Assembly (NCBI GenBank): GCA_951406725.2
Contig: OX597815.1
Location: 28,210,001-28,274,000 of the forward strand
DNA from: Octopus vulgaris
Taxonomy: Eukaryota
Direction of reading: 5' to 3'
Length of the DNA stretch: 64,000 nt
Shown: piece by piece, positions 1 through 64,000 of the stretch
Position numbering within the stretch: the stretch's first letter is position 1
Layout of the letters: every line of letters starts with the position of its first letter
Position numbers and translations under genes: made by a program
The notes under the pieces: generated by a model
The model's database searches: none
What the model was told of the DNA's origin: nothing
What the model saw: only the letters and a program-made list of their open reading frames with translations

Positions 1-1464
1 GCGATGCTGGTGAAATGTGTATTGAAATGATGACAATGATAGAGGCTGGGATTTGTGTGTGTGCAAATGAGTGCTTATATCCTGACAAACCCGTTTGTCA
101 GGATATCAAGCCCCCAAACTTTGACTGACTACCCTGCATACTGCTCCACCATCATTCTACCTCCTCCAACCTTTACAAAGTCTATGTATGAGAGACACAT
201 TTATTCTCTCTCTTTCATATTCTCTTCCCCTTAAACTTTCCATCCATACTCACTTTTATAATGTGAGATTGCCCTGGACACCCTCCGATACAACCCACCT
301 CATCGTCCTTATCACTCTGACCTTTTTTTTCTCACAAATCACCAATATTAATCTCTTCTGTACTCCATCCCCCAATAATGACCACTTCGTTACTCTCCAA
401 TACCAACTCCTCACAACTATAAATCTATTCCTCTCATCTTACTTGACCATCTCTCATCATCTTATCTAAAAACTATTACACACACTCTCCTGTCTCTTTC
501 ATTTATAGGGACCTCTTTAAGCACTTTAGCCATGAGAAAACACCCAGTACATTCTGTAGAAGAGGTTGGCATAGGATGGATAACCAACCATAGAAACCAT
601 GCCGAAAGATACTTGGTCCTCTGATTTACTGCATTCTCTCAAACCATGGCAACAAGGAGAGTGGTTGTTAAATGATGCTGCTGATGATATATGTGTGTCT
701 GTATAGATATGTGTGTGTGTATGTGTGTGTGTGTGTGTGTGAATGTTTATTTGAATGTGTCTTTGTGTTCACACTGTGTAGGTAATGATGTTATCGTTTA
801 CATCCCATGTAAATAATATCCTGTAGATTGGCAGTTTTGGCATATGAAGACCATTGGGATAAAATAGCTTATTTGAAGAACTCGTAAGGATTTATAACAG
901 GAAGGGCATCTGGTCATAGGATACTACTTTAAGTTTCCTTTAACCCATGCTAGCAAAGAAAAAGCTAACAAAAAAAAAAACGATGATGATGATGATGACA
1001 CCTATATAGGATTTCAGTTGGTTTGATCTTTGAACATCATTAGGTTTGTTATTCCTAGATGCATACCGAGTACCATGGATGCGTACATAATACCATGCTT
1101 GATTAAAACTAAGAATCTAGGCCACTGACATATGTACGATTAATGTTGCATTTTTCATTTATTTAAATTTATTTTTCACTAAAGACAGCTATACTGAACT
1201 GATATCAGCTGAATGTTACAGATACCGTTTCTTTGATTTGTTTAAGTTTCCATAGTGTTTCTCTACCAATTATAGAAATTTCATTCCATAGAAATGTATG
1301 ACTTCTTTTATCACACTATTCCAAGGTGAATAAAAAAAATCTGTAAAAAATAAAACTGCTTAGTTTAATTGGAAATTTCATAATACTGATCATCCAGTTA
1401 GATGACATTTAATATTTTGCTAAACTATAAACTGTTTGGATTATTATTATTATTATTATTCTTG

Positions 1465-1832
1465 AGCGTGATTGTTGCCAGAGCAGCTAACTGGTGTTCG
1501 TGCCGGAGGCACCTACAAGGCACCATTCGAGTGTGATCGTTACCAGAGGAGCCTTACTGGCACTTGTGCCGGTGTGCAGGTGACATGTAAAAAAAAAAAT
1601 GATTTTCCATGACTGTTGCCAGTACTGCCTGACTGGCCCTCATGCTGGTGGCACATAAAAACACCCATTACATTCTCAGGGTGGTTGGCATTAGGAAGGG
1701 CATCCAGCTGTAGAAACTCTGTCAAATCAAAATTGGAGCCTGGTGCAGCCATCTGCTTCACCAGTCCTCAGTCAAATCGTCCAACCCATGCTAGCATGGA
1801 AAACGGATGTTAAACGACAATGATGATGATGA
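1465..1832 (+). mobile_element. 5'-truncated RTE LINE copy (3' UTR plus (GAT)n tail)
   Basis: GGCACRTAAAA-CACC units, then GGTTGGCATTAGGAAGGGCATCCAGCTGTAGAAAC, CCAACCCATGCTAGCATGGAAAACGGATGTTAAACGA and (TGA)n. Same family as the copies at 6413-6838 and 27974-28517 that retain ORF sequence. Confidence 0.8.
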
Positions 1833-1888
1833 TTATTAATTCAAGATAAGTGAAAATAGAAGCAATTTTTGCAGTGTAGACTGTAAAT

Positions 1889-1962
1889 GTTAGTTAGGGT
1901 TAGAGTAAGGGTAAAGGTTAGGGTAAGGGTTAAACTTAGGATTAGGGTTAAGGATGGGGTTT
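1889..1962 (+). repeat. Degenerate interstitial (TTAGGG)n-like tract
   Basis: TTAGGG TTAGAG TAAGGG TAAAGG TTAGGG TAAGGG ... TTAGGA TTAGGG TTAAGG hexamer periodicity. Confidence 0.7.
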
Positions 1963-3270
1963 AACATCTACAATATTACATTTTAGGGGATACCTTATCT
2001 TTTAACAAAAACAGGAATACGTTTCCTTATTGCAATTGCATGGAAACAGCTGGAAAATACAAATCAAGAATCAATATCTTGTAAGTATTTGGTAGGCTAA
2101 CAGTGGCATCTGTGACAAAGGAAAAGAAAGCTGCTTGATTATTATATTATAAAGCATTTCAGATAAGTAGGCTACATTCTGCTTTTGAAGTGTTTCTGAA
2201 ATGAAACGTCCTATCTCCAATAAATACTCAAGTAAAATACATTTTCAAGATGTAATGTGGAGGAGTTATTTACAACCTATTTTTTATGCTTTTAATACAG
2301 CATTCTGAACAAGTGTTTACATTTAAATTGTCAATATTTCCAGTGTTTCACGTACTATTTCTTCTCAATGTGAGTTCTTTGCAAAGCAAAACCCATATCT
2401 AATATACAAAGAAAGGAATAAGAGAAATAGAGGGAGATAGGGAAAGAGACAAAAAGGGTGGTCGTCTAAGAATCCATAAATAATAAAAAAAAAAAAAGAA
2501 AAGGTACTTGAATGTTTGTCAATAGTGTGTGGGTAGATTAATATTTATACAATATAGTATCATATATCCATTTCAGTCAATTTCATCACTTGGTTTTGCA
2601 CACAAGAATTTGGTAAAAAATTTGATCCTGGCACTTGTCAAAAGTGCAGATAGAAAGAATATGGTGATGGCTTTCTGCTACTAGAGATCAGGAAGTGTCA
2701 TATCTGGTTTTATACATACATAAATATATAAATCATAATCATCATAATCCTCATTTAATATATAAATCATCATCATCATCATCTATTTGAAGTTAGGTAA
2801 TAATCTACAAGTCTATTCAGTGGAGATATAGTGATAAGGGATGATGGTGAGAATATAGAATGGGTGGCAAGGGGAGTGGTTCCAAGAAGTGAGATTACAA
2901 AAAAGGGGGGGGGTGATATGTGCAGTTCTGCTCTCATATAATGACAACAGCTGAGAGTGCTGTCGTTAGATGGATGAGGGAGGGATGGGTTTCACAAGAG
3001 ATAAGTTACTTGAGAGATAAACAAAAAACAAGAAAGAAAAGAAAAGAAACAATGACATCAGTGTCATTTGTCTCTAGGCTGTAATTTTGTTCGATAGACT
3101 TGTAGATTATTACCTAACTTGGAAATAGGTGAAGGTTGGTGACAGGAAGGACATCCAGCCATAGAAAACTCTGTGTTAATCTATTCTCATCAGACCCATG
3201 CAAATATGGAAAAGTAGACATTATGATGATGATGATGATGATAATAATGATGATGATAATAATGATGATG

Positions 3271-3312
<42 letters not shown>

Positions 3313-3384
3313 GTTTATTGGCTAAACTGGCAAAATGACCATTCCGAAATATAACAATATATATATATATATATATATATTTTA

Positions 3385-3610
3385 GGCGGCGAGCTGGCAG
3401 AAACGTTAGCGTGCCAGGCGAAATGCGTAGCCGTATTCCATCTGTCGTTACGTTCCGAGTTCAAAATCCGCCGAGGTCGACTTTGCCTTTCATCCTTTCG
3501 GGGTCAATAAATTAAGTACCAGTTATGCACTGGGGTCGATGTAATCGACTTAATCCGTTTGTCTGTCCTTGTTTGTCCCCTCTGTGTTTAGCTCCTTGTG
3601 GGTAGTAAAG

Positions 3611-3614
<4 letters not shown>
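3385..3614 (+). mobile_element. tRNA-headed SINE with Meta-like central domain (family B, tail type 1)
   Basis: B-box-like GAGTTCAAAATCC followed by GAGGTCGACTTTGCCTTTCATCCTTTCGGGGTC..TAAATTAAGTACCAG, which resembles the MetaSINE domain. Near-identical copies at 40020-40252 and 54602-54830. Sits within a (TA)n tract. Confidence 0.85.
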
Positions 3615-3647
<33 letters not shown>

Positions 3648-4075
3648 GTGGCTTTTTTCTAATATTTTATATATATATATATATATATAAACATATATAG
3701 CAAATTTTTTCTTCTTTCTCTCCTTCTTCCTTTCCTTCTTTTTCTTTAAAACTCTTTCAGATACAAATACACACACACACACACACATGCTCTCTCTCAC
3801 TTTCTCCCCATTCCTCACCGTCTTGTACTATCTTCAATAATACTATAAAAAGAGTCAAAATTCCAGCAAAAGTGAGTTCAATTTGAAGACTCCTCTAGAG
3901 TGGACAAAAGCGCTACTATATGATATATGATTTATAAAAACATGTAACATACTAATAAATATCTGTAAATATAAAACCATCCGGATTTCTGAGTACCTCA
4001 TTTCTTCTAATATATAATACCTGTACATCATCTCCAAACCTTCTCATATATATATTTATTTTATTTTTTTAATAT

Positions 4076-4310
4076 TTTATCTAGTTTCAGCTCACGAGCT
4101 GTGGCCATGCTGGGGCACCGCCATTTGGTGTTGCTACATGATTTTACTTCACGAATGCTTTTTAGCAACTGCCATTTGGTGCATGAGAGAGTTCGATGCA
4201 GCTGCCCTCATCTGCACCTCCTGCCGTGAAGTTGGTTCATCTGGGATACCTGACAAGAAGAGATCCAGTTTCATTTTAAAGACATCTGCATCTACCCCAT
4301 GCAGTCTTCT
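4076..4310 (-). mobile_element. 3' end of a CR1-group LINE (ORF2 C-terminus plus 3' UTR)
   Basis: Manual translation of minus 4310-4149: RRLHGVDADVFKMKLDLFLSGIPDEPTSRQEVQMRAAASNSLMHQMAVAKKHS*. The FK..LD.FL..IPDEP...SNSL..Q pattern is typical of invertebrate CR1-group ORF2 ends. Tail GGCGGTGCCCCAGCATGGCCACAGCTCGTGAGCTGAAACTAG. Exact clade uncertain. Confidence 0.75.
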
Positions 4311-4555
4311 GGTTAGGGTGTTAGGTTAATTTATTTATATATATATATATACATATATATAATGATGATGGCATGATAAAATGAATCTGTAAAGTGTTTA
4401 CTGATAGGGAGGGCATTCAACTATAGAAACTATGGCAAATAAGAGAATGTACAAGAGCCTATGTGCACATACTACAGGCTAAACTTCTAGAATATTCCAC
4501 ATATTATAAAGTTCCATTAATGGATATATACATTCAAACATGTATGTAAACACAT

Positions 4556-4586
<31 letters not shown>

Positions 4587-4981
4587 AGATGGGAATGTAC
4601 ACTGGTATAAAACTCATTATCCTCCTCCTCCACTTCCTATATACATACAGAATATATTTTCAGATAAAATTGTGGCTTGACAGTTTTACATTTAATAGTT
4701 AGAAAATACATTAAAATATTCAGAGAAATAACATTTGAATAACATTCAAAATAAATATTTTTATTAACCTCTAACAATGTGTAATTTCTTATAATAGAAA
4801 CTAATACAGTTGCTTAGTTGCAAGCAGAAAAACATGCACAGACTCATTCACATTCACACATGCACATAGACAAACATTAGATTATAATAAAAATAGATAA
4901 GTAGATAAAAAAAGATGATAAATGAAAGAATCAAGAACTTATTTAAATTGAATGAGAAATATAAAATTTCATGAATTATAA

Positions 4982-5144
4982 GGCGCAGGAGTGGCTGTGT
5001 GGTAAGTAGCCTGCTAACCAACCACATGGTTCTGGGTTCAGTCCCACTGCATGGCATCGTGGGCAAGTGTCTTCTGCTATAGCCCCGGGCCGACCAATGC
5101 CTTGTGAGTGGATTTGGTAGACGGAAACTGAAAGAAGCCTGTCG

Positions 5145-5175
<31 letters not shown>

Positions 5176-5385
5176 TTGTGTGTCTGTGTTTGTCCCCTAG
5201 CATTGCTTGACAACCGATGCTGGTGTGTTTACGTCCCCGTCACTTAGCGGTTCGGCAAAAAGAGATCGATAGAATAAGTACTGGGCTTACAAAGAATAAG
5301 TCCCGGGGTCGATTTGCTCGACTAAAGGCGGTGCTCCAGCATGGCCGCAGTCAAATGACTGAAACAAGTAAAAGAGTAAAAGAGT
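4982..5385 (+). mobile_element. Full-length tRNA-headed SINE (family A, CR1-type tail)
   Basis: A box TGGCTGTGTGG, B-box-like GGTTCAGTCCC, GGGCAAGTGTCTT core, internal (TA)n(TG)n, tail GGCGGTGCTCCAGCATGGCCGCAGTCAAATGACTGAAACAAG(TAAAAGAG)n. Near-identical to 48674-49091. Confidence 0.9.
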
Positions 5386-5480
5386 ATAAGAGTAATATGT
5401 CTATTAGAGGCAAAAATATAACATTCATGTATACCCATGCACATGCTCTCTTTTCCTCTCTCATACATACACACATATAC

Positions 5481-5522
<42 letters not shown>

Positions 5523-6412
5523 CTATCTATTTCTCTCTGTAAATGTATATAGAGACTTAAGAAAGATATAATGGCTATAGTTTAAACTATTGCTGGTAGG
5601 TTTTAAATTTAGTACTATTACTTAAAACAAGTTGATTCCTATCATATTAAGAGACAGATAACAATGAGAAATATTTTAGATGTATGAAAATATATAAATA
5701 GATATTGCTGTAATTTTCTAATTCACACATTATTAAAAAAAAACTACAAAAAATAAAATAAAAGAAACACACAAAGGAATGGAACTAAGGGTTTAGATAT
5801 GATTGCTTTGACTGAAGTGAATGGGTAGGAGATTTTGAGCCTTCTAATATTTTTATTTTTATTTTTTATTTAGAGGAATTAAGGTTGTGTTTATGATCTT
5901 TCAAGTTCTTCCAAGACTGGTGAGGTAGATGTGATTAAAGGATACTGCATACATGCATCCATCTTCACTATTCCTGAGAAGGTTATGGGAGAAGAGTCCT
6001 CAGGCATTTCCTATAGGAAGTGACCATCATTAGATTTCCCAGCTGGATTCCCAAGTGTGGCTGACTGAGACAATGGACATTAAACAACCATCCTGTTCTT
6101 GGTTAACTCCTAGGTAACCTACCAGTTAGTTAGGCTTGAAGAATTCCATGCTTCCTGATATTTGCCAACACTACTTCTGATGTGCCAATGCACCCTTTCC
6201 TCTTTATGACTCTTTAACTTTTTATTGTCCATGTTTGTCTTTTTGTGTCATATTGTGTCCAATTTGGGCATTTCTGGATTTCATTGCTGCTTTTTTTATT
6301 TTTTATTCAGAGGAATTGAGGTCAACTGATTAGGTGTAGTCTAAGATGTTCTTATTTTTTTATTTTCTTAAAATTACGTAGAAGGAAAGTACCTGTGATC
6401 TTCTTTACTTAC

Positions 6413-6838
6413 TTTTTACGTGCCACCTGCACAGGAGCCAATCCAGTGGTACTGGTGACAACTTCGCTCAAATGTTTCACATGCCACCAGTACAAGTGCT
6501 AGTAAGGTGACGTGGTAACGATCATGCTTGAATAGTGTGCTTAAACGTGCCATCGGCACGAAGGCCAACTTGTTGCTCTGGCTACGATCTCACTTGTTTG
6601 GTACTCTTAGCGCTCCACCAGCAACGTATGCCAGTCACCCAGTTCGATTTTGACTTCAATTTCACTTGCCTCAACTGGTCTTTGCAAGCAGAGTTTAGTG
6701 TCCAGTGAAGAAGAGGCATGCATAAGTGAACTGGTTACACCTCTAGCATAGGCCACGAGGTTATGGTCACACTTGCGCTTGCCGAGTCTTCTCAAGCACA
6801 GCATATTTCCAGAGGTCCCGGTCACTAGCCATTGCCTC
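6413..6838 (-). mobile_element. RTE LINE fragment (ORF C-terminus plus proximal 3' UTR)
   Basis: Minus 6838-6767 translates EAMASDRDLWKYAVLEKTRQAQV* (RTE-type DR..W terminal motif), followed by the tandem UTR units. Aligns with 35747-36310. Confidence 0.8.
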
Positions 6839-7537
6839 ATGTAGATTAATTGTAGTTTGCTAGTTAAAATTTGCAAGAAGGCACAGGGAGAGGACACAGA
6901 GAGTCTGTGAATTAATGGATGTGGTTTGGTGGTGAGTGGATCTTTGTCAACTGATTAGGTGTAGTCTAAGATGTTCTTATTTTTTTATCTTCTTAAAATT
7001 ATGTAGAAGGAAAGTACCTGTGATCTTCTTCACTTACTTTGAGAGTGGTGAGAAGAAACCAGGCCTAAATGCCTGCAACAAAGCAGACACTGTTTAAGAC
7101 AACCAAAGGTTAGTTGCTGGCTTTTAAATCTAGCAGTACTATGAGCATAGCAGCAGTACAAACATCCAAACATCAGGTATGTAAACAGTAATTTAATTCT
7201 GTTGCAGAAGGTCTGCAACTAATCAGAGATAGAATATTTAATATTACTGGTTCTGCAGAGAAAGCCTTGTCTTTGGGAAGTAATTTTGGCAATATTATAT
7301 ATTAATAATAGGGAGTATAACTCCTAACTTGCAGGGAAAATTTCACAATATAAATATATAATATATATATAAATTAGAGAAAAACCACTATTATGTAATT
7401 CAAACAATGATAGACATAAACCAAATCATAAAGAAAAAACAAAATATATTATTAAACATATAACTAGATCACAAAAAATACAAAAAAAAATGAATAAATA
7501 ATATATAATAAATAAAATGTACGTAGTCTTTTTACTT

Positions 7538-8032
7538 AGATATCTTGCAAACAACTTGCACATGCAAGTGCTACCAGTTAAAAGCTCCGTATATCGGAAG
7601 CTAGCAAGTGTATGGGGTCATCAGGAGAGAATGCGCGCCGTTTCGGGGCCTACCTCTCGACGGCATCAATGCGCACCGGCCCCCCTCACTGATATGAGGC
7701 CCCGCCTGCTAGATCAGCTGGTTATGATGAACTCAATATACTTCTAGCCATCGCTCATCGTCTCTTTTTAACCAAATCCAGTGGCTAGCCTTCTCCACTG
7801 TAGATTGGATATCAGTCATGGTGGTATTGACTTTACGATGAGTTAGGCCTAACGATAACAACAGTCGTCTCACGCTGTGTCCTACAAACCCTCTACATCC
7901 GACTTCGATAGGAAAATGTTCCGCTTTCCAGCCTGCGTCTTCATATTCCTCGAGGAGGTTTTCATAACGGTTTAATTTTCGAGCTCGAGCGGCGTCCATA
8001 TTATCTTCGTGAGGAACCGTTAGCTCGACTAT
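7538..8032 (-). mobile_element. 5'-truncated Hero-like (R2-group, restriction-like endonuclease) non-LTR retrotransposon
   Basis: Minus 8032-7733: IVELTVPHEDNMDAARARKLNRY...GWKAEHFPIEVGCRGF...EKASHWIWLKR. ELTVP, RK..Y, EVGCRGF and W.WLKR are Hero-type endonuclease motifs. The frame is intact and CpG-rich. A second 3' UTR copy lies at 35190-35418. Confidence 0.85.
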
Positions 8033-8207
8033 ATTTAAAACTTGAGTTTATTATTGTTTATTCATTTTTTTGTACTTTTTGTGATCTAGTTATATGTTTT
8101 ATAATACATTTTATTTTTCCTTTATGATTTGTTTGAATTACATATCATTGTTTGAATTACATAATAGTGATTTTTCTCTAATTTATATATATATATATAT
8201 ATATATA

Positions 8208-8353
8208 GGCACAAGCATGGTAGTATGGTAAAAAGTTTGCTTCCCAACCATCTGGTTCTAGGTTCAGTCCCATTATGCGGCACCATGGGCAAGTATCGAG
8301 CTGACAAAGCATTGTGAGTGGATTTGGTCGATGGAAACTGAAAGAAGTTCATC

Positions 8354-8401
<48 letters not shown>

Positions 8402-8622
8402 CTATGTGTGTGTGTGTCATTGTGTATTTGTTTGTCCCCACATCCCCACTTGACAACTGTTGGTGTGTTTACATCCCTATAACTGAGCAGTTTGGCAAAA
8501 AAGACAGATAGAATAAGTACTAGGCTTATAAAAAAAGTCCTGGGGCTGATTTGTTTGAATAGAACACTTCAAGGTAGTGCGCCAGCACATCCGCAATCAA
8601 ATGACTGAGACAAATAAAAGAA
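8208..8622 (+). mobile_element. SINE family A (CR1-type tail), diverged
   Basis: Colinear with 4982-5385, with a small internal deletion. Confidence 0.85.
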
Positions 8623-9808
8623 TTTATAATTATATATATATCCAAGTGTTAAAATCCAGTCTACATATCTTTCATAGCAAGCAGAACCTCGGAGCCAGGT
8701 GTGTACCACAGGCTACACTTCAGGCCAACGGTATCTTGATTAAATGAAGTTTAACATGGCCCCCTAACAACAAAGTAAACTTCATTTAGTCAAGATATCT
8801 TTCGCCTGAAGAGTAGACCTTGCTTTGGATATTTACCATTTCCAAGGTTCCCTATCCTATAAAACATACATAGTCTGAGTCTTATCTACTTCACCCTTAA
8901 CTCTTGGATTTTTATTTACATACATGAAATATAAAATAATTTTTTTTCAATACGTTGATACAGAAAAAAATCCATAAATTTCAGCCCCAATAAACCACTA
9001 TTGTTCCTGAAAGTTGTCTTTTTATATTTTCTATGCATTGCTTGAAGCTCACTTTCTTCCTACACACCAATCCTTGGATCTTACACTTATATTTATTATC
9101 ATCATCATTATCATTTAGTGTCTGTTGTCCATGCTGACAAGCTGGAAGGCTGCACCAGACTTCAGTCTGTTTTGGTATGGTTTTACTGCTGGATGCCCTT
9201 CCCAATGCCAACCACTTATATACATATATATATATATTATCATTGTTTCAGTGGCCATTTTTCCATACTCACAAAGGTCTGCTGAAATTTGCTGAGGCAG
9301 GATGCTAAATGATGATGATGATGGTGATAATGATGATGAAAGGAGTAGAGTGAAGTTGCTTTCCTGAATACAAATAGCAAAGTTATCTTGAACTGAAATT
9401 CAATGACTGCCCTTCAATATCCTATACATCTAAATATTTAATCAATCATTACACTAATTCTGTTAATGTGTGCCCTTAATTGTTTATGTTGATATTATGC
9501 ACTAAGTTTATGTTTTAATGATATTAACTTGTAATTGTCAAGACTACTTCCAATTGAATAAGTAAAGAACTCGGAAGACATATTAAATAAACAATAGATA
9601 ACATGTATCACAAAGATCCAATGTGGATTCAATTTCCCATTAGTAACTTGACAGCTATTCATGAAACTTCAATAGACATAGATTAAAGCTTCAGCTTCCA
9701 GTGACTTACATTTTGGGGTGGAGGGAGGGAGGGAGAGGTGAAATTATGTAAGTGTGTAAACAAGCAAGGTGTCTGTGTGTACGTGGATATACAAATATAT
9801 GTATATAT

Positions 9809-9856
<48 letters not shown>

Positions 9857-10054
9857 AGAGTGTGTGTATTTTTTCCCTTGTTAACAATTAACATGGAAAA
9901 AATAGATAAATAGTTACCAGGGTAGCAAAAAATCACACAAGAGGTTGTAACTCCTTGTTTTTAAAGGTAGAAACTTCTGGTTTACGTGGAATTTTTTTGT
10001 ATAATATATAAATAAATAAATGGAGTTTAACGCAGGTATAATTCAAATACTTTT

Positions 10055-10143
10055 ACTTCCGACACATGTTTCAAAGATATAAGTGATATTATTCCATAGG
10101 AATAAATTGGTGTAAAACAATGTAATCTTCTCTTCAGAGAAGT
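10055..10143 (-). ncRNA. Type I minimal hammerhead ribozyme motif (PLE terminal repeat)
   Basis: Minus strand: ACUUCU-CUGAAGA-GAAGAU...AUCUUU-GAAA-C-AUGU-GUC-GGAAGU. Stems I, II and III and the core are all present. Predicted cleavage between 10061 and 10060. Activity not shown. Confidence 0.7.
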
Positions 10144-10191
10144 GAAGAAATGAAAGTCAATAAGACATTTTAACAGAAGTATAACCTACAA

Positions 10192-10482
10192 ATGAAGACA
10201 GAACCAATTGATCCTAAGCAATCTCGGTTCATTTTGAAAGATCACAAACAAAATTTTTTTAATAACCTATCATTAAGGCTTATCTGCCCTTCTAGCTCTG
10301 ACATCGGTGTCCTTAGTAAAAATATTCTAGATAAATATGTTCCTAATTTAATTAAAAAATTAAAACTTAGTTTATGGTCTAATTCATTTCAAGTTGTTGA
10401 CTGGTTTAGTTCTATTACTAATAAGAGGAGTACTAAGTTTATCCAATTTGACATTTCCAATTTTATATATTCGAGTATATGA
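10192..10482 (+). pseudogene. Penelope-like element reverse transcriptase fragment
   Basis: FILKDHK.NF.N....RLICPSSSDIGVLSKNILDK...W.NS..V.DWF..I.NK....FIQFDISNF.YSSI corresponds to the PLE RT N-terminal motifs up to FDI..FY.SI. Truncated at a microsatellite. Confidence 0.8.
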
Positions 10483-10619
10483 GTATATGTATGTATGTGT
10501 GTGTGTGTGTGTGTGTGTGCATGTGTGAGTGTTTATAGGTATATTATATTTTGAATGTGACAATGAGACGTGTACAACATGATATGTGTATATGTATTTG
10601 CGCTTATATCAGTCAAGGA

Positions 10620-10945
10620 AATCAGCCAATGTTTTCTATTGGTTAGAAGGTCTTCCTATATCTTTCAAAAACTTTTTGCTTTCAGTTTCTCATCTCCAAT
10701 TTTTATCAGATCTCTCCAATTCTTTCCTCCATCTCATTTTTAATCACCCACCATCTCTTTTATGGTCTCTAAGAATCCAGTCTATCAGCTTTTTCTGTCC
10801 CCAATATGTTCACTAGTTGTCTGGGCATTTTCTGTCCAACTCCATTGCAATGATTTTGCAAACTTGACAATGGCATTTAATTTACTAAACCATTATGTCG
10901 TCATATTTTCTCTTCATATGTTCCAAGCATAATGCATTTGTGAGC
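10620..10945 (-). mobile_element. Old degenerate RTE-clade LINE ORF fragment
   Basis: Minus translation with stops and frameshifts: AKSLQWSW...LIDWILRDHKRDGG*LKMRWRKEL...NWR, resembling RTE KW.WAGH...W.PR..KR..GRP..RW.D. Confidence 0.55.
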
Positions 10946-12158
10946 CTGTTGAGTTGCTTTGAGCTTGCTCACTGTTGTCATCATTATCATTTAGCATCCC
11001 ATTTCCATGCTGGCATGAGTTGTACAGCTTAATAGGATCCAGCAAGTTACAGGGCTGCACTGACCTCCAATGCTAGCTTTGGCATGGCTTCTACAACTAG
11101 GTGCATTTCCTAATGCCAACCACTTTAAAGTGTATGCTGGGTGCTTTTTTCACACCACAGCACTAGTGAGGTCACCAACTAATTTTAAAACAGAAAAAAG
11201 CCTCCTCAAGTAAGTGGAAAATGAGTACTTGAGAAGAGGAGGGTTTTTTATGTCTGGTGTGGGTCAGCTAAAGTATGTTAGAGAGACAAGCACAGATGTC
11301 TTATTATAGAGGAGATAGATGGCTACTCCACCTAACATAAGAGTAGCAAGGAAGAAGAAAAATAGTAGTGATGGGATGCCAGAGTGAACTCTCAAGGTAC
11401 AAGAAGGTGAGTATATCATCATCAAACCTTTTATCAAAATTCATGTTTATACAGCATACGGAATTCCTTTTTTTTCTTGGTGGGAAATGTGTGTGTGTGT
11501 GAGACATGCATTTGTTGTAAACCCATCTTTTAATGCAGAGCTATCTTTTAATGCAGAACAAGGAGCAGACTACCTCACAGTATTTGTTTCAACTCTTTGC
11601 ATCCTGAGTTCAAATCATAATAGGGTTGACTTTGCCTTTCATTTTTGGAGGGTTAATAAATAAAGTATCAATCTAGGACTGTTAGAATGTTGGATGGATT
11701 ATCTTGAAACACCTGTTCTAGATCTTTGCATTCTGACAGCAACACCTGCCATGAAGCAGGTGTAAAGTTGTGTCAGCTTTTAAGTGCTAGCTTTTCTTTT
11801 GGACAATACTGGTGAGATGCAGAAGGCATACTTGCATGCTTGGGCAACAATCTGCCTTCCACTAAATACCATGATCAGGCCTGCCTGTATATGTGCAGAT
11901 ACATGATCAGCTCTGATTAGCAGGGGTTCATGAAGCATGTGTGTGTGTGTATGTGTGTGTACATGTGTGTGTGTAATTGGTTTCATGTATCAACTTTGCA
12001 GCTATTGCTTTAAAATAACTATGGACATGTTACATAAAGAGCAATGTCTGAAATATTGAATCTAATTAGTAACTCAACAATGGTGTCCCTGCATTCAATT
12101 TAGTTAAACTATGCACTTGTAAAAACTTCAATTTAGAATCTAAATAAATCTTATTTAA

Positions 12159-12378
12159 CCCTTTTGTTACCAACCTGACTGAAACCGGCCCTAGCTCTGA
12201 GTACAAATGTCTTCTTTTCATAAGTTTGGAATTAAAATCTTCCACCAAACCTTAGTCACAAGTTATGTTCCTAACACTAACTGAATGATAACTAAATTAT
12301 TTTATTAAATTCTTTGTTATATTTAAAGTAACTGAAAGAAATACAGAGCATCTCAAAATAAATACAGTGATGAAAGGG
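12159..12378. mobile_element. piggyBac-type MITE (family 1)
   Basis: TTAA at 12155-12158 and 12379-12382 flanking imperfect terminal inverted repeats CCCTTTTGTTAC / GTGATGAAAGGG. 220 bp, non-coding. Confidence 0.8.
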
Positions 12379-13408
12379 TTAAACTTCATTTTGTCATTCT
12401 ACCTTTCATACTTATTTGGTTCACATGTTTAATTAGAACATAAAAAAATTATTACAGGAAAAGGTACTGACAGATGTGTAAAAGATACTAAACAAATTTA
12501 TAGAATAAAGTGCAGTTTCAAACTAACTCTGACACAGCTCCACATCCTACTATTTTTCTTTTAGGTGTATATATTTTTAGTGACAGTATCCATATGTAGT
12601 ATTTTAATAACAACAGTTAAACGGTATCTAATTTAACCTCATTAACCACCAATATAAATAAATTAGAGTTTATGGTCAATAATGTAAATACTGTTAATAT
12701 CTAAATATATTGGTGTTGAACAGCATCCAGCTGGCATAGTGATGTAATCCTTGAACACTGCAGGATACTGTTGCAGAGACTGAAATAACATCTCCTTCAC
12801 TTTATATATGTAATAATGACTAAGATCTACATACGCTTTTAAAGTGAACTTTGTTATTTTCTTAAATGTCTTTCCACTCATTTTCTTATATCAGCGTGGA
12901 TTGAATAATTCTGCAAATGTGCTATTTTTGATATTTTATGCTTGAAGAAGGTGCAGAATATATATATATATATATATTTGTTAACAGTAGCCCACCTCTG
13001 TAGTGAAGATGGTCCATATATCACAACCAAATAGGCTAACATAAGTTATTTAGCCCAAAGTCAGCCCTGACTAAGCATAGTAATGATCAAAGACACATCA
13101 GCTGTGGCCATTTTTGTCTTTTTTTTTTGTTGAAGGCAGTGTGCGATAATGTTTAATGTATCCTTCTATTTGAAGATGGTAAGGTAAGATTTGAAGAAGA
13201 TTTTACTGTTATTTCTTGCAGGTCAAATGACCACATAGAAGCTCCCTTGTTGGACTTGCAATGCAGTATAACACAATGATATTAGGAAGTTCTAAACACA
13301 TGACACCAAAAGATTTATACATTGTCAAATGCTAAACACTGAGCTACTAATTCATTTATTTGTATAAAGTAAACCTTTATCCTCAAGCATTTGCCTCAAA
13401 AATATTCT

Positions 13409-13708
13409 CATCATTTAACGTCCGTTTTCCATGCTAGCATGGGTTGGACGATTTTGACTGAGGGCTGGCAACCAGATGGCTGCACCAGGCTCCAGTCTTG
13501 ATCTGGCAGAGTTTCTACAGCTGGATGCCCTTCCTAACGCCAACCACTCCGAGAGTGTAGTCGGTGCTTTTTATGTGCCACCAGCACGGAGGCCAGCCAG
13601 GCAGTACTGGCAATGACCTTGCTCGAATCTTTTTACACGTGCCACCGACACAGGTGCCAGTGAAGCGACGTTGGTAACGATCACGCTCGAATGGTGCCCT
13701 TTTACGTG
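13409..13708 (-). mobile_element. 5'-truncated RTE LINE copy
   Basis: CATCATTTAACGTCCGTTTTCCATGCTAGCATGGGTTGGACG...CTGGATGCCCTTCCTAACGCCAACC plus tandem UTR units. Confidence 0.85.
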
Positions 13709-13830
13709 TTACAATAGTAACAAAAAATGAGCTTTTGACGAGAAACTTGTAATTTTTATATCATAAATATAATGTGTTTAATTTTTGACCAAATTATTAT
13801 GATGCTGACAAAATATGTCCACTGTATTAG

Positions 13831-14050
13831 CCCTTTAGCAATTAAACCAACCATATTCAGTTCAAATATTCCACTTGTTTTATGTTAAAACTGGATAGAT
13901 CTGGCCTCTCACACCTACTCAACAGTGTCACTCTAAAAATAAGCAATCACATCATTGAAACCTCAAAGGTGCAAGATAATGGATGATTAATTCAAAACAA
14001 TGTGAATAAATGAAGAGTACGTTTGACAGAGAAATCTGAATGCTAAAGAA
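13831..14050 (+). mobile_element. piggyBac-type MITE (family 2), diverged
   Basis: CCCTTTAGCA...TGCTAAAGAA-TTAA. Colinear with 61481-61691 and 29602-29801. Confidence 0.75.
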
Positions 14051-14449
14051 TTAAAGCTACAAAACGTAACTAAACTTTGAAAAATTACTTAATCATCATC
14101 ATCCTTTTTTAAATGTCCACTTTTCCATGATTATGTTGGCTGGGCAGAGCTTACTGAAGTAGATTTTCTATGGTGGATTCCCTTCCTGTCACCAATGCTC
14201 ACCTGTTTCCAAACAAGATAAATCTCTCCATGGCCAGACAAGTTTTCGTATTAGAAATGAATAGTGACATTCATTTACAACCATCAAGCAATGTTGAGTC
14301 AAGGAGAACACAAATATACATACACATACACTGGCACCTTGGTTAAGTGTTTTACGTTATAACACTGGGCCAACCAAAGTCATTTGAGTTATACAGCAGA
14401 TGGAAACTGAGTGCGTGTGTGTGTGTGTGCATGTTTATATATATATATA

Positions 14450-14634
14450 GGGAGAGTTTACGAAAAAAATAAAAGACGAAGACAGGTGGTGTACAAAACA
14501 AACAGATGTATTAGTATAACGCTCTGGAATAGAAAAAGTCTTTTACCTTTCGAGCCTACGCTCTTCTACAGAAAGGGACACAGAAAAAACAAGGAGAGAA
14601 AAAATGTGTGTAGTGGCTAACGATCTATCATGGT

Positions 14635-14672
<38 letters not shown>

Positions 14673-14850
14673 TGATTGATCGTTAGCCACTAAACCTTTT
14701 TTATTTTCTCTCGTTGCTTATTTCTGTGTTCCTTTCTGTTGAAGAGCATAGGCTCAGAATGTAAAAGACTTTCTCACTTCCTGAGCATTAAACTAATACA
14801 TCTGTTTGTTGTTTGCACACCTGTCTTTGTCTTTTGTAAATTCAAACTAT
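14450..14850. mobile_element. Inverted pair of a ~185 bp hammerhead-bearing repeat (family E) around (TA)n
   Basis: 14450-14634 and 14671-14850 are diverged reverse complements. Hammerhead-like folds at 14540-14575 (-) and 14732-14767 (+). Third copy at 31507-31698. Confidence 0.75.
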
Positions 14851-14987
14851 ATATATATAAATCACGTAATCATGTGACCGACCAGGCTATCTGATGTTGC
14901 TATACATCGCTGGTCACAATGCACTTTGCATTGTTTTAGCCATCAAGTGATGCTACCCTGCTGGCTAAGTGAGTATGCCAGTATATA

Positions 14988-15045
<58 letters not shown>

Positions 15046-16716
15046 TACATAAACAATATAATCCAATGATGACCTAGCTGGCCAAAACAAAACCTTGAAG
15101 TTACTGTCAATACTATTCTTCTAAAAGAATTTATGGTCTACAAAAGTATAGAGATTAATGCAAAATTGTTTTTATTATAATTGAACATAAAAACAAACAT
15201 TAATATATATATATATATATATACATGCATACATACAATTGGCTTCTTTCAGTTTTTGTCTACCACATCCACTCACAAGACTTTGGTCTGTCTGGTGTTA
15301 TAGTGGTAGATAATCTACCACCTTGTGTGGTACCTTGCTCAAGGTACCACAATGGTGGGGTACTTGCACAATGGGACTGAACCTGAAATCATGTGGTTGA
15401 GAACATCTTAACCATACAGCTATGCTTGCAGTCAAGAAAAAACACCCACCACAGATATTATAAGGTAATTCTTCATGTATTTACACCAGCATGTATTACT
15501 TTTTACTAAAAGAAACCTCTACATGGCTGAACAACTGTGTATAAATAGCATCCAAATCCCTCTCAAATCTTACCCAACTGTTTAAAAAAAAAAAGGAGGA
15601 AGGACTTATTAGATAGAATAGTCTTATATACACTGTCTGAAGAGATGGGATTAGAGATCTGTGGTTTATCAAAGATTCAACAATAACAACAACAATATTT
15701 TACTAAATTGGGTGTTGCTAATACAGAGAACTATCAATTATCTGAAATTCAATTCATTATCTTATGAAAAGAGGAAAAAAATGCATTAAAAAAAGTAAAA
15801 AAAAAACAAACCCCAAAACAAAACAGACAACAATTTGTTTATAGCAGTAAACAAGAGTAAAATGTAATTTAATATTACTCTGGGTAGGGCAGCTACAAGT
15901 TGCATGAATGATACAAATGGTTGAAGCCACTTGAGAGGAGACAAGTATTTTATTTGCTCCCTACATGAAACATAATATAACTGAATATAATATGGCTTAC
16001 AACAAAGTATCACTGGAACATAAGCTTTGATATTTGGGTAATCTAATTATTATCAGTAGTAAGCTTAATGATAACAGAGTAACTTGTGTTTCACAGCAAG
16101 AGAGCCTGAGAACTATGTAAAGCTTAATGCCAAAAGTATTCTCTATACCAACTGAAATTAAGCTGTATTACAAGGAAGTAGAAGTGTAATACTGTGTGAT
16201 TAGGAAACATTCACAATGAAGAAGAAGGGACTGAAATGTATATTTTATTGGATGCATTCTATAAATAGGAATGTTAAAATTTAGATGATCCATAAAGCAG
16301 GCAATAACAGATTGTCTAACAATAGCTGAATTTATGTATCATATGGCAAGCTATTTCTTATAAATGAAATACTAAAAGTAAGGAAAACAATGATAACATT
16401 TTACTGAAGTTTTATCTGATGAATATTAGTCATAAGATAATGAAATAGAGTGATATCAGATAACAACTATAACATATTAGAGACTGAAAATAAATATTAT
16501 GCCAGTGTAACTATTTTACGAGATCCCTAATATGGAAAATTCCACTAACATTATTGCAACAAATCTGTCTTTTTTACTTTACCATATATAACAAAAGATA
16601 AGAATAACATATTTCTTATTGTACAGATACTGTAATCTCTTCAATAAAAAATCAAATGAAATTTAAAAATTGCTTCTTTCTATTGGATTATTATTATTAT
16701 TATTATTATTATTATT

Positions 16717-16875
16717 GAGTGAGAGAGCAGTTCATATCATCAAAGTGACACTGGGGTAAAATATACGAAGCCCAATATACCCATCATGACTACCCATCTG
16801 ATAAGGGTACACCAGGCACATGCATCACAACCATATGTGCGCAACATGGTGATCTCATATCAAGATAAACAGCAC
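16717..16875 (-). mobile_element. Short insert splitting an (ATT)n microsatellite; probable LINE 3' end
   Basis: 159 bp of more GC-rich sequence with pure (ATT)n on both sides. Family assignment is inference only. Confidence 0.55.
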
Positions 16876-18319
16876 ATTATTATTATTATTATTATTATTA
16901 TATCTTTTTAAATTAATAAATGAATTGAAAGAGAGATTTTTATTTAATATTAAGTTATGTAGACAGAAACAAATTGAATGGTATATATGTCTCAAAGATC
17001 ATATATAGGAACTCTTATCACCTTAGCTTAATATATTATAGCAAACTGACAATACACTGAAGTTGACAGATGAGTAGAGAATAACACAAAATGAAGTGTT
17101 GATTTATTAAGAGAATAATTTTCTAGTCTACTTACGATGAAAGTGGTTTAATAGTATAAGCCAGGAATGCATATAACATGATAACTAAGGCAGCTTTATA
17201 AAAATTAGACTGTATAATAAAGTTTAGGACTACTAAAATAGACTTAATTGTAGAAAGAAACAGTTTCTCAGAAAATTCCAATGTTAAAAAACCCAATGAT
17301 ACAAATAAGAATGGCAATAAAAATAAAACAAAGTGTGTTGAAGAGTAAATTTCTAAATGACAAGTGATATTATTGGTTTTGATGGGGAGTAAGAAAACTA
17401 AATAGATGTAACCTAATCTCAACAAAATTGATTTACCAAACAAATCTAAGATATCAAATTTTCAACAGAATGACGGAAGAAAAAATCTATTCTATCAGTC
17501 GCTTCAAGCTTCAGTTAGTAACAGATTGGAATATCTTTACAAAAACTAATATCAGTAAGAAAAAAAAAACAATGAACATAATTATTAACTTTATCTGTTT
17601 TATAACTTTTGCAGCAATGAGTTAAATAGTTCTGCCCGATAAAATATCTAAAATGTTGGACATAAAGACTATAATTTTTCAGACTATTAACTTCAACTTT
17701 AGAGCATGTATTTATAATATTTATATCTACACTGCATCGCCATCAGTTTTTTTTTATCTCCAATCATCACAAGTGTCTTCTGCCACAATGTATTTGACCT
17801 TACAATTTATTAAACTAGAATCTCATTCTTTCTTCAACCTTGACAACTACATAATAAATTCTTATTGATATCTATTTCTAAATTTGCACTGATTGTTACC
17901 ACCAGCTAACTTAAGATAAATCATTAAGTTATCACGTGTTTTTAGAATTCCTTATACGTTGACTAAAAACACACCTGTGTGTCTTCTCTAGCTGGTTACC
18001 TTGGTTAAATTAAAATTTCTTAGCTCTTTGGTTTTTACTCAAAAATACAATAAACAAGATAACAGTGTTAAACATTGAAAATTATATCCAATTTGCTTTA
18101 GATATTTTAGATCATCAAGCTGTTACTCATTAAGTACTTCTTTCACAATATCATACTTTTCAAGCAGGTAGCAGTCCTACCTTTCTTTGAAAAAAAAAAG
18201 TTAATTATAAGGGAGGTTTCATTGAATTATTTCCAGTTTTAATCAAGAACATATATTATTCTGCGCATATTCCTATACTTTTCAAAGTATCATGCAGTAT
18301 GTTCAGAGAGAGAGAGAGA

Positions 18320-18377
<58 letters not shown>

Positions 18378-18469
18378 AGTGCCTAGTGTCATTTTAGCTA
18401 AATCTATTTAAATTGGTATTTACAATAAATTGACAGCTTGTCAATATTTTAGCTCTGTATGGAATGTCT

Positions 18470-18760
18470 GAGGGAGAATCTCAGCATATGATGGCAAGGA
18501 AAGATTCCTAATACAGAAGTACTCTGAAGAGCAGATGTCCCATCACTCTACTCCATACTTAGATCCAGATGACTCAGATGGGTAGGGCGTGTTACATGAA
18601 TGGATGACTTCAGAATCCCCAAGAAAGTGTTGTATAGAGAACTTAACTGATGGCAGGAGCTCAAGACATTTGAAAGCTGTGGTTTAAGGGCCAGTGTAAA
18701 ACTATCCTGAGAGAGTTGTATCTCAATAAAGGAAAATGAGAAGAGTCAATAATGGACAGC
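18470..18760 (+). mobile_element. Old RTE (BovB-like) LINE ORF fragment
   Basis: Translates I*WQGKIPNTEVL*RADVPS ... LRWVGRVT*MDDFRIPKKVLYREL, matching RTE WQD.IPNTEVL and LRW.GHV.RM.D.R.PK..LYGEL motifs. Confidence 0.75.
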
Positions 18761-20527
18761 GATAAGTGATCAACTAGTTATAAAGAAGTCAAAGGTTATG
18801 AAGCTGCCTGCATTCAACATGCTGAGGAGGTAAGTCAAAGGCATAACTGCACAAGAGTGGTGGACGCATGCCTCAACATTGCTCTACTGAAGGTATTGTC
18901 AAAAAGCATGTTGAGCATACATAGAAGTTATCAGTCCTGAAAGGCAGTCTTTGGGAAGAAGTGGGACACCAAAAACAAAGAAGTTACTTTCTTTGCAATA
19001 TTTTTGACCAATGATGTAAAATGCTTCTAATGTGTAGTGTATATCTAATGGATTGTATATCTGAACTGTTGGGTGCAAGGGTAGGTGTAATTAAAAAGTA
19101 TTTATATTACATTTGGTCATTTCCACTAATAATTTTCTTACTGGAAGAAAAATATTGCTTTCTTGTCAGTATTGGTCTCTTTTTGAAAAAAAAAACTTCT
19201 TTTATCTTTTCATTTCTGGTTTTATCCAATTATTTTAATATTGTGATAATATTTTGTTATTCCTCAAACAGTCAATATGACTGTAGTATTCTTTGAAGAA
19301 TATTTATCCTATATACAGTAGTTTTATAGATTTTGCATAATCTGAGCAAAAAAAAAAAAAATAATGAATAAATGAATGAATAAATAAATAAACAAATAGA
19401 GAGAGAGAGAAACCTTGAAGAAGTTAGAAAAATTATTTAATGGATAAATTATTTTCTTTGAACAGAATGAAGACATCAACTGCTGGTGAGTCAAGAGTTG
19501 AACACGTAACTGGCTTTTTTATGGATGTGTTCAAGGCACCAATGATTGAAGGAGATATACCATTCAAGATAGGCTCTATTAAAATGTATTTAAGCCCAGT
19601 ATATCAGCATAAACTATGTTAAAGGAATTCAATCACTTAGAAATATTTGGCAATGAAAAATATTTATTGATGTCTTCTGATCTAAGAAAACAATCTGGAC
19701 TTGACATTTTGACTTCAGCAAGCAATATATTTCAGCTTTGCTCTGAATTGTTACTAAAGAAATGGCTTCAGTGTGACATTATGAGAAATGGTGACATTAT
19801 CTCACCTAGACCAGTGGTTCTGAGACTGATAAATACTGGCTGGCCCCTTTCCCATCAATAATTTAGTGGAACTTTTTTCTTTATTGTTCCCTCCCACCTC
19901 TTTATTAATAAAAGGAAAAAAAAATTCACATCAAAATAGTTCTTTTTTCCCTATGGCATTGGACAAATTTAAAATGCTGAATGTACAATATACAAAAACA
20001 CAGGAATTTGTCTGCTACTTTTTCAATCCTCATAGAAGCCACTTTCCATCAGAAACACTGACCTAGAGTACGTATAACTGAAGAGATAGATTGATAGTTA
20101 AGTTACTTCTGTAGTTAGTAGCACCCACCTCACGCTACTGATAATAATATCTCACATCTACAGGACTGAAGCTGTATTTATAACAAGTCAATTTAGCTGA
20201 AAACTAAGCAATGCTTACACATTCTTATTAAATTGTTAGCATTCATGTATAGAGTGATACAATACAGGCTTCAGGAATTCATATAAATACTTGAATTAGC
20301 AGAACTATACCACCTATTCTATTATTGAAAAAACAGAACTACAATAATTAAAAAATAAATGGAAATTAAAAAAAAACAAAAACAGAAAAAGAAAAGCAGA
20401 AAACAATGGTTCCTGAAAATAGGTTTTAATGCAAAATTCAATGGAAAAACTGATGGATGTGGAAATAGGTTTGACTTTCATTATTTATTTTTACACAATA
20501 AAAGATGACAATATAATATAGTCAATG

Positions 20528-20913
20528 GATGGAAGCACTCCGTCGGTTACGACGATAAGGGTTCCGGTTGATCCGACCAACGGAACAGCCTGCTCGTGAA
20601 ATTAACGTGTAAGTGGCTGAGCACTCCACAGACACATGTACCCTTAACGTAGTTTTCGGGGATATTCAGTGTGACACAGAGAGTGACAAGGCCGGCCCTT
20701 TGAAATACAGGTACAACAGAAATAGGAAGTAAGAGTGAGAGAAAGTTGTGGTGAAAGAGTACAGCAGGGATCACCACTATCCCCTGCCGGAGCCTCGTGG
20801 AGCTTTAGGTGTTTTCGCTCAATAAACACTCACAACGCCCGGTCTGGGAATCAAAACTGCGATCCTACGACCGTGAGTCCGCTGCCCTAACCACTGGGCC
20901 ATTGCGCCTCCAC
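20528..20913 (-). mobile_element. Full-length tRNA-headed SINE (family D) with 14-bp target-site duplication (TSD)
   Basis: Head GTGGAGGCGCAATGGCCCAGTGGTTAGGGC with a B-box-like GTTTTGATTCC. TSD TAATATAGTCAATG at 20514-20527 and 20914-20927. Near-identical to 28818-29203. Confidence 0.92.
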
Positions 20914-21754
20914 TAATATAGTCAATGTGACAGTAGGAAAACCTGGTGATGTTACCTACTACCACCTCTACTCACAGCAGTCCCTGCCTTGTTGAGAGTT
21001 AGATTTTAGATAAACTTATCTATATGTGAAGTCAGAAATGACACACGATTTTTGATGCTACGCTTAGGAATATACAATACAGGGGATACAAAAAAAAAGA
21101 AAAAGAAAGGAAACCCGAAGGTTTCATTCAGGGTTCTTCAATCTTTCTGCTTTGCCAAAACTACTGAATACCTATCACAGCATCCTGTATTACAATCAGA
21201 TGTCCTGCTGTACCAAGATAGAAAATTCTATTTGGTATAGTGTTAAGGATATGCAACATCTGGTTTGACAACAATAAATGGCAACCACCTACCCTTCCTA
21301 TTTTGATACAGCAGTTTTGGTCTTCAGTCTCTTGTCAAATTAGCACTGCCAGTCTATCTGTCATTGGCTTCTTGTCCCTTCCTCATTAATGAAGTTCTTT
21401 AAAACATCACAGAACTTGCTCCAATCAGGACACATGAGACTGCCTATGAAATCTAGAAGCAACATCACATTAATCATGTCTGGATGATTCATTAATTTAA
21501 CATAAATGGGGACCCATCCAGTGCTATAAAATCTCACACAGTCTTGTACATTTGCTTGATGAGCATCAACTGGCATATTTCAGCTTCACCTCCCATCCCC
21601 ACAATAGCACATGGTTAGACACTGTACCCTCAATGTTCACTGGTACCCAGCTGAATAATGACTGTCTCAGAATTTTTGTTTCACTCAAGGTTGGGCTTCG
21701 GATATACAAGTGACATAAATGCTGTTACAAATCTACAGTGTACACTTTTGGTTG

Positions 21755-22090
21755 CTAGCCTGGCTCAATAGCTAGAGTGTCAGGCTTACAATTTCAAAGT
21801 TCTGAGTTCGATTCCTGGACCAGGCTGTGTGTTGTGTTCTTGAGCAAGACACTTTCTTTTACACTGCTATAATTTACTCAGCCATAGAAATGAGTTGTAA
21901 CATCACAAGTGCCAAACTGTACCAGCCTTTGCATTTCCCTTGGACAGCATCAATGGTATAGAAAGGGGAAACTGGTATGCATGGGTAGCTGCTGGTCTTC
22001 CACAAAACAACCTTGCCTGAACTTGTTCCTTAGAAGGGAACTTTCTAGATGCAATCCTATGGTCACTAATGACTAAAGTGGGGTCTTTTA
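21755..22090 (+). mobile_element. tRNA-headed SINE with CORE-like domain (family F), diverged
   Basis: TGGCTCAATAG...GAGTTCGATTCC head, then TGTTCTTGAGCAAGACACTTT. Homologous to 24855-25179 and 60140-60475. Confidence 0.8.
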
Positions 22091-22289
22091 CTGTTTTTTT
22101 AATTTTATTTCACATAACTACCCATGTTACCTAAGTGCTGGAGCTGTGGATTATAAAACTGACAAAGAATTGACTGGCCTCTGATAGGTTTATTTTTGCG
22201 CATAAACAGATGAAAAGGTTGATGACCTTGACAGTTTGAGTTAAAGATGATCATCTGTAGAAATGAGCATTGCAAGATAAAATAGCTTA

Positions 22290-23360
22290 GTTATGCTTCA
22301 GCCAGAGATTGGCCCAGGCTACATCTAAATAGTACCAACTTGTAAGATATGTTAAGTCATTTTAAGTCGAGTTTTGTGGTATCAATTAGGGCATTGTTAA
22401 CTGAAAGGTATCTGGGTATAGGTGGCTTACCTGATATTCCTTCAAAAATTTGTCCCGATTTCATTTGAAGGTGATGGGATCTTTTTCTTCTTTGATTTAT
22501 TTTGGGATAAAGTTAAATAGAGCAATACTCATTGAGGAAAAGAAATTGTATTACAGTGAATTTATGTGTTGTGGGCCTGAATTATGTAGGGGATGTATGG
22601 CACATGGCCCCAGCCTGGGATGAATTCTGAATCTAATGTTCAGGTCATTTGGGAAATCATCATCATCATCATTTAACATCTGCTTTCCATGCTGGCATGG
22701 GTTAGATGATTTGACTGAGGACTGGCAAGCCAGATGGCTGCGCCAGGCTCCAATCTTGATCTAGCAGAGTTTCTACAGCTGGATGCCCTTCCTAACACCA
22801 ACCACTCCGAGAGTGTAGTGGGTGCTTTTATGTGCCACTGGCACGAGGGCCAGTCTAGCGGTACTGGCAACGGCTACGCTCGAAATGGTGTTTTTTACGT
22901 GCCACCTGCACAGGAGTCAGTCCAGCGGCACTGACCATGACTTCGCTTGAATGTTTTGGTTACGTGCCAGTAAGGCGACGCTGGTAACGATCATGCTCAA
23001 ATGGTGCTTTTTACGTGCCACTGGTACAGAAGCCAGACAGATGCTCTGCTGGTAGTATATTCTCCACATTCTGCAAAAGATGTGACACTTATGGTGCCAC
23101 TGGAGAGAATAAAGTTTCAATGTTTTACAGTGGTCCCAATACTCAAGATCAGTCATGCTTTTTATCTTTTTAGTGATTATTCTCATAATGCTTTTGTTTG
23201 GTGTGGGGAGACCACAGAGGGCAACAGTCTTTTACTCTTTCAGTGCATTTCCCTTGCTATTCTTTGGAGTAACATATTCACCATTTTGTCTTCTAATACC
23301 CACAAAATATTTTGTTATCTAAGTATTCCCTCCAATCATCGAGATATGGAGAAGCCAAAG
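22290..23360 (-). mobile_element. Old CR1-group LINE 3' fragment interrupted by an RTE copy
   Basis: Upstream half: CCPLWSPH...ITKKIKSMTDLEYWD..KTLKLYSLQ. Downstream half (22650-22400): IRFRIHPRLG...LFNFIPK*IKEEKDPITFK*NRDKFL. The motifs continue in order across the insertion. Confidence 0.75.
22657..23050 (-). mobile_element. 5'-truncated RTE LINE copy nested in the CR1-group fragment
   Basis: (CAT)n tail, GGATGCCCTTCCTAAC motif and several tandem UTR units. Confidence 0.85.
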
Positions 23361-24592
23361 TAATTAAACAATATTCTAAGTAGTTACCTGACAATACATA
23401 GTTTGTGCACAATGGCAACAAAATTTATATAGTGACATTAGATGCATGTGAAAAAAAAAACCACGTTTAATTCGATATGATATATTCTTATGCAAGGACA
23501 CCATCAAGCTTACTGGTCTCAAATATCAGCTGATACAGATATTAACAATGAACAATAAAGTATTGAGATAAAGGCATTTGAAAAGTAATATAAAAAAAAC
23601 ACAAAGCAGCTTGACAAGGGAGAAATTGCAGATAGTGGGAGAATTTATGTGTCATAAACAGCAGTTGGCAATAGTATGAAAATGAGATGCTAAACTGAGT
23701 AATGGAGTGATTGCATGAAAACTGCTTTATTATGAAGCTGTGATCATAAAAAAAAACAAAAACAATGAAGAGTTTAAGAAATTCATAACAATAAATTCAA
23801 TAAAACAATTATCAATTCTAAAGCCTTGAAATGTTTTAGTTTTTAATCAATCATTGATTAAAAAGTAATCAATGAAGAGATTCTGTTTGTGATTAAAACA
23901 AATCAATGATGTAATTGTGACGCATGCACACACTCACACATTGTGTGTGCATGTGTATATGTGTGTGTGTGTGTATAGTAGGAGAAAAATCTTTAATCTT
24001 TAGATTGCTTGAGGAAAGAAAAAAACATACTGGAAACTTATAAGTATTGTAGTTTAAGTGCATGTTGAAAGAGAGAGGGTTGTTTGGGTTAGTAATATCA
24101 AAGTTAAGTATTTCTAGGGCTTCTGAGTATGTATATAAGATAAGAATAGGACCCTGAGTTGCCTTTTTTTGGGTGGGTGGGAATCTAATAGAAGCAAAAG
24201 TGTTGTAGTCCTGGTGTAATTAGTTGGGGTATAACTTGTATTTAGTATTTCTATCTTTGTGTAGCTTGGATGGATAAGATATTTTATTGAATTTTATTTA
24301 TCCATTTATTTCAATTTTATATCATCATCATTGTTTTAATGTCTGGGTCAGACAGAATATATTTTACAATGGATTCCTTTCAGTTTCCATTCGCCAAATC
24401 CAATCATACGGCTCTGGTTGACCTAGGGCTATAGCAGAAGACACTTTCTAACGAGCCATTCAGTAGAGTGATAAGGAAGTATCTGTGACTTGATACAATG
24501 CAAACACTTCAAGGGACTTCATTCATAAAGCCCTGCCTTTTTCTGTCCTTACTTACATTTCTTCCCATTGCAAGTATTCACCAATGAAAGTT

Positions 24593-24651
<59 letters not shown>

Positions 24652-24854
24652 TGTGTGTATGTGGTTGTATCTGACAGGCTTCTGCCCTATTTCTGACAAA
24701 GAAGTTCCATTCACAAGGTATTGGTCAATTCAAGGCTGTAGTAGAAGACATAGCTACTCAAGGTGTCACACATAGGATCAATCCCAGAACCACATAGTAG
24801 TAAAGTAAACATTTTAACAACACAGGCATTCCTGCACTCATACATGGTAAAAGA

Positions 24855-25179
24855 GTAAAAACCCCCGTTCGTCATGAATGACCATGGGATTGCACCTAAA
24901 AAGTTCCCTTCTGAGGCTCAAGTCTGGGCAAGGTTGTTTATGGAAGACCAGCAGTCACCCATGCATACTATCCTCCCCTCTCCATGCCACCAAGGGAAAG
25001 GCAAAGGCTGATACAGCTTACACCAGTGATGTTGCAACTCATTTCTACAGCTGAGTGAACTGGAGCAATATGAAGTAGTGTCTTTCTCAAGAACACAACA
25101 CACAGCCCAGTTCAGGAATTGAACTCACTACTTCATGATTGTGAACCCGATGCTCTAACCAGTGGGCCATGTGCCTTCA
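24855..25179 (-). mobile_element. SINE family F
   Basis: Minus head GAAGGCACATGGCCCACTGGTTAGAGC...GAGTTCAATTCC. Possible TSD CATACATGGTA at 24839-24849 and 25188-25198. Confidence 0.85.
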
Positions 25180-25564
25180 TTGTATGACATACATGGTATG
25201 TCATACAATATGACTGTTGAGATGGGAGTTAATATCCTACTTAATTTCTATAGTGTTTTACTGATGGTACGGTGCATTTATCACAGTTCCAATACAGTAT
25301 GTCTTGGGTGGTTTCAGAGAAATGTTGCTGCAGTTTCTAGCAGATCAAGTGGTCATGTAAGGTCTTCTTCAAAACCATGAGTATTATTATGTATTATATC
25401 AGATTATTTTATTCATTTGCTTTGTAGTCGTCTTTTTTTTTTGTTTGAGTAAGGTGAAGATACAGCTTTGCAATCAAGTTACTCCAGGTTCAGTACCAGT
25501 GTGTCACCTTAGGCAAGTGTCTTCTACCATAGCCCACATGCTGGTTAATATCTGTCATATATGT

Positions 25565-25636
<72 letters not shown>

Positions 25637-25660
25637 GTGTAGTAAGATGCTGGCATAGTG

Positions 25661-25818
25661 AAGCACAGGTGTGACTGTATGGGTGAGAAGTTTGCTTCCC
25701 AACTGTGTGGCATCAGGTTCAGTTCCACTGCATGACATCTGGGGCAAGTGTCTTCTACTATAACTCACAGATCAACCAAATTTGGTAGATTTGGCAGATG
25801 GAAACTGAAAGAAGCCTG

Positions 25819-25854
<36 letters not shown>

Positions 25855-26117
25855 TTATGAGTGTGTGTGTAAGTATGTCCTTGTCCTGACATCAAGTGAT
25901 GATAATTGTAAATGAACATCACCACATCACACAAGCAATGTTGTTCATTTCCAATCTTCCATGGAAAAGCATGTCTGGTCATGGGAAATATTACTTTGTT
26001 TGGAAACAAGTGAGGTTTAGTGACAGGAAGAGCATCCAACTGTAGGAAATCCACCTCAACAAATTCCATTTGACCCATGCAAGCAAGGAAATGTGGCTGT
26101 TTAGAGATGATGATGAT
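25661..26117 (+). mobile_element. SINE family A head with RTE-type tail (A2)
   Basis: Family A head to GGAAACTGAAAGAAGCCTGTC and (TA)n, then a different body ending GACAGGAAGAGCATCCAACTGTAGGAAA...ACCCATGCAAGCA...(GAT)n. Confidence 0.8.
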
Positions 26118-26206
26118 ATGTGTATGTGTGTATGCACACACACACACACACACACTTCTGTGTGTGTGCTCCTTGACACTGCATGTGCAAAGTAATATTG
26201 AAAGAG

Positions 26207-26433
26207 ATTGCTGGTGGCACATAAAAAGCATCATTTGAGTGTGGCCATTGCCAGTACCACCTAACTGGCCCTCGTGCCAGTGGCAAGTAAAAGCACCCAC
26301 TACACTCTCGCAGTGGTTGGTGTTAGGAAGGGCATCCAGCTGTAGAAACTCTGCCAGATCAGATTGGAGTCTGGTGCAGCCATCTGGTTCGCCAGACCTC
26401 AGTGAAATCGTCCAATGATGATGATGATGATGA
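26207..26433 (+). mobile_element. 5'-truncated RTE LINE copy
   Basis: Two UTR units, GGAAGGGCATCCAGCTGTAGAAAC and a (GAT)n tail. Confidence 0.8.
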
Positions 26434-27132
26434 TTGTAAACTTAATAGCTCAGTTAACTTGGCAATGGCTCACCACCTTACTCACAATGTGGGGAAAGAC
26501 TCACTTCAATGAAAAAGTACTAGTAATAGTATTAGTGTTGTTAAGAAGTTTATTTCATAACTATGTGGTCCAACCCATGCCAATATGAATAATAAAAAAA
26601 CTGATGTTAAATGATGATGATAGAACAAATTTTAGACAAAAATATCAGAGTAATGAGTAGAAAAGAGTCACAAGTTCCTATGAATTAAAAGGAAATGAAT
26701 GAATTTTTTAAAAATGAGGTTGCAAAGGAGAGAGAGAGAGAGAGGGGGAGAGAAAGAGAGGGAGAGAGAGAAAGAGAGAGGGAGAGAAAATCAATAGTCT
26801 CAAAAGACATAATTTCATTTTGGCTATTTACAATCAATATGAGATGGCGAAAATAAAGCAAGCATATATATTGATATTAAAAACACAAAAACAAATCCAT
26901 GTCATTAAGTACAGATGTTGATTAAAAATTATCTAGTTGTATGACATTGACAGAGATACAAAGTGGAACATACCATTAGGTGAGAGTAAGATTGAATAAA
27001 GACGTCTTTCAAATGTGAAAATAAAATCAGACTTGTTTTGATAGGAATATATTATAGATAAAATTCGTTATTGCAAATTAAATTTTTCTCTTTTAAATAT
27101 AAAGTTAAAATCAGAACTACTTGTGTGAATGA

Positions 27133-27162
27133 ATAGACAGACAGATAGACAGACAGACAGAC

Positions 27163-27193
<31 letters not shown>

Positions 27194-27202
27194 TAGATAG
27201 AC

Positions 27203-27254
<52 letters not shown>

Positions 27255-27302
27255 TGACAGTCAGACAGACAGACAGACAGATAGATAGATAGACAGACAG
27301 AC

Positions 27303-27349
<47 letters not shown>

Positions 27350-27371
27350 CAGATAGATAGATAGACAGAGG

Positions 27372-27463
<92 letters not shown>

Positions 27464-27477
27464 CATACATACATACA
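27133..27477 (+). repeat. (GATA)n/(GACA)n tetranucleotide microsatellite
   Basis: About 345 bp of AGAT and AGAC units, directly visible. Confidence 0.98.
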
Positions 27478-27973
27478 TTTTCTCTCGCCTATTGATATTT
27501 TTTTCTCTTCTATTTATTTTATATTCTTTCAAAATTTCTCCCTGGTGTTACCCATTACTATTTGGCCCTTAATGTTTGTGTTTTGTCGGTTGTTTACTCT
27601 GTATGTTCACTCTGGTGTTGTTTGTTCGTTCGAAGTCCTAACTCTTCATAAATTTTATATTTAAAAAATATCTGGATGCTGCTGTCTTATGAAGTTTTCC
27701 TGTCTTGTCATTTGAAAGCTTGAATCAGGTAGTAATAAACAGGTATTTTGTCCTGTACTCATCTCTGTGTGTTTACGTATTTTTCACTCATTGGTGATAT
27801 CCTGTACTCAATGTGTACCTTTTTCTATTTTTTGTGTATTCTTCCTGTACTTATCTCTCATGTGTTTACATATTTTTCACTCACTGATGATGCCCTGTAC
27901 TTAATGTGTATTTTTAATTAATTATATATATATATATAAATCAGAGTCCCTGTTTTGTTTTTAGTTTACTTGT

Positions 27974-28517
27974 ACATTGAGCCTCACAGAGGCTATGATG
28001 AAAGACCGAGATCTCTGGAGATATGCTGTGACTTCGAAGACCCGACAAATGAAGTGAGTCCATGGCTCGCAGGACGGCCTGCTGTGCTAACCTTGGATAG
28101 TAGAGTGACTCGCTGATCTTGAAGAGACCTATTGAGTCAAATACGTTAACACCAACATCAAAATGAAAATCAAATGGAAATTGTAGTTAAGATACTCGTG
28201 CCAGTGACATGTTAAAAACACCATCCGAATGTGGCATTTGCCAGCGCTGCCTGACTGGCATCCATGTTGGTGACATGTAAAAGCACCAACTGATCGTGGC
28301 CATTTTCCAGCCTTATTTGGCCCCTGTGCTAGTGGCACGTAAAAAGCACCCACTACACTCACGGAGTGGTTGATGTTAGGAAGGACATCCAGCTGTAGAA
28401 ACACTGCCAGATCAGACTGGAGCTTGGTGCAGCCTCCTGGCTTCCCAGACCCCAGTCAAACTGTCCAGCCCATGCTAGCATGGAAAACGGACGTTAAACG
28501 ATGATGATGATAATGAT
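27974..28517 (+). mobile_element. RTE LINE 3' end: ORF C-terminus, complete 3' UTR and (GAT)n tail
   Basis: 27974-28057 translates TLSLTEAMMKDRDLWRYAVTSKTRQMK*, followed by three UTR units and the family tail. Confidence 0.85.
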
Positions 28518-28817
28518 ATATATATATATTCACACACACAAATACAAATTACTTGGTAACTACACTAGTGCCAGTGGCATAATGAAAAAGTGCTCATTAT
28601 ACTCTGTAAGGTGATTGGCATTAGGAAAGGCATCCAGCTGCGAAAATCATACCAAATCTGATACAGGAGCTCAATGCAGCCTTGCAGCTGACTGCATCCT
28701 GTCCAACTCATGCCAGCAAGAAAATTGGACATTAAAGGAACTATGTGGTTGGGAGGCAAGCTTGTTACCACACAGACACACCTGCACCTGTTATCATCAT
28801 CATTATTATTATTATTA

Positions 28818-29203
28818 GTGGAGGCGCAATAGCCCAGTGGTTAGGGCAGCAAACTCGCGGTCGTAGGATCACGGTTTCGATTCCCAGACCGGGCGTTGTG
28901 AGTGTTTATTGAGCGAAAACACCTAAAGCTCCACGAGGCTCCGGCAGGGATGGTGGTGATCCCTGCTGTACTCTTTCACCACAACTTTCTCTCACTCTTA
29001 CTTCCTGTTTCTGTTGTACCTGTATTTCAAAGGGGCCGGCCTTGTCACTCTCTGCGTCACGCTGAATATCCCCGAGAACTACATTAAGGGTACACGTGTC
29101 TGTGGAGTGCTCAGCCACTTACACGTTAATTTCACGAGCAGGCTGTTCCGTTGATTGGATCAACCAGAACCCTCGTCGTCGTAACCGACGGAGTGCTTCC
29201 ATC
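28818..29203 (+). mobile_element. Full-length SINE family D
   Basis: Reverse complement of 20528-20913 with few differences. B box GGTTTCGATTCC. Flanked on both sides by CATTATTATTATTA-type sequence. Confidence 0.92.
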
Positions 29204-29601
29204 CATTATTATTATTAACATTATTTAGCTGGAGGATGGGCAGCATCTGTGGTATTTGCAGATCTTCCTAGATTGAAATCAATGTATTTGATGTGCAGTT
29301 TGAACATTTGCAAGCTTATATATGTAACAGAAACATGAGTAGTATCTGAAAGAGCAGCATATTTCTCAGGAGGAATAGTGAGCAAGGAGTTTAGTGCAAG
29401 ATCTAGATGTTATGTGGGTGAGACAGATATATTAGGGAAGATGGACGGAGAAGTTGCTGCCGTTGCTGATATTGTTTTTATTACCCCTAGGTCAACCTGG
29501 ATCAAGAAGATCTAAGATTAAAGACGTCCTCTCATGATCAATTGATCCTTTTCTTTAAGATGTGTTGTATCTAACATGCTTCAATAAGATGGTACAGTTA
29601 A

Positions 29602-29801
29602 CCCTTTAGCATTCAGATTACTCTTGAAATGTAATGCTTATTTATTCACATTGTCTTTTGTTAATCAGATATTTCAAAGATGTGATTATTTATTTTTAGA
29701 ATGACATTGCAGGGTAGGTGTGAAAGGCTGGATCTGGCCTGTTTGAACATAAAACCAGTAGCATATTTGGGTTGGATATGACCAGTTTAAATGCTAACGG
29801 T
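29602..29801 (-). mobile_element. piggyBac-type MITE (family 2)
   Basis: TTAA-CCCTTTAGCATT...AATGCTAACGGT-TTAA. Reverse orientation relative to 61481-61691. Confidence 0.8.
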
Positions 29802-31506
29802 TTAAAGGAAGTTTGGCTACTATTTCTTGCAGGTCAAAGTACAGACTCCTTTGTTGGCTTGTGTAGGAGGGGTTTGTGTGCCCCGCATGGGCCTAAATGA
29901 AGTGAATACAGCTTGGTAGATCAAGGGAGTGGAAGTCATTCATAGTAGCAGCTGAAGTGGCAAAGAGGAGAAATGATGTGGCTGTGAGCCAGTGATTGAG
30001 CACATGCTGGTGAATGAGTCTTTCCTAGTACTGTGATTCTTTGCTAAATTAGATGTGTTACTTAGTTTACAATCACTTTTGTGCCTCCTGTGTATATGCA
30101 TCCTCCCAACCAATATAAAACATACACAGCTCATTGTATGAAAAACGTGCATGAACACAGACACACCACACACATACACACACATAAAGGATATCAATCC
30201 CACATGAGCAGCATATAAACAAACATAAGCACACACACACAAACACACACACATATTTATAGAGATATCAACCACATATGGCTACTCTTCTATATGTTTT
30301 GCAATTCTTCACTGTGCAGATGATATTTGAATGAATTCCAGAGTCAATATTTCTGTCTCTTTTTTTCAACACACATTCTCTCAAATACACATATATAAAT
30401 ATATATATATATATATATATCATCATTTTTTAATGTCTATCTTACGCACCCACACACATTGAGATAGATGCACATATCACAAAATATACATATAATGTTT
30501 ATGTATGTGATCTACCGATCAATGCATAGTGTCAAGACTAGAAAATGTTACTTAGAAAAAAAAGAAGAAAATATTAAAAAGATGACATATTTGCATCAGC
30601 CTTTTGGCAAGAGTCTTTTTATTCAGCTTACCTGCCATCCAAATAAGTCAAATTGATATTATCAACTTGTAGCATGCTATAGCTAGTTTTAGCAATTTTG
30701 CATTTACCTTCAAGTGCTGTTATAGAAAATGAGTGGCCTCTCCGCAGTTCAATAGCAACTTGTTTGGTTTAGTTAAAGTGAAAAGGTGAAGACTGTGAGC
30801 CAATTTATGCATAGAAAATGTAATGGTCCCTAAAGTAACAACTATCAGTTATCGATGATGATGATAGCAAAGTCTAGCTGAATAACAGGGGGCAATATTT
30901 TATATTAGTTTTTTTTTTTTGTATGGAAGGTAATTTTTCTCTAAGGGGCAATAGGAGTAAGGACAAAAGTTAATATTTATTTTTTAATTTTTTATTGTCT
31001 CTTTTGATTCAAGTGTTTTTGTTCCAATTTTTTTCAAACCTATGAAGGAGTGAAACATAGTCTCTTATATCTAGAACCGTTTCTTCCTCTCCTCCTTCTT
31101 TTCTACACTTACCAGGGTCAGATAAAATTTGTTGAAGTAGGCTTTCTACAGCCTGTCACTATCCCTCACTTATTTCCAAGCAAGGTAGTATTTTCCCAAA
31201 CTCATCATATCTTCATCATATCTCGCTCTCTTTCTCTCCCTCTGTACCCAGTAGTAACAAAGAATGGCAAAGAAGAAAGTGAAGAAAAAATGTTGAAGGC
31301 CATTTGAATGTTTTTAAAAAAAGAAACACTTGATTGTGTTTAAGTTGTCATGCCACAGGCAGGAGAACTGTATTATATAAGGATTTTATCGCATGATGTT
31401 CAAAATAGAATTTTTTCCTTTCCTGCCATGCATCAACATTTTCAACATGGAGTGGTTGTCACCCAGTGGGTCACAGCAGGTACATCTAGTGTTTTATTCA
31501 TATATA

Positions 31507-31698
31507 GGGAGAGTTTACGGAAAAAAAAAAACAAAAGATGAAGACAGGTGGTGTACAAAACAAACAGATGTATTAGTATAACACTCAGGAATAGAAAAAG
31601 TCTTTTACATTTCGAGCCTACGCTCTTCTACAGAAAGGGACACAGAAAAAAACAAAGAGAGAAAAAAATGTGTGTAGTGGCTAACGATCTATCATGGC
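31507..31698 (-). mobile_element. Family E hammerhead-bearing repeat
   Basis: Near-identical to 14450-14634. Hammerhead-like fold at 31602-31637 (-). (TA)n flanks. Confidence 0.8.
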
Positions 31699-31704
31699 AT
31701 TTTA

Positions 31705-31772
<68 letters not shown>

Positions 31773-32461
31773 TACACATACACACACACATTATGTGATG
31801 GTTTTAATGACCATCATCGTCATACATGTGATATTAATTTCCAGTCTTCCATAGAAAACATATCTGGCCATCAGAAATATTATCATGTTTGGAAACAGGT
31901 GAGAATTGGTGACAGGAACGGTATTCAGCCATAGAAAATCTACCTCAACAAATTCCATCTAAGCTATGCAAGCATAAAAAAGTAAATGCTTAGATGATGA
32001 TGATGATGTTGATGATGATGAGGATGATGATAGATGGAGCTTTGATTGCTAATTCTAACAGGTAAAGTCACTGTAATGATGGTCTTTTGTTGGTTCATGA
32101 GTAGAACAGGGTTTGTTTGCAGAGTGGCTCATTTCTAGACTTAGCACCAATCTGTATTCCAGAGAGTTCCTAAAAGCCTTTATATCAAAACATTTGAACT
32201 ATCAAAATATGTTAAAGTATTAAATTGGTTCAATACATTTCCACCAGGTTCACTTTCTACTGGTTCTTATGCTTACCAACAGGTGTCACCTAATACCTTT
32301 AGTATCTGAAACTGTTACTAATCAGTATCAGATCTGGTACTCTTACCTTAATGCAAAATGAACTGTACCACAAGCCACAAGGCTAGTTGTAAATTCATCA
32401 AAATATTAAGTCTTTAATGAATAATGCTGCAGGTAAAAATCGATTTTTTAAATGAATATTC

Positions 32462-32730
32462 TTTTATTCTTTTACTTGTTTCAGTCATTTGACTGCAGCC
32501 ATGCTGGAGCACTGCCTTTAGTCGAACAAATTGACCCCAGGACTTATTCTTTGTATGCCCAGTACTTATTCTATCAGTCTTTTTTGCCAAACCACTAAGT
32601 TACAGGGACGTAAACACACCAGTGATGGTGTGTGTGTGTGTGTGTGGGGGGGTGAAACAGACAAACAAACATACACACACGACAGGCTTCTTTCAGTTTC
32701 CGTCTACCAAATCCACTCACAAGGCTTTGG
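32462..32730 (-). mobile_element. SINE family A (CR1-type tail), 5'-truncated
   Basis: CTTTTACTTGTTTCAGTCATTTGACTGCAGCCATGCTGGAGCAC tail through CCACTCACAAGGC. Confidence 0.8.
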
Positions 32731-32815
32731 TATATTTTAAAAATTAAAATGGCAATGAGATTAATATACCATACTGATCTTGATTGTCACTTATTGAAAT
32801 AACTGAGAAAGGTGG

Positions 32816-33068
32816 TCATCATCATCATCATCATCATTTAACGTCCGCTTTCCATGCTAGCATGGGTTGGACGATTTGACTGAGATCTGGTGAACCAGAT
32901 GGCTGCACCAGACTCCAATCTGATCTGGCAGAGTTTCTACGGCTGGATGCCCTTCGTAACACCAACCACTCCAAGACTGTAGTGGGTGCTTTTACGTGCC
33001 ACCAGCACCGAGGGCCAGTTAGGTGGTACTGGCAACAGACTGGCCCTCGTGCTGGTGGCACGTAAAAG
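32816..33068 (-). mobile_element. 5'-truncated RTE copy with an inverted UTR unit at the 5' junction
   Basis: Family tail present. 32989-33019 and 33039-33068 are reverse complements. Confidence 0.85.
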
Positions 33069-33326
33069 AGCTGATAAAATCATTAGTATGCTAGACGAAA
33101 TTCTTAGTGTTATTTTTGGAGGCTTATTACTTTCTGAATTTAAATCTTGCAGCAGTCAATTTTGTCTTTCATCCTTACAGGGTTGATGAAGTAAATACCA
33201 GTTATGTACTGAGGTTAATGTGATTGACTTATCCCTCCTTTAAAATTGCTGGACCTGTGTGAAAACTTGAAACCGTTGAGATAATTGAGAGCATCCTAAT
33301 GAGAGGAGAAGAGGAGATTAAAAAAC

Positions 33327-33393
<67 letters not shown>

Positions 33394-34220
33394 ACTGTCT
33401 AGGAACAAATTTGTAATCTTGCCAGATTCTGTTAGGTTTTTAACTGAAAGTATTCTTGATTTCGAGAGATGTTTTAGCAATATTATTTGGAAACTTATTT
33501 CAGAGATTAAAACTTAAAACTGAATTAGGTTATAGAAACAAAAACTCAAACCAAATGAAAACACATGAAAATATATAAAAAAAAAAATTACTTTAATGAA
33601 ACAGTTTTATTTATATAATAAATAGCCTATTGTTTTGGTGAAGTTAAATTGACATAAAAGATGAAAAAATATATGCATTAATGCAACATTGAAGTTGTAA
33701 GTAGTTGGGATTTAAAGAAATCCACTCCACAAGCTAGTTTTGATTTACCTTACATATTCAGTGCCCTATTAAAAGGTATGACTCCCAACTTCTTCCTCTT
33801 ATCTCCATTTTAATGATGATCTAGTCAGAGGAAGACAGGTAAAATAGCAGACTCTATTAAAGGCACTCAAAAGCCAAACAATAGTGTTAGGACTAGGCAA
33901 TGGATTATGTATACTAACCAAAAGACAGAAATAGTCCCTTCAGTGACCTTCACTATAATTTTACTTACAAAGCATTGGTTGGATTGATACTATGGTAGAA
34001 AGCACTTGGTTATGGTGCAATAGAAAATTAAAAAGATCTTAGAATTTCATGTTTCCACAAAAACCACTACTTAATAGAAGCAGTAGAATGGTAGTCAGAC
34101 ATATCTTGCTGTAATTAGTCATGCCTTTTGAGTCTACATGCAAATCCTATAGGGGTCAAAATTGCCATTTGTTCTTTTGGGGTCAATAATATAGTAGAGT
34201 CAATATAAGCAAGCATACGT

Positions 34221-34365
34221 TGTGGTGTTAGGAAGGGCATCCAGCTGTAGAAACACTGCCAGATCAGACTGGGCCTGGTGCAGCCTTCTGGCTTCCCAGA
34301 CCCCAGTTGAACCATCCAACCCATGCCAGCATGGAAAACGGACGTTAAACGATGATGATGATGAT
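34221..34365 (+). mobile_element. Short RTE 3' end
   Basis: GTTAGGAAGGGCATCCAGCTGTAGAAAC...GGACGTTAAACGATGATGATG. Confidence 0.8.
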
Positions 34366-35189
34366 ACATGTGTGGCTGTTCTTAGAGAAACATTACTCGC
34401 TCTCTCCCCTCCACCAGGTTCCACACAAATCCCTATGACCAGTTTTTCATTCCTTAATCTCACCAGTCTTGGAGGGCCTGTAAAAACCATGGACACTGCT
34501 CCTTCCTCCAGATGCAACAAATTTAAAAAAAAAAAATAACGTGGGTGGTAAAAGCTCAATGAACAGAGTTCACTACATTTGGAAGAGATCAATAATTCGA
34601 TGAGATTCTCAACAGCTGTCTCAAACAGGTCATATTTCACAGATACTGTTTTATAGGAGTGTTTTATAAGCTATAGTAGGTTTGTGGTCAATGTATGGTG
34701 GTTTACTGAGGGGCTAATATTATCGTCTCAAAATTACATGTAATACAAATTTTGTATGAAGATTTTAAGCTGTTTACTAAACATGGAATGATAATATCTA
34801 AGTATAGAATATAACCTGTCAACTATAGAAAAATAAGACATATCACACTTTTTCTATTAGATGTTAAGCACAGATGGCTGATTTCTATCAGAGATAAGTA
34901 TGAATAATTACAATGACAAATCCACTAGCAATAATGTGAAGGAAAAATAAAAGCTGATGATGATAATGGTTGAGAGAACATGAATGATGATGATTATGAT
35001 GATGATGACAATAATGGTGAAAATGATGATGATGATGGTGATGATGATGATGATGGTAGTGGTGATGGTAGTGATAAAATTGATAGGAGTGACATTGATA
35101 ATATTATGATTTTAATATTTTGGATTATCAGCCTTAATTCTAGAGCTGAAAAATTATTTAATATGGATGCAGGCATGACAGTGTGGTTA

Positions 35190-35418
35190 AGAGATACACT
35201 TCATGTTCTGCAAACAACTTGCACATGCAAGTACTACCAGTCAAAAGCTCCACATGCCGGAAGCCAGCAAATGTATGGGGTCATCAGGAGAGAATGTGTG
35301 CTGTTTCGGGGCCATCTCTCAACAGCATCAACGTGCACCAGCCCCACCTCACTGATATGAGGCCCCACTTGCTAGATCAACTGGTTATTAAATAAAGCTC
35401 AATGTTCTTCTAGCCATC
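35190..35418 (-). mobile_element. Hero-like LINE 3' UTR, second diverged copy
   Basis: Colinear with 7538-7750 (GCAAACAACTTGCACATGCAAG...GGGGTCATCAGGAGAGAATG...CACTGATATGAGGCCCC...CTTCTAGCCATC). Confidence 0.85.
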
Positions 35419-35703
35419 ATATGATTGTAGGCTTGATCTTGCTACAAATTGCTTTTGGCAAGTGTCTTCTGGTGTAAGATTGGTCAATAACTTCTGAGTA
35501 AAATTTGGTGAACAGAAACTTGTATAGGTTGGTTACTAAGTGAGTATCAATCCTGATGAAGCTTTTGCAATGAGTAGGGTGAGTTTTAGTTACAGTAAAA
35601 TGCACTTGGGCTGTAAGAATCAACATTGGCTGTCATAGAGCTGTTTATGGAGCTGCTAACCAGTGTGTGTCTGTTTGTGTGTGTGTGTGTGTGTGCGAGC
35701 ATG

Positions 35704-35746
<43 letters not shown>

Positions 35747-35748
<2 letters not shown>

Positions 35749-36310
35749 TCATCATCATCATCATTTAACGTCCGCTTTCCATGCTAGCATGGGTTAGACG
35801 ATTTGATTGAGGTCTGGCGAACCTGACTCAAATCTGATCTGGCAGAGTTTCTACAGCTGGATGCCCTTCCTAACACCAACCACCCCGAGAGTGTAGTGGG
35901 TACTTTTATGTGCCACCGGCATGAGGGCCAGTTTGATGGTACTGGCAATGGCCATGCCCGAATGGTGCTTTTTATGTGCCACCTGCACAGGAGCCAGTCC
36001 AGTGGCACTGGCGACGACCTCGCTCGAATGTTTCATGTGCCACTAGCACAAGTGCTAGTAAGGCGATGCAGGTAACGATCATGCTCGAATGGTGTGTTTA
36101 ACGTGCCATCAGCACGAAGGCCAGCTTGTTGCTCTAGCAATGATCTTACTCGTATGGTACTCTTAGTGCTCCACTAGCAATGGGTGCCAGTCACCGAGTT
36201 TGGTTTTGACTTCGATTTCACTTGCCTCAACTGGTCTTCGCAAGCAGAGTTTAGTGTCCAATGAAGAAAGGCATGCATAAGTGGACTGGTTACACCCCTA
36301 GCATAGGCCC
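35747..36310 (-). mobile_element. RTE LINE long 3' UTR copy
   Basis: Tail, about five tandem units and a proximal UTR shared with 6413-6766. Confidence 0.85.
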
Positions 36311-36759
36311 AGGATATATATATATACCCATGCTAGCATAGAAAATGGACGGTAAACGATGATGATGATATATATATATTTATATATATAGCCTCAGGTT
36401 GACCAATATCTTGTGAGTGACCCTGGAGGACAGAAACTGTGTGGAAGCCCATCACATATTGTCATCCTCCTCATCATCATCGTTGTTGTGTAATGTCTAT
36501 TCTCTCTGTTTGTATGGACTAGAAGGGTTGGTAAGAGGTGGCAAGCCAGAGGACTATGCCAGTTTCTATTGTTTTGACATGTTTCTATTGCTGGATACCC
36601 TTCCTAATACTAACCTCTTTACAGACTATACTGGGTGCATTTTTTGTAGCTTGCAAAACAAGACAAAGTCTCCTTGACTGGAGGGGGAGGGAGTGGTATT
36701 GAAGGCGGTGGCTTTGTGCCAGTTGATGAGAGATTAAAAGAATAATGGTAGGGGCAAGT

Positions 36760-37022
36760 GGAACCCAGACTCAACTGGTACTTATTTTATTGACAAGGAA
36801 AGGATGAAAGGCAAAGTTGACCTTGATGGAATTTCAACTCAGAACAATAAAAATGGATGAAACGCCACCAAGCATTTTGTCTGGCATGCTAATGATTTTG
36901 CCTGCTTTCCACCTTAATAATAATAATAATAATAATAACAAATCACAGCACATACCCAAGGCACACAGAGCTGCACTCGGTAGTGAAGTGAAAGCACGTT
37001 ATAAAAATAAAACTACTGAATG

Positions 37023-37056
<34 letters not shown>

Positions 37057-37475
37057 TAATAATAATAATGGTTTTAAATTTTGGCACAAGGCCAGAAAGT
37101 TTGGAGGAAGGAATCAGTCAATTACATCAACCCCAGTGCTCAACTGGTACTTATTTTATTGAACCCAAAAGGATGAAAGACAAAGTCAATCTCTGCAACT
37201 TGAACTCAAAACATATAAAGTCTGACAAAATGTTCAGCAGCATTTTGTCTGGCATGCAAGCGATTCTGCCAGCTTGTCACTTTAACGGGCCAGTAGGGGA
37301 AAGGGAAGTTGCTTACAATGACCCCAGTACTTGACTGGTACATATTTTATTAACCTTGAAAGGATGATAGGCAATGATGACCTCAGCGGAATTTGAACTC
37401 AGAATATACAAACATGAAATGCTAGTAAGCAATTTTTCTGGCATGCTAATGATTCTGCCAGCCTGCTATCTTTAT
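36760..37475 (-). mobile_element. Cluster of three same-orientation Meta-like SINE (family B) copies
   Basis: ACTGGTAC.TATTTTATT....AAAGGATGA.AG.CAA recurs near 36773, 37143 and 37334, with (TAA)n tracts nearby. Confidence 0.75.
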
Positions 37476-37508
37476 AATAAATAATAATAATAATATATAC
37501 ATACACAT

Positions 37509-37553
<45 letters not shown>

Positions 37554-38216
37554 GGGAGTTTGCATGACATATATTGCCTTTGGGGTATATCTGAGTTCCA
37601 TAGCATCATAACCGCATAACTTGAATTTCTCTAGAAACCTAGACTGCTCCCAGAATTATATATATAACTTTTTTATCATTTTCCACTTTACCTCATCATA
37701 TTAGCTCTATAATAGATGTTACTTAGCTTATGTATATGTAATCTAATTTGCATATATCCGTTAGTCAGACAACTATTCAAAATTCTCTTTATGCTAAACC
37801 CAGCACGAAATTTTAGACTTAACATACCGAAGTATATCTATATGTTTAAAACATATTTAGTCTTGCTATTGAATAAAACTTGGGAAATACCCCAAGTTTT
37901 TGGCAAAGTAGCATAGATAATGGAAAGACTGGTTCTGGAATTGTTATTCTTGCACAATTTTTGTTTGCCAAATACTTGGGATATACCTACAAGATTCATT
38001 CCACAGCAAGACTATGTCTTAAACATATAAATATATCTTTTTATGAAAAAAATTCCTTTGCTATATTGGAATATTTATTCTACATGAAGTTAATACAAAG
38101 GATATATTTGTGAGTGTGTTTTTAAGAGTAATAATAGTTTTGGGGTTTCTAGTTTATGAAGATTTTGTTATGGTTTCTATGGCTTGGTGCCATTCCAAAC
38201 ATCATGCTGCAAAGTA

Positions 38217-38779
38217 CTGGGTTGTCCAGAAAGTTCATGCCAATTTTTAAAGGAAAGAAAAAGATCAATAAATACTTGCCATTACATTTTTAATCAACCA
38301 AATTTGAACCATTTTGTTGCACAATGTGTCTCCATCTTTCCTTTAATTTGAAAATACCCTCTTCCCAGAATTGAGGTGGTTTCATGGCAAAGAATTCATC
38401 AAGGTATCTTTTTATGTCATCCAAAGAATTGAAATTTTTACCATTAAGACTATTCTGCAGAGACCTGAATAAATGGAAATCCGAAGGAGCAGTATCTGAA
38501 TATGGAGGGTGGGGTAACACATCCCAGCCGAGCTGCAGCAACTTTTGTCTGGTTCCCAAAGCATCAAGTGCCAAAAATGAACTTTCTTATCTTACATTTT
38601 AAGGGGTTACAGAATTAACACAGGTTATAGGAACATAAACCTTCTTCTATGAAAAGATAGCTTAAAGTGTGCTCCAAAAGGAGGTGTAGTCAAATCCTAT
38701 TTTATGGACTCAACCATGTTCTAAAATAAGTCGAAAGGTAAGCTGCTATAAATCGGCATGAACTTTCCGGACAACCCAA
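38217..38779 (-). mobile_element. Internally deleted mariner DNA transposon
   Basis: TA-flanked 30-bp terminal inverted repeats (CTGGGTTGTCCAGAAAGTTCATGCCAATTT / AAATCGGCATGAACTTTCCGGACAACCCAA, 3 mismatches) enclosing a transposase remnant. Confidence 0.95.
38290..38574 (-). pseudogene. Mariner transposase C-terminal fragment
   Basis: LGWDVLPHPPYSDTAPSDFHLFRSLQN...FWEEGIFKLKERW..IVQQNG, a degenerate HPPYSPDLAPSD motif. The N-terminal part of the protein is missing. Confidence 0.92.
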
Positions 38780-40019
38780 TACATGCATTTTACAGCATGT
38801 ACTGGATACTTTTTTTGTACTACTAGCTTAGTGAGGTTGCTATGCATCCGGCAAGACTATGGACACTAAGGCAGTGGAGCGGCTTTATGCTTGAATACAA
38901 GGAGGGGTTAATGTATGACAGAAGAGGAAAGAACAGGGTTTTTTTTTGCTATAGAAGAACTAGGGACAAGCTACATGTTTACTCACATTTAAAAGGGAAT
39001 GACTGAGTGGAACTGGAATAAATAAAATAATGGTAATAAGGTATTCACCTGGACACTTTATCACCACTATTTTATGTATCCAGGTACCCTAAAAGTATGG
39101 GGTGAATAGGGACAGAGGAACCAAGGGTGTGCTGGAAGGTAGAGGTTGCAAGAGTAAATGGAAGAGTGAGAGATGGAGGAATGGATGAAGGAGGGGAGGT
39201 AGGTAACAAAAAGATTAGGGTAGGTTGAAGGGTGGATATAGTGAATGGTAGATAAGAGATAGGGGGATGATATATATATATTTGACTTCCAAGCTGAAAT
39301 TGCATTTATATAAGTTTATATCATATACCACTCTCTTCTATTGTTTTACACTCATATTTATTTATTAGATAAATATCTTGATCCAAAGGTTATAGATGGA
39401 ATTATAACTATTATCTAAACACACAACAATTCTCAACACATGGAAACATTAACAGTGCTATAAATCTATTTTAAGAATACTCCCACATTTAACTGATCCA
39501 AGCAAGCACAAAACGTGTATAAACCAGCCTATGTTAATGGCAATTTCAATATAACTGCATGAAGTCCAAACTACTTGGCCACCAATTACTTCCAATAAAT
39601 GTTGAGAGAGCAAGATCCTAGTTCATTGACCACATCCAGTTTGCTTGTCTTTGACTAAACAGAAGCAGCCTGGATAGCAAAATAAATAGATAAGAAACTG
39701 ATAATCACTCCACCAATACATCTAAACACTGCATATCAGAATACGTTGTATTGTAGTAAGGTCCCATGCTGGCTAAATGTTGCTACATATTTTGTTAGCC
39801 ATGGGTTACCTTGAATACTGAAAGAGAGATATGATTGATTTCTAAGTAATGTCATCAAAATATAGAGACCCTTAAGTGGCAGCTCAACCTGCAAGAAATA
39901 CCAGCCAAATATTCTTCAAATCCAACCCTGCCATTTTAAAAAGGAAGCATTCAATGGATAGTTTAGTTCTAAATATGTTATATCTGAAAATAAGACGGGA
40001 TGGTCATAATTGGAATACC

Positions 40020-40252
40020 TATTTCTTTACGACCCACAAGGGGCTAAACACAGAGAGGACAAACAAGGACAGACAAATGGATTAAGTCGATTATATCGAC
40101 CCCAGTGCGTAACTGGTACTTATCTAATCGACCCCAAAAGGATGAAAGGTAAAGTCAGCCTCGGCAGAATATGAACTCGGAATGTAGCGGCAGACGAAAT
40201 ATCGCTAAGCATTTTGCCCGGCATGCTAACGATTCTGCCAGCTCGCCGCTTT
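40020..40252 (-). mobile_element. Full-length Meta-like SINE (family B, tail 1) with 16-bp TSD
   Basis: TSD TCATAATTGGAATACC at 40004-40019 and 40253-40268. Confidence 0.92.
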
Positions 40253-40363
40253 TCATAATTGGAATACCATTTGCCATAGGCAGATACAGAACTAAACCAC
40301 AGTAACAACACTGTTATGCTTTGACCAAATCATAGAAAACTAAGGTATTCAATGAGAAATATA

Positions 40364-40907
40364 CTAGGAGGTGCTGAAAAGTTCCTGGCATTGGGTAAAA
40401 GAAAATATAGAGGCATCGCCAGTGGCACGTAAAAAGCACCATCCAAACGTGGCCGATGCCAGCGCTGCCTTGACTGGCTTCTGTGCCGGTGGCACGTAAA
40501 AAGCACCAACTGATCGTGGCCATTGCCAGCCTCCCCTGGCACATGTACCAGTGGAATGTAAAAGCACTCACTACACTCACGGAGTGGTTGACGTTAGGAA
40601 GGGTATCCAGCTGTAGAAACACTGCCAGATCAGACTGAAGCTGGGTGCAGCCTCCTAGCTTCCCAGACCCCGGTTGAACCGTCCAACTCATGCTAGCATG
40701 AAATACAGACGTTAAACGACGATGATGATGATGATGATGATGATCAGTTAGTTATAATTTTATTCAACATATTCCCCTCTCAGATTCACACACTTATTGC
40801 AGCAGTCCTTCAGTTTTTCTAAGACCTGTAAAAGAACTTGGAAGGCTGGGCCTCCAACTAAGCCTTTTATGGTACCCTTAAAGCCAGGAACTTTTCAGCA
40901 CCCCTCA
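40364..40907. mobile_element. Mariner-type MITE interrupted by an RTE copy
   Basis: TA-flanked inverted repeats GGTGCTGAAAAGTTCCTGGC / GCCAGGAACTTTTCAGCACC. The RTE insert occupies about 40413-40743. Confidence 0.85.
40413..40743 (+). mobile_element. 5'-truncated RTE LINE copy
   Basis: Three UTR units plus the family tail and (GAT)n. Confidence 0.85.
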
Positions 40908-41479
40908 TATAAAAAGAATTTGTAGAAAATATATATAATCCCTTCTGTTAAGTTCAGGAACTTCCCTCCATAAAAAAAACAAACAGACAAAACACCACAA
41001 AACAATAAAAGTGTCTTTCTTTATGAAAAAAATATGCTTTGCATGTCAGTTGTTTGATAATGATATATTCAAAAAAGGATAATTAAAGAAAAAAAATCTA
41101 AATGAGAACAAGACAGCTTTGAACCAAGGAGATGACATAGAGGATCATATGAGGTTTCAAGGATATAATGAAGGAAAAAGAGAATAAAAAAGCAAAAACA
41201 AAAAAACTATGCCTTTGAAGAATTGGATGCTACAGAGAAGAGAGATATGTGTAATAATTTGGAGTCAACATAAAATGGATAACGTGAGATTGTGGTAGCA
41301 GATGTAGTCAGAGGAATTACCTTTATTAGCAATAGCTGCTGTTCTATTGATGCTTGCAACAATGGGTTTAGTACTAGGAATGGTAGAAGTGCAGTTGATG
41401 TTTGCAACAATAGTTTCAGTTTGCAACACTAACCCTAATATTATTTAAGCTGCATTTGTTCGTACTGATAATGGAAACT

Positions 41480-41735
41480 CATCATCATCATCATCATCGT
41501 TTAACGTCTGTTCTCCATGCTAGCATGGGTTGGACGGTTCGATCGGGGATCTGGGAAGCCAGAAGGCTGCACCAGGCTCCAGTCTGATCTGGCAGAGTTT
41601 CTACAGCTGGATGCCTTTCCTAACACCAACCACTCCGTGAGTGTAGTGGGTGCTTTTTACGCGCCACCTGCACAGGTGCCAGGTGAGGCTGGCAACAGCC
41701 ATGATCGGATTGGTGCATTTTATGTGCCACTGGCA
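41480..41735 (-). mobile_element. 5'-truncated RTE LINE copy
   Basis: (CAT)n tail and two UTR units. Confidence 0.85.
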
Positions 41736-42474
41736 ATGCTAATAATAGCAGCTAGGAATAGGGGTGAGTTTCTTAATTCATAGGTGTACCACTGGACATT
41801 CCATCTTCATGTAGTGTCTCAGCAAAAATCAATCTGGTTTGACAGAGTCAATCTCTGTCTAAGACAAAACCACAGGTAGAGATGGACTCGATACTACAAT
41901 GAACTACTTGTCAAATTTGCAGTAACTTTGCTGTTTAGAGCAGTGGATTCCTAAGAGAACCTAAAACCAGCAAAGCTGACTAAGCCATTTCAGAGTTAAA
42001 TATTTATACTACAGAAATAAAGTAAAACCAGTAACAGGTTGTGTATGGACTTCTTGGAGAATTTAATGTTATATAGTAGAGAGATATCAGTAATCGATTG
42101 GATTTAAGACAGGAATGGATGACATGAGACTATAGTGGTAGATGGTAGCTTCAGTACAATATTTAGTTGGTTTTCTGTTTTCAGTCTAATAGTAACAGTT
42201 TCTTTCAGAAAGTACATAGTCTCAGATTTATAAGGAAATGAAAATGGAAGATCATATCACAGGGAACTGAAAATGAGTCTGAGGCATGACTTGTTTGAAA
42301 ATGCTGCTATATCACATCACCAGGATTGTGATTACTATGAATAATGATGGTGCACTTATTATAACTAAATCTGTATTCTTAGCAAGTCATAAAAACCATG
42401 GAATAAACTGTCTGAGGAGATTCTATCACATCTGCAGTAGCAGGGCTGTGGAATACAAAACTATCTTAAATTTC

Positions 42475-42702
42475 ATTATTTACATTTGACTGATATTTGT
42501 CCTCATCTGGTTTGTTGTTAACACAGTGTTTCGGCTGATATACCCTCCAGCCTTCATCAGGTGTCTTGGGGAAATTTCGAACCTGATGAAGGCTGGAGAG
42601 TATATCAGCTGAAGCGTTGTGTTAACAACAAACAAGATGAGGGCAAATATCAGTCAAATGTAAATAATGTACATAATTCCTCATCTCTTAAATATAGAAC
42701 TG
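42475..42702. mobile_element. Fold-back element with a hammerhead motif in each arm and a 13-bp TSD
   Basis: 89-bp arms at 42474-42562 and 42581-42669 with an 18-bp spacer. TSD TATCTTAAATTTC at 42462-42474 and 42703-42715. Core CTGATGA-A-GGCTG...CAGCC-GAAAC. Confidence 0.85.
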
Positions 42703-43669
42703 TATCTTAAATTTCTTGAGTAGTTTGGTACTTTATTATGCTAAGATTGTAGCTGTCTCAGTCTAAATTAAATAAATAAATATAAACCAAATTAATTTGC
42801 TAAAAATATCAAAAGAATCCCTGAAGGAAACTGTAGAAATAAGTGTTTATTAAAAAATACTTCTGTATACTAAATTGTAAGTATGTCCAATAATGTTATA
42901 AAATCTAATCCATTAGATTAATAACAAATATAGTCAAGAGTTTGGTAGGATGAACATCATTCAGATAACACATAAATTGAGATAGTATTTCTTTAATTTT
43001 AATAAATCTTAGAGACAGATTATTTCTTAAGGATGTATTTACTGATTAAATTCTAACTTTGGATAGGCTGAATCTCAGGGAAAAATGTTTCTAATTAACT
43101 GTTTTTCTGTAAGAAAGGAAAACTTAATGTAGTAACTAAATCTCATATGGTATACTAGAAGCAAGAGCTAACTTACTAAAGAATTGATTGAATTTTATCA
43201 TTCTGTATAAAATGTATAAAAAAGAGTGTCCTGATACTGAATCATAAAAACAACAAAAATTATTAACTATTTCATGACAATATTTCAATAATTTTAATGA
43301 ATAGGCAGTTCATGTATCTCAATTCAATAAGCATTTTAGTGGCTTAAAAAATCTGTAACTCTATATAGTGATATAATATTATGCTTATGTTAACCAACTG
43401 AAATTTCATGAGGTCATTAATACTGTGAGATTTTGGTATAGGTTGTCTCGAGTGAGTTGTATTTAAAAGGATTAATAAAACTTAAGTTTATTTTAGCAAG
43501 GACAGCCATAAAGTTGTCCAAAACATCATATATGTGAGAATGAAACAAGAAGACAACGAAAGGATATTTCAATAAAAATGCAGCAAAAATTAACAATAAA
43601 AAAAAATCCCCACCTCTCAGAAGTCTGCTAATAACTTATCTTAAAAATATACATATTGAACCATGCCTT

Positions 43670-44130
43670 AGTTCCTTCCACTTTCTAAGATGTAGCAGAT
43701 GACAGGAGGTCACCACCTGGCACATTCACCAACCATCATGAGCCTGCACTTAGGCCACGTTTATACTGGTCTGGTTTTCCCCACAATCCTCAACCAGGTC
43801 TTGATGAGATCTGCCTCACCCCCTGGGTTAGCTACCTGACTTCCATCTGAGAGAGTCTCACACTGATCTCACAATGGTCATTTGTAGTCCATGAGTGAGC
43901 AATTTCCACCTTCTCATGATGACGTCGTCCCTTAAGTTACTCAACCTGGCCCTTTCTGTATCTTCTTCATTCTTGATATGGTCATGCAAAGAGATTTTTA
44001 GTACAGTCTTAGGGCAACATATGTGCAAGATATCTGCAGTTCTATATATTCTGCTGATCTTTTTCCAAATCTTGCAGGTATATGATGTTGCACTTGGCAT
44101 AACAATGAATGTCATAGCTGAAAATGACAT
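43670..44130 (-). mobile_element. Old RTE-clade LINE ORF fragment
   Basis: VMPSATSYTCKIWKK...VLKISLHDHIKNEE..ERA...RRWKL..H.LQM resembles RTE Y.CETW...LRRILKI.W.D.I.NEEV..R...RRW...GHVLRM. Confidence 0.7.
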
Positions 44131-45726
44131 TTAATGATGCGTTTTTTGTAAGAATGACATATATAGAGATTAAACACACAAAAAAGTTCGGAATTAGAAA
44201 TTTTTTATACTCTGAAGGGAATTGCTGAATGTTTCTAATAAAAGGTTATAATCATTATAACCAAAAGTGTATTGGTAATCTAGAAATACAGCCATAATAA
44301 AATAGTCAATGTATGGCATTACCAGTTTGTTCTGTGGCATTAATATATGATTAATTCAATTAAAACATATGTTAAATATTTGAAGAAACTGATATTTGTG
44401 AACATATAGTCTTTCCAAATATGCAGTCAATATCTGATAAAAAAAGGAGATGAGTTGGTTGAAATGGTAATTAATCAAACTAAGAGTTCTACAGTATATA
44501 ATTTTCATCCCGCTATGTTCCAAGTTCAAATCCTGGTTGAACCAATTTTCCTTTCATCTCTTCAGTTGTTGTCATTCAGCCCAAGGTCAGCCTTGATTAC
44601 TTAGACAAATGAGCAAAAGTAGTCAAGCTATGACCATCCTCTTTTTATCAATGTATTTATGATTACAGATCAGACTGGAGCCTGGTGCAGCCTTCTGGCT
44701 TCCCAGATCCTGGTTGAACAGTCCAACCCATGCTAGCATGGAAAACGGACGTTAAACAATGATGATGATGATTATCTAATGTGTTCTTGTCTTCTACTGC
44801 AATTGTAAAACCCTACATCAGCCCTATTTCAACATGCCTATGGTCAAAGGTACTCCAGTAGACCACCTCGTCTTTAGTTTTATTGGGCATAATACACCTT
44901 AGACTATATTATCCAATGTGCCAATTGTTCAAGATGGTCAGATATGAATTGAGCAAGATTTGCTTGTCATTGAGTCTGAAGGTGACAAAGAGATTTAGCT
45001 ACTATTTATTCCAAGTCAAATGACTACATTGAGGATATCTTGTTGGATGATTAACGAGTGGTAGTGTAGTAAGATTATTTAATTGTGTATACACAGCTGC
45101 TTTCAAATTTGATTTTGTACCTAATCCAAAGAAGTGAATATATGATCAGAGAATTCTTTGATGAGAAATCAATTTCGTGAAGATACTGATTTTCAAGATA
45201 GGACAATTTTAGTTCTCTTTAACTCTTTTACTGTGAAATTGGATTTCATGCTTATTCCAGTAATAGTGTTAAATATCTACTAAAAGATAGATTCGGTACT
45301 TTCTGTGAGTTAAATTGCCTCAATAAACTTGACATATATCTTTCCAATAGAAAATAGTTTTTATCATGACATTCCTCAACAAAAGATAGATTGGTATATA
45401 AAACAGATTTCTGCAGTTAAGAGTAATGGAATTTTGAATGGATATATTTGCTTTCCATAGTAAAAGGGTTAATATAGAATAGACAAGAAAGAACAGAGGA
45501 AGAGAGCAGGTGAAACAGTTGGTATGAACCTACAATTTTGAGGATGTTCACTTCTGTTAGAGGCAGAGAGGGAACTTTTTGGGAAAAAAAAAATTGTCTT
45601 TGTTTTAAAATAACAGTGTTTCTTTTATATAGTTCTCTCACTTCTAAGGTCATCATGTACATTACATGCATATATCATACACAAATTATATGTATTCAGT
45701 ACTAATTACTAAAATAAGTAGTGAGT

Positions 45727-46148
45727 CATAATCATCATCATCATCATCATCGTTTAATGTCAGTTTTCCATGCTGGCATGGGATGGATGGTTTGACTGCG
45801 GTCTGGAGAGCCAGTGGCTGCACAAGGCTCCAATCTGATCTGGCAATGTTTCTACAGCTGGAAGCCCTTCCTAATGCCAACCAATCCGAGAGTGTAGTGG
45901 GTGCTTTTTATGTTCTACTCGCACAGGAGCCAGTCAGGCAGGCCTGGAAACGATCACATTTGGAAGCTGCTTTTTACGTGCCACTGGCACAGGGGCCAGT
46001 CAGGGGGTACTGGCATCAGTCACGATTTGTTGTTGCTTTTTACGTGCCACCGGAACAGGAGCCAGACTGGGGGTACTGGCATTGGCCACGTTTGGTTGGT
46101 GCTTTTTATGTGCCATCAGCACAGGAGCCATTCAGGTGGACCTGGCAG
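45727..46148 (-). mobile_element. RTE copy with four regular ~66-bp UTR units
   Basis: Family tail, then TGCTTTTTAYGT motifs near 45902, 45968, 46034 and 46100. Confidence 0.85.
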
Positions 46149-46500
46149 CCTACATTTTATATTTGGTCTGAACCTATTATCAACTTTATATGGGCTTGAA
46201 CATTGAAGGAAATCTTTTCTAGAAGGAAACAGATTTTAACATTCATATGTTTTGCATAAGCATCAGTAATATGAAATAGATAGCTAGGGTGGCGAGCTGG
46301 AAGAATCATTAGCACACTGGGCAAAATGCTAAGTGGCTTTTCAGCCCTCTTGACATTCTGGGTTAAAATTCTAATTTTCATCAATTTTATCCCTTTGGGT
46401 TGATAAAATAACTACCAGTTGGGTACTGGGAACAATATAATTGACTTACCCATGTTCCAGAAATTTCTGGCTTTGAGCCAAAATTTGAACCCAATATGAA

Positions 46501-46875
46501 ACAAGAGCATTCAGAGAGTGCAAACCTTCCCCAAGGCAACACCAACGTCCTCTTAATGATTAGCAAGAGATGATTTTTAAAATGAGAATATCTAAAATAA
46601 ACTCGACTGCTCTCACAAATGAGAATACTAAAAATGAACCTGACTGCACTCAAAAATTAAGTAAAAAAAGCCAGAAAAATAATCCAGAATCCTTGTCCGG
46701 TATTGGATTGATCCCAAAATCTAATCAGTTTGTGTCAGTCACAAGGCCAAACATCCCTGAAAGTTTCATCTGAATCCATCCAGTGGTTCTTGAGATATCT
46801 AGTCCATGGACAAACAAACAAACCAACAAACATGATTGAAAACAATACCTCCACCTTCGCTAAGGGGAAGGTAAT
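46501..46875. mobile_element. Helentron-associated (HINE/DINE-1-like) non-autonomous element
   Basis: Subterminal inverted repeat ACCTTCCCC (46524-46532) / GGGGAAGGT (46864-46872), a short terminal palindrome, a (CAAA)n tract next to the end and A-rich junctions. Architecture-based call. Confidence 0.6.
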
Positions 46876-48673
46876 AAATAGCTTGGACCAGGAATCAAAA
46901 TGCGATTGTGTACACAACTCTTGAAGAATCTACTTCTGTCCTATAGCATTAGTCTTAATAGGTAATAGTGATGCTATAATCGAGGTTTAGTGGCCATAAA
47001 GCTAATAAGCTATGTTTCAAACTGACATGTAGCTTAATACTTATTCAATGGCTACATGGGACACTTAAGATTAGCTTGTCACTTCTAGGACTGTATTACC
47101 TAATATTTTCATTTTTTAAAAGTTGGTAAGAGGATATTTGAGGAAGATTTGGCTGCTAATTTTAGCATGTTTAAAGTCTGTGTAGACATGTCCTCATTGG
47201 TTCTAATGTAGTTGATATTAGGGTTCTCAGCAGTGAACTACATAATTCACACATGTATTCTGAGAGTTCAAAACTATACAAGTAGTGCTCAAATGGGAAA
47301 TATAAGTCAAAATCATAATTATAACAGAAAGCTCTTAAAAAGTAGTATGTTATAAATCCCACTTTTTCTCCACACTTGACATATGAAAGGAAATCCTCAT
47401 AAATTATAGTCATAAGATAACATGAAAGAGATGATGCTTAATAAGACAGACACCTCATCCCTTTCAACATCTGTTTCAAAATATTTGTTATATGACAACA
47501 AACTAAAGAACAAAGAAATAAATGAATTAATAAAAAAAAAAATACTGAAATTTCTATAAAGAACAGAAATCTCAGTAGAACTGCAGAGAATTGAAAGTGC
47601 CTTCATCATTTTATTCATTGTTAATATAATTCATTTCAATTACTTGCTCAAAGAATTAGCTTCAAAAGTCTAAAATAATAAACCAAACCAAAAAAAAATA
47701 TCTTCAATATGAAAAGAAACAAGGTATCAAAACGAACTTAAAATAATTATAAAAATTATAAATATATAAAAACATACCAGAGTATGCAAAAGCGGAAGTA
47801 ATATTCAATACACTTTTTAAATAAAAGAAGAAAATAATAAAAAAAGAGGAAAACTATATACACTAATACTCGTCATATGAGTAAACAACCCCCCCAGTAC
47901 TCCAAGAAATCTTATACATTCCCTTTCTGAGTAAGCAATATGTACATTCTATTACTATGTACGGTGTGTGTGTGCATTTATACACACACATGCATGTGAA
48001 CACATAAAAAAGGGTGATATGCATTAAGTACATTCTTTACAGTTGCGTTAGACATGCTATCAACATACTAATAGCAGTGGAAGCTATCAGATAAACTGTT
48101 TATTGCCGGCTTTCATTCATCCTTTTACATTTCTTCTAACTGCATTTTTTTTTCCTTCCTTCAAAATTTCTTTCCATTTCTATTTCTCCAAGCTAAGAAT
48201 AATACACAAATGGATATAAAGAGTATATAACTATTTAGTAATATAAGATAAAACGCATATAAAGAAAAAAAATCATTAGTTTTTATAAGCGTGGTTCAAA
48301 TAACTCCTTTATCTTTTCCTTGTTTCAGTCATTAGACTGTGGCTAAACTGGAGCAGTCTCGGAAGGTTTAGTTGAACAAATCAACACAGTATTTTTTTTT
48401 TAAAGTCCAGTACTTATACAACAAGTCTCTTTTGTTGAACTGCTAAGTTATGGGGGATGTAAAACAAACCAACAATAGCTGTCAAGTGGTGGTTGCGAGC
48501 AAACATAAGACACACGCAGTCAAGAACCGGATTGTCCTCTTAATTTCGGCTGATTAATCTTGATGAGAGAGCGGGGAGAGAGAGTGTTGAAGTCGTACAT
48601 AGTTTAGTGAAATGTGTACTTACATATAAGAAAACAAAGTGTACGTACGCCGCTATATATATATATATATATA

Positions 48674-49091
48674 GCGCAGGAGTGGCTGTGTGGTAAGTAG
48701 CTTGCTAACCAACCACATGGTTCCGAGTTCAGTCCCACTGCGTGGCATCTTGGGCAAGTGTCTTCTGCTATAGCCCCGGGCCGACCAATGCCTTGTGAGT
48801 GGATTTGGTAGACGGAAACTGAAAGAAGCCTGTTGTATATGTATATATATGTATGTGTATGTGTATGTGTGTGTGTGTGTTTGTGTGTCTGTGTTTGCCC
48901 CCCTAGCATTGCTTGACAACCGATGCTGGTGTGTTTACGTCCCTGTCACTTAGCGGTTTGGCAAAAGAGACCGATAGAATAAGTACTGGGCTTACAAAGA
49001 ATAAGTTCCGGGGTCGATTTCCTCGACTAAAAAGGCGGTGCTCCAGCATGGCCGCAGTCAAATGACTGAAACAAGTAAAAGAGTAAAAGAG
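48674..49091 (+). mobile_element. Full-length young SINE family A (CR1-type tail)
   Basis: Near-identical to 4982-5385, CpG-rich, inserted in (TA)n. Confidence 0.92.
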
Positions 49092-49613
49092 TATATATAT
49101 ATATGTAAAAAATACAAAATGGGACAAGAACGCAAAACATCCAAATAGACGATACAAAAAACACGGACGGGTCATTCGAAGCCTTTAATCTTCAGTCACA
49201 TATATATATCAAATTTTACTGAATCTGCCCTTCACTAATATAACCTCAATGTTTTAACTTTCAGAACTTACAACTTGTTGCTATTGATTTTTGTCTAGAA
49301 TCTTATTTGTCTTTTTTTTTCTTAGATAATATCATTGCTCTTGTAAAGGATATAAAGTAATTGTTGATAGTAATCTTAAATTTCCAAAGAATCTTTGTAA
49401 CATTGCTAATAAAGCATTTAATCATATGTGTCTTATCTTTAAAGCTTTCATAAACAGAGATATTAAATTCTTAGTTGCATATATAAATATATGTTTTACT
49501 AATTACCTTCCTCATTTCAAAAATCTCACTTACAAGCGTTGCTGAGGAAAATTAAACTACTTCCCATTAGAAACAGAGCACATCCTAAATGATTAAACAT
49601 ATACGCAAAAAAT

Positions 49614-49987
49614 CTTTTATCTTTTACTTGTTTCAGTCATTTGACTGTGGCCATGCTGGGGCACTGTTTTGAAGGGTTTAAGTCAAACATATTGGCTCTA
49701 GGACTTATTTATTTTTTGAAGCCTGTAGTACTTATTTTATTGGTCTTTTTTGCTGAATTGCTAAGTTACACTCCAATGCTGATTGTCAAGTGGTGGTGGG
49801 GAACAAACACACACACACACACACATAATGGGCTTCCTTTTAGTTTCCATCTACCAAATCCACTCAGAAGGCTTTGGTTGACCTAAGGCTATAGAAAAAA
49901 AACTTGCCCAAGGTGCCATGCAGTGGGAATGAACCCAGAACTATGTGGTTGGGAAGCAAGCTTCTTACCACACAGCCACACCTGCAT
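49614..49987 (-). mobile_element. SINE family A, diverged
   Basis: Tail CTTGTTTCAGTCATTTGACTG through head CTTACCACACAGCCACACCTGC. Confidence 0.85.
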
Positions 49988-50372
49988 CCATGTTACACAA
50001 TCAACTCTACCTTTCTTTTCTGACCACTTTTCTTTGTGAAATATAATGTAGTGTTCACAAACACAAATTGATACATCAACTAACATGTGACAATCTTCAT
50101 TCTCATTTCTTTACTAACCATTTGTGTGAGACATAAAACTCATTGTTGTTTGGGCTGATGAAGTTTTTACTATTAGCAATAAGCATAAAAAATTGAAAAT
50201 TCATTGATATGACTTAATCTTGACACTTATTGTGATAGTAAATACATTAAAGCATTTTAATAAGCATTTTAATACTGCACCTATTCTGCCAGTAATATAG
50301 TTTTGTTATTTTAATTATTATGCTAATTTTCTGAATAGGATTGTTACTTAATTACTTTCGCATAATTTAAAT

Positions 50373-50958
50373 GCCTTTCACATTTAAACTGGCTTTATCC
50401 AGCCTAAATATTCTGCCTGTTTTAAGTTTAAACCAATCAGATCTGACTTCTCACAAATGGCATAGCTGTGTGGTATGTAGCTTGCTTCCCAACTCTATGT
50501 TTCTGGGTTCAGTCCAAGTGTGTGGCACTTTGGGTAAGTGTCTTCTACTATTGCCTCAGGACAACTAAAGCTTTGTGGGTGAAATTCGTAGACAGAATCC
50601 CATCACATATGTATATATATATATCTATGTGTGTCTTTGTGTCTATGTTTGTTCCCATCTACTGATTCACAACTCATGTTAATGTGTTTGCCTCCCTGTA
50701 ACTTAGCAGTTCAGCAAAAGAGACCAATAAAATAAGTACCAGGATTTAAAAAAACTAAGTACTGGGGCTGACTCATTTAACTAAAAATTCTTCAAGGCAG
50801 AGCCCCAGGATGGCTGCAGTCTAATGACTGAAACAAGTAGGAGATAAAAAAATGTCACTGAAATCTCGAAGCTAGGAGATAATTAACGCATGATTAATTA
50901 AAAACAATGTGAATAAATTTAGCATTACATTGGACAGAGTAATCTGAATGCTAAATGA
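50373..50958 (+). mobile_element. piggyBac MITE (family 2) split by a SINE A copy (about 50459-50850)
   Basis: MITE left part CATTTAAACTGGC...CAGATCTGACTTCTCAC and right part ...GAATGCTAAATGA-TTAA flank a family A SINE. Confidence 0.7.
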
Positions 50959-51266
50959 TTAAGACATATTTTGCCATTTATAAATTGAATTTTTATATTT
51001 TTGTATTTTTTCATACTTTGTCATGTTTTTATTATTTTGATTTTTTAATCTTTTACTTGTTTCAGACATTTGACTGCAATCATGCTGGAGCACTGCCTTG
51101 AGTAATTTTTAGTTGAATGAATTGACATTAGTAGTTAAATTTTTTTTTAAAGTCTGGTACTTATTTTATTAGTGTCTTTTGCTGACCCACTAAGTCACAG
51201 GGACATAAACACACCAACACCAGTCGTCAAGCAGTAGAAGGAAACAAATACACACACACACAAATA

Positions 51267-51298
<32 letters not shown>

Positions 51299-51322
51299 CA
51301 CTTTATTTAAAAGCAGCAGAAA

Positions 51323-51381
51323 TTTAACAAAAGCTGTTACTCGGAGTTTCACATTCCCGTTCGTCGGACAGTTTTGTTAAA
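51323..51381 (-). ncRNA. Type I hammerhead-like motif with variant core CCGACGA
   Basis: UUUAACAAAA-CUGU-CCGACGA-ACG-GGAA-UGU-GAAA-CUC-C-GAG-UA-ACAG-C-UUUUGUUAAA. Stem I is 14 bp with one bulge; stem III is quasi-palindromic. Activity not shown. Confidence 0.65.
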
Positions 51382-52938
51382 ATAGAACCAAGATGACAAT
51401 TCTATCAAGACTAGTATAAACAATACGCCTTTAAAAATGGATTTGTTTGATTGGTCCTTTCAAATAACGGTCATATGCGAGTGATAAACAAAAATAAACA
51501 AAACAAATAAATGAGTTCAATATGAAATTATAAAAATCGAGGAAAAACCTTAAATCGAAGATTTGATTCAAATACATATTGTCATTAATTATGTAGAAAA
51601 TATAATTCGATTAATATAATTAATACATAAAAATTGAAATTAAAATATATTAAAATATATTAAAATATTTAACAATATACAATGGGCTTGTTTCAGTTTC
51701 TGTCTACAAACTCCACTCACAAGGCTCTGATCGGCCTGAGGCAGGCCGATCAAAAACAATCATCCAAGTAGAAGACAATTGTCCAAGGTGCAACACAATT
51801 GGACTGAACCTGGAACCATGTGGTTGGAAAGCAAATCTCTTACCACACAGCCACATCTTGGAATTTTTTACCTTTATTTTTGGTGGCATTATTACAAACC
51901 AATAGAAATACCTTGCAGTATTTATTCCAACTTTTTACATCCTCAGTTTAAACCCTGCCGAAGATAACTTTGGTGTTCATTCTTTTGAGTTCAAGAAAAT
52001 AAACTACCGGGCCAGTAACAGGGCTGATGCTGTTGACTAGCCCCAATCCTTCCACCAATTTTCAGGCTTTGAGCCTATGTTAGAAACCATTAGGTATGCC
52101 TGACACTTCTCACAGAATATTTGTTTCATTTTTGTCTTTTTTGTACAACCTATTAAATTATGCAATTCAGTAAAAAAAAAAAACTCAAAAAACTTATTAA
52201 TTTAATAAAATGATACTGGATAATGGGACAACCAGCTGTAATAAAAATATTTAAATTGAGCTGAATTTAATTTGAAAATTAATCCATGGAAGGGGAGGAC
52301 TAGAGCTAATTACAGCTTGACAAAGTCCATGCATTATTTTAATACTTAAAAAGAGTATTTACATTTGGAATAAATATTGATTTCAAATTTTAGCACAAGG
52401 CCAGCAATTTTGAGGGAGGGGTTAATTTGATTACTTCGATACCAGTGCTCAACTGGTACTTAATTTATTGACACCCAAATGATGAAAGGTAAAGTTGATC
52501 CCAGCAGAATTTGAACTCAGACCATAAAGATGGATGAAATTCTGCTAAGCATTTTGCCTAATGTGCTAACGATTCTGCCAGCTTGCTGCCTTATATTGGG
52601 CAGTACTGTGTAAAAGCACCTCTGTGGTGCCACACAAAAGGGCCCTTGAGGTGTCACATAAAAGTACCCATGCAGTGCCATGTAAAAGCAGCCAGCACAC
52701 ATTGTAGAGTGGTGGGCATTAGGAAGGGCATCCAGCCATAGAATCCATGCTTAATCACACTGATTCTGGTGCAGCTCTCCAGCTTGCCAGCTCTGTTCAA
52801 ACTGTCCAACCCATACCAGCATGGACAACAGATGTTAAATGATGATGATGTATGTGTATGTGGTGTTTTTTTTTTTATACATTTATTTCTATTAAGGTGT
52901 TGGTGTGGCTGCATGGTTAAAAAGCTTGCTTCCAACTA

Positions 52939-53451
52939 CTGTGAATCCTCGAGTATAATCCGCATTTTCCCCACCAAAATTTAAAGGTCAAAGTCCCGAG
53001 TGCGTACTATATACGAGTTTAAAAATGAAAATTATTTTCTAAGCAATGTCCGAGTCTCTATTTGCTGTCCGGCAATGTTTATTCAGACGCATTTTGTGAT
53101 GTCGGGCGTGAAAATACCTTAAGCTAAGCCTGAAAGCAATGAAGTCATAAAAGAATTATCCATAACTTGCAGTAAGCAACATTTATTAAACGTTATTACT
53201 GTTATTTCTTTATTTTCTGCAAACAAAATGCACAAAAAAGCTACATGTTTGCATTATGTTATATATACAATAATAATAAAGGACGTTACCGTATACATTT
53301 TTACAAACCAAGGATGTTATATAGACCTCCTTGACTCAAGTTAGAGAAGGGGTGCGTATTATACACAAGGTTTAGGTTTTTCAGAGGTACAACCCCCTAA
53401 AAATCCCCTGCGTATTATACTCAAGGGCGGACTATACCCGAGGATTTACGG
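52939..53451. mobile_element. Tc1/mariner-superfamily (Tc2/pogo-like) MITE nested in a SINE A2 head
   Basis: TA-flanked inverted repeats CTGTGAATCCTCGAGTATAATCCGC / GCGGACTATACCCGAGGATTTACGG, with repeated subterminal TGCGTAYTATA motifs. The SINE resumes at 53454. Confidence 0.88.
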
Positions 53452-54601
53452 TATATAGTCTTAGATCCAGTCCCAATGCGTGGTGTCTTGGGCAAGTGTC
53501 TTTTACTAAGCTTCAGGCCAGCCAAGGCCTTGTGAAGAAGCCTGTTGTAAATAAGTGTGTGTTTGTGTTTGTGTGTACCCTTGTATTGATATAACATTGT
53601 ATATGAGAATCGCTGTCATACAAATAATATTACTCATTTCCAGTCTTTCATGAAAAACATGTCTGGCCAAGGGGAAATATTACTTTGCTTGCAAATAGGT
53701 AAGGGTTAGCAACAGGAAGGGTATCTGACCATATAAAATCTGCCTCAACAGATTCTGTCTGACCCATGCATGGAAATGTTGCATTTTAAGTGATGACAAT
53801 GATTTAAAAAGCTTGTCAGAATGGATGGCTGAGAGAAAATTGATTTATATACTTGTCAATTTGTTAAAGTAGACTTTAGTAATTGTAGTTTATACAATGA
53901 GTAAGCTGATATCACTGCAAGTAGCTAAACTTTGCTGTGTGTTGCTGTGTTTATTATGACCCATCTACATATTGGAATTTTGTTGATTTGGCACTGATCA
54001 GGAGATGAAATATTGCTGTTGTGACATTTATGCTTTACATATTTTAATATGTATGAGAGAGAAAACTATGACTTGTTCTATAAAATTGTTTAATGTTTTT
54101 TGTTTCGTTAAACTTTTAGATATTATTGAAATCAATCATGTTCTAGTTATTAAAACAGGCAAAATATAACAAGAATCATACCATAATCATGTGATGTTCA
54201 TGCTTTATCAAAGGGCATATATTATTTTGAAGTTAAGTTAAATGGTTTGAATTGAGAAATTACACTAGTGGACTTGATTTACCAGAAGCTTACCAGTACC
54301 TTGTGCTGCTTACACACACAAAACTACTATTAATGAAGCCAATAAATAAGGCAACTCCCCACGATCATTTGTTCTGCAAAAAATAGCAGCTAAATCTTCT
54401 TCAGTATAATAATTAACTGTTAATTAATTAGTCATTGTAGTTCTAGATATAGTTCTAGATACAGCTTACTAGAATGTCTCTGATCACAGATAAGCTAAAT
54501 CAACACTAATCTAGGATTAAACAACTCTTACTGTTGATAGATTTCTTGTGGCTAAACATGTTTTAGGAGTAAAATGTGTCCTCAAATGAATTGGGTATAT
54601 T

Positions 54602-54830
54602 GGTGAGCTGGTAGAAGCGTTAGCACGCCGGGCGAAAAGCTAAGTGGTATTTCGTCTGCCGCTACGTTCTGAGTTCAAATCCCACCGAGGTCGACTTTGC
54701 CTTTCATCCTTTCGGGGTCGATTAAATAAGTACCAGTTACACACTGGGGTCGATATAATCGATTTAATCCGTTTGTCTGTCCTTGTTTGTCCCGTCTGTG
54801 TTTAGCCCCTTGTGGGTAGTAAAGAAATAT
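54602..54830 (+). mobile_element. Meta-like SINE (family B, tail 1)
   Basis: B box GAGTTCAAATCCC. Colinear with 3385-3614. Confidence 0.9.
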
Positions 54831-55288
54831 ATATTACTATTTTACCAGGGTATTCCCTTTAATTAAACAAGAAGGGATAAAATAATGAGATACTGAACTC
54901 ATTTTTTAACATCTCATAATGATGCTAATAGTTTTTTTTTTTGAAAGAAAATGCTGTTAGCAGATATTTCATTCTCAGTCAAAATATCAATAATTTAGTG
55001 CTTAATCTGTCAGTTACTCATGCTTCTGTTTTAATCATAGGGCAAAATAAAATAAAATGATAATAATTAAGAAACAAAAACCCCACCCACTTAGATATTG
55101 ATTAATTATATAGGCACATGGGTTCAAATTTACAAGGGAGGAGCAATAATAAGGTGAAATGTTTGTGAGGTTCTCAAGGGCATCAGTAACTTAGATGACA
55201 TAAAATGGTTACAATTTTTTTTTTATTTAGAATTTTTTTTATGAAGAGTTGTATTTGACCTGAAAATATACTCTTTTATATCCCTTTA

Positions 55289-55494
55289 CTGTATTTTCTG
55301 GCATACAAATCAAATAGCATATAATGTAAACATGTACTGTAAACATTCAAACATTATTACTATATTTCCCAAATTCTGCTGTATTTCATATGGAATTTTT
55401 GATCTTCCAAATCCATCTTTGTGTTAAGTTGACCTACTATTTTTTGCCGTAAATTTTGGTCAGAAAAATTCGAGTTGTGTGCCAGAAAATATGG
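55289..55494. mobile_element. Small Tc2/pogo-like MITE
   Basis: TA-CTGTATTTTCTGGCATACAA ... TTGTGTGCCAGAAAATATGG-TA. Confidence 0.75.
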
Positions 55495-56800
55495 TACTTG
55501 CTTCACTCAGTTATGGCAGGCTTCAACAATGTTTCCTTCTTCACAAGGCATTGGTCAACCAAGGGCTAAACTAGAAGACACTTGTCTAAGGTGCCATGCA
55601 GTGGCTGAAGCTGAAACCACATGGTTAGCAAAGCAAGCTTCTTAACCACATAACCATGGTTTTGTGTGAAGAATTTCTGAAATTCTATGGCCTAGTAATA
55701 TCACCAGGAACAGTGATAGTTGAGAAAAGCCTATCTTGGCATAACAGTATGGTCAACCAGTCGTATCTGTAGTGAGAATATTCAGCAGTAATCCGCTGTT
55801 GTGATTTGCTAGAATATTACTCACAGGATCAACAAAATATGACTAATCACAACTTTGTGTGGAATAGGCTCCAGCAATGATTTCATCTTTTGGCATGCTT
55901 CTTTCTGGGCTTGACCATCAGTATAAATTCAGCACATCTTGACTACTAAACAGAGAGCTTTAGAGAGAATTGAGAGACAGCAGAGCTGAGATGGTGGACT
56001 GATAGTGAACAGATGTGGACAGCTGCTGACCCAAGCTGGCAACAACCACAACGAATGATTGGCAACAGCAATCCAACGACCAACAGCTAACTTTCTGAAA
56101 GAACAATAACATTTGAACCCTCTCGACATTTTGTAATTTGTAGTAACAACAGTATTTGGTTTTTGTGTATGAAAAGAATAAAATTTTGTTTATAAAAAAT
56201 TGCAACAAATTCAGAGTTCTTCATATATATCCAACATATGGGAGAGAAAACAAATAGATATTTTCCATATATTTGTAAAAAACATATTTGGTTATACAAT
56301 TTAGTTGTTACCATACATTAAAAACAATTTGTTTGTCAACTAATGCCATTTTGAAAATAAACTCACTCTGGGAAAGATAATCAGGCAGTGTTTTTGTATG
56401 ATGTTGGTATGACTGGGTGAGACTAAAAGTGTTAAAGTTGAGTTTTCTCTCTCTAATGGTACTTTGATCATCTTCTGAAAGTTACCACTTAAAAGGAAAA
56501 GTAAAGGTGGAAAAGGAAATTCTGTTTTTGGTAACTATATATAAGGTGTATGAAAATGGCAAAAATCAATATGAGGGAATGAGATTATGTGATGGCAGAA
56601 AGAGTTTTCAGCTCCCTGATTCACCTTGAATGGCTATCCTTATTTTTTTTTTCTTTCCCATTTATACATAATTTTTTTTATATTTCTGTTTACATTCTAG
56701 TTTTAGGAAACCAACACAATGCCTTTTTGTTTTCCTTTCAGTGAATTTGTCTCGACAGTTTCATAATGTTCTTTCTTCTTTTGCCTCCTTGGTCACAAAG

Positions 56801-56834
<34 letters not shown>

Positions 56835-59294
56835 GTGATCATCATCATCATCACTACTACAACTGCTATTATTATTGTTATCATCATTATTATTGATGTT
56901 ATTATTAGTTTTCTTTCAGCTTAATGTAATACCAGTTTGAAAAGAGCTGATTTTCAACAAATACTAATGCTGCTGATACTAATGTTGCTGCATATTGTTG
57001 TGCCAGCACAGATTGACAGTATTATATATTGTCAATAAAGCATCTCAGTTGTATTTCTTTTATAATAACTATGATTTAGAGGTCAGAACTTGTCCATAAA
57101 CCCTTTAGAAGCTTTATACTAAGAGCAAACACTTTTATATTTATCACAATAAATTCTTACTTTCTAAGTGGTTTCTTTCATTATGCTGTGCTCAAGTTAT
57201 TTATTTTAGTTATATTTTTTTTATCTAAATTTGTTTATTTTGTTTTTAACCAATTACTTTAGTGCCTTACTGCTTTTGTTTATAGAAATGGCCTGAAAGC
57301 AAGCAGCCCAACTGCAGAGGAAAAAAACAGTATATTGCTTCAATGAAGATTACTTTCACATACAAGCAAAACTAATAATACTGATAGATCTAAAACCTAT
57401 TGTGAAAATATATATATATACGAATTAAATGGAGAAAACAAACAATAGCAAAGCTACAGCAAGAAAATCAAAATTAAAGTGATATGGCTTACTATAGAAA
57501 CATCAAATAGAATATTGATATAATCATAATGCTTTTTTTTTTGTTGAAAGATTACAAATTCACGAAGAAGTTATTATGGGATGTGGTGATATTTGTGTAT
57601 TTTTCCCCCCAAGAGCATTGGAGAAATAATTGAATCAGTTTCAATTTGTTGTTGACATCTATCAGATTATATATTATAATATTATTTAAAAGGATATGAA
57701 TATCAAAACATTTTGCTTCCCTTTCCCAAAATTCTGAACATAAGTAGGTTTTATAAACCAAATTATAATAGTTAAAAAAATTTAACTTCTAATGAAAGGC
57801 TTTACCCAAGGAATATTATTATGTTCCATATCGAAAGTCACAATACAATATATACAGTAAATCTTACAAGGCATTATTTGTTGGAGAGTCAATACATCAT
57901 CTAGTTAGAATAAGCTCTATAGAGCTTAAAGCAAGCTCTATAGAGTATAAAAAGTTTGCAAAGTAAAACAAATTATTTTGTCGATAAGAAGAGAGGTCTA
58001 ACACTTCAGGCAGAAATCTTCTCTCCAAAGGCTAGACTTCTTTCCTTCCTCACAACAAAATAATTTATTTCATATAATTAACTTTTTGTATTTACTCTTT
58101 GCTGACACAAGCCATCACTATCTAAGTTCCCTTGGATTCTATTGATTCACTTTCCAACCAAAATTTCATTTGTGCCTGGAGTCATTATAATTATATTGGT
58201 TCTATTATGCTTAAGAATTGCAAGTGGCATGATAGTTACAACTTTCAAATTGGCATCCACCAAAAATTTGAGTAGTTTTCTTTAGTTTTATATATGGTGA
58301 TATTATTTTTATCACAGAATTTTACAAGCCTTAAGCTTTTCCTTCCTAGTATCTTAGCACAACAAACCACTGTCTCAGTGCTAGGATCTTTAGATAAGAT
58401 TAGGGAAATCCTTTTTAAGAACAGGAATTGGATGAAATTTAATGTCACTACATGCTAAATGATCAACAAGTTATCCTATGGCCAGTATTGCACTGTGTCT
58501 AAACAAGTCACTTAAATCTTAATAACACAGTTTGTTTGGCTGTAAATAGGTACCACATGCTAGCAAGAAGAACACAGTATAATTAACAACTATTTCATTT
58601 ACTTACATTGCTGAGTTCAAGTCCTTGTGTGTGAGGGTCATAAGAAAAATACTGACCAAAATGCGACTAAATTTACTCTGGAAATAATGTTCAATAAGGG
58701 TTCATAGAACTACTTCCCCACCAGTTCTCTGATAATCTGACATTTTAAGAATAGTGTTGATTGATATTTAGCTCAATAGGAACCAATGGGTCAATCACTG
58801 GTTCACTGTATTCTTAATGATGAGAGCAACAAGATAAGATGTATCTGTGCACTCTGCTTTTGAAAGCTTGTGTTCTGGTCACCAGAATATTGAGACAGTG
58901 CTGATTGCAGATTCTAGAAAATTGTTTCATATTTTGATTGACAAGCACAGAAAGCCAATTGCTCCAAATTGCAATAACTGAATGCAGAAAGTGTAGAGAT
59001 TACAGTAGCTTTCATGCTGCTAAGTTATGTATCATTCAGTGCAAGTTTATCCATCTGCTTCTCTCTCTCTCTCTCTCTCAGTGTTAAAAATAGAAATGGT
59101 TAAGTAGTCTAAGTAGTTTATTTTGCAACCACATGATTTCAGGTTCAATTCCACTGCACAGCAATTTAACATGTATCTTCTAGCCTAGCCATCAGTCAAT
59201 CAAAAGATAATGAGTAAAATTTGATAGATGGGAACTGTATGGAAGCTATTTGTATGTATGTCTAAATATGTATGTGTGTGTAACATACAAAAAT

Positions 59295-59591
59295 GTTCCT
59301 TCTCGAGCCATGCCTGGCTCATAAGGGCCGGTTTCCCGGTTTCCTAGATGCACAGGTTCCCCAATTGGATGAGACGTTGGTCTGTCACAGGTGAGCTGCA
59401 ACTGCAGGAGGAAAGAGTGAGAGAAAGCTGTGGTGAAAGAGTCAGCAGAAGCTCGCCATTACCTTCTGCAGGAGCCGCATGGAGCTTAGGTGTTTCGCTC
59501 ATAAACACACACATCATACGGTCAGAAATTCGAACCCATGATCCCTCAACCGCGAGTCCGCTGCTCTAACCACTAGGCCATGTGCCTCCAC
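59295..59591 (-). mobile_element. SINE with family D head and body but a different 3' tail
   Basis: Minus head GTGGAGGCACATGGCCTAGTGGTTAGAGC and the CTCTTTCACCACA.CTTTCTCTCACTCTT body are shared with family D. The sequence then diverges to ...GAAACCGGGAAACCGGCCCTTATGAGCCAGGCATGGCTCGAGAAGGAAC. Confidence 0.85.
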
Positions 59592-60139
59592 CATGAGAAA
59601 ATAGTGAGTTGATTACAAATAATATAGAAAACAGTGGCATGGTTAGACAAAGAAATTTACAGGAGAAATGAAAACAGTACAAATGAAATTACCCCTTGAC
59701 AAATGGAAACCATACAAATTTGGATGTATAAGTCTTAGATGTTTTCATTTATCCTGTAAGCTTTTTTGTTGTTTGTCTGTGCCACTTTTCACAAATGAAC
59801 ATCATTATTGTTGCTTAACATCCACTTTTTTTTATGCTTGTATGGCTTAGATGGAGTTTGTTGAGGAAGATTTTCTACATCTGGATATGGTTCCTGTTGC
59901 CAACCCTCACTTATTTTCAAGCATGTCCAGACACGTTTTTCATGTAAGACTGGAAATAAACAATGCCGCTTGTATGACAGTGATGCTCATTTACATTCAT
60001 CACATGATGTCATGAGAAGGGTTAAAACAGACAGACACACACACACACATATACACGTACATATATAGCCCTAGGCCAACCAAAGTCCTGCAAATTAATT
60101 TGATATATGGAAACTGAAAGATAGATATACATATATCTG

Positions 60140-60475
60140 AGACCCCTTTTGGTCATGACACAGACTATGGGATTGCACCTAGAAAGTTACCCTCCCAGGC
60201 ACAAATCCGGGCAAGGTTGTTTATGGAAGACCAGCAGTCGCCCATGCATACCAGCCTCCCCTCTCCACGCCACCAGTGTTATCCAAGGGAAAGGCAAAGG
60301 CTGATACAGCTTGGCACCTGTGACATTGCAACTCATTTCTACAGCTAAGTGATCTGGAGCAATGTGAAATAAAGTGTCTTGCTCAAGAACACAACATGCA
60401 GCCCGGTCCGGGATTCGAGATCACAACCTTACGATCATAAGCTTGACACTCTAACCACTGAGCCATGTATTACAC
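60140..60475 (-). mobile_element. SINE family F
   Basis: Colinear with 24855-25179. Confidence 0.85.
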
Positions 60476-60740
60476 ATGTATTAATGCATATATGTGTGTG
60501 TGTGTGTGTGTGCTTCATTTCTTTGACACTGCATGATGGTTATAAAATGAATATGACTGTGTAACAAGTGATGGTGCTTGTTTCCAATCTTCCTTGTAAA
60601 CATGTCTTCCAATGGGGAACTATTAACTTGCTTGGAAACAGGTGATGGTTGGTAGCAGAGTGAGTATCCAGCTGTAGAAAATCCACCTCAAGAAATTCTA
60701 TCTGACCCATGCAAGCATAGAAAAGTGGACATCATAATAA

Positions 60741-60955
60741 TCTTTTCTACTTTAGGCACAAGGCCCGAAATTTTGGGGGAGGGGGCCTGTCAATTAGATC
60801 AACCCCAGCATGCAACTGATATTTAATTTATTGACCCCAAAAGGATGAAAGGCAAAGTTGACCTCAGTGGAATTTGATCTCAGAACATAAAGACAGATGA
60901 AATACTGCTAAGCATTTTGCTCGGTATGCTAATGATTCTGCCAGCCTGCTGCCTT
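60741..60955 (-). mobile_element. Meta-like SINE (family B, tail type 2) with TSD, inserted in an A2-type tail
   Basis: GTGGACAT(C/T)ATAATAA at 60725-60740 and 60956-60971. Tail CCCTCCCCCAAAATTTCGGGCCTTGTGCCTAAAGTAGAAAAG. Confidence 0.85.
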
Positions 60956-61158
60956 GTGGACATTATAATAATGATGATGACAGGTGTATACCAGTGCCAG
61001 ATGGCTTAAAGGTTATAATTTGTGATGTTTACATTTGTCTTAGTTGCTTTCCTTTATGCACAGTTGCTATAGACCCTTGGAGATGATGCCTCATCATAGT
61101 TGCAATTCATGGATTCAATCAGTAAAATATACACTCTCAGTTTCAGCATTATTACGTA

Positions 61159-61348
61159 CTATGTTTGATGGCATAAAAGACACAGGTATGTTAGATGCAC
61201 CCCAATTTCAGCAGCACATATTCAAGAAAAATGTTTTTAGTTCATTAAAGCATGTGATATAATCATCTTTGCATACAAAAACCCAGGCTGATATTTTGAA
61301 ACATTTTCGGGGGAAATAAAATTGCATCTGATATGCCATCAAATATGG
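61159..61348. mobile_element. Small Tc2/pogo-like MITE
   Basis: TA-CTATGTTTGATGGCATA ... TATGCCATCAAATATGG-TA. Confidence 0.7.
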
Positions 61349-61480
61349 TACTTAGAAGACAGTAGTAAACTGGCAGAATTGTTAGCACATTGGATAAAAA
61401 TGCCTAATGACATTTCTTCCAGCTCTTTACATTCTGAGTTTAAATTCTGCAAAGGTCAACTCTTCTTTTTCAGTCTTTAA

Positions 61481-61691
61481 CCCTTTAGCATTTAAACCGG
61501 CCAAAAGTATTCAGCCTGTTTTATGTTCAAACAGGCCAGATCTGGTCTCTCACGCCAACCCTACAATATCATTTGAAAAATGAACAGCTACCTCATCAAA
61601 ATCTCATAGCTACAAGATAATGCACGATTAGTTCAAAACAATGTGGATGAAGAAGCATTAATTTTGGCAGAATAATGTGAACACTAAAGGG
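61481..61691 (+). mobile_element. piggyBac-type MITE (family 2) inserted in an old Meta-like SINE
   Basis: TTAA at 61477-61480 and 61692-61695. Ends CCCTTTAG / CTAAAGGG. Confidence 0.88.
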
Positions 61692-62314
61692 TTAAGGGAC
61701 AAAAAATAAGAATCAATTGAGCAGCTAGAATTTGAATCCACTATTATTTAGAAAAAAATTCAACCAGTTTTCTTCTAACCAATTTCTGCTTCTTTCTGTT
61801 TCACACATCAAGTTACACATTTCAACATCTCTACTATTTCCTTTCTCTTACCTCTCATTGTACCTTCATTAACATAAGGTAATGTGCAAATAAATACATT
61901 GAGATTTCTTAAATGTTTAATGAGGGTGGATCATACCACAACAACCCATAATCTACAAAACCCAAGTACGTGCTAGTTTTGTTGATATATTTGGTAACAG
62001 CAGAATACTATTTTCACTTTCATATGATTAATTCTTGTGAGTGTATGTTTCTTGCAGCACTAGTAACAGAGAAAAGGTATTTTAAGATTGGGTGTCCTAT
62101 ATTGTTTTTATTTCAGGGAAATAAAAACAGTATAGCTGTCCCATCTTTGTTGGCTGATGAGAATCCTATTGAGGTGTCACACATCCCTATTATATGAGTC
62201 ACATTTCTATTGAGATAAAGCAAGATGGAGAAAGTAGAGAGAGAAATAAAAGGAGAAATGAACATAAAAAGGTTAAACATAAAAAGCAGAGAAAGGGCAA
62301 GAGAGAAAGCAAAG

Positions 62315-62392
<78 letters not shown>

Positions 62393-62729
62393 AAGTTATC
62401 ATGTGTTTGTAATAAAAAGAAATCATCAAAATGATTTAATATCCCCCAATAAGAGATGTTTAACAGGGACTTTTCAAGATAGCTCATTACTGAAGAGTGA
62501 TTAAAACTGTAGGCATGTTTACAGAGAAATAATGTGTTTCTTTCAGATTCCATCTTCTAAATTCACTCACAAGGTTGTTGTAGAAGCCACCTGTCCAAGA
62601 TGCCACTTAGTAGGACTGAGCCTGAAATGGTTGGGAAGTGAATCACACCTGCACCTGTATATCATTAGTATTCTCCATTGCTGGAGAAAGGGAAACAGTG
62701 ACTGGGCCACCCTGATTCTTCTGATAAGA

Positions 62730-62815
<86 letters not shown>
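62730..62815 (+). repeat. (GA)n microsatellite
   Basis: Directly visible. Similar tracts: (GA)n 18305-18377, (CA)n 24594-24647, (TG)n 25562-25633, (GAT)n 34983-35095 and many (TA)n. Confidence 0.98.
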
Positions 62816-62817
<2 letters not shown>

Positions 62818-64000
62818 TGAATTCTTTACACACACACACACCAATGCCTCATAGACACATTATTCATCATTTCCAGAAATCTGAAAGGCATGATTGACAT
62901 CAACAGGAGTTGAACCTAGAATTCAAAGAACTGGAATGAACACAGCATGGCATTCTATCCAACAGTCCAACGATTGCCAGTTCACTAACACCATATAGAC
63001 AAAAATGGGTGGGTGGGGAGACTGAAAACAAGCCTTAATGAACACGAGACCATGTTAAAACACTGCCAAGTTCAATTCCAACAGCATCAACAGAATTAGG
63101 TGCCTAATAAAGACAAGTCACAATGACAAGTTTTAATATTAATTACTATGTAAATAAATATCCAAATTTTCTGCATTCTTGAAAAGAATGAAATTTCCTA
63201 TCAAACATTATGATCTTTGCAATTGTCTTTAACCATTGGGTAATTAATGTTTTCCGTCTGACAGTTGATCTAACTCGCTACTTGATATGAATACTTTGTT
63301 TACCACATGGCACCAGAGAAATTGCATCATTTGAAATCTTGACATAAACATTATATGAAACCACAATTCCACATAGTTTAGTATAATATTTGTAGTATTA
63401 ATAACGAACATAGAAATAACTGTCTGAAAAGGAGGAATGGGGAATAAGAAAAAAAGAAAAGAAAGAAAGCAAGGTTGTAAGTTTCACAAAAGAACTGACA
63501 GGTAACAGGTAATTAGGAATAGCAAATTATTTCAAGGTAAAATAGTTCTGGGAGGGTATGTAAGTGCATGTTGATAGGGAATAAATTATAAATATATTGC
63601 CTATTTTCTTTTTCCTGTGTGTGATTCCAATCATTAATTTTATATTTCCTTTGTTTACATTCGGTAGAGGATAGCAAAATAATAAACAAATAAATCTGAT
63701 GGGAGCAGAGACAGTCAAAGAAGTCAAAGGTAATTATGAAAACAAAACACAAACGCAACATAGATATGAAAGAAGCTGCAGAGACGAAGGTTATAATACA
63801 TTTTCTGTCTCTAGCTCAGCTACACTATCATATTACATCATACTTAAAATAAACAATTCTGCATGCGTCTCAGTGATGTGATGACACAGGCCTACAGTTT
63901 TAGATTGTGCTGAAAGAACCAAAGACACATAGAGAATATTTTGGCAGTTGTACCAACATATGACTGACATATCAAATGTCAGATGAAACAAGTTTGGAAT

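What the first reader, a model, noticed from the sequence alone, without database searches (positions are those of the whole stretch)
42462..42715. Self-contained 228-bp hairpin element with two outward-facing hammerheads and a 13-bp TSD
Seen: 89-bp inverted arms, each with CUGAUGA-A-GGCUG-(10 nt)-CAGC(C/U)-GAA(A/G)C, an asymmetric ~33-bp extension on the right and a perfect 13-bp TSD. Merging arms gives GACAC-CUGAUGA...GAAAC-GUU-GUGUU with a loopless palindromic stem III (AACGUU). Each arm carries different disabling changes. Known: such minimal hammerheads occur in PLE repeats and cleave as dimers. Inference: a non-coding, ribozyme-bearing fold-back retroelement that looks like a MITE but would move via PLE machinery. 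It is the best candidate here for an under-described system, echoed by unrelated families at 8636-8912 and 14450-14850.
Basis: partly seen in the sequence, partly recalled or inferred. Interest (0 to 1): 0.75.

Follow-up and report, generated by a model that had tools for sequence, protein, structure and literature searches.

The report
Back-to-back Penelope retrotransposon stubs
This hairpin is two short end-pieces of a very common Penelope-type jumping gene inserted back to back, likely a dead by-product rather than a new mobile element; the only unusual point is that the parent gene's end repeat starts with a tRNA-like promoter and may be read by RNA polymerase III.

Summary
The hairpin, both hammerhead motifs, the 33-bp extension and the 13-bp TSD are real. 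The self-contained element is not supported. The arms are end-repeat (pLTR) pieces of a high-copy Penelope/Poseidon-type retrotransposon (about 2.65-kb unit, 835-aa ORF; 6,355 exact arm words). Of 85 loci chosen without regard to junction, 52 are head-to-head pairs with 52 different junctions. The window's junction is a 5-nt microhomology found 11 times, against 5,260 for the unbroken word; those copies share no diagnostic variant and carry the tail on either arm. TSDs vary, mostly 10-16 bp. Both window hammerheads have core changes and would be locked in the hairpin. This architecture is published. Side lead: the pLTR, upstream of the part in the window, has tRNA-like A/B boxes; 64 of 72 arms stop there, and the unit has no T4 run (control family: 6). 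That fits Pol III transcription but is untested. The scan noted both readings before on other DNA (e1-8669850, same genome). Interest 0.28.

The parts
42462..42474 (.). Left copy of 13-bp target-site duplication
   Evidence: sequence; family TSDs vary in length
42475..42585 (-). Inverted, tail-less pLTR stub (family positions +125 to +235, counting from the start of the tRNA-like segment)
   Evidence: RNA reads leave the window at 42585 into the parent sequence (1,011 reads in run X21)
42520..42565 (-). Minimal type I hammerhead motif, minus strand; stem I and II intact, CGU changed to CAC (U16.1 lost)
42581..42585 (.). 5-nt microhomology (ACCTG) shared by the two arms: the actual junction
   Evidence: one of six 5-nt inverted matches in +94..+190 of the family sequence
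42581..42702 (+). Sense pLTR stub with tail (family positions +148 to +269); in the parent this is also the 5' part of the ORF
42583..42623 (+). Minimal type I hammerhead motif, plus strand; GAAA changed to GAAG, 5' strand of stem I missing
42670..42702 (+). 33-bp one-sided PLE 'tail'
   Evidence: tail on one arm only in 48 of 52 inverted pairs
42703..42715 (.). Right copy of the TSD; first 3 nt also match the parent's continuation

Best explanation
The 228-bp hairpin is a head-to-head pair of short end-repeat pieces of an abundant Penelope/Poseidon-type retrotransposon, likely laid down in one insertion event and likely a dead end. Shown: arm identity with the autonomous family, mixed breakpoints, one-sided tail, variable TSD, 5-nt overlap at the join. 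Inferred: the element's RT-endonuclease cut both target strands about 13 bp apart and primed two cDNAs on the element RNA, one from the outer start site (+269, with tail) and one from the inner site (about +235 to +244); both stopped early and were joined through ACCTG/CAGGT. The same join recurs in a few tens of loci because the microhomology is built into the pLTR, not because the hairpin copies itself. The stub lacks the tRNA-like promoter segment, both ribozyme cores are mutated, and a read-through RNA would fold into one long duplex.
For: 6,355 exact arm words. Arm follows RT-EN remnants and a tRNA-like segment in 25 of 30 long loci; 835-aa ORF whose start overlaps hammerhead and tail, as in PAc (PMC11167929) and Pen2a (PMC3846280). 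52 of 85 loci inverted, 52 distinct junction pairs, none the window's. Junction word 11 vs unbroken word 5,260. TSD 10-16 bp in 25 of 27 short hairpins and >=10 bp in 28 of 48 other pairs, against 8 of 300 shuffled controls. No diagnostic variant among 29 short hairpins; divergence 6.0% vs 5.4% in 36 longer pairs. Arms of one insertion share more variants than arms of different insertions (15 vs 7.3; 24 vs 10.3). Core fully paired on both strands.
Against: Tail sits on the short arm in 10 of 13 scored junction copies (p=0.09) against 24:22 in the general class, a weak hint of a shared source. A source hairpin identical to the family majority would leave no diagnostic variant. One window-specific double change is shared with L026. 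Sequence alone cannot tell joining during insertion from later deletion. Some arm ends are blurred by the AAT run and by palindromes.
Confidence: 0.7

Rival explanations
1. The insertion began as a longer head-to-head pair of the same PLE, and its middle was later deleted in DNA between the two direct ACCTG copies. Still an ordinary dead PLE stub; only the timing of the join differs.
For: Longer pairs contain both ACCTG copies; deletion could keep either side, giving both orientations seen; microhomology-mediated deletions of Penelope copies are reported (PMC3846280, passages).
Against: Short overlaps at the join are common across the longer pairs too (negative gaps), which points to joining as part of insertion; no direct evidence either way.
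Confidence: 0.2
2. One reading: a non-coding fold-back element that is itself transcribed and re-inserted by PLE enzymes, forming its own subfamily.
For: The same junction recurs in 15 family loci among 17 pattern hits, one of them a variant join; mild bias of tail side; PLE enzymes can act in trans on pLTR-bounded sequence (PMC3846280, passages).
Against: About 0.2% of arm words; both orientations; length 231-251 bp and end repeats vary; no shared variants or fixed arm asymmetry; neighbouring junction variants exist (L008, L013, L017, L019, L024, L025); no promoter; ribozymes on opposite strands.
Confidence: 0.07
3. An ordinary MITE moved by a DDE transposase.
For: Short, non-coding, inverted repeats, TSD.
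Against: Ends are not inverted repeats of each other; TSD length varies; arms are part of an RT-encoding unit.
Confidence: 0.01

Closest known systems
Insertion units of EN+ Penelope-like elements: pLTR, adjacent inverted 5'-truncated copy, one-sided 30-40 bp tail, TSD (PMC8557442 passages; Adineta Pen2a, PMC3846280 passages)
   Same: Head-to-head arms, overlap at the join, tail on one end, variable TSD of about 9-16 bp, pLTR plus tail encoding the ORF's first residues.
   Different: Both arms are cut to about 110-120 bp and no ORF body remains; the join recurs at a built-in 5-nt microhomology.
Opposite-strand pairs of minimal hammerheads 100-700 bp apart from truncated PLEs (Cervera and de la Pena 2014, PMC4209133, parts 1-2 of 4 read)
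   Same: Minimal type I motif with 5-bp stem I, extra base between positions 9 and 10.1, palindromic 15.2-16.2 pair; two copies on opposite strands.
   Different: Cores here are only about 23 bp apart, closer than the reported range, and both are mutated.
PAc (Poseidon of the green anole; PMC11167929, parts 1-2 of 4 read)
   Same: Hammerhead overlapping the ORF start; two preferred 3' ends (here +269 and about +235 to +244) bracketing the tail; AT-rich targets.
   Different: The pLTR here holds a tRNA-like A/B-box segment and an (AAT)n run; no such segment appeared in the parts read.
Metazoan non-LTR retrozymes (PMC7761336 passages; bioRxiv 10.64898/2026.07.22.740005 part 1 of 5)
   Same: Non-coding, type I hammerhead, PLE-related.
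   Different: Retrozymes are same-strand tandem repeats that release circular RNA; this is an inverted pair with one motif per strand.
TRIMp3 elements Helenus, Ajax, Cassandra (PMC10886601 passages), for the parent family only
   Same: A small-RNA-derived A/B-box segment inside a terminal repeat.
   Different: Those are non-autonomous LTR elements; here it is the pLTR of a protein-coding PLE. That paper argues autonomous partners must use Pol II.

Membership tests
EN+ Penelope-like element (Penelope/Poseidon type), truncated inverted insertion | Arm belongs to a unit with a single ORF, RT followed by C-terminal endonuclease | tested here: met
   835-aa ORF; RVT_1 33.1 bits over cut-off 29.6 on a real copy; arm follows the ORF end in 25 of 30 loci
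EN+ Penelope-like element (Penelope/Poseidon type), truncated inverted insertion | GIY-YIG endonuclease with CCHH motif | tested here: inconclusive
   Motif readable by eye; Pfam gave no hit on the C-terminal fragment; 3 of 72 homologues list PF01541 (recalled as GIY-YIG)
EN+ Penelope-like element (Penelope/Poseidon type), truncated inverted insertion | pLTR with minimal type I hammerhead, overlapping ORF start in partial tandems | tested here: met
   Tail runs into the ORF in L260, L274, L275; intact core in 51 of 136 arms
EN+ Penelope-like element (Penelope/Poseidon type), truncated inverted insertion | Inverted 5'-truncated copy, one-sided 30-40 bp tail, variable TSD | tested here: met
EN+ Penelope-like element (Penelope/Poseidon type), truncated inverted insertion | Placement in the Penelope/Poseidon clade by RT phylogeny | not tested
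   No tree built; assigned from domain order and lack of the extra Cys linker seen in the control family
Self-cleaving PLE hammerhead (this copy) | Intact conserved core and stem I | tested here: not met
   GAAG and missing stem I strand on +; U16.1 lost on -
Self-cleaving PLE hammerhead (family) | Cleavage as a dimer | not testable with these tools
   needs in vitro assay
Non-LTR retrozyme | Same-strand tandem units each with a hammerhead | tested here: not met
   inverted pair, one motif per strand
MITE (DDE-mobilised) | Terminal inverted repeats reaching both ends and fixed-length TSD | tested here: not met
Independent non-autonomous subfamily | Copies share fixed structure and diagnostic variants | tested here: not met
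Pol III-transcribed retroelement (parent family) | A and B boxes at the 5' end and no T4+ run in the transcribed strand | tested here: met
Pol III-transcribed retroelement (parent family) | Transcription by Pol III from that promoter | not testable with these tools
   RNA-seq laid was not informative

The most novel reading that the evidence does not exclude
The parent is a protein-coding Penelope element that has captured a tRNA-derived internal promoter and is transcribed over its whole 2.65-kb unit by RNA polymerase III. Its RNA starts at about -6, and reverse transcription from the first tail downstream yields the mass of SINE-sized copies, with the hammerhead freeing the uncapped RNA's coding part. 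The window hairpin is a stub of this family that has lost the promoter.
Probability: 0.4. Interest if true: 0.65.

Novelty: new member of a known kind. Interest (0 to 1): 0.28.

Why it matters
The hairpin itself matters little: it is a typical PLE insertion scar, useful as one clean example of joining at a short overlap. The parent family matters more if the Pol III reading holds: an autonomous, protein-coding retrotransposon read by Pol III would blur the LINE/SINE division of promoters and would give a testable role for the PLE hammerhead (making an uncapped RNA translatable), which is an open question in the papers read.

Tried and rejected
Rfam: no hammerhead in the window; no tRNA or hammerhead on six family loci or on a 341-nt pLTR stretch. 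ARAGORN at a lowered threshold gave mostly noise. The tRNA-like segment does not fold as a cloverleaf (z -0.33). A separate tRNA-headed SINE was considered and dropped: 22 of 30 loci picked by the tRNA word carry the arm within 520 nt, the other 8 run into the AAT repeat and then unrelated sequence or an insertion, and the segment is contiguous with the ORF. Sequencing runs: no RNA holder listed. Three raw RNA runs of one study, added by species label, hold family reads on both mate directions with no piled-up starts or ends; one of them has no reads on the window's unique flanks, so nothing follows for this locus, for small RNAs or for editing. A contig of run X17 enters the left arm by only 27 letters, too few to show a shared insertion. 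Pfam on five long open frames found RVT_1 below cut-off in 2 of 5. PMC5785218 (dimer cleavage) was not held; it is cited only through PMC7761336. No intact full-length copy was found among the loci fetched (longest open stretches). Repbase and Dfam are not available here, so the family may already have a name. Literature searches for a tRNA or Pol III promoter in a PLE listed no such report; the library lacks most subscription journals, and no supplements were read.

Full report
Observation. Inverted arms of 89 nt (42474-42562, 42581-42669; 92%) flank 18 nt; a perfect 13-bp duplication lies at 42462-42474 and 42703-42715, and 42670-42702 is present on the right only. The RNA folds at -144.1 kcal/mol, z -19.85. 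Each arm holds a minimal type I hammerhead. The plus-strand copy has GAAG for GAAA and lacks the 5' strand of stem I; the minus-strand copy has lost the U before the cut site (family letters at these places). Rfam does not score them.

Copies of the whole hairpin. The window lies in a 2.8-Gb animal genome. The 228-bp query gave 3,022 candidates, 40 scored, 30 loci fetched, many covering the full length, which at first looks like a family. That search selects for the window's junction, so I sampled again without it: by the outer arm alone and by an exact 21-nt arm word, which has 6,355 sites and 0 control hits.

Breakpoints. From the 100 sites listed I took 85 distinct loci (30 loci less 5 duplicates, plus 60 stretches; all on one contig). 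52 are head-to-head pairs and 33 single arms. The 52 pairs have 52 different junction coordinates, none the window's; some coordinates are blurred by a microsatellite and by palindromes. 48 of 52 have the tail on one arm only, on the longer arm in 24, the shorter in 22, equal in 2. TSDs were 10 bp or longer in 28 of 48 such pairs and 10-16 bp in 25 of 27 short hairpins, against 8 of 300 shuffled pairings.

The window's junction. The 'spacer' is simply more of the left arm's parent sequence. The join is the 5-nt overlap ACCTG at 42581-42585, where the inverted copy (+125) meets the sense copy (+148); it is one of six 5-nt inverted matches in that stretch, and RNA reads leave the window at 42585 into the parent sequence. 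The exact junction word occurs 11 times, the unbroken word 5,260 times. A looser word gave 17 hits, 15 in the family and 2 chance; the tail is on the short arm in 10, on the long arm in 3, unscored in 4 (p=0.09). Among 29 short hairpins no variant outside CpG sites is shared by more than 6, the commonest ones are those of 36 longer pairs, and there is no fixed left/right difference (one row, L097, is truncated and misaligned). So the join recurs but shows no sign of descent from one hairpin. The tail-side bias is the one result that leans the other way.

The parent. Upstream of the arm, L047 and L072 carry RT and endonuclease remnants; 25 of 30 loci found with that ORF end continue into the same end repeat, 5 near-identical ones do not. 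In L260, L274 and L275 the tail runs on into the ORF. A majority of copies computed in the script gives a 2,652-nt unit with an 835-aa ORF that starts just upstream of the hammerhead. A real fragment passes the Pfam RVT_1 cut-off; the endonuclease fragment gave no Pfam hit. This is the layout described for PAc and Pen2a. No tree was built, so the clade name rests on domain layout.

Mechanism. Shown: identity of the arms, two preferred outer ends (+269; mostly +232 to +244), overlap at the join, TSD, and an excess of variants shared between the arms of one insertion. From PMC11167929: RT starts at two internal sites that bracket the tail and both target strands are cut. Inferred: two cDNAs primed from opposite target strands, stopped early and joined at ACCTG. 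Later deletion from a longer pair cannot be excluded, nor self-priming as proposed in PMC3846280. The two hammerheads are on opposite strands, so one transcript cannot form the dimer, and the core is fully paired in the hairpin on either strand.

What is known. Opposite-strand minimal hammerheads 100-700 bp apart from truncated PLEs are reported in PMC4209133; the inverted copy and one-sided tail in PMC8557442 and PMC3846280. Earlier scan notes on other genomes reach the same reading; they are not independent support.

Side lead. The pLTR begins with a tRNA-like segment, outside the window's stub: A box at +8, B box at +53, closest to two tRNA-Arg genes among 25 distinct tRNA sequences of this genome (z 9.6 and 8.2; not all isotypes sampled), followed by (AAT)n. 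Of 72 arms that reach this segment, 64 end between -20 and +33, 1 at -29, and 7 run past -150. The sense strand of the whole unit has no T4 run (codon-shuffle mean 2.9, P=0.028); a second PLE family of equal T content has 6, and its copies have 102 runs in 28,755 nt against 11 in 22,680 nt (one control family only). This fits transcription by Pol III from the pLTR. Against: a palindrome at -6 to +4 visibly causes fold-back in many copies and could itself make the pile-up; Rfam does not call the segment a tRNA; RNA-seq showed no defined starts. Note e1-8669850 on another piece of this genome had reached this reading, which I saw. Five literature searches listed no such report.

Papers seen: PMC4209133 and PMC11167929, parts 1-2 of 4; bioRxiv 10.64898/2026.07.22.740005, part 1 of 5; PMC8557442, PMC3846280, PMC7761336, PMC10886601, passages; no supplements.

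Verdict. Real feature, ordinary origin: a back-to-back PLE stub pair (PLE origin near certain; joined at insertion 0.7). Interest 0.28, most of it from the parent's possible Pol III promoter (probability 0.4, interest 0.65 if true).

Noticed in passing
L113:2238-2312 and other family loci (not in the window stub): tRNA-Arg-like A/B-box segment at the head of the pLTR, where most 5' ends pile up; whole unit free of T4 runs on the sense strand.
   Followed up: yes
family position -6 to +4 (e.g. L083, L160, L194, L221): A short palindrome at the pile-up; sequence upstream of it often reads as the reverse complement of the head, i.e. cDNA fold-back.
   Followed up: partly
window 8636-8912 and 14450-14850: Each reads as an inverted pair of a different repeat with hammerhead-like words; no match to this family. 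A strict core scan of the window found 42560(-) and one AT-rich hit at 50155 with no matching 3' part.
   Followed up: partly
L090, L105, L206, L103, L115, L117, L204: The (AAT)n run and head of the pLTR are frequent landing sites for other retroelements, LINE-like coding pieces and short repeats.
   Followed up: no
L282-L311: A second, lower-copy PLE family (32% identical over 432 aa) with an extra Cys linker, Neptune-like by recalled motif; used only as control.
   Followed up: partly
L123, L124, L125, L127, L128; L130, L131: Near-identical copies of the ORF with other downstream sequence, several on contig C31, suggesting amplification inside a larger repeat.
   Followed up: no
window 21758-21826 (+): Weak tRNA match (26.6 bits, below cut-off) in another repeat.
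   Followed up: no
tail end of 52 distinct arms: The bases after the tail are TAT in 20 and TA in 14 of 52, matching the parent's continuation: short element-target complementarity or a longer copied end.
   Followed up: partly
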